IMG/VR virus record: IMGVR_UViG_3300037722_000690
Coordinates: 1-48,089 of that record
Reading direction: 5' to 3' (one strand)
DNA length: 48,089 nt
Source of the DNA: a virus
Lineage: Duplodnaviria; Caudoviricetes
The notes beneath the pieces are model-generated. The model saw only the letters and a list, made by a program, of their open reading frames with translations. It did not search any database and was not told the origin of the DNA. This document shows, piece by piece, positions 1 to 48,089 of the stretch (positions are counted from its first letter, which is position 1; each line of letters opens with the position of its first letter). A program made the position numbers and the translations under genes.

Positions 1-1
1 C

Positions 2-2560
2 CCGGACTTCAAACCTTTCCAGAAAATTATCGACAGCGCGGATAACGTCTACATCACCTGGAAGTTGACGGAGTGGCTGCCGATAAAGTTGCATTGGTAT
101 AAGTGGCAGCCGGGATTTGCCCACGACAGGAACTGTTCCTCCTACGACAGCGAGTTCGACGAGTTTTACCAGAACTGTAGCCTGGTCACGGCGGACAACT
201 TCGACAGCGCGGTCAAAGCCATTAGACGTCTCCTGCCCCAGACTGCCTACGTCCCAATCGATATTGAGACGGACGTCCCTGATGAGTCGAGAGAGTGGTT
301 GAAGATTATTGCGGAAAATCTTGGCGGAAAGAAAGCGCCCATACAGGTGGACGTGCTGGAATCAAAGATAGTGGGTATGTCCATCACTATCGGCAACAAC
401 CTCCAGTACACTTACTACTTCTCAATCAATCACGCGGACACAAACAACATCACAACCGAGCAGGCCCGGGACTTGGTTCTCAGTATCGACAAACCAAAGA
501 TTGCCCATAATGCTTCGGGCTTCGAGATACCGGTCTTTTACCTGAACTGGGGCGTCTGGGTACCAGATGTCTACTGCAGCCAGATCGCTGCCGGCTATGT
601 GGATGAAAACAACCCGAAGGGGCTGAAGATGTTGTCCCAGAGATACTTCAACTACAAACAGACTTCCTATAAAGATGTGGTCGGTATTGAGGAGCCGGTG
701 TTGGACGACGCGGGAGAGCCGAAGCTTGACGCTGAGGGCAACGTCGTTAAGGCTTTCCGGCTGCGCGGTATGTCTGAACTCACGGGTGCCGAGACAACCG
801 CTTACGGTTGTGATGACACCATTATGGGCGGACACCTGTTTAACTTTTTCGAATTGGTGATGGACGTCGAGGAAACTTTCAACGCCTACGCCGCTGTCGA
901 GAGCGACGCCATGTACATGACGGCTTCCGCCTTTGTTAACGGAGCCAACATCGATCTGGAAGAGCTGGAGAAAATTAGACAGGAGGATAAAGCAGTTGCC
1001 GAGCAGTCGCAGGAAATTATCGATGCGTATCTGATCAAGATGGGCTGGGAAGGCTCGGTGTTTGTGCCGCTTGCTGACCTGTCTCCGGCAGAAATAAAGC
1101 GGGGCTTTCTGATGATCACCGGGGATGTGCCGTTGGCTACTCGTTTTAGGAAGTTGGACAAGATTGTCGCTGCCATTCTTATTGAGGCGGATGTGATGGC
1201 GTCCGGTGACACAACGGCATTGCTTGAGCAGTATGCGGCTTTTCTTGAGGCTGAGGACGTCGGTGGCGCGAACCAGTTGCTGGCCGATAACTTTGTCCCT
1301 CGAGTGGACTTTAAAGTCAACTCAGTGGTACAGAAAAGAAAGCTCCTCTATGAGGTAATGAACCTGCCTATTCGGTACTTCAATCAAGTAACGGATGCCA
1401 TGCGGGCAGTCGGCCGGGACAAGGGCGACCCAGCCACGGATGAGGACGTACTCAAATGGGCGAAAAAAGACGCGGAAGAGGACGAAGTCAAGGTCATTGA
1501 CGCCTTGATCCGGGTGTCCAACTACAAGACCAGGGAAGGGCTATTCTACAGCTCATATCCCCTGCTTGTGCATTGGAGAACAGGCAAGATTCACCCGTCA
1601 CTTAAGCAGTCGTCCACGACGTCGAGAAGGTTCGCCCCTGCAGGTCCCAATGTGAATCAGCAGCCAAAGAGATCTGAAGAGGGTAAGAAAGTCCGCGGTT
1701 GTATTAAGCCGCACCATGAGGATGCTGTCATCGTCGCTCCGGACTTTTCCGGGCAGGAGCTGCGAGTTGGTGCAGAAGAGACGCAGGATGCGGCGTCGCT
1801 TGCCTGTTTCGTCGGGGACAACCTGAAGGACCAGCACACCATTACCGCCTTTGCTATCTGCCAGAAACAGGATAGGGAATTTGCTACTTACGAGGAACTC
1901 GCTGCCGCTATCGACGACAAAGGCAACGAGCTGTATGCTGTCGCTAAGGAGTACCGCGGGGTCAAGGCCAAGCCCACCAACTTCCTGTCGCAGTACGTAT
2001 CGATAGGGGGCGGGGCGTGGATGTTGGGTAAGAAGTTGCAGATCTCGGAAGAGTTGGCGCAGGAGTTCCTTGATGCCAAGTCTGAGGCGTTCCCCGGTAT
2101 TGACAAGTGGAAGGAAGAGTACGGTGCTCAGATCCAGAGCCAAGGCTATTCAGAGACTTTTCTTGGGGCAAAGAAACACATTATCCCATTGCTAAAGTTC
2201 TCCGACTTCAACCACGTAATCAGATCCGCCTTGAACTTCCGTATCCAAAGCTCGTCGGCAGAGATGACCAAGCTGGTTATGGGCGCTGTATGGCGGGCTG
2301 GGTTGCTGCAGAAGTATGATGTCCGGTTTCACTACCCAGTCCACGATGAGTTGGTTTTCAGCGTTGCAAAGAAAGATCTGCAGGCTTTTGCCCTAGCATT
2401 GAAACCGATCATGCAGCAGCAGTATGCACACATGACTGTCCCTATTGTTTCCGCTTTCAGCGTCGGCCACAACTTCGCCGACCTCGATGAGATTCCATGG
2501 GAAGGCTGTGAAGAATGGTTGGCGAAGCAGGAAGAGCTGGAATTGGCTGATGCGGCTTAA
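2..2560 (+). CDS. polA: Family A DNA polymerase with 3'-5' exonuclease domain; 5' end lies outside the window
   Basis: Exo motifs DIETD, HNASGFE and YGCDD; motif A PDFSGQELR; motif B KPTNFLSQY; motif C VHDEL. The frame is open from base 2 (PDFKPFQKIIDSADNVYITWKL), upstream of the TTG at 65. Confidence 0.93.
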   Translation, partial: PDFKPFQKIIDSADNVYITWKLTEWLPIKLHWYKWQPGFAHDRNCSSYDSEFDEFYQNCSLVTADNFDSAVKAIRRLLPQTAYVPIDIETDVPDESREWLKIIAENLGGKKAPIQVDVLESKIVGMSITIGNNLQYTYYFSINHADTNNITTEQARDLVLSIDKPKIAHNASGFEIPVFYLNWGVWVPDVYCSQIAAGYVDENNPKGLKMLSQRYFNYKQTSYKDVVGIEEPVLDDAGEPKLDAEGNVVKAFRLRGMSELTGAETTAYGCDDTIMGGHLFNFFELVMDVEETFNAYAAVESDAMYMTASAFVNGANIDLEELEKIRQEDKAVAEQSQEIIDAYLIKMGWEGSVFVPLADLSPAEIKRGFLMITGDVPLATRFRKLDKIVAAILIEADVMASGDTTALLEQYAAFLEAEDVGGANQLLADNFVPRVDFKVNSVVQKRKLLYEVMNLPIRYFNQVTDAMRAVGRDKGDPATDEDVLKWAKKDAEEDEVKVIDALIRVSNYKTREGLFYSSYPLLVHWRTGKIHPSLKQSSTTSRRFAPAGPNVNQQPKRSEEGKKVRGCIKPHHEDAVIVAPDFSGQELRVGAEETQDAASLACFVGDNLKDQHTITAFAICQKQDREFATYEELAAAIDDKGNELYAVAKEYRGVKAKPTNFLSQYVSIGGGAWMLGKKLQISEELAQEFLDAKSEAFPGIDKWKEEYGAQIQSQGYSETFLGAKKHIIPLLKFSDFNHVIRSALNFRIQSSSAEMTKLVMGAVWRAGLLQKYDVRFHYPVHDELVFSVAKKDLQAFALALKPIMQQQYAHMTVPIVSAFSVGHNFADLDEIPWEGCEEWLAKQEELELADAA

Positions 2561-2570
2561 AGGGTTTGTT

Positions 2571-2663
2571 GCAGCAGTGGCTAAACTGGTAGCCGTTTTG
2601 GAGTTAGGCGCAAGTATGTTCAACAGATCTCCAAGACTGTAGGTTCGAACCCTGCCTGCTGCA
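2571..2663 (+). ncRNA. tRNA-like RNA with an enlarged anticodon arm and no encoded CCA
   Basis: Acceptor stem GCAGCAG (2571-2577)/CTGCTGC (2656-2662) plus A; D arm GCTA-AACTGG-TAGC; T arm GTAGG-TTCGAAC-CCTGC; central stem GTTTTGGAG/CTCCAAGAC closing a 25-nt loop. Confidence 0.65.
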
Positions 2664-2716
2664 AGAGAAGAAAGTAGTATCGAACCCTGCCTGCTGCAAG
2701 AGAAGAAAGTAGTATC
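2645..2716 (+). repeat. Perfect 35-bp tandem duplication
   Basis: TCGAACCCTGCCTGCTGCAAGAGAAGAAAGTAGTA at 2645-2679 and again at 2680-2714, followed by TC. Confidence 0.97.
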
Positions 2717-3055
2717 AACCAAAGGATGCGCGTATGAAAAGATTCAATAAACTAACTCCTGCTCAAGATGAAAGGCTTGCATTATTGTTGGAAGAGATGG
2801 GAGAGGCCATCCAAGTTATTGGGAAAACCAAGAGACATGGATTTGACAGCGCACACCCCGACAAGCCTGAAATAACCAATAGAATGCTGCTTGAAAAAGA
2901 ATTAGGTCACGTAAGGCACTCGATGATCAGGCTGTGTGAGAGTGGGGATCTATCTGAGACAGAAATACACAAAGCTGCAGGTATGAAGAGAATAAACGTA
3001 TGGCGATATCTGCACCACCAAGACGACTGATACCAACTGATTATATGTCAGAAAG
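2705..3055 (+). mobile_element. Putative gene cassette 1 (left motif, MazG-like gene, right motif)
   Basis: Left GAAAGTAGTATCAACCA at 2705-2721; right GATACCAACTGATTATATGTCAGAAAG at 3029-3055; GAAAG at both ends. The same pair brackets 5298-5559. Confidence 0.55.
2734..3030 (+). CDS. MazG-like all-alpha nucleoside triphosphate pyrophosphohydrolase
   Basis: EEMGE...EKELGH pattern matches the MazG EExxE...ExxD signature, with the final Asp replaced by His; AAGGA RBS. Confidence 0.7.
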   Translation: MKRFNKLTPAQDERLALLLEEMGEAIQVIGKTKRHGFDSAHPDKPEITNRMLLEKELGHVRHSMIRLCESGDLSETEIHKAAGMKRINVWRYLHHQDD

Positions 3056-3074
3056 CTAAATAAGGAGGGAAACA

Positions 3075-3209
3075 ATGGAAACAATGAAATATTTGGGTGG
3101 GGTTATTCAGATTGGATGTGCTATAGCGGTTGGCTACGACTCCTCATGGGTAGCCGGTGTTGTGTTGATTCTGTTCGTTATAGGGCACAACATGGAAAAG
3201 CACACGTAA
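3075..3209 (+). CDS. Small membrane protein (44 aa), not in the ORF track
   Basis: AAGGAGG RBS, then METMKYLGGVIQIGCAIAVGYDSSWVAGVVLILFVIGHNMEKHT and stop; two hydrophobic segments. Confidence 0.65.
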   Translation: METMKYLGGVIQIGCAIAVGYDSSWVAGVVLILFVIGHNMEKHT

Positions 3210-3237
3210 CGGATACTTAATAAGAAGGAGGTCCAAA

Positions 3238-3438
3238 GTGGCCAGTGAAGAACACACGTCCTTTCTACTCCGGAAGATCCCACGGGATCTTTGGGGGCGG
3301 GTAAAGACAAAAGCGTACCAGGAGGGCCTGACGGTCCGGGATTACATTCTCAATGTGTTAACAAAGGAGACAGCAACGTGGCGGGAAAAAAAGACGGCGA
3401 CGGGAAAATCGCCGAAGGAAAATTCACAGAACACTTGA
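3238..3438 (+). CDS. Ribbon-helix-helix (Arc/CopG-like) DNA-binding protein
   Basis: AAGGAGG RBS and GTG start; SFLLRKIPRDLWGRVKTKAYQEGLTVRDYILNVL fits the RHH strand-helix-G-helix pattern. Confidence 0.7.
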   Translation: MASEEHTSFLLRKIPRDLWGRVKTKAYQEGLTVRDYILNVLTKETATWREKKTATGKSPKENSQNT

Positions 3439-3827
3439 AAGAGTTGATGAAAGATAAACTCTGGTGGGGGCATAAACTCCCTGATGCTTCGGTATGCCTC
3501 GGCCGAGTGCCCGCCCAACCAGCGGATTACATGGTTACATACAACGGCTCTCCTATGATGTTGCTCGAATGCAAGGAGAGTAAGAGTGAGACGTCCGTAC
3601 CGGCGTCGCGCTTCACGCAAGTACCTAAAATGACTAGGTTTGTAATGGCAGGGGGCAAAGCCGGGTTTTGTGTCTACTTCCGGTATGCAGTAAAAACTTA
3701 CTGGATCTTTGTCCCTTTAGAAGATGCCAAGGCTATTGATAAGAGCTTGAAAGTCACACCCGACTACAAGCGGTACACGGATATTCAATCATTAATGCAA
3801 GACGTTAAGGAGGAGTTATCTAAATGA
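3378..3827 (+). CDS. RecU/Hjc-like PD-(D/E)XK Holliday junction resolvase
   Basis: GKIAE...PADY...LLECKES motifs. Likely start is the GTG at 3378 after AAGGAG (ORF track starts at 3291). Confidence 0.75.
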   Translation: MAGKKDGDGKIAEGKFTEHLKELMKDKLWWGHKLPDASVCLGRVPAQPADYMVTYNGSPMMLLECKESKSETSVPASRFTQVPKMTRFVMAGGKAGFCVYFRYAVKTYWIFVPLEDAKAIDKSLKVTPDYKRYTDIQSLMQDVKEELSK

Positions 3828-4189
3828 ATAAACAGTCTGTTGAGGAAAAAGACCCCAACGGCATTGATGCTCATTTGCCTGGGGCTAAACTTGACGCCGG
3901 AAAAGTAATGGCTGGAGTACTTAGTGATTTTTCTCTGGCTTTAATCGCGGTGGCTGAGGTTGGGACTTTTGGTGCTAATAAGTACAGTCGTGGGGGCTGG
4001 CAATCAGTCCCGGATGGGGAAGTAAGGTACTTCGACGCGGGGTGGCGACACTTGTTAAAGCGTCGCCATGAGGACTATGACGTGGACTCAGGACTGCTGC
4101 ATGACGCACACCGAGCGTGGAATGTACTGGCTGAATTAGAGTTGAAACTGCGGCGAGAGCAGGAGTCGGCATTAAAGCTGGGGGCATAA
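3824..4189 (+). CDS. dATP/dGTP diphosphohydrolase-domain protein (DUF5664-like)
   Basis: Characteristic GAKLDAGK...VAEVGTFGANKY...W...RYFDAGWRHL...DSGLLHDAHRAWN sequence. Confidence 0.85.
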   Translation: MNKQSVEEKDPNGIDAHLPGAKLDAGKVMAGVLSDFSLALIAVAEVGTFGANKYSRGGWQSVPDGEVRYFDAGWRHLLKRRHEDYDVDSGLLHDAHRAWNVLAELELKLRREQESALKLGA

Positions 4190-4223
4190 GCCACCAAAAA
4201 CTTAGTTTATAAAGGAGAACACC

Positions 4224-4493
4224 ATGAACTACACAAGGGAAATTATTGAAGCAATGTTCGCTGACCACCGAGTCCTGCAGGTCACCTTCATTAAGGAGAA
4301 GGACGGCTCGGAGCGGAAGATGATCTGCACCAAGGACCTCGGCTTGGTGCCTACAGAGAAATGGCCTAAGAGCCCGCCAAAGACTCCGTCCGAAGAGTCC
4401 TGCAACGTCTGGGAGCTTGAGGTGGGCTGGCGCTCCTTCAAGTACAAGAACATTATCGACGTGGTCCCGGGAGAACCCTATGTGGAGGTTTAG
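4224..4493 (+). CDS. WYL_2/DUF2693-like SH3 beta-barrel protein
   Basis: VTFIKEKDGSERKMICT...VWELEVGWRSFK pattern; AAGGAG RBS. Confidence 0.75.
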   Translation: MNYTREIIEAMFADHRVLQVTFIKEKDGSERKMICTKDLGLVPTEKWPKSPPKTPSEESCNVWELEVGWRSFKYKNIIDVVPGEPYVEV

Positions 4494-4827
4494 GCTAAAG
4501 CTGTTGGCGTGGTGGGGCTGGCCTCATGTCATGCTGTGGTTGTGCTGTTTTCTTCTGGCCACGGAAGACTATATGGTTTGGAAGTTGCTGTGGTGCGGTC
4601 TGGTGATAACTCTATTGGCTGCCTTCTGTTGGCCACCTTACCCGAAGAAGCCACTGATCAAGTGGTGGGTAGTGAGCCGAGTTAGGCGAAAAGGCGGGTG
4701 GTCGCCATGGAACGACGAGGCCTGGTCCTTGGACAAGAAAAAGGTATTGAGCTACGTTAAAACTTGTAAGGAAGCGTTCCCTGATGTGGAAATGCGGTTA
4801 GAGGCAAGGGAGGTCATAAATGAGTAA
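4480..4827 (+). CDS. Hypothetical membrane protein
   Basis: ATG at 4480 after GGGAGA, in frame with ORF 4417-4827; two Trp-rich hydrophobic helices; overlaps its neighbours in typical phage fashion. Confidence 0.55.
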   Translation: MWRFRLKLLAWWGWPHVMLWLCCFLLATEDYMVWKLLWCGLVITLLAAFCWPPYPKKPLIKWWVVSRVRRKGGWSPWNDEAWSLDKKKVLSYVKTCKEAFPDVEMRLEAREVINE

Positions 4828-5299
4828 ATGCTCTAATCAGCAATTAACTGTCCTCGCTGCCGTATCCGGGGCTTTGGCCGTGATGTTGGCGCCTGGGAAA
4901 GTATCTCAGGTGGTACGGCGACGGTTCATAGCAGAGACTGAGGACGTGGTCAATGAAACCATATCGATGTGGGAGGCTACGGGTGATGACATCAGGAACT
5001 TCGAGCGCCACATAAAGCCGACGTTTCTCAAGTGGCATTCCTTTATGGAGAGCCAGAAACGGATACGGTTGACAGGTGTCAACCTTGCATGCATGTGTGC
5101 CAGAGTAATCCAAGACCAGCTGGATCGATCTTCTGATCGCCGGAAGAAGTACATGCTGGAAGAGATAGCCAAACGGATCGAGATTATCCATAATTACTTT
5201 GACGCCGAGGGCGACAACTTTGTGGCATATGATGAATCAGCTGTTCTCATGGACTATCTGTATAAGGAAATCGATTGGGAATTCGATTGGCGAAGTTGA
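4820..5299 (+). CDS. Hypothetical protein
   Basis: GGAGG RBS; 159-aa ORF co-directional within the operon. Confidence 0.7.
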   Translation: MSKCSNQQLTVLAAVSGALAVMLAPGKVSQVVRRRFIAETEDVVNETISMWEATGDDIRNFERHIKPTFLKWHSFMESQKRIRLTGVNLACMCARVIQDQLDRSSDRRKKYMLEEIAKRIEIIHNYFDAEGDNFVAYDESAVLMDYLYKEIDWEFDWRS

Positions 5300-5559
5300 A
5301 AGTAGTATCAACCATGGGGGGTGGGAACTAAATGAGCTTAGGTGTACAATTATTTTGGTGCATGTATGTAATTTCTTTTAGCATATTACTTGGCCCGTGT
5401 TTTAGCATTTTTGCTTTTACTTTCCATAGTTTAAGTACCAAAAAGTGTGTATATATGGGAATTGCGTTAGACTTGTTGGCAACAACTATTATAGCTATAA
5501 GCGTAGTAGCATGTAGAGCGTAACAACGCAAGATACTAACTGATAATATGTCAGGAAAG
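5298..5559 (+). mobile_element. Putative gene cassette 2 (left motif, AT-rich membrane-protein gene, right motif)
   Basis: Left GAAAGTAGTATCAACCA at 5298-5314, identical to 2705-2721; right GATACTAACTGATAATATGTCAGGAAAG at 5532-5559; interior visibly AT-richer than the flanks. Confidence 0.55.
5332..5523 (+). CDS. Small two-helix membrane protein (63 aa), cassette cargo
   Basis: G-rich RBS-like stretch; very hydrophobic sequence; fills the space between the two motifs. Confidence 0.5.
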   Translation: MSLGVQLFWCMYVISFSILLGPCFSIFAFTFHSLSTKKCVYMGIALDLLATTIIAISVVACRA

Positions 5560-5570
5560 GAGAAAAATAA

Positions 5571-6602
5571 ATGATAAAAGTAATCAACGATACACACCTT
5601 GATGTGCGCCGTGTCGGCGGCACCACAGAAATCTCTCGGGCGGCCTTGCAGGAGTACACTGTGGAGGAGTTCCGGAAGTTACTGTTTTCTTGTAGCGACG
5701 CGGACCACGTCGTAATCCTTGGCGACCTCTACGACCGCGCCAAAGTCGAGGAGTGGATCTTCTGGCAGGTTTACGAAATGCTGGTTGATTTCTGTGATAC
5801 CAATCCAAGCTGTAAGGTATTGATAGTACGAGGGAATCACGACAGTCGCAGCAAGGACAGGCAGAACATGTGTTCCCTGGAGCTACTCATTAAACTGCTG
5901 GCACACAGAATAACTCCGGTGTTTGAAAAACCCTACACCTTTGAAGACGAGGGCAAAACACACAGGATAATCCCTCATATGTTTAATCAGGAGGAGTTTG
6001 ATCTGGAGTTGTCGAGGTCTAATCACCATGTGGATTTCCTGTACCTGCATGCGAACGTCGACAATCCATGGGCGAACGGAGACCACTCGTTAAATCTCAG
6101 CAGGGAGCAAATCAAGACCCTGCACGACAACGGCGTCACTGTCATTTGTGCTCATGAGCACCAAGCCCGTCGTCCGTTCCAGAATGTTTATGTGATAGGT
6201 AATCAGTTTCCTACATCGATAGCTGACGCCCTCGGGAATAGCCAGAAGAGTTTGCTGGTTATATCCGAAGGTAAAGTCAGTAGAGAAGTTACTTGGTTAG
6301 CCCAGGGCTCGTTCTACGACGTCCCTGTAGAAGCCCTTGACACAGTGCCGACCACAGCGCAGTTTGTCCGGATAAACGGAATTTCCACAAAAGCGGAATT
6401 TTCCAAGACTGTTCAGACCATCGATCAGTTCCGCAAAAAGTCCAATGCCTTTGTTGTCAGCAACGCTGTCGCTGTCATTAACGAGGACCAAAGCATTTCC
6501 GCCGAAGAGGTCACCGGCATTAATGTGATCGAACTGCTTGTCGCTGCTATTCCGGAGAAGTTCCGGGGAAGAGTAGAGATATGCTTAACTGAGGGAGTCT
6601 AA
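5571..6602 (+). CDS. SbcD/Mre11-like metallophosphoesterase nuclease (T5 D12-like)
   Basis: DTH, GDLYD, GNHD, H and AHEH calcineurin-like motifs; lies upstream of an SbcC-like gene. Confidence 0.88.
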   Translation: MIKVINDTHLDVRRVGGTTEISRAALQEYTVEEFRKLLFSCSDADHVVILGDLYDRAKVEEWIFWQVYEMLVDFCDTNPSCKVLIVRGNHDSRSKDRQNMCSLELLIKLLAHRITPVFEKPYTFEDEGKTHRIIPHMFNQEEFDLELSRSNHHVDFLYLHANVDNPWANGDHSLNLSREQIKTLHDNGVTVICAHEHQARRPFQNVYVIGNQFPTSIADALGNSQKSLLVISEGKVSREVTWLAQGSFYDVPVEALDTVPTTAQFVRINGISTKAEFSKTVQTIDQFRKKSNAFVVSNAVAVINEDQSISAEEVTGINVIELLVAAIPEKFRGRVEICLTEGV

Positions 6603-6624
6603 CAAATAAAAGGAGTAATAAATT

Positions 6625-7218
6625 ATGGGATTATTAAATGGTACGGCTAATTTCGTTGAGTTCAAGGTCGGTGGAGGTGAGCTTCCGGATGTATCCGATC
6701 AGTTCATTGAGGAGCGGGTTGAGGCTTGGGGATTTAAAGATATCGACGACACCTACGACGAATATGCTTTCGGCTGGGTCTCGGTCCTTGATATGTTCGA
6801 CAGCAGCTTCGTCCAGCCGGTTAACAACGGCGACTACGTAGTCATGTCCATGCGGGTTGACGAACGCACTGTCCCCGGCGCTGTCCTGAAGAAGGCAGTA
6901 GCCAAGGAAGAGCGTCGAGTAATGCGAGAGAAGCAGGCTCCTCGCTTGAGCCGCGGCGCCAAAATCGATATCAAGGAGCGGGTTAGAGTCGACCTCCTGA
7001 GAAAGGTGGTACCCACCCCTACCGTAGTCGAAGTCTGCTGGGAAGTATCCAAGGGCGTGATTTTCTTCTACTCCACGAATAAGAAAATGCAGGCCATATT
7101 CGAAGACCTGTTCAAGGAAACTTTCGGCCTGGTCGTCAGCCAGGAAGTCCCCTACACTGTCGCTGAGCAGTTTGCTGCGGGTGGGTTGGATAAGGTTACT
7201 GAGTGTCTATTCGTGTAA
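6625..7218 (+). CDS. rdgC: RdgC-like recombination-associated protein (deltaproteobacterial short type)
   Basis: FGWVSV...MRVDERTVPGAVLK...IKERVRVDLLRK...FEDLFKETFGL matches the RdgC N-terminal region as recalled from Desulfobacterota/Myxococcota. Confidence 0.8.
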   Translation: MGLLNGTANFVEFKVGGGELPDVSDQFIEERVEAWGFKDIDDTYDEYAFGWVSVLDMFDSSFVQPVNNGDYVVMSMRVDERTVPGAVLKKAVAKEERRVMREKQAPRLSRGAKIDIKERVRVDLLRKVVPTPTVVEVCWEVSKGVIFFYSTNKKMQAIFEDLFKETFGLVVSQEVPYTVAEQFAAGGLDKVTECLFV

Positions 7219-7254
7219 CCACTAAAATTTAAATAGTATAAGGAGAACCATAAA

Positions 7255-7773
7255 ATGGACTTAGTAGACATCATTGTAGAGAAGAAATTTTTCGGCCAGG
7301 AGTTTCTGACCTGGCTATTCTGGAAGGCGTCCACCGGCGGTGTCGTTACCACTGAGGAGGGCGACGTCCAAGTCGCTTTCGAGAACAAACTCTTGCTCAC
7401 TGATGCGGAAGGAAAAGAGAAAGTAGCCTGTGCAGGGCAAATGGATATGCCCGAAGCTATGGAGGCCCTGCGTTTCGGCAAGAAAGTACAGATGGCGCAG
7501 CTTCGTCTGACAACGGCAGATCAGGAGTTCTCTTTGGCGATCACTGCGGACCTCCTCGAGTTCAAGGGCGTGAAGTTGCCAAAGACCGCGCCATTGGCAG
7601 AACTTCCCGGAGAAGAGCAAGAGGCCGAGGGCTTTATCCTTGAGCGTGTCTATCTGTTTAGAGAACTCAGGGACCGCGTCCACGACCTGCTACAGGCCTT
7701 TACCGTCGTCAGGGCTGGGGATGGGTGGTCTACGGAATTGACCGGGATCAGGGAATGGGTCAAAGCCAAGTAA
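7255..7773 (+). CDS. Conserved partner of the short RdgC (GQEFLTWL family)
   Basis: KKFFGQEFLTWLFWK...EAMEALRFGKKV...ILERVYL, recalled as the gene adjacent to rdgC in deltaproteobacteria. Confidence 0.7.
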   Translation: MDLVDIIVEKKFFGQEFLTWLFWKASTGGVVTTEEGDVQVAFENKLLLTDAEGKEKVACAGQMDMPEAMEALRFGKKVQMAQLRLTTADQEFSLAITADLLEFKGVKLPKTAPLAELPGEEQEAEGFILERVYLFRELRDRVHDLLQAFTVVRAGDGWSTELTGIREWVKAK

Positions 7774-7823
7774 ATAATCAGAGCCAGCCTGAAGCTTGGG
7801 CTGCTAACTTATAGGGATTTACG

Positions 7824-8132
7824 ATGGATAAAGAAGTGTACTATCAGGAAGACGTCGACCAGTGGGTGGCGGAAAATATGGAGCAGGACGCCAATAGCCT
7901 GTTCAACAGCATGCTACCCAAACACAGTGCAAAGTTGGATAAGCTGGATAAAAGAATACGTGATTTGTTGACAGAAATACAAGAGGTTTTCCCGGACGCT
8001 TGTTATTACACAGCTTCTGGAGGTTTTATGCTAGTGCTAGGAAGCACCCATAGCAGCGACCGCAAGAGTGAGGCACAGCAACAGCGATCAGCTTGGGGTG
8101 GTCTAGCCTCAATTGGTGACGGGGACTGGTAA
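7824..8132 (+). CDS. Hypothetical phage protein
   Basis: 102-aa ORF within the operon; FPDACYYTASGGFMLVLG segment. Confidence 0.7.
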   Translation: MDKEVYYQEDVDQWVAENMEQDANSLFNSMLPKHSAKLDKLDKRIRDLLTEIQEVFPDACYYTASGGFMLVLGSTHSSDRKSEAQQQRSAWGGLASIGDGDW

Positions 8133-8155
8133 AAATTTATTAGAGGAGAGATAAA

Positions 8156-10627
8156 GTGAGAATAATTGAGAGTCTGAAAGTAATAAATTGCGGGGTGCTC
8201 GGTACCCGATCCCTCAAGTTTACAGAAGGGTTCAACGTCGTTCGCGGGGCCAACGAAGCGGGCAAGAGCACGGTCCTTGAAGCGATCGGCATCGCCTTCT
8301 TTGGCAATTCCGCCATGCGTGGCACCTGGGAGGACTTGGTAACCGATGGAGAGAAGGTCGGCAGCCTACTTATTGAGCTGCACTTTGACCAGTACACAAT
8401 CAAAAGATCCCAGTCGTCGGCCTCTGTTGTCAGCGACGACGGCCAAGTCAAAATCGCCGGCCACAACGACGTCACCGCCTTCTTCCTCCGGTTGTTTGGT
8501 CTTGAGAAAGGCACTGAGTCTTACATTATGATAGCAAAGCAAGGCGCTATCCAGGGGATCTTGGAGTCGGGGGCCACCGACGCTACCAAGTTTATTGAGA
8601 ACCTGGCTGGCTTTGAGCAGATCGATAACTTAGTGGCTCGGATGAAAAAGAAGTATCCAGTCGTGGACAAACAGGCCTTAGAGCAACAGCTACTATCCCT
8701 CGAAGTCAAACTGGATAACAAACTTGCCGAAGAGCTGCCGGATGTTGCTACGGATAAAGCTGATCTGCAGGGGAAGCAGGACAAGCAGCGAATAGCTCAA
8801 GGCAGGGTTGACCTTGCAGTGTCGGACATCAATAAGTTGTCCAGCCAATTAGAGACGCTCAAGGAACAACAACAGATTTTCCGGGAAACAACAGCCACGA
8901 CCAGGTCCCAACAGGTCTTTGTCGATGATCTGAAGACAACCCAAACGGGATTCGCTGCTGAGATTGATAGCCTGAAGGTAAGTGTCAATGACTCAAAAGA
9001 AAAGTTGGCGGCAGCTCAAGCCTTCCTTGACCAAGTGGTCAGGAACCAAGCCGACTTCGCCAGCTACGAGAAGGTCAGGGACTTCAAATACTGCGAGGAA
9101 ACCTGGGACGAGGACTTCGATTCTCTTACGGCAGCGCTGTCGGTAGAGAAGTCTTCCTTAATTGCCTTGGAAGCTCAGGTCAAAGCCAACGACAAGAAGA
9201 TTACCCAGCTGGAAACAGCAACCCCGGTGAGTGATCAATTGACCGCCTTGACTGTGAAAAGAGACGACTTAGTGCAGCAACAGGCAGTCCTTAAGGCCAT
9301 GACTGAGGACAGCGAGGAGGTAAAGAGGATCAAGGAGGCCTTGATTGAGAACGAGCAGGTTACAGCTGTTGCCAAGTCCAAATGGATAGAAGAAAAAGTA
9401 TGCCCGACCTGTGGGACAGATCTCGAGGAGAAGGCCGCTGCAGTCAACGAAGCCGTTGGTATGGAGCTGGCCGTCTTAGGCGAAGATAAGCATGTGCTTA
9501 AAGGGTGCTTAGAATCTGCCTATAAGATCCAAAAAGAAAATAGGTCCCAGCAGGAGAAGGACCTGAACAATGAGTACACGAAGACGATCAGGAAACTGGA
9601 GACAGTAATAGCAGCGCTCAAAGTCGCTAATGACAATGAGATCAAGAAAATTGAGGCTCTCACCAGTGAGCTGCAGCTACAGATAGCCGACTCCAAAACA
9701 ACCATCCAATCTATGGAGGGCATAATCGACTGCCAAAGCAGGGTCGAGGAGCTTTTGGAGAGTGTTGCGGACAAGGTCACTGTAGACAAGACGCTGTATC
9801 CTTGGATTTTGTCCTGGGCTGGAGTGGCACCACAACAACCCGACCAGGACCAGGTCACTCAAGCCAATAACGACGTGGTCTTCTGCCAGGACATGGCTTC
9901 GCAGTTGAAGTCCAAGAATGAGCAGTACCAGAAGTGCTGCAATGATATAAAAATTGCAGAGGAGAAACTTGTTGTCCTGCAGGAAGCTTTATCCGAGCTT
10001 GTGGATCATACAGACAGCATAGACGATGCGGTTGCGAAGATAGCTGCAGCGAAATTGGAGTTGTCCGATCTGCAAGTTGTTTTGCAGGGCTGTATAGAAG
10101 AGGTCAGCGCCGCCGCTACTAAGCTTGCCCTGGACGAGCAGGCGGTCAGGACCCACGCCGAGGCTGTGCTGGAGATAAAGGGGGATATTAAAGTGGTGCA
10201 GGGCAGCATACTGGCTTCTGCAGAAAACAATGGCCTGCACCGCGCTGTTGCCGACGCCCGGGGCGTGGTGGTTGAAGGGGTTTGGAACAAATTGTTCGCC
10301 GTAACCAACGAATGCTTCTCCCAGATCCGAGGTACAGTTTCTGATATCACCAGGGATGGAAAATTATTTCGCGTAAATAATATGAAGACGGTAAGGCTGT
10401 CCGGATCGACGTTGGACTCCCTTGGCTTGGCTATGAGGGCAGCTATTCGGGATATTTTTGCACCGGCTACGGACTTCGTTTTACTCGACGAAATTGCTGC
10501 TGGCGCTGACCCGACAAGAACAGCGGCAATGATGGCACAAGTGGCTTGTTTGAACGTTGGGCAGAAGATTCTGGTAACTCATGAAGAAATTAGTGATAGC
10601 CTGGCAAACAACATTGTGGAGGTTTGA
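8156..10627 (+). CDS. SbcC/Rad50-like SMC ATPase (T5 D13-like)
   Basis: Walker A GANEAGKS, long coiled coil, zinc hook CPTC, signature LSGS, Walker B VLLDE, H-loop VTH. Confidence 0.93.
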   Translation: MRIIESLKVINCGVLGTRSLKFTEGFNVVRGANEAGKSTVLEAIGIAFFGNSAMRGTWEDLVTDGEKVGSLLIELHFDQYTIKRSQSSASVVSDDGQVKIAGHNDVTAFFLRLFGLEKGTESYIMIAKQGAIQGILESGATDATKFIENLAGFEQIDNLVARMKKKYPVVDKQALEQQLLSLEVKLDNKLAEELPDVATDKADLQGKQDKQRIAQGRVDLAVSDINKLSSQLETLKEQQQIFRETTATTRSQQVFVDDLKTTQTGFAAEIDSLKVSVNDSKEKLAAAQAFLDQVVRNQADFASYEKVRDFKYCEETWDEDFDSLTAALSVEKSSLIALEAQVKANDKKITQLETATPVSDQLTALTVKRDDLVQQQAVLKAMTEDSEEVKRIKEALIENEQVTAVAKSKWIEEKVCPTCGTDLEEKAAAVNEAVGMELAVLGEDKHVLKGCLESAYKIQKENRSQQEKDLNNEYTKTIRKLETVIAALKVANDNEIKKIEALTSELQLQIADSKTTIQSMEGIIDCQSRVEELLESVADKVTVDKTLYPWILSWAGVAPQQPDQDQVTQANNDVVFCQDMASQLKSKNEQYQKCCNDIKIAEEKLVVLQEALSELVDHTDSIDDAVAKIAAAKLELSDLQVVLQGCIEEVSAAATKLALDEQAVRTHAEAVLEIKGDIKVVQGSILASAENNGLHRAVADARGVVVEGVWNKLFAVTNECFSQIRGTVSDITRDGKLFRVNNMKTVRLSGSTLDSLGLAMRAAIRDIFAPATDFVLLDEIAAGADPTRTAAMMAQVACLNVGQKILVTHEEISDSLANNIVEV

Positions 10628-10629
10628 TT

Positions 10630-10982
10630 ATGACAACAGAACAGAACAGAGCGCTATTAGAAAATTTGGAACTTGGGCAAAAACAGAGTGTGACGAATGT
10701 GGGTGCGAGTTCCAAGTTACCCGTACGCATGAAAGAGAATTTGTTGGTAAATTAATATGTGGTGATTGTGAAACATGGGACAGGGCGTATAAAGAAGGAT
10801 TCAGCGATGGCGCCAGAATGCTTGAAACTCTACCCCTCGGGGAGCAGAAAGCCTCGATACTCATTGGCAGGATGGCAACTGGCAATGTAATAATTCAGGC
10901 TGATGGGAAGTTCGTTGAAATCCCTAAACAGTGGCTTAAAGAAACGGCGTTAGGGGTTATTTCTTGTATGGCTGATATTTAA
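10630..10982 (+). pseudogene. Zinc-finger protein gene, apparently frameshifted near its start
   Basis: GGAGG RBS and ATG at 10630 are out of frame with the CDEC...CGDC body ending at 10982; (ACAGA)3 at 10636-10650 and an A5 run at 10679-10683 lie between them. Confidence 0.5.
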
Positions 10983-11243
10983 ATGAGGTGTGAAGTGAGC
11001 AGGAAAGAATATAAAGTAAATATAATAGGCAGCAGGAACCCAGCATTAGTGGCCTATGAAGTACTTAAAAGCATGAAGGTAGACATTAATGAGCAGACGT
11101 TTAGGGAGGTCGCAGAGATTTGTGGGGATAAGGAAGGGAGCTTTATCGTCTCCACCTACGAGGATCTGCTGGCATTAATTGAGTTGGGTGGGTTCTCGAT
11201 AGTGGTCGAGGACGGAATTTATAAAGCAAGAATGGAGGAGTGA
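10983..11243 (+). CDS. Hypothetical protein
   Basis: ORF abutting its neighbours; alternative GTG start at 10995 after GAGGTG. Confidence 0.6.
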   Translation: MRCEVSRKEYKVNIIGSRNPALVAYEVLKSMKVDINEQTFREVAEICGDKEGSFIVSTYEDLLALIELGGFSIVVEDGIYKARMEE

Positions 11244-11749
11244 TGAAACTGTACCGATTTGTAGATCAGGGATGGAACGCTCCGGTTTACCTCGAGACTT
11301 TCGAAGTGACCAAGGAGACGCCTGCAGGGTACTGGATTGAGGACTACACTACCAAGAATGGTAAGCGTTGGGTGTCAAAGACCGGTTTCAAGCGCTACGC
11401 CTACGTCGAGAAGAAGGGCGCGGCTGAAAGCTACGTCAAAAGGAAACACCGCCAAATTAACATACTCACGACCAAGCTGGATCAGGCCAAGGATAACCTC
11501 AGCTTCTTTGAGAAGAATCAGGAGAAGCTTGTTGCCGAGGAGCCCGTTCGGCTTATCGGGTGGGACAATGGAGGTAAAGATAGTACGGTTGTGATGACGG
11601 GTACAGCTACCAAAGAGGCGGCTACTAATTTGATTAAGTACCACCTCTCTGTTGAGGCTGCGCGGATCGAGCCCCATACCTGTGTAGATGACGGTGGGTT
11701 TCTACTTGGGGTTTGTAAAATATGTGGCGAACTATTGAGTTGGCCTTAA
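11240..11749 (+). CDS. Hypothetical phage protein
   Basis: GGAGG RBS; VTKETPAGYWI...KRWVSK...KRYAY segment; C-terminal Cys pair. Confidence 0.7.
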   Translation: MMKLYRFVDQGWNAPVYLETFEVTKETPAGYWIEDYTTKNGKRWVSKTGFKRYAYVEKKGAAESYVKRKHRQINILTTKLDQAKDNLSFFEKNQEKLVAEEPVRLIGWDNGGKDSTVVMTGTATKEAATNLIKYHLSVEAARIEPHTCVDDGGFLLGVCKICGELLSWP

Positions 11750-11766
11750 TAAAGGAGGAATAAGAA

Positions 11767-12012
11767 ATGAAACTAAAAGAGATAAGAGGAATCCTGAATA
11801 ACCCTAGTGATATGGAAAACGTAGCTGAAGCCAAGTTGGCTGCTTACGAGTTGGTCTCAGAGCTGGAGGATCTCATAGGTGACAGGTGTCAAGTTTGTGG
11901 TAAGCCTGCTGTCTGGTATGTCAAAAGCTTTACTGATTGTGAGCATACAAATGGGCTGAGTTCTAGGACATTCGGTGAGACAGAGGTGTTTTGTCCGGAG
12001 TGCAAGCCATGA
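11767..12012 (+). CDS. Hypothetical zinc-finger protein
   Basis: AAGGAGG RBS; CQVC...CPEC. Confidence 0.65.
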   Translation: MKLKEIRGILNNPSDMENVAEAKLAAYELVSELEDLIGDRCQVCGKPAVWYVKSFTDCEHTNGLSSRTFGETEVFCPECKP

Positions 12013-12320
12013 AACGTACACACGAAAAGACCCTAAGACGCCCTGATGGCAGTAGAGTAAGAATTATTGTAGAAGTAGGCGTGGGTGCCTATCACAATCA
12101 ATTGGATTACTCCCACAGGGTTGAAACTTGCGCCAAAGGTAAGAGAACTTGGACGCAGCCTTTTGATACGGACGCATATAACTACAGGCGTATGGGAGAT
12201 CAGGAGAGGGAGCGGCATAGAGCAGACTCCATTCGTATGGTGGCAACCGACGAAGAAATACTCGCCGCTAAAATGGAGTTGTGGCAGTCAATAAAACCAA
12301 CAATTAAACAGGAGCAATAA
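12009..12320 (+). CDS. Hypothetical protein
   Basis: ATG at 12009 overlaps the previous stop (ATGA) and follows GGAG; in frame with ORF 11991-12320. Confidence 0.65.
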   Translation: MKRTHEKTLRRPDGSRVRIIVEVGVGAYHNQLDYSHRVETCAKGKRTWTQPFDTDAYNYRRMGDQERERHRADSIRMVATDEEILAAKMELWQSIKPTIKQEQ

Positions 12321-12323
12321 GAA

Positions 12324-13730
12324 ATGAAGAGAATTTTGGAGCAGATAGCAGAGATCAACGCAGCGAATAAAGCAGGTAAACGTAAACTGGTCCTTGAGTA
12401 CATGCAGGGCAAGGACTTTAACCGCTTCATGCGGTATTGTCTGGACGACTCTCTCACTTTTAATGCTACAAGAGTCGCAGCCACCACACCTATCGAGGGC
12501 GACTTCTACGACAAGCTCGACGAACTGAACCTTAAGGGGTCAGCCAGTAAAGCGGATAAGGAAGAGCTGGCTAGTCTTGGCAGCCAGTCGCCAGAGCACC
12601 TCGAGGTCCTTAACAAGATCCTACGGAAGAATCCGGACTGCGGCTTTTCGGCTAAGTCACTCCACGCTATCTTGCCTGGGGAAATCGCGTATTATCCTTA
12701 CCAGCGTTGCAGCACGGATAAGGAGTTGGACAGAATATTCAACACACCTACAAGTAGTGGAGAACATTACGCATTCTCAGAGCTTAAAGAGAACGGGCTC
12801 TTTATCCGGATCAAAATCCCTACTGGTGGCAAACCGATCTTTGAATCCCGCAACGGCAAGGTCTTTGACTTCGGCGACCAATTCGACGCCAACTTCCTTG
12901 CCCTAGACCCAGGTATGCTCGACGTCGACGGTGCGGACTTCGAGATGTTCGAATCCGGTGTGGTTTTTGAGGGTGAGGCCCTGGTCCTTAGGGAGAAAGT
13001 TGTGGACGGCGTATATCCTTGGCTGCCGAGAACAACAGGCAATGGGATTACAAATAAGTTCCAAGGAGGTTATGGCAGTCAGGAGGAACTCAGCCGCATC
13101 GGGTTCTCAATATGGAACTGCCTGCCGTACAACGACTGTATCGACGGCTATAACCCGCTCACTGTGGAGCAACGTCGGGAATGCGTGGCGCAGCTGATCG
13201 ATGCCGCCACTATCGATTACGACATCATTCACCAGACGGAAACCAAGAAGGTTTTTTCTAAGGACGCAGCCTGGGATCACTACTATGAGATCCGCTCTCG
13301 TCCGGTACCAGAAGGCGAAGAGCCGCTGGAGGGCGCTGTCTGGAAGCATGCGGATGAAGTCTGGCGGGACGGCACCAGCCTACTGATGGCCAAGGGTAAG
13401 AGCGTCAAAGAGTGTGAGGTAGAAATATTTGGCTGGGAGAAAGGCAAGCCAGGTGGCAAGTACGAGAACGTCCTTGGCTCTCTCCACATCCGCAGTTCCT
13501 GTGGTGGGCTGGTCGGCAAGTGTTCCGGCATGACTGATGCCATGCGGAACGAGGATCCGGAAACCTTCGTAGGGAAGATTTGTACGGTGAAGTTTAATGC
13601 CGTGTCCCAGTCTGAGGACGCGAGGAAGGCCAGGTCCTTCGACCACGCGAGATTTGTAGAGTGTCGCCCGGACAAGGTTGTTGCTGACGACCTCGAGTAT
13701 ATTTTGAAAGTAAAATCAAAGAAGAGGTAG
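12324..13730 (+). CDS. lig: ATP-dependent DNA ligase (T4 gp30-like)
   Basis: Motif I ELKENG, SRNGK, motif III FEGE, motif IV EGAVWK, motif V AKGK; OB domain with G-SG and motif VI ECRPDK. Confidence 0.9.
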   Translation: MKRILEQIAEINAANKAGKRKLVLEYMQGKDFNRFMRYCLDDSLTFNATRVAATTPIEGDFYDKLDELNLKGSASKADKEELASLGSQSPEHLEVLNKILRKNPDCGFSAKSLHAILPGEIAYYPYQRCSTDKELDRIFNTPTSSGEHYAFSELKENGLFIRIKIPTGGKPIFESRNGKVFDFGDQFDANFLALDPGMLDVDGADFEMFESGVVFEGEALVLREKVVDGVYPWLPRTTGNGITNKFQGGYGSQEELSRIGFSIWNCLPYNDCIDGYNPLTVEQRRECVAQLIDAATIDYDIIHQTETKKVFSKDAAWDHYYEIRSRPVPEGEEPLEGAVWKHADEVWRDGTSLLMAKGKSVKECEVEIFGWEKGKPGGKYENVLGSLHIRSSCGGLVGKCSGMTDAMRNEDPETFVGKICTVKFNAVSQSEDARKARSFDHARFVECRPDKVVADDLEYILKVKSKKR

Positions 13731-13733
13731 CCA

Positions 13734-13928
13734 ATGCATGAACCAAGTCCAGAACACACCGCCTTATTCAACATGCTTAAGGAGCAGCTGCTGATCGTGT
13801 TCCTTAAGAGAATGGGCGGCGCTGTAGAGGTCCCTCTGGAAGAGCTGAACGACACCGGTCAGGACTTGTTCCTGATGCGGGTTGACGAGGACAACAGCTT
13901 TCACTTCAGCTTAACCAAAAAGAATTAA
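13734..13928 (+). CDS. Hypothetical protein
   Basis: GAGG RBS; last gene of the + strand arm. Confidence 0.6.
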   Translation: MHEPSPEHTALFNMLKEQLLIVFLKRMGGAVEVPLEELNDTGQDLFLMRVDEDNSFHFSLTKKN

Positions 13929-13935
13929 AATAACT

Positions 13936-13961
13936 GCAAGGGCTTATCCTCAAGCCCCTGC
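13936..13961. terminator. Hairpin at the junction of the convergent arms
   Basis: GCAAGGGCTT-ATCCTC-AAGCCCCTGC between the stop codons at 13928 and 13962; T-rich tail on the - strand. Confidence 0.55.
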
Positions 13962-15143
13962 CTATAATGGGTACATTTCCAGGATCTCACCTAAAGTAAT
14001 TTCCCTGCCACCATACCTCCCGTGGGTGTGGTGCCACAGGTTGGCACTGGTTGCTCGGCAGGAGGTGTAGGCGCCTTCAATGCTGTAGGCTTCCTGTGCT
14101 GCCAAGGTCGGGAACCTCTCGACGATAACACCGTCCTCCTCTGATAACATATCCGGCGTCTTCCGGCCCCGCTTATGCAAATGCCCCATCCGAACCATAA
14201 CCCTCTCGACGTCGACGTCGCGGGCGAGGCCTCTGCGGATAACCTGTTGCATGGCATAGGGCGCGATCCGCTTTTCGTTGACGTCACCGTGGGTGGCCAT
14301 AAAGACAGTATTGCCCCAGGTGTAGAACCGGTGTTTCTCAGGGGATATATCGATTGTAATCTTTTCGCAATTCCGGAAATGTGCGTACAGCTGGATTGTC
14401 AGTTGTAGGGCTGCGTGATAGTCGTGGTTACCAGAAAGGACTATGACGTGGACTTCTTCAGCGAATTGCGCGGCGATCTCTATGCACGATACCGAGGTCT
14501 CATACGAGCACCAGATTATCTTTGCGAACCGGGTGTCGGTGTCTACGATATTGTGTGACTTCTCTGTAGACCCGCTTCGGTTGTCCGCTGTCTGGTTGTC
14601 ACCGCCCAGGATTATCACGGCTCTTTTCACTGGGCCGAATGAGGCGAACAGGATCTTACCGGCGGATACCTGTAAGTGCCGGGAAATCTTGTGGTCGTAG
14701 TCGTTGCCGGTTTCTTTAGCCCAGGCCAGCATGCCGTGATGGGCGTCGAACACCGGCCATTCAAGCATTAAATTTTTATTGCAGTTACTGACCGGTGGAA
14801 GGGTAAGGCTGCTGATGGGGATACGTTCTGACAGGAACTTAGCCAACTCCTCGGTAGATAACATCGGGGCTACTCTGTCCCATTGCTGTATGACTCCGCC
14901 GTTCTTGTGGTGGACTGTAGACTTGGTACACTCCCAACCAACAGGAGCTACAGGAGAGAAGTTGTCAGGGGCAAAATTAACACCCTTCTTATGGGTGAGC
15001 CAGAGAGTTGTTCGGAGTGCAGCCCTGCTCACTCCCAATTGATTCGCCGCTCGACTCTCGGACTCCTCACACTCAAAATAAGCCTTGGCATGGGCCAGCT
15101 GAACCTCTGTCAACGTTTCCGGGTATTTATCTGGAGCCGTCAT
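13962..15143 (-). CDS. Calcineurin-like metallophosphoesterase with N-terminal HTH
   Basis: DAHHG, GGD, GNHD, THGD and GHLH motifs; N-terminal SRAANQLGVSRAAL helix-turn-helix. Confidence 0.8.
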   Translation of the reverse strand: MTAPDKYPETLTEVQLAHAKAYFECEESESRAANQLGVSRAALRTTLWLTHKKGVNFAPDNFSPVAPVGWECTKSTVHHKNGGVIQQWDRVAPMLSTEELAKFLSERIPISSLTLPPVSNCNKNLMLEWPVFDAHHGMLAWAKETGNDYDHKISRHLQVSAGKILFASFGPVKRAVIILGGDNQTADNRSGSTEKSHNIVDTDTRFAKIIWCSYETSVSCIEIAAQFAEEVHVIVLSGNHDYHAALQLTIQLYAHFRNCEKITIDISPEKHRFYTWGNTVFMATHGDVNEKRIAPYAMQQVIRRGLARDVDVERVMVRMGHLHKRGRKTPDMLSEEDGVIVERFPTLAAQEAYSIEGAYTSCRATSANLWHHTHGRYGGREITLGEILEMYPL

Positions 15144-15149
15144 TCAAGC

Positions 15150-15638
15150 CTATTGGGAAGACAAAACAAGCCTAGTATAATCGTTCTTGTATTTCGCTGG
15201 GGTACCACTACCACCCGCGTTGTAAAAATCTGAACAGTACTCAGCCATCTCATCGATGTCGCTTGGAAGCTTGCCAGGACACATCAACAGCTTTAGACGG
15301 CACATTATGGTTGAGTAAATATGGTTATACTGCATTTGCAAGGGGTTTGGTCCAGTGACTCCACACAAAGACTTTATCCTTTGGGCTAAGCCTTTGTTGT
15401 ACCTAAGGTAGTTTTCCCAGATGTCGATCTCTGTTCTGTGCCGGCCGTACTTGTCTCTGCCGCACTCCATACCGTAGAGGCCGCGGGCAGGACCACCGCC
15501 TATCTGCTGCAGATGGGTGCCCAATAGGGACTCGTGTGCAGATATCATCAGGCCCATGTTCTCGGCTTCCTGGGACCACTTATTAAGCGGGCGCAAAGAA
15601 AATTTACTTAAATCCCGTAGGCACCCAACTGCGAACAT
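15150..15638 (-). CDS. Endolysin, lysozyme-like fold
   Basis: ISAHES...LQQIGGGPARGLYGME with catalytic Glu and a GLY/FQ-type motif; YN near the C-terminus; located in the lysis cassette. Confidence 0.75.
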   Translation of the reverse strand: MFAVGCLRDLSKFSLRPLNKWSQEAENMGLMISAHESLLGTHLQQIGGGPARGLYGMECGRDKYGRHRTEIDIWENYLRYNKGLAQRIKSLCGVTGPNPLQMQYNHIYSTIMCRLKLLMCPGKLPSDIDEMAEYCSDFYNAGGSGTPAKYKNDYTRLVLSSQ

Positions 15639-15830
15639 TTAATTACCCCTAAAAAGAGTTGGCACATGTCGCCTCGTTGTTATAGACTTGAGAGTGGTGT
15701 CCATACAATCAGGACATATACCATGGCTAATATGTAAGTAAGGGCAGGTAGGGAGGAAGCGGCGATGCCGCCCGTCGATGGCTACAAATTTGAGGCACAT
15801 GCAGCATTGGCGGAGAAGGATTTTACTCAT
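15639..15830 (-). CDS. Small Cys-rich hypothetical protein
   Basis: CCMC...ISHGICPDC; overlaps or abuts both neighbours. Confidence 0.55.
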   Translation of the reverse strand: MSKILLRQCCMCLKFVAIDGRHRRFLPTCPYLHISHGICPDCMDTTLKSITTRRHVPTLFRGN

Positions 15831-16095
15831 GCTTTTTCCTAGGGCAACAATCGTTCTGGCAGTCTCTCAAAGCAGCCCAAATTAAATCATCACCAGACCG
15901 CCCCTCGGTCTTTACTTCTTTTATTACGCTCCTAAGATCCCGCCACATAAAGCCTAGAACAACAACGAGTGCGCCACCGACGGTCGCTAAAATAGGCCAG
16001 TCTGACGCCCCTGTGATTGTATACGCCTGGCCCTGCATGGCGGAGGCTATTTTATCAAGGGCCTCGAGCAACATTCTTGTCTGGTCTGGATTCAT
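15823..16095 (-). CDS. Single-TM membrane protein, possibly lysis-related
   Basis: TM segment WPILATVGGALVVVLGFMW; ATGA overlap with the upstream gene; GGGAG RBS. Confidence 0.6.
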   Translation of the reverse strand: MNPDQTRMLLEALDKIASAMQGQAYTITGASDWPILATVGGALVVVLGFMWRDLRSVIKEVKTEGRSGDDLIWAALRDCQNDCCPRKKHE

Positions 16096-16490
16096 TTTTC
16101 TCCCTTAATTCCCCAAAATACACCAGCCCCTATGGTGTCGACGGCGTTATAATAAGTCACAGCCCGATAATTCCTTAGGTGCTCCAGAACACAGCTATCC
16201 GATCTTTCTTTAATGACGGTCAGCAAATTATGCAGGAGAACACTATTGGAATAATGGAACCCGCCCCAGGTCGCCTCGCACACCTCCCACATAACGTCAT
16301 GTATGTGGCAGGGTACAGAAACTGGGAGGCCAAGCATAGTGTCAGGGACAACAATATTCCCAAAGCCTGGACCGGGACCGCACCTTGGGGGGTACTTATT
16401 GAAAGTATTCTGAAGAAACTCCATAGGTCTGCCTGATATAACGGGCACAACCAAGGCGACCCCGTCGAAGACTACGACCTCGGTAATCAT
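16092..16490 (-). CDS. Protein with a phospholipase A2-like CGPG...CxxHD motif
   Basis: RCGPGPG...PCHIHD; ATGA overlaps on both sides. Confidence 0.5.
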   Translation of the reverse strand: MITEVVVFDGVALVVPVISGRPMEFLQNTFNKYPPRCGPGPGFGNIVVPDTMLGLPVSVPCHIHDVMWEVCEATWGGFHYSNSVLLHNLLTVIKERSDSCVLEHLRNYRAVTYYNAVDTIGAGVFWGIKGEK

Positions 16491-16729
16491 ATTTTTTTCG
16501 AAGAGGCTTTAGTGATGTACAAGTTTATTCCCACCATGATGGCGATCATGGCCTCTGTAGCAGTGGACAGCATCTCCGGTGGCATGCTGTATTCCGGAGC
16601 CGCGTACTTAATGGCGAGCAGAATCAAGCCGCCTACTGCGTTGGTGAGTAACTGTCCCTTCTTCCATGAAGCGGGGTCTTTTAGTTCATCGCCGTATCTT
16701 GCCGCTTTGAGCAAGTCAAGGAGTATCAT
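16487..16729 (-). CDS. Holin-like membrane protein
   Basis: 80 aa, two hydrophobic helices, basic C-terminus, GAGGG RBS; first gene of the lysis cassette. Confidence 0.6.
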   Translation of the reverse strand: MILLDLLKAARYGDELKDPASWKKGQLLTNAVGGLILLAIKYAAPEYSMPPEMLSTATEAMIAIMVGINLYITKASSKKI

Positions 16730-16950
16730 ATTTCCCTCACTATATTCATTTTATCCGCTCTTTAACTCTCTTCCACATTCTGCTTAAAACCTTAAATGGT
16801 ATTGTAATTTTTAATACAATAGGCCTGCCCTTGATCCCCTTCATTAATTGGAATACCGTTAGCATCTGTCAGAGTTTCCATATAGTTTAGCTATAGTTAA
16901 AATAATATACCACGCCTAACTTTTTAAGGTTAACACAACAATTAAGCGGT

Positions 16951-16966
16951 GTAAACTAAATAGTTT
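16951..16966. promoter_or_regulatory. Repeated palindromic motif GTAAACTAAATAGTTT, copy 1
   Basis: Exact 16-bp match to 20074-20089; core AAACTA-AA-TAGTTT is an inverted repeat; TACCACGCYTAA lies upstream of both copies. Confidence 0.55.
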
Positions 16967-16987
16967 AACAAACTAAGGTGTCAATAG

Positions 16988-17068
16988 GACAACGCGGATG
17001 ACAACGCGGATGACAACGCGGATGACAACGCGGATGACAACGCGGATGACAACGCGGATGACAACGCG
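16988..17068 (+). repeat. 12-bp tandem repeat GACAACGCGGAT, six full copies plus a 9-bp partial
   Basis: Units start at 16988, 17000, 17012, 17024, 17036 and 17048; partial at 17060. Confidence 0.97.
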
Positions 17069-17114
17069 AACTCTGACTCCGCTTATCAAGGTTCGAGCCC
17101 TTGTCCCCCAGCCA
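17060..17114 (+). pseudogene. 5'-truncated tRNA-Gln(CTG)
   Basis: Anticodon arm GCGAA-CTCTGAC-TCCGC with CTG at 17073-17075; T arm CAAGG-TTCGAGC-CCTTG; 3' end TCCCCCA-G-CCA typical of tRNA-Gln; no TGGGGGA 5' acceptor strand upstream. Confidence 0.8.
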
Positions 17115-17164
17115 GCAACGGCAAGGAATGCCACAAGATGATTAAATAGCCAAATTGACAGGAG

Positions 17165-17192
17165 TTGACATGTCAATTTGCTTTCCTATAAT
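17165..17192 (+). promoter_or_regulatory. Consensus sigma70-type promoter overlapped by inverted repeats
   Basis: TTGACA (17165-17170), 16 bp, TATAAT (17187-17192); TTGACATGTCAA palindrome; CAAATTGACA-N10-TGTCAATTTG at 17151-17180. Confidence 0.6.
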
Positions 17193-17236
17193 GTCTTTTA
17201 GCTTGTCAATCATGCTCTTAAAATTTGTTATGCTAA

Positions 17237-17253
17237 TGGTTGATAGTAGTTTC
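17237..17253 (-). repeat. Third, variant copy of the cassette left motif
   Basis: Minus strand reads GAAACTACTATCAACCA, 15/17 identical to GAAAGTAGTATCAACCA; 3 bp after the stop of 17257-19716. Confidence 0.6.
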
Positions 17254-17256
17254 TAA

Positions 17257-19716
17257 TCAATCGTATTTGCCCGCACCTTTTAGCGGAGAATTGCTCAACA
17301 AGGTGTAATCACCTTGACTTAGATAATCGTCAGGATTGCCAGTAAACGCTGCCTTCGGCTCGATGATCGTCCACGCCCCATCTGTGCGGATATAGTTAGC
17401 CCACTCTGCGAAAGTGCGGGAGCCAAGACCAAAGTGCAGTAGTAACGCTTTAAACCCCTCTAGGGTGTCGTTAAACTTAGGAGTTCCTCCATGCCAGAGC
17501 GGTAGAGTTATACGAGGGCTAGACGTCGAATAGCAAGCTAGGGCAAAAAGGTCTTCGGTCAGAGTTGTCCCACCCATCTGAAGATACGGGAAGTTATACA
17601 TATCAACATTGCTGCCATAAAAGTACATTGTTGATATGTTTATACCCCCTGAAGACTGGTTGGCCGCTACGATATTCGGGTTGTTTTGCAACTCTGTCGC
17701 AACCGACGCCCTGCCAAGCCCATATGGTGCTGCGTAGGTCTTGCAGACATAGGTCGTTGATGGAGGATCTACAGCCATTCCCGTAACAGCATTGGCTCCA
17801 TTTCTATCTGTTCCACTGTTGATATATGCTTCAAGGTCGAGTATGGCCTCGGCTGTCTCAAACCCTACAAAAGCGGCATCATCCATCTGCATCACGTAGC
17901 TGGACGAAATACCTTGACCTGTCACGGGGGCCAAAACACAAGCTGGCAAATAGGCTGAGTTTTGGGCAGCATTTGTTACCGCCGCCGTCACGGTCCCATC
18001 CCCGACGATCAGACCATTAAGTGCAGCGACCAGAACACCGAGGGAATCATAGCTGGCGTTGACTAGATCAAATGCCTGTGGAGTTCCGTTTATTGTAATA
18101 GTGAGCGTACCGGTCCAGGTTGTAGAATCGCCGGTATTGGTTGTGGAAATATCCAAGATCGGACTTGTCCCGGACGCAGATATAGTAATGAAATTAAGGT
18201 GCGAAGCGTTTGAGTGTGTGGCTGCGTGGCTGCTGACTTCATTGCCGTTAGCGATAAGCGTTCTCATATCGTCTATGTTTTGCGCCGTCGGTCTATTTTG
18301 AGGCTTTCTGCCGTGACAATCGATGGCATGGGACAAAACCACTTCTGGATTTAGTACCGCAGCCGTAGCCCTGGAAACTGTCAAATTATTGCGGTCGTCG
18401 TACCTGACAATAAGCTCACCTATTGGAGTGTTCCTCGGAGCAGTAAAGTATGGCAGCTGGTTAGTCATGCCGTTTGTTATAATAGCTCTGTTGGATGAGT
18501 CGAAGGTAGCTATATCACCTCCAACTCCGGTCATATAGGCAGTCTTATGCCAGAAGACGTTTGTGCAGACCGGAGCCCTGCTGTCTCCTCCGGTTGCTAA
18601 AGGATAACAACCAAAGAAAGCAGTGTCTGTGAGCAAGACATCGGTTAAGGCAGAATCGCCAACATTAGCCCAAGGTGCAGTCGGGGAGGTATCACCTGTA
18701 TTTAGAATAAGACTTTTTCGAACCGTCAACGATGACCCCGCCACAGTCATTGACACTTTTCCGCTATAATCCATAAGACAGTTGTCTATTGTTAGATAAG
18801 ATACTGCTCCGCAGTATATAAAGCTTGCGTCAAGAGGGGTAGCTTTTGCTACCCTTTTTAATTTACACCTTGTCCATGTTATAGTCGCACCTTGGCAGAG
18901 CTGTGGGAGGCTACTGACATAATATGGACCAATTATGCAGTCAATGAATTCAACAACAGCACCCGGAAGATACCTGACTGCATACGTAGTAGTAGCTGGA
19001 TTGGTTGCCGTATGCTGCAAGTTGACAATTTTTACACCGACGGTGTCTCGCGGGTACAGCATACCGGAGAGCGTAACTAAACCATCATGCCCGATACTCT
19101 TGCTGCCCTGCACTGTTATCCCAGCATATATCCCCTGGTTTACTCCAATATCGTAAGTCTTACCGGACACACCCCCGGATATCTCGACCACTTCCCCCGT
19201 GCTTGCAGCTGTATATGCAGCGAGGACGGTTGTAAAGGCATTTGCCCAGGATAACCCCGTACCTGTACCGGTAGCGGCAGAATCTACATACCAGTTCGGG
19301 GTAGCCAGTGGTTCCGGGTCTGGCCAAGGGTACGGACCGATGTCACCCGCTACCAGTTTTAGGTACCACGCAGCTTTGGCTATCGTTGCCGAATCTGTAC
19401 CGCCCTCGTAGACAAGGGTCTGGGTGGCGTTGCCGACAATATTGCTATACGATCCGACATTGAACCACGGCTCTGCCGATACTGCGGCATAGAAGGTCGC
19501 GTAGTCTGCCCAGGTTACAGGTGTCGAAGGATCGGTAAAGAAGAACGCCTGCTGATCGGCGGTAATCAGATCATAGTCATCGACTGATAAGCCGATATCA
19601 TCAACCATTCCGGGAGCCTTAAAATAAGCTATCGGATTGCCGGGGATACCAAGTCGACGACCAAAAGCAGGGTGAGTTGTAGACCCTCTGGCGGACCTAC
19701 CTACTGAGTTATTCAT
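17257..19716 (-). CDS. Beta-helix (pectin-lyase-like) plus polysaccharide deacetylase (NodB/CE4-like) protein; probable tail-associated enzyme
   Basis: WYVDSAATGTGTGLSWANAF beta-helix cap; CE4-like motifs VRYDD, EVSSHAATH, YAAPYG and LWHG; C-terminal DYTLLSNSPLKGAG. Confidence 0.7.
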   Translation of the reverse strand: MNNSVGRSARGSTTHPAFGRRLGIPGNPIAYFKAPGMVDDIGLSVDDYDLITADQQAFFFTDPSTPVTWADYATFYAAVSAEPWFNVGSYSNIVGNATQTLVYEGGTDSATIAKAAWYLKLVAGDIGPYPWPDPEPLATPNWYVDSAATGTGTGLSWANAFTTVLAAYTAASTGEVVEISGGVSGKTYDIGVNQGIYAGITVQGSKSIGHDGLVTLSGMLYPRDTVGVKIVNLQHTATNPATTTYAVRYLPGAVVEFIDCIIGPYYVSSLPQLCQGATITWTRCKLKRVAKATPLDASFIYCGAVSYLTIDNCLMDYSGKVSMTVAGSSLTVRKSLILNTGDTSPTAPWANVGDSALTDVLLTDTAFFGCYPLATGGDSRAPVCTNVFWHKTAYMTGVGGDIATFDSSNRAIITNGMTNQLPYFTAPRNTPIGELIVRYDDRNNLTVSRATAAVLNPEVVLSHAIDCHGRKPQNRPTAQNIDDMRTLIANGNEVSSHAATHSNASHLNFITISASGTSPILDISTTNTGDSTTWTGTLTITINGTPQAFDLVNASYDSLGVLVAALNGLIVGDGTVTAAVTNAAQNSAYLPACVLAPVTGQGISSSYVMQMDDAAFVGFETAEAILDLEAYINSGTDRNGANAVTGMAVDPPSTTYVCKTYAAPYGLGRASVATELQNNPNIVAANQSSGGINISTMYFYGSNVDMYNFPYLQMGGTTLTEDLFALACYSTSSPRITLPLWHGGTPKFNDTLEGFKALLLHFGLGSRTFAEWANYIRTDGAWTIIEPKAAFTGNPDDYLSQGDYTLLSNSPLKGAGKYD

Positions 19717-19724
19717 GTGTTACC

Positions 19725-20036
19725 TCAGGGTGCGCTGATGTCACGTAGACCACAATCAGCAATTGTAGCCGATTTGTGCGGGCGCACATAAGCTGGGGCG
19801 TAGAAGGTGACCTGGTCATTTCCTAAGGTGATGCTTACGGGGTCACCGCCCAGCGACATTGTCCTCCAGCCTCCTTCAGCGGCCGGGTCCTCGACCTCAA
19901 AAGCAATAGACTCAGTACCCTGGAGGGTGCCAATAATTTGAAAGGTGACAACCCGACCGCCAATCGATATAGGGTCGAGGATAACTTCTGCATCCGTAGC
20001 TTCTATCAAGGGATCCCGTTTCATGTTACTCTCCAA
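19725..20036 (-). CDS. Small beta-rich hypothetical (virion accessory) protein
   Basis: Probable ATG at 20024 after GGAGAG; abuts the RBS of the next gene. Confidence 0.6.
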   Translation of the reverse strand: MESNMKRDPLIEATDAEVILDPISIGGRVVTFQIIGTLQGTESIAFEVEDPAAEGGWRTMSLGGDPVSITLGNDQVTFYAPAYVRPHKSATIADCGLRDISAP

Positions 20037-20073
20037 TTAAATTTAAAGCAGCTTACCACGCTTAAATAGTTAG

Positions 20074-20089
20074 GTAAACTAAATAGTTT
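20074..20089. promoter_or_regulatory. Repeated palindromic motif GTAAACTAAATAGTTT, copy 2
   Basis: Exact match to 16951-16966; intergenic, upstream of a - strand gene. Confidence 0.55.
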
Positions 20090-20098
20090 TAACCTCGT

Positions 20099-20269
20099 CT
20101 AATTCTTGCTCAGGGTGTTTCGTTGCGCCCTTTCGTCTTTCAGTAGATTCCAAATCCACCTAGTCCCCTTCTTGCATTTTACCCACTGATACCCACCTCC
20201 GGCAGTGCAAGTCCATAGGCCAAGATCGACCATAGCCCAACAAACGTAATAAAAGATTGCCTTTTTCAT
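20099..20269 (-). CDS. Small hypothetical protein (56 aa)
   Basis: GAGGA RBS, then ATG at 20269: MKKAIFYYVCWAMVDLGLW... Confidence 0.45.
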   Translation of the reverse strand: MKKAIFYYVCWAMVDLGLWTCTAGGGYQWVKCKKGTRWIWNLLKDERAQRNTLSKN

Positions 20270-20542
20270 CGTTTCCTCATTTGAGTATTCGCAAATGTCC
20301 CTGGCTTGCAAGCCCCCGAACAAATGCAGGAGTGCCACCTTTGCTTTCGACGTTATAGCTGTTTTCAATAACAAAATTAATCAATTGCTTTAACCAGCCC
20401 TTTTTAACAAATCCCCTGCTTGTGTCAAGTATCGTGCGACCAAAAATATTTACTAGCAAGAAATCTGTTGTAACTGGGCAATAATCAACTCTTGATGGCG
20501 GTTTTGTCGCAAGGTACATGCTGATCATTTTAGCCGTATTCC

Positions 20543-22420
20543 CTAATTATTATTATTATTCGTCCCACTGCCACCAAGTGCATTTAACATCTCAACAACA
20601 ACTGATGGATGATCTTTCATATCTCCATGGGTAAGCCCATTAAACTCAATCTGTACACCACCTTCTATATAGGTCTGCTCTTGAGTTGCTCCTTCATCAG
20701 CATCCGAGTATAGGGATGTATATAATGTATCATCTCCTGGGCTAGGATCGTCAGGAACAGGGTATAATCCGGGACAGGCATTTATAGCTCCGGCAGTAGC
20801 TATAAAATTCCTGATCGAAGTAACCCCGTCAGAATGCAAGCGCATGTAGTCAATCCCGTTTTTAGCGCCTCTACTATGTCCAATAAAATCAACCCATTGT
20901 GAGCCAGTACTTGCTTTTATTGCCGCAATCTGAGCAGCAACAAAAGGCATATGGTCCTCTGAGCATAATAAATTATTATCTACATCCATAGACGGTGCAA
21001 AGATAAGGTTTTCGTCATATCCGGCCGCTACCAGCTGTGGGATCAAGTCAGGCCAAGCCGCTAACCCACTGCCATACATTCCATGCATCAGGAGTATAGG
21101 GACTTTTAAATATGGTGGTGATAGTTCGGGGATGTACATATCACCGGCTGAATTTTTGTATAGCCAAAACGCTCCAGCAGGGCTAGGTTCTCCGCACACC
21201 GCATCTGATCCGCTGCAATCCTCATCTATGTCATTCCCACATATATCGGCTGCCCCTGGGTTAATCGATGCATTTGAATCGGCACAATCCACAGGGCCAC
21301 ATCCGTCACCTTCGATTGAATAACTATCACCGTCTGCATCTGTACATTCTTCAGGGCAGGTATCAGCTAAACCGGAACAGTCTTCGTCTACAGCGTTGCC
21401 GCAAATTTCATTAGATCCAGGATTGATTGCATTATCAGTATCATTGCAGTCCTCAGTCATTGACACAAAGTGGCCGGGGATATAGTAATCTGAGGGGCAA
21501 GACTCAGGGAACACATTTCCGACACCTGGGTACAAATCTAAATCATAGTCAGAGTAACAAGTAATCTGAGGGGCTGGTGGTGATTCATCTGGCGGTACAT
21601 AGCCTTCGTACACTATAATCTCATCTTGCCACCACGAAAAAGGTTCCTTAGCCTCTGAAGATGGGAACATAACAAATGTTTTGAATGAAGCTGTATCAGG
21701 AGTATCTTTAAACTTTCCGTTATACATATGAATAAGCAACTCGTTATTTAACCAGTATTTTATCTCACCATCAGCAGCTGATGGTGATGAAGGTAATTTT
21801 ACCCATTCAGTCCACTTCACCCAACTGGTACCGGGATTAGCTGGGGTACCTGAATCTAAGTCAGCAGCAATCCACCCTTGTCCGGGTAGTGATGTGTAAG
21901 TTCCGTCGCCGTTATCGTGAGGGTAACCCATGTTTTGGTTGTACGTTACCATATCAAGCCAAGTAGCAGGACGCATATCACCTATAAATCTATCGACATA
22001 CCAATCTCCCATCGGATGAGGTGTAATAGTGGAAGCCCAAAGCACCCCGGTTGTGCCTATCAAAAATCGATTCAGTTTTATATTCCCTCTAGATATATTT
22101 TCAATAGGCTCGGAGTATTTAGCCCAACTAGATGTTGTTATTTCAGTGTATCCAGAAATGGCGTTAGTAGTTAAAGTATGATTCCCTGACCCATATCTAA
22201 TATCTCCGTTGGGTAATGGGTTGTAAGTCCCTTCTAATTTGAGGCACTCACCAGAATAACAGCCTAATGTTTCAAGCGTCCTTATGTAGCCGCCTTCAGC
22301 ATTATTATATGCTCCAGTACAACTGCTTGCCGCTGTACACTTTTGATATATTATATCGCCAGTGGCCGCCAATAATGACTGTGCAATTAAAACAAAAAAC
22401 AGTGTTATATAGTATCTCAC
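20543..22420 (-). CDS. Secreted multidomain protein: signal peptide, ConA/polysaccharide-lyase-like domain, MopE-type metal-binding repeats, alpha/beta-hydrolase (lipase class 2-like)
   Basis: MRYYITLFFVLIAQSLLA signal; ADGEIKYWLN...WQDEI; repeats DCNDTDNAINPGSNEICGNAVDEDCSG and DCADSNASINPGAADICGNDIDEDCSG; LLMHG, GHSRG nucleophile elbow, later Asp and His. Confidence 0.75.
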   Translation of the reverse strand: MRYYITLFFVLIAQSLLAATGDIIYQKCTAASSCTGAYNNAEGGYIRTLETLGCYSGECLKLEGTYNPLPNGDIRYGSGNHTLTTNAISGYTEITTSSWAKYSEPIENISRGNIKLNRFLIGTTGVLWASTITPHPMGDWYVDRFIGDMRPATWLDMVTYNQNMGYPHDNGDGTYTSLPGQGWIAADLDSGTPANPGTSWVKWTEWVKLPSSPSAADGEIKYWLNNELLIHMYNGKFKDTPDTASFKTFVMFPSSEAKEPFSWWQDEIIVYEGYVPPDESPPAPQITCYSDYDLDLYPGVGNVFPESCPSDYYIPGHFVSMTEDCNDTDNAINPGSNEICGNAVDEDCSGLADTCPEECTDADGDSYSIEGDGCGPVDCADSNASINPGAADICGNDIDEDCSGSDAVCGEPSPAGAFWLYKNSAGDMYIPELSPPYLKVPILLMHGMYGSGLAAWPDLIPQLVAAGYDENLIFAPSMDVDNNLLCSEDHMPFVAAQIAAIKASTGSQWVDFIGHSRGAKNGIDYMRLHSDGVTSIRNFIATAGAINACPGLYPVPDDPSPGDDTLYTSLYSDADEGATQEQTYIEGGVQIEFNGLTHGDMKDHPSVVVEMLNALGGSGTNNNNN

Positions 22421-24108
22421 TCCACCACCTCGGAAAAATCAGTACCAGAAGAAAGAACTTGATCAAAATAACATGCAGCCCCAGCCCCAGACCACCCCGG
22501 TCCAGTTAGTTTCATTTTATTAATTGTCACTTCAGATGAGTTCCCCGTTACACTTAATATAGGAGATGCCGGTCTTGTAGACGTTGAGCCTATGTATAAT
22601 TGACCGTATTTGTTTTGTGCATCTAAAGACAACCAGATATGTATAATATCTCCTGCAACTAGTGTATAAGCATTAGTAACACTCGTTGTTCCATTTTTCA
22701 GGAATACTCCAGTTGGATTAAAGGAGAGGGTAAATACCGTAGTTGATTCCTGCTGTACTTCTAGTACTGCTGCTATAGCCCCAAAAGAGTGTCTCGGTCT
22801 AAACATAAAATGTATAAACGTTTCAGAGGCATCCGTAAAATACGTGGCCGCTGAAGTTACAGCAGCTGAATAGTCAATCCTTAAAGACTCAGCCCCTCGA
22901 ATGACATCAACTCCTGAATAGTCTGGATCTGCTCCAGACGAAGCAAAACTCCATGACTCCCCATTATCAACACCAACACCCTCGAAGTTTTGCTCAGTAT
23001 CAAAACTGGATGTAACATACTCGTTATTCCAGTCAACTAATCCGGTAGTGTCTATATAATTCCAATCTCTATCTGCGAAACACTCATATTTACGAAGTGG
23101 AGATACACTAAAAGCGTACACCCCTGGTGTACAAGATTCGTTTGAGTAGGTTGGCACAGAAACTACTGGGGCACCAACAGTTAGAGAGTCAATTTGGGAT
23201 TGAATTGACTCTCTAACACCATCTAAATGTCCAACCTCGTCCGGTGTCACGTCAACAGGCCAGTCTGATAAATCTCCGGTTGTTTCAGCTCCAGCTGTAC
23301 CTAGGGGGGCGGCGCCTATATTTTGCAGAACCTCTTCGTTGTTTAGTGATCCCAACATAACTTCGACAGCAGCAGAAACCACCTGCACATCTGCAGAATT
23401 CTGTTTTGTTGCTAGAGCATTACCAACTGCAGGTTCTGATGGCACAGAGGTAGCTGATCCCGATGGATTTACTGTTTGGACAATATCTACAGTTCCACCA
23501 GCCTCGTCCCTAACCTCCTGAATAGCGGCTTGCACATTAGTTGCTGTAATGCTACCTTCAGGAGTAAATGATACTTCTGCGGCTGTCTGGTCGTCAGTGA
23601 CTACAGGTTTATTGATCAGATCTCCGTAGTCTTTGTCCCAGGCAGCAAAAACTGGATCAGTTTCAGCTGCAAGATAACCCGCTCCGTTAGACAGTTGGCT
23701 GTTATCCGTTGGTACTGTGGGGATGTCGACCAAGTCGGCTTTCAAGTCAGGATCAAAACCGTAATCGGCGATTAAACTAGTAAATCCCGAAAAACCGCTA
23801 CCCTCCAAGTCGGACAAGTTGAGGCTTTTTGATGTTCCGTCAAAAAACGAGAAAGTGACTATCGCGTTATTTAAAGTGATCGTGTTAAGGAGTTTCCCCC
23901 AAAGGTAGGTAAAGTTACTGTTGCTTGATACCGCATTGAGCTCTACAGTTTTTGCCACGTCCCCTGTTTCAACAACGGTATCGCCTGCTGGGTCGCCGCC
24001 CCCGGCTTTATAAAGATAGGGCGGGATAGTTGTCATTAGGTTCTCTTGTGCGGCAAAAGAAAACACAGGCCAAAACAGACAAAAAATAAGTATCGAGAAT
24101 TTTTTCAT
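22417..24108 (-). CDS. Signal-peptide protein with tail-fibre-like segments and a C-terminal ConA/LamG-like domain
   Basis: MKKFSILIFCLFWPVFSFA; fibre-type motifs SQLSNGAGY, ETDPVF, DDQTAAEV and ATNVQAAIQEV; beta-rich C-terminus ending YFDQV. Confidence 0.6.
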   Translation of the reverse strand: MKKFSILIFCLFWPVFSFAAQENLMTTIPPYLYKAGGGDPAGDTVVETGDVAKTVELNAVSSNSNFTYLWGKLLNTITLNNAIVTFSFFDGTSKSLNLSDLEGSGFSGFTSLIADYGFDPDLKADLVDIPTVPTDNSQLSNGAGYLAAETDPVFAAWDKDYGDLINKPVVTDDQTAAEVSFTPEGSITATNVQAAIQEVRDEAGGTVDIVQTVNPSGSATSVPSEPAVGNALATKQNSADVQVVSAAVEVMLGSLNNEEVLQNIGAAPLGTAGAETTGDLSDWPVDVTPDEVGHLDGVRESIQSQIDSLTVGAPVVSVPTYSNESCTPGVYAFSVSPLRKYECFADRDWNYIDTTGLVDWNNEYVTSSFDTEQNFEGVGVDNGESWSFASSGADPDYSGVDVIRGAESLRIDYSAAVTSAATYFTDASETFIHFMFRPRHSFGAIAAVLEVQQESTTVFTLSFNPTGVFLKNGTTSVTNAYTLVAGDIIHIWLSLDAQNKYGQLYIGSTSTRPASPILSVTGNSSEVTINKMKLTGPGWSGAGAACYFDQVLSSGTDFSEVVE

Positions 24109-24132
24109 TTTACACCTATGCTTTCTGTTGAC

Positions 24133-25194
24133 CTATTGAAGGGAGAATGTTGCAACGCTGTCAAAATCTGAAGTCACACCCGCCAAATCTATCTTGGTTT
24201 CATTCCCGTAAATATATCCGTTTGCTAACCCAACACTTACTTTGTTTTGAAACGTATCCTTGTCCACCTGTGGGGCATTACCTGACTCAAGAACATTAAT
24301 AACAGAGTTCAAAACGGTACCCCTGTCATATTTGTTAATTTCACTCAACCAGTAGTTTAAACCTGGAAGATCCGGAACTCTATTCAATAAATTATTATAA
24401 ATACGGTATATAAAAGATTCGTCTGTCATAAGTCCTTCATAACTTTCAGTCGCATTAACGACAGACTGGGCCACGTGATTTTCGGGCTGGACTTCCAGTT
24501 CATTTGCCCAGTAATCCAGGCCCGATTTTTCTGGACCCTTATTGAACATGGCGATGTAAAATCCAGTGGCAACCTTGTGATTTGCAATGTCAACTATATC
24601 GCTTTCAATGGCTTGTATAACCGCTGAAGCAATAGTTTTGTACCCCGCAGAAGTAGGGTGATAGTGATCATTCAATGGAACATCGAAGAGGTCGTTACCT
24701 ATCACAACAACGCCTTGTTGTTCACTTATTTCAGTTATACGGGCTGCAACGGTGGTGAGCTTACTCTGCTCTGGGGAATTTATACTATTAGGCATTACGA
24801 CATACGTTTTCTTCCCGGTTACTTTGCAGTTGTTGATGAGGGTGTTGAAATCACGGACAAACTCGTCAACGGCAACAGATACAGCATCGTTAATACCTAG
24901 ACTTATTATCACAACAGACGACTTGCTTTTTGCCAGTTCATAAATTGTGCCCGGCGGATTTGCTATTAATACAGGCTCGTAGGGTGATTCGTCACCGTCT
25001 TTGATTCCGAGATGCCAATCTACAGTTGCGGAACTTCTGGCTTTATTGATTACCGAACAATTAAATCTTGATGTTATTAAGGCGTATTGAAGCATTAAAG
25101 GTATGCAATAGTTACAGTCGTGCGTACGGTCTACACCGTTGTAGTACCCTCGTGAGGTGGATTCGCCGATATAGTCGATTACTAGTCTTTTCAT
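24133..25194 (-). CDS. SGNH/GDSL hydrolase fused to a DUF4214-like (S-layer-associated) domain
   Basis: Block I IGESTS, block III LGIND, block V DHYHP; C-terminal YIAMFNKGPEKSGLDYW and IYNNLLNRVPDLPGLNYW repeats. Confidence 0.75.
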   Translation of the reverse strand: MKRLVIDYIGESTSRGYYNGVDRTHDCNYCIPLMLQYALITSRFNCSVINKARSSATVDWHLGIKDGDESPYEPVLIANPPGTIYELAKSKSSVVIISLGINDAVSVAVDEFVRDFNTLINNCKVTGKKTYVVMPNSINSPEQSKLTTVAARITEISEQQGVVVIGNDLFDVPLNDHYHPTSAGYKTIASAVIQAIESDIVDIANHKVATGFYIAMFNKGPEKSGLDYWANELEVQPENHVAQSVVNATESYEGLMTDESFIYRIYNNLLNRVPDLPGLNYWLSEINKYDRGTVLNSVINVLESGNAPQVDKDTFQNKVSVGLANGYIYGNETKIDLAGVTSDFDSVATFSLQ

Positions 25195-28100
25195 TTGGCT
25201 CCCTTTAATGTTCTTATTTCATTCTCAAGTGAGGTTATTCTTGAGGCCATTAATTCAATCAACTGTTTCATTTCAATATCCAGCTGGCGAACAGCTCCAT
25301 TAGTCAGATCGTTAAACGCAGATACATTACGACCAATCATCCAACCGGCACCATTGTAATCAAGTAGAAGTTCTTCAATGTCTTCAGCAGTTAGCAAATC
25401 CCCATTATCCGCCTTTAACTTCTCTCTTGCGCCGTCTTTATCCAGAAGCCAATCGGGCAGGGAATTGAGATCGAGGAAGTTTGAATTGTTCTTTGGGTCC
25501 ACTACGGCTACTTTCGTTTCTTTCTGCATAACAGGGTCAATCTTCTTTTCCATCCTTGGCTTGAACTCGGCAAGAATAGCAAGATCATCCAGCGTGTCAT
25601 TGTAGCCTCCCCCATTGTCGTGAAATGAAGTAGCGTGAACTTCTTTCCAGCGATTAGCGGTATAGCCAAGATACATAACGTTAGTGGAACGAGGGAAGAA
25701 TCCAGTCTGTTTAACAAACATCCTGGATGTACCGGCTGTTTTAATGTCAACTATGCCCGCAGTATCGCTACTATAAGAACCGCAATCCAGTATTATATCC
25801 TTTCCTGAACCAGTCGTCTTTGAGGTTATGTCATAAGCACTGTACAAATTTAAGTTTTGCCTGGCCTCTACCGTTACATCCGGCCCCATCAATCTCATTG
25901 CTATCAGCCCTGAGTATAGATAATTCGCCGTGCTTGCAAAAGTAATTTTGCCAGCATCACTAAAGGATAATGTACTATTACCTATTGCATTATTGATCGT
26001 GGTGCTGCTTGTCTTGTCAGCATCACTTGGAGGCTTGGTCCCTTGTAGGTTAGTATAATAAACGTAATTGTTATTTATTGATGTACTGCCGTAATCAGTG
26101 ACATCAGCGCCTGCTTCTATCCCCGATAACTTATTGCCGTCAGTGCTATTAAGCGTAGTTAGTGATGTCGGCCTGGAGTCTACACTGGTCCAATTTGCTG
26201 TCGTTGCCGCTGTACCTATGTCGGCGTTTACTGCCGCGGCAATGGCACCCTTGATATTTACAAGGGCAGCAAAATAATCCTCCGCTTTGGAATTGAATGT
26301 GTCTCGAACTATGTCAACAGTAACGGTCAATTGTGCGGTTTGAATCCAAAGCGGCAGCGAGGCGTCCGAAGGTGGATAAGAGGCGGGCGGAGTCCATGAG
26401 CTACCCGCGTTGAGGTATGTCCCCCATGCATCAAAAGAACTTACAAGGGTCGTGCTGCTTATGCTAAAGGTTGCGGCCTGGGCCTTAACTTCAAGGTATT
26501 CGGCAGTACGAGCAAACCACCCTTCGCGCATTGCCGTTTTTTCGTTAACCGAAAATTTGTTATCTGCAGACCACTCGCCAAGAACACCCAATGCGTTTGC
26601 AGCGTCAGCGGCAGCCTCGGTTGCAGCAAGTTTTGCTGCAACCACCTCCCCGTTAATGGCGTTTTTAATAGTGATGAGTGCCGAAAAGTACGATTCGGCT
26701 TTGGTGTTAAAGGTTGACCGGACGATATTGACTGTGACCGGAAGCTGAGCCGTTTGAATCCATAAAGGTAATGAAGCGTCCGAAGGTGGATAAGCATCAG
26801 GTGGAGTCCATGGGTTACCCGCATTTAGATAAGTCCCCCATGCATCAAATGCTGCAATAAAAGACGTTGTGCTAATACCGAAACCCTCAGCGTCTGAAAT
26901 TGTTTCAAGATACTCAGCAGTTCGAATAAACCAGCCTTCACGGAAAGCAGTCTTTTCGTTGACAGTGAATTTCCCATCAGAGGCCCATTCGTCCAAGACG
27001 GTCTTGGCATTATCAGTGTCAGCCTTAATAGCTGATATAGTGTTGTTGATTTCGGTAGACAGACTTATCTTCATCGCGGTCAATGCCGCAAAGTAGACCT
27101 CAGCAACACCGACAAATTCAGACCTGACTATTTCCTGTGCTGTATCAAGATTGGCTTGCTGAATCCATGACGGCATTGTAGCATCGCTGACTGAGGTTGG
27201 TATCGTCCAAGGTGCGCCCCCGTTTAAATAGGTACCCCAGGCATCAAACGCAGATTCAAGCGGCGTTATTGCTATACCTAAAGCTTCAGCCTGTGCTTTA
27301 AGACTGAGGTATTCTTCAGTTCGGACTATCCAGCCGGAATTCATTGCCGCTTTTTCGACAGGGGAGAAGTAACCGTCAACCGCCCATTCGTCGATGTTGG
27401 CCAAAGCGTCTGCGGCATCGGCTAGAGCTTGTTCGGCGGCGGCTTGCGCGGTTATTATCCTCTCGTAAGTGTCAACTGCGACGGCATATTTTAAATTGAT
27501 AAGAGCGGTAAAATAATCCTCGGCCTTCTGATTAAAGGTCTCTCGGTCTATATCAACCGTGATTGGCAGTTGTGCTGTTTGTATCCAAAGAGGTAAGCCG
27601 ATATCAAGTGGCGGATATGTAGCCGGTGGTGTCCAATCCGCACCACCGTTAAGATATGTTCCCCAAGCATCGAAAGTTGTTGACAAAGCTGTAATTAAAG
27701 CCGGATCGACCTCAAAGGTCTCTGCTTGTGCCTTCAGACTAAGAAATTCTTCAGTCCTTATGAGCCACCCTTCTCGCATGGCCGTCTTTTCGAGAACAGT
27801 GAACTTGCCATCTGAGGCCCATTCGTCGAGGAAACCTTTCGCAGTTGCCGCATCCAGCTCTGCCTGCTCTAAAACCGTTTTCGGTTCAAGGTCCGCGAAA
27901 TTGATATTCAGCTCGAAATCCGCCCAGGTGAGCCATTCAGAATAAATACCGATGCCTACTGCGCGAACCCTAATATTGTAAATACCTTCCCCGGCGTCCT
28001 TCCAGTCAATAGTTGTGTCCGTTGTTTGCCCTGAAGATCTGGCGCCCAAGGAACTGATCATGCTGTACTCATACATGAGCGTTCGTGGATCAGTCGAAGC

Positions 28101-30149
28101 AGTCCACGATACATTTAGTGCCCGCATTCGGACTGCATTGTCTCCGATGGTATAGGTGTAGCCAACAACGTTGATGTTTGTCGGAGGCAGTAACAGATTA
28201 GGAAGAAGAGCGGTGTATATGGGAGGATCTGTTATAATGCCATACTCAACCCTTGCCCATTTGTCGGGGTCGTACTGGATGCCAGTGACATTGTAAAATC
28301 CATCTTCCTCTGTAGCGGTCAGGAGGACAAAGGGGCGCGCCCTTAAATTTGATGCAGACACAACCAGCACAGCCCCAACGAACGAATATTCATGCTCTGC
28401 AAGCGGCACAGACCAAGTCAGAGTGTCACTTGGCTCGGTATTGACTATTAGTTCACGCTCAACACCGCCGCCCTTTTCGGTCTGCAAAAACATCGTGTAT
28501 GTTTGTGCCGGGTCCATTGCCGGCAGCTCTTTATCGAGTACCAGAGACGTTGTTGTGCCCGACTTAACCCGGCCCTCCATGGTAACAGCTGCATAGTTCG
28601 GGTCCTGGATCTGCATCAACTCGCCGGGTACTGCGTCAGCCCACTCCAAACCACCGGTAAACGAGACAGTTTCTCTCGCATTTACATCAGTATCAAGGGC
28701 GTACTTACCTTTGCGGATTGCTTCGGTTTTCGAGTAACACCCGATTGCGGCAAACTCAAACTCGTTGTATCCAAACTCAGTGATAGCTTGATCATCAACA
28801 AGTTCAATAACATCCAGCTTGCCAAGCAAGTCGGGATTGTTGTAAGACACCTTTACGACAGTGTGCCGGTTTCTTCTGGGAATTCCCGTATACTGAAAAC
28901 CATCTTCAGAAACATTTGAAATACTTACCGGGCGGGATGGTGTTGTGATTGGCCGATCCTGAACGAAAGAAACTTGTCCGGCAACCCATATCAGGAAGGC
29001 GTTCATTGCCCCGCAAACATGAGCTACCGATTCCAGACCTTGATTTCTTGCTTGCAATACTCCGTTAAAAGAAAACCTCGGCTCAGTTTCTCCGCTAGAT
29101 TGCGTATATGATCCATCCGCCTGTCTGACGTTCGCGATCTTCGGAACATGAGCGTCATTGTACTGAGCACATGAGTAAAGCGCCCACTTGTCAACCATAT
29201 CCTCGGTGATGATATGCCCCAGCCCCACAATCGGATCTGTCAACAGATCATAAACTATCCAGGCAGGGTTATTTGTAACACCAATGACAAAGCTACCGTC
29301 CCAATCTCCGGAGTAAGTTCGCGCAATTGGGTCGTAGTTCGATGGTATTTTGATCTTTCTGCCGTTCAGCCGCCACGCTCTTGACGGGGTAGCGTCGCCG
29401 AACTGTTTGGCGCTGAAAGTGGAGGCAACCACGGCCCTGTCACAGTAATTTAATTTAGAATCAATAACGGAGGTGTAGCTGTACCAGGAAAAGGCGCTGA
29501 CGTATGTTACCAGATTGCTGTCAGGGGAAAACCGTTCGACTTCGATTACCCACGGCGCTTGGCCGTATTGGATTAAATTTTTTATGGTGAACTGCAGCCT
29601 CGTTTCAGAGGTACATTTATCACTGACAATACCCTCGTCTAACGGGCTTATTACCTGGTATTTGTAAGCACTCCCGTTTTCGGATGTGACGTACACCGCG
29701 AACTGAAAAGCAGCGGCGGCTATCTCGCCATCGTCTTTTTGGTGCATTAGCGCCGGGATTGACAACGTGATCTTACAGTGGTCAACGTTCGGATCAGTTA
29801 TTGTCCGGACAATAGGTTGCTCGTGAAGCACCTGTGTTGTCACAAGCACAGTGTTCTCAATGGTATTAAAGCCTTCGATGTAACCCTGATTTGAAGACCC
29901 AGGCCGAAACTCCAAAGAAATCCCCTTAAAATTCGCTGAACCGTCAGGATTGTGAACGGGGATATCATTGAAGAAGGTTGATTTGTAGATATCACCATCT
30001 ACCGCAGGCCCGCCGATTTCCCCTTCACCAATAAGGTCAACGATTTTTGCGATAGTGTTCGTTTGCAAGGTGTTTTCCTGCTCGATACCTTTGCTAGAGC
30101 TCCCACCGCCACTATCCCCTCGACCTATCAGTATTTTACCGGTGCTCAT
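25191..30149 (-). CDS. Central tail fibre / tip attachment protein (lambda J-like)
   Basis: DLIGEGEIGG, IPSNYDP..RTYSG.WDGSF, NNPAWIVYDLLT and EPRFSFNG motifs; FN3-like segment; follows I-, K-, L- and M-like genes. Confidence 0.93.
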   Translation of the reverse strand: MSTGKILIGRGDSGGGSSSKGIEQENTLQTNTIAKIVDLIGEGEIGGPAVDGDIYKSTFFNDIPVHNPDGSANFKGISLEFRPGSSNQGYIEGFNTIENTVLVTTQVLHEQPIVRTITDPNVDHCKITLSIPALMHQKDDGEIAAAAFQFAVYVTSENGSAYKYQVISPLDEGIVSDKCTSETRLQFTIKNLIQYGQAPWVIEVERFSPDSNLVTYVSAFSWYSYTSVIDSKLNYCDRAVVASTFSAKQFGDATPSRAWRLNGRKIKIPSNYDPIARTYSGDWDGSFVIGVTNNPAWIVYDLLTDPIVGLGHIITEDMVDKWALYSCAQYNDAHVPKIANVRQADGSYTQSSGETEPRFSFNGVLQARNQGLESVAHVCGAMNAFLIWVAGQVSFVQDRPITTPSRPVSISNVSEDGFQYTGIPRRNRHTVVKVSYNNPDLLGKLDVIELVDDQAITEFGYNEFEFAAIGCYSKTEAIRKGKYALDTDVNARETVSFTGGLEWADAVPGELMQIQDPNYAAVTMEGRVKSGTTTSLVLDKELPAMDPAQTYTMFLQTEKGGGVERELIVNTEPSDTLTWSVPLAEHEYSFVGAVLVVSASNLRARPFVLLTATEEDGFYNVTGIQYDPDKWARVEYGIITDPPIYTALLPNLLLPPTNINVVGYTYTIGDNAVRMRALNVSWTASTDPRTLMYEYSMISSLGARSSGQTTDTTIDWKDAGEGIYNIRVRAVGIGIYSEWLTWADFELNINFADLEPKTVLEQAELDAATAKGFLDEWASDGKFTVLEKTAMREGWLIRTEEFLSLKAQAETFEVDPALITALSTTFDAWGTYLNGGADWTPPATYPPLDIGLPLWIQTAQLPITVDIDRETFNQKAEDYFTALINLKYAVAVDTYERIITAQAAAEQALADAADALANIDEWAVDGYFSPVEKAAMNSGWIVRTEEYLSLKAQAEALGIAITPLESAFDAWGTYLNGGAPWTIPTSVSDATMPSWIQQANLDTAQEIVRSEFVGVAEVYFAALTAMKISLSTEINNTISAIKADTDNAKTVLDEWASDGKFTVNEKTAFREGWFIRTAEYLETISDAEGFGISTTSFIAAFDAWGTYLNAGNPWTPPDAYPPSDASLPLWIQTAQLPVTVNIVRSTFNTKAESYFSALITIKNAINGEVVAAKLAATEAAADAANALGVLGEWSADNKFSVNEKTAMREGWFARTAEYLEVKAQAATFSISSTTLVSSFDAWGTYLNAGSSWTPPASYPPSDASLPLWIQTAQLTVTVDIVRDTFNSKAEDYFAALVNIKGAIAAAVNADIGTAATTANWTSVDSRPTSLTTLNSTDGNKLSGIEAGADVTDYGSTSINNNYVYYTNLQGTKPPSDADKTSSTTINNAIGNSTLSFSDAGKITFASTANYLYSGLIAMRLMGPDVTVEARQNLNLYSAYDITSKTTGSGKDIILDCGSYSSDTAGIVDIKTAGTSRMFVKQTGFFPRSTNVMYLGYTANRWKEVHATSFHDNGGGYNDTLDDLAILAEFKPRMEKKIDPVMQKETKVAVVDPKNNSNFLDLNSLPDWLLDKDGAREKLKADNGDLLTAEDIEELLLDYNGAGWMIGRNVSAFNDLTNGAVRQLDIEMKQLIELMASRITSLENEIRTLKGAK
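26250..27850 (-). repeat. Four degenerate ~135-145 aa repeats inside the J-like protein
   Basis: (D/G)EW..D.KF...EK.A..EGW..RT.EYL...FDAWGTYLN.G..W occurs four times; boundaries approximate. Confidence 0.9.
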
Positions 30150-30733
30150 TCGACAATCCTTTCAACTGTCAAACCACCGGAAACAAAGACCGAACCTACA
30201 TACACATCAAAACCGTAAATGAGGGGGACCGCAGAACCGGCAGCGGCCCTATTTGTCGGCCCATCGAATATGTAGGATGCTTTTTTGTCTGCGCCTTCAC
30301 CGCCGCCGCCCATTTTGGGGACGGGAGACAGTAGAGAGACAACGCCGGAAAGCACCAGACTAGCACCCATAGCACCCATATAGCCAGCATTAGCCCCTAG
30401 CCACCCCCAACCAGCGGCGCCGCCGATATACCAACTGGCGGCAATCAAAACTACGCCTATAAGTATCCTCACCGCTCCGCTGTACCCGATAGGCATAGGC
30501 AAAACATGCCAGGTTGTATCGGCAAACCGCATCTCTATTTCTTCTTCCGGCACGTCCACGGCTTTTTTAAATTCCGATCCACGGCGAATGTGATACTTTC
30601 TGTCCTTCTGAATATGCCCCCTGAACCCTGGCCGAAGCGCCTCGGCAGCCTTCATAAGCTCCGGCACCGATTTCACTTCAGCGTTTATGTATTTCCCGAA
30701 TTTCTTCCGGAGATTTCCGTATAAAATTATCAT
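30146..30733 (-). CDS. Tail assembly protein (lambda I-like)
   Basis: LYGNLRKKFG start, hydrophobic middle, SYIFDGPTN...GSAVPLIYG...VGS. Confidence 0.9.
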   Translation of the reverse strand: MIILYGNLRKKFGKYINAEVKSVPELMKAAEALRPGFRGHIQKDRKYHIRRGSEFKKAVDVPEEEIEMRFADTTWHVLPMPIGYSGAVRILIGVVLIAASWYIGGAAGWGWLGANAGYMGAMGASLVLSGVVSLLSPVPKMGGGGEGADKKASYIFDGPTNRAAAGSAVPLIYGFDVYVGSVFVSGGLTVERIVE

Positions 30734-31455
30734 AGCCTAATGACCTTCCTGATATACTTCTTCTGAAAATTCAGAGGATATTCACCGCTGACCCGGTTTA
30801 AAAAATGGTGCAGCACAAGGCTTTCACCGCTCACGACCGCAATGTGGTTGATATTTTTGGTCCCTCCGACAGCGTAAAACAACAAATCCCCAACCTCTAT
30901 GTTGCCGATATCGACTGAATGGTATTTTATGTCAGTCTCGCGTAACTCTTTTTCGAACATATCGTCAGTTAACCAGAACTCGAAATCGTGTGGACGTCTT
31001 GGCAGTTCTATTTGCCTGTTGAACATGACGTAATCTTTAACCAGTGACACACAGTCGAACACACCATAGAACCACGGCCTGCCTATTAACGGAGCATCGG
31101 TACCAAGCAGGATGCAATCCATCACTGATTGGTTTTTCAGGTTTATAATGAGGGAGGGAATATCCAGCTCGATCTGTTGCTCCTGATCCGCTTTCGATGC
31201 CAAAGGGAAATCGTTATGGCTATGAACCATGCACTCAATATCATCGTTCATGTAATGGTGAAACCACCGGGGATCTTTTATTTCCGCCGTGGTTAATGGA
31301 TCGTCAGATTCATTTTCAAAACGCAGATATTGACCGTTGGCAATGGCCCCGCAGCTTTCTTCCGGCCAAGCGTCCCGCGCGTGTTGCTTTGCATGTTCGA
31401 CGGCCACAAGATCAAGATTTCCGATAAACTGATTAGGGTTGTAAGAAAATATCAC
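30730..31455 (-). CDS. Tail tip protein K (JAB plus NlpC/P60)
   Basis: PEESCG and HSHN...S..D (JAB); DCVSLVKDY...NHIAV...LHH (NlpC/P60). Confidence 0.9.
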   Translation of the reverse strand: MIFSYNPNQFIGNLDLVAVEHAKQHARDAWPEESCGAIANGQYLRFENESDDPLTTAEIKDPRWFHHYMNDDIECMVHSHNDFPLASKADQEQQIELDIPSLIINLKNQSVMDCILLGTDAPLIGRPWFYGVFDCVSLVKDYVMFNRQIELPRRPHDFEFWLTDDMFEKELRETDIKYHSVDIGNIEVGDLLFYAVGGTKNINHIAVVSGESLVLHHFLNRVSGEYPLNFQKKYIRKVIRL

Positions 31456-32270
31456 AGGTAAGCCCTCCCAATCTGCCCGATCATCGGGAAACCCTTGAAT
31501 GGTAAAACGTCAGTAGCAAGCGAAAACCGCAACTCGCAGTCAGAGAGTTTTTTGCCACATTTATCTAAATCGGCAGTCGTTGCTTCGCCGCTTGAATTAA
31601 AACACCCTGCCCCTACATACGGACAGGTTGCTGTGGTATAGTTAAAACCACCATCCTTAAATAGTCGGTATCTGTGCGAACAATAACTTGTCGTCTGCAG
31701 TCGTGGCAGCATCGTGTTGCCGATATCAAGAGGCGATACCAGTTCAAATTCGATCATGTATTTGTTCTGAGTAATCTTCTGCTCAATGAAAAAGACGTCG
31801 GCAGGGAACTGGGCGTTAGCATCGGCCTCGCTATGACCGTCGATGTATTTTTGAAACGTCCTGATCCGCGTTACCTTTGATCCCACAGCATCATTATGAG
31901 CGTTGAGTAGGCCCACAAAGGTGAGGCCGACATTGGCAACTTTGAGTCTCGGACGAGGCAACCTACCATCACCGATAACCTCCATGCCCGTCACTTCAAG
32001 AGGTAACGGTAGATAGTCCCTGCCGTTAAACCTGACAGGAAGGGTGCCTGAAGTGGACCAGAATGGGGAATCAGGGTCAAATGTCGTATCCAAACCATCG
32101 TCAGCCGTGTACGAGTCGGAAGGTGCAACTGCGGTTGGCTCTTCTGTCATCGGGGTGATGTAGTAAATAGAACCACCGATAAACGTTGTATCAATTGACC
32201 ATAAGTCGACCAGTGCAGACCCGACATCAAGTCGCTGAATGTCTGATTTAATTTTCTCGTTTGTAGCCAT
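31452..32270 (-). CDS. Minor tail protein L (Fe-S cysteine motif)
   Basis: RLPRPRLKVAN, RIRTFQKYID and C...C...DKCGKKLSDC...FKGFP motifs. Likely start ATG 32270 (MATNEK) overlapping the M stop. Confidence 0.9.
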   Translation of the reverse strand: MATNEKIKSDIQRLDVGSALVDLWSIDTTFIGGSIYYITPMTEEPTAVAPSDSYTADDGLDTTFDPDSPFWSTSGTLPVRFNGRDYLPLPLEVTGMEVIGDGRLPRPRLKVANVGLTFVGLLNAHNDAVGSKVTRIRTFQKYIDGHSEADANAQFPADVFFIEQKITQNKYMIEFELVSPLDIGNTMLPRLQTTSYCSHRYRLFKDGGFNYTTATCPYVGAGCFNSSGEATTADLDKCGKKLSDCELRFSLATDVLPFKGFPMIGQIGRAYL

Positions 32271-32611
32271 CAGACAAGCCCTGCCCACTCTTGGAATGTT
32301 GCTGTTATTCTGGACATATTTCCGGAGATCGGAGCCAACTGCCACTTCCGGCATTTATATTGCTTCAACGGGCCCCAACCTTTACAGAAAGCCCAATTGA
32401 AATAAGTCGCATAATTCCTTGTGAGAAAATCGTCAATCGCTTCTATATCCGGATCTGGAAACTCGAAGGTTACACTCCATTCCGGCTGGATCGCGTTTAT
32501 TCCGTCCGGGTAATCCTGTTCGTAGCCGTTTCCGAATTTGATAGACTTCATCCTCGGCTCAACGCTTTTCGTTACCTGGTAAGACGGTTGATACGTCAGT
32601 GTTTCAGCCAT
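32270..32611 (-). CDS. Minor tail protein M
   Basis: FGNGYEQ..PDGIN...W...F...IDDFL...ATFQE. Confidence 0.9.
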   Translation of the reverse strand: MAETLTYQPSYQVTKSVEPRMKSIKFGNGYEQDYPDGINAIQPEWSVTFEFPDPDIEAIDDFLTRNYATYFNWAFCKGWGPLKQYKCRKWQLAPISGNMSRITATFQEWAGLV

Positions 32612-35600
32612 ACAAAACCCCGCCGTAACGCGTCTGCTGTGATATGATATCCACCACTTCTCTCTTTATAGCCATGGCTATTTTATTCGACAGGCCTGTT
32701 TTGTCTTGGTCCGTTCCTCCAGCCCCGCTTTGAACAGTAATGTGGTTGGTTACATTTACGCCGCCTGTCGCGCTTGCGTTGTTCCGCATTTGGACTGGGG
32801 TAGTTACTGCTTGGGTCGGCACAAGACCACCATCAGCGAATTTAGGTACGCGGGAACTTTTAGGTGGCTGAACGGTATTTCTTAACATCTCCAGAAAATC
32901 CTTGGGGATGAGCTTCTGCCTAAAGGCTTCAAATACATCAGCGCCATAATGTTCCACAACATCTACCGGTTCGACGAACTCTTTGGCTGTGGCCATTATC
33001 GGGATGTTGTCCGCTTTCTTATGCGGGGAGTGGCCGCCGATTAAGCCGCCCTCAGCTCTACCACCCCAATTCATACCGGAAGCACTATAGAGGCCGGCAC
33101 CGGATGAAGGGACAGTGGACCCGAACATGGAGCCCACCATTGAGCCTATTCCTTCTATGGCCCCCATCAGTGCCATCTTCAGATAGATCTTGGCGAGGTC
33201 TTTAAGTACGCTACGGGTTAATTCCGAGAAGGCTTCCTTGGCAGTCTTTGTCCTATCCGCAACATCCAACAACCCGTCGGCAACCCCATCAGTCAGGGCG
33301 TCACCAACTACATAGGCTGCTTCCTGCATGGACTCGCCCGCGGACTGCATATCTTTTTTCCAATTCTCCCAACCATACTTGAAGGCTGCGAACATATCGT
33401 CGGTCGCCGCCATCATCCGGGCTCTACCTTCTTCATAGTAGATTACACCCTTGTTCATTGCCTCCCGGACGGTGTCGATGTATTGCTGGGCAGAAATTTC
33501 CCCACGTCGCCAGGCGTCCTCTTCCAACTGCATACGTTCAGCCAAGATAGCTCGGGAGAAATCCAAGGCTTCTACTTCTTTTTCGTTTATAGCGTCCTGC
33601 AGCCTGAGCTTTGCCGCCAGTACTTCAGAATCATTGGCACTGTTCATGCCGCTGATCTTATCAAACTTCTCCTGCGCTTTAGCTATCTCTAGGTCAGCCA
33701 ACTGCATACTCAGTTCGTGGGCCTGCTTCATGTTGTTGAGTTCGGTGTCACGACCTGGGACAGCTACATCAGTACCGACCTTTTCAAGCTGGTGCTGCAG
33801 GTCCAAGGCTTTCTCCGCATCCGTTAAATCCTTTATGGCTTGGATTTCTTTACGGACACTCTCCACATTCTCATTCGACAACTGGGCCTTCTTGATCATC
33901 AAGTTATTGAGCGTGGCTACGTAGGATTCGTTTTCCCCATACTTGTTGTGAAGCTCGGTGTATTTCTCGATAAGGTCGTCGATCGTGTCCATCTCTTCCT
34001 TCTGGATCGCGACCCTGGCTGCGCCTTTAGAAATTTCCTCGTTGGCTTCCTGGGTTTTTATCTGCTGAATCCGTAACTCGGAAGAGCGCGCAAACATTTT
34101 CGTTGCTATTGCATCAGCCTTTTCTCTCTCGGTGGTAAGCCGTTTGATACCCGCGATCTCTGCACCTAAGTATTTCTGGGTGGCATCTTGCGCTCTCTTA
34201 TGGGCGGCTACCAGTGCTTCAGGATCTACTCCAGACTCTTTCTCCAGCGCTGCGTGGTGAGAGATCGCCAGATCCATTATCTGCTTATACGTTTCCTTGG
34301 TTTTATTTATTTTAATTTGAGCATACTTCTCGTCGCTCAAGCTGCCTGCAGCATTGGCTTTCTCCAACTGCAATAATCCCATAGCCAAGGCTGTTTCCTG
34401 CTCTTCCTTGTATTCCTGGAACTCCTGTTTAACAGTCTCTGGATCAAGAGAAATCTTGACAGGTTTTCTGCCTAAAAGATCATCTTTCTTTTTGGCGAAG
34501 TTGGCGGCAGCGTCCAGAGCAACTTTCAAGTCCGCCTTCATTTTCTCTACTAAGCCATCTGTAAAACTAGAGGGCATGACGTTGTTACCAAACAGCTGCC
34601 GAGCGGAATCCATATGCTCAAGCCCTTTAGTAAAGGAGTTGACTATCTCCTCATCCGTCATCTGCCTAAGCTTACCGTCTCTGATATAGTCCTGAATGTA
34701 TTTGGCCTGCTCCGCAGAGAAATCCTTCTGTACACCGGCTACAACCTCTTCAGACTGAATGGCCTTGCGAAGGCTGCCGTCGTAAGACAACATTCTTTTA
34801 GACAAGTCTTCTATTGCCTTACCAGTATTCTCCATACCCTCAGCGGCCTTAATTTGTAACTGTCTCTCCTGTTCCCTGTTTATGGCAGCCAGGACCTTGC
34901 GTAGTTCCTCCGCGTTTCCAGCAGCTTTCTGCAGGGCTACAGCAAAGGCTGGGTACTCTTCTATAAGTTTGTCAAGGACCTCTTTATGTTGCTCCTGGGT
35001 GGTTGTGGTATTGCTGAATACCTTCTCTGCCGCTTTAATTATAGAAATGTTATCCGTCAGCCGATCCTTGACGACACCTAATTGAACCGCAGTGTCCTTA
35101 AGGGTTTGGCTGTAAGTGGCATATTCGTATGCCAGGTAGCCGATGGCTGTCACGGCTAGAGCAATCCAGTTACCAACCACCAGTGTTCTCAATACTGATA
35201 CAGCAGCAGACAAACCGGTTACTGCGGTGGCAGCAGTAAAGGATGCAGCAGACACCGCGGCTATTCCGGCTGATATGGCAGCGAGTGCGGCCGCCACGGC
35301 AGGGCGCCCTATGAACCAACCAAAAGCCGCGATAAGTAGTTTTGCCGCACCAACAGTAATGGTTATTTGTGCTGCCAACTGAACCATTCTGTTATTGGCC
35401 AGATCAGTTATAACGTCAGCCAGCACTCTCCCGACGTTAACCAACGCCTTCAGAACACCAGTAAATCCGCCCTCACCCATGGCTATCCAGATGTTCTTGG
35501 TCTTATCCTGTAAGTTTTTGTACATCAGGCCAAGGCCCTGTAACTGGACGGCAGCCATCTCAGCGGCTGCGCCTTGGCGGGTAACCATAGAGACGAAAGA

Positions 35601-37757
35601 ATCATATAGATCTACATTCTTAACAAGGGCGGTGGCTACAGCAGATCCTCTGATGCCAAAAGACTTCATGGCACCCTCGTTGTCCTTGATTACTTTCTGC
35701 AGGTTGTGCAGGACTTTGGATATACCCAACGACTCGATGCTGAAGTCTGCCATTGACATTCCAGCCGCAGCCACATACCCCTTAAATGCTTGGGTAGGAG
35801 CAACAAGCTTAGAAATAACTTGACGAAAGCCCGTCGCCATGGTCGATGCTTTCAAACCGTTGTTCCGTAGCACCATCAAAATCCCGGCTGTTTCATCAAG
35901 AGACATGCCGGCGTTATGCGCGGCTGGGCCAATATAGTTCATGGCCGTTTTAATGTCTTCGATGGTCAACTTGGATTTATTTACCGCATTGGCAAAGATG
36001 TCTGTGACTCCCCCGGTTTCGGCTGCCTGAAGACCAAAGGCTGTGATGGCAGTCGTTACCAAGTCCACCGTAGTGGCCATCTCCGTCAATGTACCTGTGG
36101 CCAGGTTGGTGACTCCGGGAATTGCCGCTATAACATCTTCTGCATCAAAACCGGCCTGTCCGAGAAGCTTCATACCTTCCGCTGTCTCGGCAGCAGAAAA
36201 TTTGGTATCGTTGGCCACCTTCTTCATGGTGGTGGCCATCCGCTCCAATTCTTCTGTAGTGGGGCGAACAATAGCTTGGAGGTCTTTCAGCGACTGGTCA
36301 TAAGTTGCTATGGTGGAGACTGCGCTGCGTATCCCGGTAATGAAGGCAAAGACAGCAGAGGATGCCACCATGTATCCGGCGTAAGAGCGGAGTTTCTTGG
36401 TGACCAAGTCTATAGCACCACCAAAGGTGGTGAAAGATCGGGCAGCCAAGTCCTGTCTTTTCTGGAGCACAGACAAAGCGTAACCAGCTTTCTCCGTGCT
36501 TAACTTGTACTTGTCTATATTGGTTAGAACTCTCCTGGCGGCTTCGCCATACTTGTCCTGACTGACTCGGAGCTCTTCATATTTGCGCTTTAGTTTCGTA
36601 GTCTCAACAGCTATAGCTGCTGTGGACTTAGCCGACTTCGCTGCTGCGACCTCCGCTGCCGCTCTCGTTGCGATCAGGCGTTTTAAGACGGCAACCTGCT
36701 CTTCATAAGATAAGGTGGTCTTGCTTAACGTAGCTATCTGCTTACTGTAATCGGGGAACGCTGTTTTTAACTTCTGGAAAGAACGGGCTGATTGCTCCGC
36801 GGAAGTAGTGACTCCCTTAAAACTGGCCTGTAACTTAGCCAGTCGAATACTCAGCTCCGCAAGTTTTTGATTGTCACTGGCTAAAGGAGTGAACTTGGCA
36901 AATACATTCCTGGCACTCGCCCCCACTGAAGTCGCAGAGGACAGTAACTTATCGTATTTCAGCGCCAGGTTATTAACGCTGGCGGCAGCCTTATCACTTA
37001 AGTTGGCAGCAGCTATCGCATCCTTGTTCTTTTTTAACTGAGCGGCAGCGGCCACATCGTGGGCTGTTTTGAGACGCTTCAGAACAACCACCTGTTCATT
37101 GTAAGACAAGGTAGTTTTACTTAGCGCAGCTATCTGTTTGCTGTAATCAGGGAACGCGGATTTTAACTTTTGAAACGAACTGGCTGACTTTGTCGCCTCC
37201 GTCGAGGTATCACGGAAGCCCGCTTGAAGCCTGCCTAATTGGGTCTGCAGAATGTTAAGCTGCCCCATATCGTTGGCTTTGGGAATGTAGGCGGCAAACA
37301 GATTGGCTGCTGAACCGCCAGTGGTCCCTTTCGCATTAATAACGTTATGGAATTGAGCTTTTAACTCCTTGAGTTTCGCAGTGGCCTTGACTGAGAGGTC
37401 CGCGGTTTTCTCCAACTCCTTGTTTGTTGCCCACTGAGCTTTTGTAGCTTTAGCTTGAGCGGCTACCAGATCAGCTTCATTCTTTTTACGGGCTGCTATT
37501 CCTTCGGACTGCGCTTTGGATAAATCCCTTGTGGCTTTTATCTGACCTTCTAAACCACCGGTGAGCTTATTAATACTTTTAGCTGCTTCTTCAAAAACCT
37601 TGGCGGGCGCTTCCTGACCGACCTTCCGCATAGCCTTGGCGGACTCAGACATAGCCGTAGCTATCTGCCTGAACCCTGTGGCGATGGAACTGAACGCCTG
37701 CCTGGTCCCCGCTTCAATTTTGGAGCCTAAACCCAGTATTGCTTTTTGCTCACTCAT
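32604..37757 (-). CDS. Tape measure protein (TP901-type core)
   Basis: 1717 aa, Ala/Lys-rich and helical; TKFSAAETAEGMKLLGQAGF core; C-terminal AEGG and FADGGLV. Confidence 0.93.
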   Translation of the reverse strand: MSEQKAILGLGSKIEAGTRQAFSSIATGFRQIATAMSESAKAMRKVGQEAPAKVFEEAAKSINKLTGGLEGQIKATRDLSKAQSEGIAARKKNEADLVAAQAKATKAQWATNKELEKTADLSVKATAKLKELKAQFHNVINAKGTTGGSAANLFAAYIPKANDMGQLNILQTQLGRLQAGFRDTSTEATKSASSFQKLKSAFPDYSKQIAALSKTTLSYNEQVVVLKRLKTAHDVAAAAQLKKNKDAIAAANLSDKAAASVNNLALKYDKLLSSATSVGASARNVFAKFTPLASDNQKLAELSIRLAKLQASFKGVTTSAEQSARSFQKLKTAFPDYSKQIATLSKTTLSYEEQVAVLKRLIATRAAAEVAAAKSAKSTAAIAVETTKLKRKYEELRVSQDKYGEAARRVLTNIDKYKLSTEKAGYALSVLQKRQDLAARSFTTFGGAIDLVTKKLRSYAGYMVASSAVFAFITGIRSAVSTIATYDQSLKDLQAIVRPTTEELERMATTMKKVANDTKFSAAETAEGMKLLGQAGFDAEDVIAAIPGVTNLATGTLTEMATTVDLVTTAITAFGLQAAETGGVTDIFANAVNKSKLTIEDIKTAMNYIGPAAHNAGMSLDETAGILMVLRNNGLKASTMATGFRQVISKLVAPTQAFKGYVAAAGMSMADFSIESLGISKVLHNLQKVIKDNEGAMKSFGIRGSAVATALVKNVDLYDSFVSMVTRQGAAAEMAAVQLQGLGLMYKNLQDKTKNIWIAMGEGGFTGVLKALVNVGRVLADVITDLANNRMVQLAAQITITVGAAKLLIAAFGWFIGRPAVAAALAAISAGIAAVSAASFTAATAVTGLSAAVSVLRTLVVGNWIALAVTAIGYLAYEYATYSQTLKDTAVQLGVVKDRLTDNISIIKAAEKVFSNTTTTQEQHKEVLDKLIEEYPAFAVALQKAAGNAEELRKVLAAINREQERQLQIKAAEGMENTGKAIEDLSKRMLSYDGSLRKAIQSEEVVAGVQKDFSAEQAKYIQDYIRDGKLRQMTDEEIVNSFTKGLEHMDSARQLFGNNVMPSSFTDGLVEKMKADLKVALDAAANFAKKKDDLLGRKPVKISLDPETVKQEFQEYKEEQETALAMGLLQLEKANAAGSLSDEKYAQIKINKTKETYKQIMDLAISHHAALEKESGVDPEALVAAHKRAQDATQKYLGAEIAGIKRLTTEREKADAIATKMFARSSELRIQQIKTQEANEEISKGAARVAIQKEEMDTIDDLIEKYTELHNKYGENESYVATLNNLMIKKAQLSNENVESVRKEIQAIKDLTDAEKALDLQHQLEKVGTDVAVPGRDTELNNMKQAHELSMQLADLEIAKAQEKFDKISGMNSANDSEVLAAKLRLQDAINEKEVEALDFSRAILAERMQLEEDAWRRGEISAQQYIDTVREAMNKGVIYYEEGRARMMAATDDMFAAFKYGWENWKKDMQSAGESMQEAAYVVGDALTDGVADGLLDVADRTKTAKEAFSELTRSVLKDLAKIYLKMALMGAIEGIGSMVGSMFGSTVPSSGAGLYSASGMNWGGRAEGGLIGGHSPHKKADNIPIMATAKEFVEPVDVVEHYGADVFEAFRQKLIPKDFLEMLRNTVQPPKSSRVPKFADGGLVPTQAVTTPVQMRNNASATGGVNVTNHITVQSGAGGTDQDKTGLSNKIAMAIKREVVDIISQQTRYGGVLYG

Positions 37758-37764
37758 CGATTTC

Positions 37765-38250
37765 CTACTCTAATTCAGCCGAATACTTTGGCTGGGCTGG
37801 TGCCATCTTCTGCCCAAACGGTTGCCAGTGCTTTAACATTTTCTGTGTTAACTCTTCCCGTTCCTGCTGTGACATTTTTTCATATTGTGCTGGGTCTCCA
37901 AATAACATTGGACTTGAACTTTGTGTACTCGGTCGCGATACTGTTTTAGGCTGCGTCTTGCTACCACCTTTATCCTTGGCACTCGCGTCCAAATCTATCC
38001 CGTGGATGGCCGCCATGAACCTGTTTTGGTTGTAGGCTTGCTCATCTGCTGCTTTGTGCAGGAAGAGGAATTGTGGATAGGTCAGACCCCCCTCCCTATA
38101 CGACTTCACATAAAAGTCCTCGGGTCGATACGTCGGGTAGTTCCGCATAACCAAGGCTATGGCGTTATCTAACCCCTCGGACCTAGCTTCTAGGCTTTCG
38201 CCTGACTGAACAGGCTCTTCACCCGCTTCACTAGGTCCAGAGCCTTTCCC
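37765..38250 (-). CDS. Tail assembly chaperone T segment, expressed as a G-T fusion by -1 frameshift
   Basis: The -1 frame is open from the GGGAAAG at 38250-38244 to the stop at 37765. Confidence 0.8.
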   Translation of the reverse strand, partial: GKGSGPSEAGEEPVQSGESLEARSEGLDNAIALVMRNYPTYRPEDFYVKSYREGGLTYPQFLFLHKAADEQAYNQNRFMAAIHGIDLDASAKDKGGSKTQPKTVSRPSTQSSSPMLFGDPAQYEKMSQQEREELTQKMLKHWQPFGQKMAPAQPKYSAELE

Positions 38251-38621
38251 ACTGAACCCTCGTAGTTTATGGTGAACAGGATGTCGACTATCTCAACAAA
38301 CTGGTCGTTGGTAAGGTCGGCGGTAGTGACACCGTCTGTGGATTTCTCCAGCAAGTAATCAATGTTTTCTTTAATTATTTCGATACCTATCCGGACAGCT
38401 TCCATGTCCTGACTGGTTTCGTCCGTAGCCTTATTTAGCAATTCATCGGTAACACTCTTGGTTATATCAGAGTAGTCCAGTTCGCTAAATTTATTGAAAG
38501 CGCTGATTAATTTTTCGGGGAGGGCGATTTGATCCGCCATGGAAAGCGGGTAGACATGTTCTTCGCGTAGTTCTCTTACGCCTACTTCAATTTTTCTAAC
38601 CTGCGGGTTTAATCCTGACAT
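38190..38621 (-). CDS. Tail assembly chaperone G
   Basis: Between tail tube and tape measure; GGAG RBS; contains in-frame G-GGA-AAG. Confidence 0.8.
   Translation of the reverse strand: MSGLNPQVRKIEVGVRELREEHVYPLSMADQIALPEKLISAFNKFSELDYSDITKSVTDELLNKATDETSQDMEAVRIGIEIIKENIDYLLEKSTDGVTTADLTNDQFVEIVDILFTINYEGSVGKALDLVKRVKSLFSQAKA
38244..38250 (-). other. Programmed -1 frameshift site GGGAAAG
   Basis: Read as gtG GGA AAG in the G frame; same heptamer as lambda G/T. Confidence 0.85.
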
Positions 38622-38645
38622 TATGTTCTCCTAAGAAGTTAAACC

Positions 38646-38673
38646 TCAAGCTGTACCAAGAGGTACAGCTTGA
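38646..38673 (-). terminator. Hairpin downstream of the tail tube gene
   Basis: Perfect 12-bp stem TCAAGCTGTACC-AAGA-GGTACAGCTTGA; weak U tract. Confidence 0.6.
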
Positions 38674-38693
38674 CTATTCAATTAAGACCTATG

Positions 38694-39593
38694 TTAACTG
38701 CTGGTAAACAAGATTTGTCCGTTTGGCATGTTGTCCCATACTGCGTTACCGCCAGCGGTGTCGCTGGAAGCGCCCATGGATTTAATGGATATGGTTACAG
38801 CTGCGACGTCTTCTGGTTGCTGGTCCAGGCTTAGACTCGAAGTAATATTCGCTCGAGGGAAAATTATGATCATCTTGTGTCTCGGATCGGGGAACGTGTA
38901 GTAAGCCTCAACCCGAAGATACTTAGGAGCCGCAACAGTTCCGAGCGGGATAGCACCGACATGGGCATTACCAAAGGATGCAGAGCCCGTAGTGGCCGCT
39001 ACAGTGGTAAAGGTCTGAGATTGCCCTGCAGCCCAGGTACCGGTAAAGTGGTTAGCCGGGATAGTAAAGTATGGATCCCCTCCGTTATCCGGAGAGAACG
39101 CTGCCGTTATTGCTGCACCGCCGACATCTCCGGTATTCTGGCCGTACACCTTATAGTTGGTTGCGTCGGTGAATATTACAGACCAAACATCAGTGACAAC
39201 ACCTCCTGCATCGTCAACCACCAAATCGTCGACTACATGAGTACCAGCTACGGTTTGGGTGGTGTTTATAATAACAGCAGCGGATAGATCAGCGAAAGGA
39301 TCCATACCACGAGAGAGAGCCAAAGTTTTTGGCGTAATCTCTTTAAAGGCACACTCCAACATGTTCGTTTCCCGGATAGGGAAAGTGGCATCGAAAGTGA
39401 GCGGGTACCCGGACTCCAGGTCGAAGTATGTGGTTTCCGAGTTGAAGCTGGTGGATGCCATAGCACCCAAAGAATCAGCAGCTGACAACGCAGCTCCTGT
39501 AGTCAAGATATGTGTCGCCGCTCGAGCAATCCTAATTTGGCTCAGGCCAAGTTGGACAGTCGAGGCGTCGCGAGTAATGGGGCCGTTTCTCAT
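38694..39593 (-). CDS. Major tail (tube) protein
   Basis: Position upstream of the chaperones; beta-rich 299 aa; GGAG RBS; followed by a hairpin. Confidence 0.7.
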   Translation of the reverse strand: MRNGPITRDASTVQLGLSQIRIARAATHILTTGAALSAADSLGAMASTSFNSETTYFDLESGYPLTFDATFPIRETNMLECAFKEITPKTLALSRGMDPFADLSAAVIINTTQTVAGTHVVDDLVVDDAGGVVTDVWSVIFTDATNYKVYGQNTGDVGGAAITAAFSPDNGGDPYFTIPANHFTGTWAAGQSQTFTTVAATTGSASFGNAHVGAIPLGTVAAPKYLRVEAYYTFPDPRHKMIIIFPRANITSSLSLDQQPEDVAAVTISIKSMGASSDTAGGNAVWDNMPNGQILFTSS

Positions 39594-39684
39594 CGTGGTT
39601 CTCCAGTAATTGTTTGAGCCGAGGTTTATTCCGTCTGCACGGACTGCTAACTTTTTTAGTTTTAACTAATCTGATTAGTACGTT

Positions 39685-39888
39685 CTAACCTTTGTTGGGA
39701 AAAAAATCAAATACATTAAGATGCCTGCAACTCTTTTTTATGCAGGTTATCTTAATCGATCCATGGATTTCCATATCAACAACCGGTTGTTTGTTGGTTC
39801 CAAACCTACCAAACTGAAACTGCCACAGTCCGTTGTCTTTTCTTATTAGGAGTCGTTTCCCACACTTAGCGCATTTTGCTTCGTACAT
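39685..39888 (-). CDS. Mu Com-like zinc-ribbon protein
   Basis: KCAKCGKRLL...IKITCIKKSCRHLN. Confidence 0.6.
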   Translation of the reverse strand: MYEAKCAKCGKRLLIRKDNGLWQFQFGRFGTNKQPVVDMEIHGSIKITCIKKSCRHLNVFDFFPNKG

Positions 39889-39893
39889 GAGCT

Positions 39894-40376
39894 CTACACC
39901 GTGGCAAATTTTAGTTTAATAGGCACCAAACGATACAGAGTTTTGTCGTCAGCTACCTGTTCATCAGTAGGTGTTCCAATACTGATCACCATACTGGAAA
40001 CTCGATTGTTATTATCGTTGATATCAAGCAGAGGAATGGCTTTCAATCCGTTGCCGTCTGGATCAGTGTTCACCAAGTAAGTCATCAGCAGATCCCTAGT
40101 TTGGGCCAGGAGCCGGCCAGCAGAAACTGTAGGCGTCCCTCTGGAAAATATGTAGGCGTTAACTCTGGCTTCCGACAAACCCCTGTTCGGGTAAATGCCG
40201 TCGAAGTGGAACTTCACCCACCGATCATGCTCTACCCCAGTCGTGCTGTTCATCGGCAACATGAACACGTAAGCGAAATAGATAGGCACTCCGTCAACAG
40301 CCTTCAGTCCGTCGTAGAAAAACTTCTTAACGGAGAACTGAACGCACTCCTCACTCAGGGTCGGGTGTAGAGACAT
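39894..40376 (-). CDS. Probable tail terminator/completion protein
   Basis: Position and size upstream of the tail tube; AAGGAG RBS. Confidence 0.5.
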   Translation of the reverse strand: MSLHPTLSEECVQFSVKKFFYDGLKAVDGVPIYFAYVFMLPMNSTTGVEHDRWVKFHFDGIYPNRGLSEARVNAYIFSRGTPTVSAGRLLAQTRDLLMTYLVNTDPDGNGLKAIPLLDINDNNNRVSSMVISIGTPTDEQVADDKTLYRLVPIKLKFATV

Positions 40377-40578
40377 TGGGGATAAGCTCCTTTAAGGTGT
40401 CTTCGAGTTCCGGGTAGAATCGACTATGTAGATAGGTGTTGGCTGCGACGTGGGCAGGGTCGTCGCCGTCCATATTGAAGGTCATATGGTCCATAATTGT
40501 TTTCAGGTGCTTCAGATCGTCAAGGGAGTAACCGACTATTATCTGATAGCCTACTGGTATTACTTCTATTACTCTCAT
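40351..40578 (-). CDS. Hypothetical protein
   Basis: Abuts neighbours in the late operon. Confidence 0.55.
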   Translation of the reverse strand: MRVIEVIPVGYQIIVGYSLDDLKHLKTIMDHMTFNMDGDDPAHVAANTYLHSRFYPELEDTLKELIPNVSTPDPE

Positions 40579-40579
40579 A

Positions 40580-41557
40580 TTAGCTGTCTCTGTAGTGTTT
40601 GAAGTTCGGCATCCTTCCGGTCAGTGCGGTGTTGATGATTTCTTCTACCTCTTGAGCTGTGAGGCCGCCGCCGGTGAGCTCTGCCCTCAGGGTTCTTCTA
40701 ACTATCTGCTCTTGTTTCTGAGAAATTTCTTTAGCGCCCCTAGCCGTCATGGTGACCAGCTTCTGTGCAAAGCTGGATATCTTTTTGGACGCGTTCTCTG
40801 TGTACTCGGCAAATTGGACCATATCCGCGGCTATCTGGGTGGTAGACACTCCGGAGCCTCCGTCGGTATAGCTCTCCTCCACTTCATTCTCGTCCCGGTC
40901 TTTCAACTCAGCCCAAAAAGTTTCATACATCATACGGGTAAACGCCTCGTACCAATCATCTGAAGTCTCGCCAATCCAGCTTGCCATAGACCCTGTTATG
41001 ATCGGCCTATGTGGGACCTTAGCGTGGCCTATCTCATGGGTTAAAGCATAATCTCTTACCCTTACTCTATTCTTTCTACCGTCAGGGCCGCCTGTCGGGT
41101 TAACGAAAAAATTACTCCGCACCCCAATAGTAACACCGCCGCCTGAGTATCGGAGTACACCCAGAGCATCAGCAGTAGCCCCAGTGAGGCTCATTACTGG
41201 TTTGCCTCTAAACTTAGGTATCTTGTTTTTCCACTCGCGGTAGTGATCACTTAAAGGAGCCAGTGTTGGGCCTTTGTAACCAGCCCTGTCCCCGGCAATC
41301 ATTTTACGAATGTAAATTATTGCACTGGTTGCCATGGCCTTAGTCAACCTACCACCGCCAGCACTTACACCTTCTGGAACAAAGTAGTAAGTGGATCTCT
41401 TCAAGGCGTCCACACCCTTACCAAACCTGACTATCTCGTTGGAAAACTGCCCTATACTAAGGGACTTTGCTGAGCCGGAGGAAGAGAATACTTTACCGAA
41501 TGTCAACAACGTTCCAGACATTGCTCTCTTACTGTCCTTCTCAGGAACCCTGCTCAT
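40580..41557 (-). CDS. Neck/tail-completion (virion morphogenesis family) protein with C-terminal extension
   Basis: APLS....WK...SLTG...YALTHEIG..VPHRPII pattern. Confidence 0.6.
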   Translation of the reverse strand: MSRVPEKDSKRAMSGTLLTFGKVFSSSGSAKSLSIGQFSNEIVRFGKGVDALKRSTYYFVPEGVSAGGGRLTKAMATSAIIYIRKMIAGDRAGYKGPTLAPLSDHYREWKNKIPKFRGKPVMSLTGATADALGVLRYSGGGVTIGVRSNFFVNPTGGPDGRKNRVRVRDYALTHEIGHAKVPHRPIITGSMASWIGETSDDWYEAFTRMMYETFWAELKDRDENEVEESYTDGGSGVSTTQIAADMVQFAEYTENASKKISSFAQKLVTMTARGAKEISQKQEQIVRRTLRAELTGGGLTAQEVEEIINTALTGRMPNFKHYRDS

Positions 41558-42198
41558 TACGGCCTCGTCTCTTCGGAAAGAAAAATGGCTCTGATGCCGA
41601 CAAAGTTGTGGTCTTCGATGTGGTCAACTTTATACACTCGCCCCGTGTTGGATCGCCATTGCATGCCCATGGCCACCTCCGAGAAGTAATCGCTGACGAA
41701 CATCTGCAACTTACTTGTGGTTACGTCCATTGAATCTCTGCCAATCGATTTTATCCTGGACCTGTAAAGTTGATCCATGATAGTGCCGCGGATCTCCAGC
41801 TCTGGGTACACCAGTACCCAAAAATTGTTTTCGTCATAGTCAGGACCTGGCGGGGCGTCTTGGTCATACTTATAGAACCCACCCTTGGTGTTTACTCGGT
41901 ACCCGGAAGCGACGTATTCCACGACCACGTTCTCGAACATCTGCGGAGCCATGGCTGTGATGAGCATCTCTGTAATATTTGGCTCCTGCCCCCACCGAAT
42001 GGTGTCCCCGACAGAGGCCACCGTTGGGGAGTGCAGGCTTATATCAAAGAAGAAAGCCCGAATGGCTGGGTTAGTGTGTTCAGTGTGGTCGTTGCTGTCC
42101 ATATAGTCGGTGGACGTCTCCGTTCCGTTCGGTTTACGAACAGTGATCAGAGAGCCCACTTCAGCCAGGACAGCTCTCACTTCATCAGCGATACCCAT
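41557..42198 (-). CDS. Probable head-closure protein
   Basis: Position after the adaptor; beta-rich. Confidence 0.45.
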   Translation of the reverse strand: MGIADEVRAVLAEVGSLITVRKPNGTETSTDYMDSNDHTEHTNPAIRAFFFDISLHSPTVASVGDTIRWGQEPNITEMLITAMAPQMFENVVVEYVASGYRVNTKGGFYKYDQDAPPGPDYDENNFWVLVYPELEIRGTIMDQLYRSRIKSIGRDSMDVTTSKLQMFVSDYFSEVAMGMQWRSNTGRVYKVDHIEDHNFVGIRAIFLSEETRP

Positions 42199-42637
42199 AC
42201 GTCAGATCCCGTCCTAATTGATCGTAAATAAAGCCTGCCGGGTTCATGAAAAAGCCCTTGGCGAACAGAGCACTCATTTCATCGTCCATCCCACCCACAT
42301 CCATAAGAGCAGCTTCCTCTTCCATTGCCTTGGCAAAGGCCACATCAGCGGCACTGATCAGCTTGAAGTAGTTGTCAAATTTGTGCTGCAGCTTGATCTG
42401 CTTATATTGGAAGCGCTCCGCCTGCAGCACAAGGATACTATAAAGGGCGTGGCGCCTGCAGCGTTCTATCAACCAGTAGGCTTTCCTCGAGACAAGAATA
42501 GGGTACACCCAACCCAACTCTTCAAAGGCCTGGGCTATAGCCGCGTCCTGGGCTTCTTCGGTAAGAAGTGTAGCCCAAGTGGTGCCCATCAAGGCAGCCA
42601 GTCTGGCTTTCAATTCTGTTGCATCTGCAATTGCCAC
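42185..42637 (-). CDS. Probable head-tail adaptor
   Basis: Helical 150 aa, AGGAGG RBS, downstream of the capsid gene. Confidence 0.5.
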   Translation of the reverse strand: MAIADATELKARLAALMGTTWATLLTEEAQDAAIAQAFEELGWVYPILVSRKAYWLIERCRRHALYSILVLQAERFQYKQIKLQHKFDNYFKLISAADVAFAKAMEEEAALMDVGGMDDEMSALFAKGFFMNPAGFIYDQLGRDLTYGYR

Positions 42638-42651
42638 GGTACCCTCCTAAA

Positions 42652-43026
42652 TTATTTCTTCCCGCTAACCGGTCTCTTCACTACGACGTCTGCAGGCTTT
42701 TTCTCCGCTACTACTTCAGCAGGCTTTTCCTCAGCTACTACTTCCTTAGGCTTTTCCTCAGCTACTACTTCCTTAGGCTTTTCCTCAGCTACTACTTCCT
42801 TAGGCTTTTCCTCAGCTACTACTTCCTTAGGCTTTTCCTCAGCTACTACTTCCTTAGGTCTCGCCGCCCTGACGATTACTTCCTCGATATGCGGTGAGCC
42901 TAACTCAAACTCTTTCTCCAAGTCCTCCGGAATGTTATCACCTTCATAGTCCCCAATCGGGAGAATTAGTTTGGAACCGAAGGCCAATGTTGCTTTCAAA
43001 CGGAGGATTCTTTTATCTTCACTCAT
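42652..43026 (-). CDS. Hypothetical protein with (PKEVVAEEK)n repeats
   Basis: AAGGTG RBS; typical low-complexity gene following a capsid gene. Confidence 0.7.
   Translation of the reverse strand: MSEDKRILRLKATLAFGSKLILPIGDYEGDNIPEDLEKEFELGSPHIEEVIVRAARPKEVVAEEKPKEVVAEEKPKEVVAEEKPKEVVAEEKPKEVVAEEKPAEVVAEKKPADVVVKRPVSGKK
42694..42858 (-). repeat. 27-bp in-frame tandem repeat, five perfect copies plus one degenerate
   Basis: AGGCTTTTCCTCAGCTACTACTTCCTT at 42721, 42748, 42775, 42802 and 42829; variant at 42694. Confidence 0.95.
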
Positions 43027-43054
43027 CTTTTCACCTTAATGGTCTGTTTAAACT

Positions 43055-43086
43055 AAAAAGCCCTACCCCGGCGAAGGGGCAGGGCT
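43055..43086 (-). terminator. Intrinsic terminator after the major capsid gene
   Basis: Minus strand AGCCCTGCCCC-TTCGCC-GGGGTAGGGCT followed by TTTT. Confidence 0.8.
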
Positions 43087-43117
43087 GTCAACTGCAATAC
43101 TGTTATCTGTATCCTTT

Positions 43118-44341
43118 TTAGAATACGGTTAATTCATACGAGCAGTCAGGGTGATACACGACAGGTAGGGACTTGTTCTGGATACGGACGATGGTGCCTT
43201 CCGGATCAAACTCGTCCTTGGTGTCCATGGTAACGCCGTAATTTCCCGCAAGGCCAAAAGGAGAAAGCATATTTTCAGCAATCTTCATTCCGTCAGCATT
43301 GGTGTCAGACCACATGATGAACTTGTTGTCCTTAACAATCTTATCCCGAACACGGACAGAATCCTTACCGGCCACATAGGAACCGACCAGAGCAACTGAC
43401 AGAGTAATAGTGCCGTCGCCTGGTTGAACAGAAGCTACTACCTTGTCTTCCCAAGTGTTTGGTTTAGAGTCATCATAGAATCGAACAGTAGCCCCGACAG
43501 ACACATCCTCTGAGTGAGAGACATTGATAACTGTATCACCAGCTGTGGCATTCGCAGTAAGGATGAGGTCGATTTCACAGAAATCGTCAAACACATTCAA
43601 CGGTCCAACACCCATCAGATTACCGATAACAGCAGATGGGTTCTTAAAGAGGTCCCCGTCACCGAAAGCGGACTTGGTTAACAGCGCCTGAATTGTGCTG
43701 TCAAGCATTAGGGTACGGAGCAATTGGCTATTCAGTGTGCAATACTTGGCAGAGATACCTGCGTCATCACGGAGAACTTGATTACCGGTAAGGATATCGT
43801 CCATGATGTTACGGGTAGAACCTCCGTTCCACTTATAGTTGGTGGTCAGAGTAACCTTGTGGGTTGTCGGAATTCCATAGTTCACGGTAATACGGGTACC
43901 CCCTTTGGCCAGATAGGAAAACCCGCCATGAAGTACAGCATTGGACATCATCCACTCACGACGACGATCCATACGGTTACGAAGTTTCTGGACCATCTTG
44001 GCGACCTGACGAACACCCTGTTCTTTGCCACGGTCGGTACCAACTTGACGAAGGTTGTTTAATACGACCTCATCAAGGAAACCAGCTTCCTTCATATAGG
44101 CAACTTTAGCGGACCCGGAGCCAATACCGTCGACACCGATTTTCGGTGCAACAGCGCCTGGGGCAACGAACGGGGTCATGCCGGCAGAGCCGTATTCAAC
44201 TTCCCATTCGATAGAGTCACTAAGAGCCCGTACCTCAGGGAACATATTAGTGAAGGCCAGCGTTGGCGCGGTAGGCAACTTCTGGACCAATTTATTAAGC
44301 GTTGTGAGCTGAAGCTCAGCAATTCCTGCGGAACCTTTCAT
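43118..44341 (-). CDS. Major capsid protein (lambda gpE-like) with an inserted domain
   Basis: MTPFVAPG, RMDRRREWM, VNYGIP..HKVTL...W and DP......Q.KSLPV motifs. Confidence 0.88.
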   Translation of the reverse strand: MKGSAGIAELQLTTLNKLVQKLPTAPTLAFTNMFPEVRALSDSIEWEVEYGSAGMTPFVAPGAVAPKIGVDGIGSGSAKVAYMKEAGFLDEVVLNNLRQVGTDRGKEQGVRQVAKMVQKLRNRMDRRREWMMSNAVLHGGFSYLAKGGTRITVNYGIPTTHKVTLTTNYKWNGGSTRNIMDDILTGNQVLRDDAGISAKYCTLNSQLLRTLMLDSTIQALLTKSAFGDGDLFKNPSAVIGNLMGVGPLNVFDDFCEIDLILTANATAGDTVINVSHSEDVSVGATVRFYDDSKPNTWEDKVVASVQPGDGTITLSVALVGSYVAGKDSVRVRDKIVKDNKFIMWSDTNADGMKIAENMLSPFGLAGNYGVTMDTKDEFDPEGTIVRIQNKSLPVVYHPDCSYELTVF

Positions 44342-44353
44342 GTTATATTCCTC

Positions 44354-45025
44354 TTATTTCAGGATAGTGTATTTACCCCGGACAACAACTCCGAGAGAAG
44401 TGATAGCCGCAGCATCCATACCAACAAGGGCATTGGTGTAAAGAACAGCGTTGGACAACAGGATTGAAACATTGGCTCCCACAGGTGCAGGGTAAGCCAC
44501 ACTACCAGTATCCACAGATTGATCGATTAAACAGGTTGCCGCAGAAAACTTGCCGTCGGCAAGCGTCTTATGGTAAACGTTGGCCAATTTAGCCACCGTA
44601 GCGGTGATGACATTTGTCACTGTTACTTTGGTAAGGCCAGGGACTGCGTCCACAACGATAGCAGTGATTGCGCCACCGTCGGTATAAGTGTCATCACTGT
44701 CTGAGCATACTATCGTCTGACCGACTTTAAACTTCAAAGCTGCGGCGTTGGTCATGAAAAGGTCTGCGGATGCAGTAACATCGGCAGACAAAAACGACCG
44801 ACCAGGATTAGTAACCGCGATAACTGTTGGGATATAAGGGACGATGTACTCACCCAGGGTAGCCATAACGGTACCCTGCTTCAGGACACCGAAGCCCCCG
44901 AGAATTGTTGCATCAAGTATCAGCGCCTGTTCCGGGTACGAATGGTACAGGGGCAGAACTTGTGGAGATCGGCCAGATGCGTTGAATTGGGCGGTAGATC
45001 CGCCGAGGCCGTAAGTCTGATTCAT
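44354..45025 (-). CDS. Head decoration protein
   Basis: TI.GG.GVLKQGTVMA motif; between protease and capsid; GGAGG RBS. Confidence 0.75.
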   Translation of the reverse strand: MNQTYGLGGSTAQFNASGRSPQVLPLYHSYPEQALILDATILGGFGVLKQGTVMATLGEYIVPYIPTVIAVTNPGRSFLSADVTASADLFMTNAAALKFKVGQTIVCSDSDDTYTDGGAITAIVVDAVPGLTKVTVTNVITATVAKLANVYHKTLADGKFSAATCLIDQSVDTGSVAYPAPVGANVSILLSNAVLYTNALVGMDAAAITSLGVVVRGKYTILK

Positions 45026-45055
45026 ATTGTGGTTCCTCCAGGTTAGGATCTTTTA

Positions 45056-45598
45056 TTATTTAGTCACGCCCAACATAGCCAACATGCTGTCGCAAGTGGC
45101 GTCGGCTTTGGCCTCTTCATCGGTAACGTTCGATTCACCACCGCCAGCTCCGAATCCTTGAATAACTGGGTCCTTTACTTCCACATTCAGGTCCTTGGCC
45201 CAGCCGGTGATTTCCGCACCGATAGAGGCTTCGTACCCTTCCGCGTCAAAGGCGTCATCCTTGGTAAAGGACTCAGGAGTAGCACAAGTCATACGAACCT
45301 TGGCCTCCAAACGCGATGGGATACCGGAAGCGGCGAACACCTTATTAAAAGTGCCCTCAGATTTAATCTGAATGGCTTTTTCTGCCTGAACAGCTTTGTC
45401 CTTCTCAAGGGCCTTGAGACGGGCATCGTTTGCTGCGTTGATTTCGTTTGCCTTATCGGCTGCGGCTTTCAAATCGGCGTTCTCTTTTTCCAGCGCAGTC
45501 AATTTTGGATTAACAGTGGACAGAGCCTCTTGAGCTCCCTCACCCCGAATCGCAGCATACTCTTCGGGAAACTTTTCCTGATACTCAGTTCTCTTCAT
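45056..45598 (-). CDS. Nested scaffolding protein from an internal start
   Basis: GGAGA-N7-ATG at 45598, in frame, right after the Ser-rich linker (MKRTEYQEKFPEEY). Confidence 0.65.
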   Translation of the reverse strand: MKRTEYQEKFPEEYAAIRGEGAQEALSTVNPKLTALEKENADLKAAADKANEINAANDARLKALEKDKAVQAEKAIQIKSEGTFNKVFAASGIPSRLEAKVRMTCATPESFTKDDAFDAEGYEASIGAEITGWAKDLNVEVKDPVIQGFGAGGGESNVTDEEAKADATCDSMLAMLGVTK

Positions 45599-46492
45599 CT
45601 GGGTTTCTCCATAAGATGAATATGATGTTGAGGACTCTTCATCTAAACGATCAAGGAGTGCCTCTAATGTATCGACTCGATCCGCCATCCCAACCTCGAC
45701 TGCGTTGTTTCCGGTAATCATGCCGCCTTGGCCAAACTGCTCTAATACAGTTTCAAGACTAACTCCCCTACCTTTAGCCACGTCTGCTGCGAACACCTCG
45801 GCGATGCTGTTCACTACTGCGTAGGCTTCGGCTGCACCCTCTTCAGATTCAGGATCCAGCACTTTCTTGGGACTGATAGAGCTTACAAACTTCAATTCCT
45901 TCGGATACTCATCGTCGCTTTTCTTTCTATACTTGGTCATCGACATGATGGCCCCTATACTCCCGACGCTGGAGGTAGGTGACAAACTGACCTGACTCAT
46001 CTGCGACAGCAGCCAGTACATAGCTGAGGCGCCCATGCCCTGGACGTGGCCGTAAACCGGTTTCTTGGCACCCGCGATCATTGAGCCAAACTCATCAACC
46101 AGGGTTGCGGCTCCACCAGGGGAGTCGGCAGGGATAACAATATTTTTTACTTCTGGATCATTCTCGGCCGCCTTGAAATCCTTCATCGTCATGCTGAGCG
46201 ACGTCGCTCCGCACAGCCGAGTCATCAGATTGGCGCGGGGAAATATCGGTCCGGTAATAGGGATAACCGCCGTAGAGCCCCGGCGATAGACGCCGCGATT
46301 AACCATATCGTAGGCTTCGGCCTCCTCAGAGCCATCCTCAAGAGGAATACCTCGGGCCTGCGCCATACTACGGAGTACGTCGCCGCTGTTCTTGTCGACC
46401 AGTATGGCGTACATCTCTTGCAGCCAGCTTTCCTGAATGGCCCAGGGGCTATTCAGGAGCGCTGCCGCAATTCTTGTATATGTTTGAGTCAT
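45056..46492 (-). CDS. S49 prohead protease with C-terminal scaffold (lambda C/Nu3-like)
   Basis: DSPGG, ASAMYW, VGSIG, VAKGRG and AVEVGMAD motifs; coiled-coil C-terminus. Confidence 0.92.
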   Translation of the reverse strand: MTQTYTRIAAALLNSPWAIQESWLQEMYAILVDKNSGDVLRSMAQARGIPLEDGSEEAEAYDMVNRGVYRRGSTAVIPITGPIFPRANLMTRLCGATSLSMTMKDFKAAENDPEVKNIVIPADSPGGAATLVDEFGSMIAGAKKPVYGHVQGMGASAMYWLLSQMSQVSLSPTSSVGSIGAIMSMTKYRKKSDDEYPKELKFVSSISPKKVLDPESEEGAAEAYAVVNSIAEVFAADVAKGRGVSLETVLEQFGQGGMITGNNAVEVGMADRVDTLEALLDRLDEESSTSYSSYGETQMKRTEYQEKFPEEYAAIRGEGAQEALSTVNPKLTALEKENADLKAAADKANEINAANDARLKALEKDKAVQAEKAIQIKSEGTFNKVFAASGIPSRLEAKVRMTCATPESFTKDDAFDAEGYEASIGAEITGWAKDLNVEVKDPVIQGFGAGGGESNVTDEEAKADATCDSMLAMLGVTK

Positions 46493-46526
46493 AGTTAGAG
46501 GCCCCTCAATTTTTTAAATTCTTCAA

Positions 46527-46555
46527 ACAATATAAGGCTAGTCTAAAAAAGTCAA
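46527..46555 (-). promoter_or_regulatory. Possible sigma70-type promoter for the head genes
   Basis: TTGACT, 17 bp, TATTGT in the AT-rich gap upstream of the protease. Confidence 0.4.
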
Positions 46556-46569
46556 GCACTATTAACCTA

Positions 46570-48089
46570 TCAATCTTCGTCCTCCCCAACCTCTTCATCT
46601 TTTTCCCGAGGTACTAGTTTCTTCAGCCCGGGCTCGGACAACCCTTCTTCCCTTTGCTCAACCTCCTCAGCCGTCAGCAGCTTCGGGTAGTTGCTCTCTT
46701 CTGTGGCGGCTTTCAACCGACTGTGGTGATAGTTCTGGAAGCCCAATCGATTGGCGATATCCTCGTTGGACATCCCCAGTGTCTGGGTGACCGCTCCGTG
46801 TTTTACGCCCAGCAGGGCCTTCACTTTGCTGTCCAGATCCCCCATCTCGGAGGTTGGGAAATTAATAGAAATAGTCTTGTGCGCTTCGACGGCGACTTTC
46901 TTAAACTTAGGTTTCTTGTTCTCGAACTTGTAGGCCTTGTTGACGGAAGTGGTCCACGGCATATGGCCGGTCTTCGAGTAAAGAAACAGCGCCCCACGCC
47001 AAAAGCCATGGATCATAAACCGCTGTAGGTCAGCGACCTGGTCTTGGATGCGGTCGTTGATCGGTCCTCGACTCATCTTCACCCCGCCATAGGTCTGTCC
47101 CGAGGAACTCCCGGTCATCTGGTCTTCGGCAGTATTCAATCCCGCCGACACCAAACGGAGAATGTCGTCGTCCTGGTTGGTGATTGAGGCAAGCTTCGGG
47201 TTATTACATACCAGGTCAAAACCAGGCGGCAGCATGACCGTCGCCCCCGGCACCTTCTTCTGCATCAAGCCGGTTTTGGCTCGTTCATCCTCAGACATCC
47301 CCAGCCACAACCTAAAGGACGCCCGATCCTGGACCTTGATCGTCCACAGGTACGCGCCCGAGGACTTCTTGTGGTCCAGTTCCCATTTCTTAATGTTGTC
47401 GTAGTGCTCGAGCCACTCAAGAGCTACCTTGGCTCGCCCAACATTTCTCGACGTCACCAGCCCCTGGTCAAACTGCACGACAAACTGCGTGTGGCCGCCA
47501 AGGTCTTTGAATTTGGCGTGGCCGTTCTTGCCGGCTATTTTACTTTCAACAACCGACGTCCACTCCGGGTGGGTTTTCAAGGTCGCCCACAATTCCGGGT
47601 AGTAGGCTAAATTTATCGAGGGGATAAACCGTTCGGTGGTCACCATATTAACTACCGTTTCCGTTCGGTACATCAGCGGGAACATCGGTTTGTTCTCCGG
47701 AGTTAGGATACCCGAACTATTTTTGAATCCCTTAATTGTGGTTGGGCTGAGGAAATCGACTTCGACAAAGCCGTCCTTGTGGATAGTGAAGACGAAAAAG
47801 AGCTCGCCCTGGATCACCGATCTGGCGATATACTTGGAGAAGTGTTGCGCCAACATATTCCTCGGGTCGTCCCAGATCCGTTCCATAAACTCGTCCGCCT
47901 TCGGATACGAGCTGTTCTGTTCAAAGCCGTAACCGGACAGACGACCGGTGGTGTCCATCACCGTGGTAAAAACAAACGGATTACGGTGAAACTTCGCCCA
48001 GCAACGCTTCTGCAACTCATCAAAGCCGGTGTAGGAGAAATCATCCCCCACCATCTTCAAGGAAAAGCCGTCCTCGTCGACAGCATGGG
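46570..48089 (-). CDS. Portal protein; 5' end lies outside the window
   Basis: More than 496 aa, directly upstream of the protease; RNP.V......T..L.G.GF and GELF motifs; frame open to the window end. Confidence 0.8.
   Translation of the reverse strand, partial: HAVDEDGFSLKMVGDDFSYTGFDELQKRCWAKFHRNPFVFTTVMDTTGRLSGYGFEQNSSYPKADEFMERIWDDPRNMLAQHFSKYIARSVIQGELFFVFTIHKDGFVEVDFLSPTTIKGFKNSSGILTPENKPMFPLMYRTETVVNMVTTERFIPSINLAYYPELWATLKTHPEWTSVVESKIAGKNGHAKFKDLGGHTQFVVQFDQGLVTSRNVGRAKVALEWLEHYDNIKKWELDHKKSSGAYLWTIKVQDRASFRLWLGMSEDERAKTGLMQKKVPGATVMLPPGFDLVCNNPKLASITNQDDDILRLVSAGLNTAEDQMTGSSSGQTYGGVKMSRGPINDRIQDQVADLQRFMIHGFWRGALFLYSKTGHMPWTTSVNKAYKFENKKPKFKKVAVEAHKTISINFPTSEMGDLDSKVKALLGVKHGAVTQTLGMSNEDIANRLGFQNYHHSRLKAATEESNYPKLLTAEEVEQREEGLSEPGLKKLVPREKDEEVGEDED

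What the first reader, a model, noticed from the sequence alone, without database searches (positions are those of the whole stretch)
2705..5559. Candidate gene-cassette system: unrelated genes bracketed by the same split hairpin site
Seen: two unrelated ORFs (MazG-like 2734-3030; membrane peptide 5332-5523) each follow an identical 17-mer, GAAAGTAGTATCAACCA (2705, 5298). Each is followed by a near-identical 27/28-mer, GATACYAACTGATWATATGTCAG(G)AAAG (3029, 5532; two mismatches and one gap). Both units begin and end in GAAAG. Joining right end to left end through GAAAG gives GATACYA-A-CTGAT..ATATGTCAG-(G)AAAG-TAGTATC, a hairpin with an outer GATACYA/TAGTATC stem, an inner CTGA/TCAG stem and an asymmetric bulge. 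Known: integron cassettes are single promoterless ORFs whose foldable attC site is split this way on integration. Inference: these are excisable cassettes moved by a folded-ssDNA recombinase. The ends do not match the canonical RYYYAAC/GTTRRRY cores, and the units are dispersed rather than arrayed. No recombinase is encoded in the window.
Basis: partly seen in the sequence, partly recalled or inferred. Interest (0 to 1): 0.88.

Follow-up and report, generated by a model that had tools for sequence, protein, structure and literature searches.

The report
GA-core gene cassettes shared across phages
Small genes in this phage and in five other phages sit between the same two short end sequences, and one such unit turns up again between different neighbours, so they are likely plug-in gene cassettes, predicted to be inserted by a still unidentified host recombinase, which would give phages a defined route for swapping accessory genes.

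Summary
Twelve left–right pairs in six phages define the ends: GA|AAGTAGWATCnnnCA … cargo … TGnnnGATWCTAACT|GA. The shared core is GA, not GAAAG. The TWATATGTCAG(G)AAAG tail occurs in only 2 of 12 right flanks. Both flanks carry a degenerate copy of the arm motif, shifted 5 bp toward GA (42/60 and 41/60 matches; random about 15; held-out sites 21/40 vs 9.6). An 89%-identical copy of the MazG-like cassette lies between other neighbours, its match starting exactly at GA 2705. The predicted joint folds weakly and lacks attC cores. Best reading: promoterless cassettes inserted as dsDNA circles at loose palindromic targets by a recombinase acting in trans, most likely serine-type (inferred). No circle joint, clean empty site or enzyme was found, and Desulfobacterota chromosomes could not be searched. 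It works like mobile insertion cassettes and TndX-type elements, and fails the integron and IS1111 tests.

The parts
2571..2663 (+). tRNA-like gene with an enlarged anticodon arm; its 3' end supplies the left target arm of cassette 1 (context, not part of the cassette)
   Evidence: Rfam RF00005 33.9 bits, E 1.5e-4; not called by default ARAGORN; relaxed ARAGORN calls a tRNA-Leu with an 18-nt insert
2633..2702 (+). 35-bp tandem duplication of the tRNA 3' end plus a truncated left end (12-mer at 2670-2681)
   Evidence: (family D14); junction covered by a contig of the possible source run (record 2), so not independent
2695..2704 (+). cassette 1, left target arm (phage DNA matching TGnnnGATnn)
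   Evidence: (4 of 5 motif positions)
2705..2721 (+). cassette 1 left end: GA core (2705-2706) and 15-bp arm AAGTAGTATCAACCA
   Evidence: second-context copy begins exactly at 2705
2734..3030 (+). cargo 1: MazG-like NTP pyrophosphohydrolase, 98 aa; stop codon lies inside the right arm
   Evidence: phrog_4856 E 2e-13; 92 homologs, some named MazG or NTP pyrophosphatase; no Pfam hit
3024..3040 (+). cassette 1 right end: 15-bp arm (3024-3038) and GA core (3039-3040)
   Evidence: second-context copy matches to 3044 and then differs
   Evidence: (4 of 5)
5288..5297 (+). cassette 2 left target arm, which is the last codons of ORF 4820-5299; that ORF's TGA stop uses the GA core
5298..5314 (+). cassette 2 left end: GA core and 15-bp arm
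5332..5523 (+). cargo 2: 63-aa peptide with two hydrophobic stretches, an orphan; the unit is 36% GC against 49% for the window
5527..5543 (+). cassette 2 right end: 15-bp arm (5527-5541) and GA core (5542-5543)
5544..5553 (+). cassette 2 right target arm, followed by the ribosome-binding site of the SbcD-like gene at 5571
17237..17253 (-). third left end (GAAAC variant) with a good left target arm; no convincing right end found
   Evidence: 4 of 5 flank positions

Best explanation
The two units are non-autonomous gene cassettes bounded by two 15-bp inverted arms and a GA core at each end, and they are likely excised and inserted as double-stranded circles by a recombinase supplied in trans, most likely a serine-type enzyme of a Desulfobacterota host. 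Shown: constant ends round unrelated cargo in six phages; one cassette in two contexts with a break at GA; flanks that form a loose palindrome TGnnnGATnn-GA-nnATCnnnCA about the core; no enzyme in the cassettes. Inferred: excision joins the ends into a 32-bp site symmetric about GA with the arm motif 5 bp further out than in the target; a 2-bp central crossover inserts it at a matching target, often at the end of a resident gene; the cargo, which has its own ribosome-binding site and no promoter of its own, is read from the phage's operon. The enzyme class rests on site geometry alone.
For: (12 pairs, 6 phages): motif GWATCnnnCA at offset 5 in the inner arms (77/84 left, 68/84 right) and at offset 0 in the flanks (55/84 each); flank symmetry 61/132 at offset 0 against 27-44 at 13 other offsets; five-position flank motif 42/60 and 41/60, random GA sites mean 14-15, maximum 29 in 20,000 draws; when GA was not asked for, 17 of 18 left-arm matches adjoin GA and none TC; 8 held-out sites 21/40 vs 9.6 (p=1e-4); copy with 37 differences in 340 nt aligns 2705-3044 with foreign flanks in runs X1 and X2; its left flank has 4 of 5 motif positions (read by eye). 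Call 71A: the left arm in G004 is coding sequence of a gene shared with G005, where the insertion lies 15 nt further on, so flanks are chosen, not carried; with cassette 2 removed and one GA left, the upstream ORF still ends in its own stop. All 12 paired left ends face cargo in the sense direction; one search lists 11 of them with an RBS and ATG 12-30 nt downstream. No sigma-70 promoter at either left end. Precedent: ZD motif shifted 5 bp toward the centre in attB (PMC3783163, passages); TndX targets always hold a central GA (PMC4430133, passage).
Against: No circle joint found: 0 in viral contigs, 0 of 80 17-mer hits preceded by AACT, no joints in 8 runs of contigs. No clean empty site among relatives held. 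No enzyme identified. The motif lies at positions 6-15 and 1-10 from the core, about 10 bp closer than the 16-24 and 11-19 reported for LI integrase, so this is not standard large-serine-integrase geometry. The right end of the second copy is fixed only to 3040-3044, and the letters after it could be a gapped match to the window's tail. The window's two right flanks agree at 9 of 10 positions (one between-genome pair of left flanks also reaches 9). Right partners were picked by pattern and by eye; 6 of 21 loose right-arm matches lack GA, one has TC; 2 of 8 held-out sites score 0 of 5. Several left or right ends have no partner.
Confidence: 0.6

Rival explanations
1. Same cassettes and ends, but moved by a non-serine enzyme: an IS110/IS1111-type DEDD recombinase acting on miniature derivatives with subterminal repeats, or a DDE transposase leaving a 2-bp duplication.
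For: 12-bp subterminal inverted repeats are in the 11-13 bp range of IS1111, which also makes circles (PMC11187229, passages). Shared leaders after the left end suggest derivation from parent elements.
Against: Extensions beyond the repeats are 3+GA on each side, not 7 and 3. Targets are a degenerate palindrome that resembles the element's own arm, not one fixed RNA-specified sequence. No room for a non-coding RNA in 246-311 bp units. The core is always GA in one orientation (17 of 18), which a DDE target duplication would not predict (established knowledge).
Confidence: 0.18
2. Left and right ends are each full tyrosine-recombinase sites (10-bp arms round 7-bp spacers GAAAGTA and TAACTGA) and cargo is swapped by double crossover, as in dif modules.
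For: Counting from the GATWC and GWATC boxes, both ends have 7-bp spacers; one right end is a perfect palindrome (G001). G004 and G005 both carry a cassette after the same gene.
Against: Outer arms are far more degenerate than inner arms (55/84 vs 68-77/84) and are resident coding or tRNA sequence. Insertion points after the shared gene differ by 15 nt. Only 1 of 5 records has a tyrosine integrase.
Confidence: 0.08
3. The motifs are regulatory sites or short conserved boundary sequences at which homologous or illegitimate recombination shuffles genes; no dedicated enzyme.
For: The left arm holds a -10-like hexamer (TAGTAT, TAGAAT, TATAAT in variants). Solo left and right ends occur. Boundary sequences are a proposed source of phage mosaicism (PMC3029335, passage).
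Against: No -35 or extended -10 at either window site. The flanks on both sides share a motif in register about GA although they lie hundreds of bases apart. The relocated copy breaks exactly at GA. The same 17-mer recurs in a siphophage, a lambdoid phage and a podophage.
Confidence: 0.09
4. One reading: an attC-like hairpin with crossover in GAAAG, recombined as folded ssDNA by an integron or HUH enzyme.
For: The window's two right flanks do share TCAG(G)AAAG; the cassette layout (RBS, ORF, stop codon in the right end) resembles integron cassettes; lone cassettes at attG sites exist (bioRxiv 2022.09.11.507474, passages).
Against: Tail in 2 of 12; hairpin -1.8 to -2.8 kcal/mol; RYYYAAC in 1 of 12, GTTRRRY in 0 of 12; no significant covariation; junction scans gave 2 chance hits and 0.
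Confidence: 0.05

Closest known systems
Mobile insertion cassettes (MICs) (PMC4337579, passages)
   Same: Passenger genes between short inverted ends, no transposase of their own, moved in trans; solo ends occur.
   Different: MIC ends derive from known IS or Tn3 repeats (33-97 bp in that paper) with 5-bp target duplications; here the arms are 15 bp, the core is a fixed GA, the target resembles the arms, and the carriers are phages.
TndX of Tn5397 and multi-targeting large serine recombinases (PMC4430133; PMC10083194; passages)
   Same: Central GA dinucleotide always in the target (TndX); many degenerate targets aligned on a dinucleotide core.
   Different: Those elements encode their recombinase and are kilobases long; these units are 246-1124 bp, carry no enzyme, and have shorter sites.
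Serine integrase attP/attB pair (PMC3783163, passages)
   Same: One motif in all four half-sites, 5 bp nearer the crossover dinucleotide in the target than in the donor.
   Different: Here the motif is about 10 bp nearer the core, sites are about 32 and 22 bp, and the target is loose rather than single.
Integron cassettes and SALINs (bioRxiv 2022.09.11.507474, passages)
   Same: Promoterless ORFs with tight ends, inserted singly in the sense orientation.
   Different: No attC cores, no stable hairpin, no GWT target, no arrays or intI seen; crossover is central.
IS1111 family (PMC11187229, passages)
   Same: Subterminal inverted repeats of about 12 bp; circle intermediate predicted.
   Different: Extensions not 7 and 3 bp; no transposase or non-coding region; palindromic degenerate target.
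MPME elements of mycobacteriophages (PMC3029335, passage)
   Same: Ultra-small mobile units with inverted ends in phage genomes.
   Different: MPME1 is one 439-bp sequence with a 6-bp addition at the left end; here cargo varies freely and a GA is shared by both ends.

Membership tests
Integron cassette (attC) | RYYYAAC and GTTRRRY cores | tested here: not met
   RYYYAAC in 1 of 12 right ends, GTTRRRY in 0 of 12 left ends
Integron cassette (attC) | stable folded bottom strand with covarying stems | tested here: not met
Integron cassette (attC) | score against the attC covariance model (IntegronFinder) | not testable with these tools
   model not available; the Rfam scan of 2400-6000 gave only the tRNA
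Integron cassette (attC) | arrays or an adjacent intI | tested here: inconclusive
   no joined sites; host chromosomes not searched
Serine-recombinase element (TndX-like, multi-target LSR) | fixed central dinucleotide at both ends, one orientation | tested here: met
   GA at both ends of 12 of 12 pairs (partly by search design); 17 of 18 left-arm matches when GA was not required
Serine-recombinase element (TndX-like, multi-target LSR) | donor and target share a motif offset by 5 bp | tested here: met
   offset 5 in arms, 0 in flanks
Serine-recombinase element (TndX-like, multi-target LSR) | motif at 16-24 (attP) and 11-19 (attB) from the core as for LI integrase | tested here: not met
   6-15 and 1-10 here
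Serine-recombinase element (TndX-like, multi-target LSR) | serine recombinase gene in the element | tested here: not met
   PF00239 in 0 of 3, PF07508 in 0 of 5 records; none in cargo scanned
Serine-recombinase element (TndX-like, multi-target LSR) | circular intermediate and restored empty target | tested here: inconclusive
   none seen; only contigs were available, which drop rare forms
IS1111 | 11-13 bp subterminal inverted repeats | tested here: met
   12-bp TAGWATCnnnCA and its inverse
IS1111 | extensions of 7 (or 6) and 3 bp | tested here: not met
   3 bp plus GA on each side
IS1111 | DEDD transposase and non-coding RNA region | tested here: not met
   none in window, cargo or G003 ORFs scanned
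Mobile insertion cassette | passenger gene between inverted ends, no own enzyme | tested here: met
Mobile insertion cassette | ends derived from an identified IS or transposon | tested here: inconclusive
   no parent element found; Desulfobacterota chromosomes were out of reach

The most novel reading that the evidence does not exclude
A new integron-like gene-cassette system for phages: one compact recombinase, recognising 32-bp and 22-bp GA-core sites unlike standard serine-integrase sites, loads a shared pool of promoterless accessory-gene cassettes into unrelated sipho-, podo- and lambdoid phages of sulfate- and metal-reducing bacteria, and so is a dedicated engine of phage mosaicism.
Probability: 0.4. 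Interest if true: 0.9.

Novelty: new variant of a known kind. Interest (0 to 1): 0.76.

Why it matters
Phage genomes are mosaics of small genes, and most junctions show no sequence signal, so illegitimate recombination is the usual explanation (PMC3029335). Here the junctions have a fixed grammar shared by unrelated phages, up to five cassettes in one phage. That makes gene traffic between phages countable with a motif and testable in the laboratory. The short sites and loose target also point to a recombinase that could be found by looking for the same ends round a recombinase gene in host genomes.

Tried and rejected
Strict right-end scan of viral contigs: 0. Palindromic right-end pattern: 37 hits, 2 real, both in known phages. 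Of 14 viral 17-mer hits 7 were intergenic before an RBS (4 phages); of 66 metagenome hits 5 were, two of them repeats of known phages and one (L116) doubtful. Degenerate left-end scan: 23 hits, 9 already known, 1 of the other 14 with pairs. The distant relative L001/G007 shares gene order but has no cassette between polymerase and SbcD. GenBank phages and PLSDB: only chance matches; three Desulfobacterota plasmids: 0. 5 genomes plus 201 and 101 genomes of two unidentified phyla: 0; these are probably not the hosts, so this is uninformative. No RNA holder listed. Runs X3-X8 added no second context. Empty-site hunt among relatives: nothing clean; one G005 site upstream of the RecD-like gene looks like a degenerate right end. 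Earlier scan notes: nothing shown. Literature searches for a comparable phage cassette system listed none; the library lacks most subscription papers, and no supplements were read.
Full report
OBSERVATION. The window is a whole 48,089-bp virus record, 38% complete: a siphophage fragment with polymerase, SbcCD, ligase and tail genes. Its RdgC-like protein is closest to those of three Desulfobacterota plasmids, so that is the likely host group. The 17-mer at 2705 and 5298 and the 23-mer at 3029 and 5532 are as described and beyond chance.

THE SAME ENDS ELSEWHERE. The exact 17-mer gave 14 viral hits; 7 (four phages) lie between genes just before an RBS and a small ORF. Of 66 metagenome hits 5 do. 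A degenerate scan added one phage. Reading the records in full gave more units per phage. I kept 12 left-right pairs from six phages (window 2, G001 2, G003 1, G004 1, G005/L141 5, G006 1), 246-1124 bp long. Unpaired ends were left out and 8 of them were used as a held-out set. Cargo is unrelated: MazG-like, RNA ligase, Vut_1-like with a partner, Lar-like, orphans. Carriers include a lambdoid phage and a complete podophage. G001's integrase is closest to a Nitratidesulfovibrio plasmid protein and a G003 cargo protein has a 92% relative named from a Geobacter MAG.

TRUE ANATOMY. Aligned outward from GA, the left arm reads AAGTAGWATCnnnCA and the inverted right arm AGTTAGWATCnnnCA; conservation drops after 15 bases. 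The flanks carry the arm motif at offset 0 instead of 5 (55/84 on each side against 77/84 and 68/84 inside). They are symmetric about GA at offset 0 only (61/132; other offsets 27-44; permuted pairing 52.5, p=0.03). On five positions the flanks score 42/60 and 41/60 against about 15 for random GA sites, and 21/40 against 9.6 in held-out sites, two of which score 0. Left flanks were never part of a search pattern. They are resident sequence: a tRNA end, the last codons of ORF 4820-5299, and in G004 coding sequence shared with G005, whose insertion lies 15 nt away. When GA was not required, 17 of 18 left-arm matches adjoin GA and none TC; 15 of 21 loose right-arm matches adjoin GA, one TC.

MOBILITY. 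In runs X1 (possibly the source sample) and X2, a contig holds a copy of cassette 1 with 37 differences in 340 nt. It aligns from 2705 to 3044 and continues into foreign sequence on both sides. The left break is at the core to the base. The right break is fixed only to 3040-3044, and a gapped match further right cannot be excluded. No circle joint or empty form was seen in viral contigs, among 80 17-mer hits or in 8 runs of contigs, and relatives gave no clean empty site.

MECHANISM. Shown: ends, core, target motif, a second context, sense orientation behind an RBS, no sigma-70 promoter at the window's left ends. Inferred: excision to a dsDNA circle whose joint is a 32-bp site symmetric about GA; insertion by a 2-bp central crossover into a 22-bp loose palindrome; expression from the phage operon. 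A fixed central dinucleotide with a motif shifted 5 bp between donor and target is how serine integrases tell attP from attB (PMC3783163, passages), and TndX targets always hold a central GA (PMC4430133, passage). Against a standard large serine integrase, the motif here lies about 10 bp nearer the core. No serine recombinase family was found in the records searched, none of 79 ORFs of the complete G003 matched a recombinase or transposase family (its largest ORF and ORFs under 70 aa were not scanned), and only G001 has a tyrosine integrase. The enzyme is therefore likely supplied in trans. I put mobile cassette at about 0.85 and cassette with a serine-type enzyme at about 0.6.

It folds at -1.8 to -2.8 kcal/mol. 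The corrected joints fold at 0 to -6.1 with no strand bias, attC cores are nearly absent, and variable arm positions do not covary significantly. Its junction was not found. The ssDNA model is not supported.

COMPARISON. It works like a mobile insertion cassette (PMC4337579, passages) with TndX-like targeting, and the layout recalls integron cassettes and SALINs (bioRxiv 2022.09.11.507474, passages). It fails tested features of attC and of IS1111 (PMC11187229, passages) and differs from MPME (PMC3029335, passage); multi-targeting enzymes are described in PMC10083194 (passages). Searches listed no paper on a cassette system of this kind in phages; coverage is limited to open-licence papers and no supplements were read. 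This scan's earlier notes held nothing.

VERDICT. A real, mobile cassette family shared by unrelated phages, with a defined site grammar. New variant of a known kind; interest 0.76.

Noticed in passing
window 2571-2663 (+): tRNA-like gene with an anticodon arm enlarged by about 18 nt: Rfam tRNA above the gathering score, missed by default ARAGORN, called tRNA-Leu with an insert under relaxed settings.
   Followed up: partly
window about 17059-17110 (+): Looks by eye like the 3' half of a tRNA-Gln(CTG), a possible attP, directly after a 12-nt tandem repeat at 16976-17070; relaxed ARAGORN found nothing there.
   Followed up: partly
L013 / G004, left end at G004 7585 (-): The left end is followed after 3 nt by an inverted partial arm, like a remnant of an almost empty mini-element of about 30 bp; a possible clue to how cassettes are built.
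   Followed up: no
G001, G005, L141, G006 left ends: Leaders between left end and start codon fall into families shared by unrelated cargo and phages (for example TGGAGCAGAAA-ATG in three units, GACGAGG in two), suggesting cargo replacement behind a common leader.
   Followed up: no
G003 11294-about 11545 (+) and 8987 (-): A GAAAC-type left end with TATAATC before a 74-aa ORF and a degenerate right end; a second left-like site lacking the GA core.
   Followed up: partly
G001 9524-8943 (-): One left end followed by two right ends (two ORFs, each ending in a right arm), a possible nested or tandem cassette.
   Followed up: partly
L141 (G005 phage) and G004: A RecD2-like helicase is encoded as two genes in both phages, with a cassette between them in one and an unrelated ORF in the other; in L141 an HNH-like ORF interrupts the end of the C-terminal gene.
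   Followed up: no
window 42654-42869: 27-nt tandem repeat (about 8 copies) in a minus-strand head-region ORF; also about 400-bp repeats in the tail fibre and tape-measure genes.
   Followed up: no
G003 cargo, L152:15528-15815 (-): 96-aa protein (PF26760) with 4,378 homologs, many at 82-93% identity; one cluster includes a 60,621-bp contig, the length of the L141 contig, so the cargo may be shared between the two phages (context not checked).
   Followed up: no
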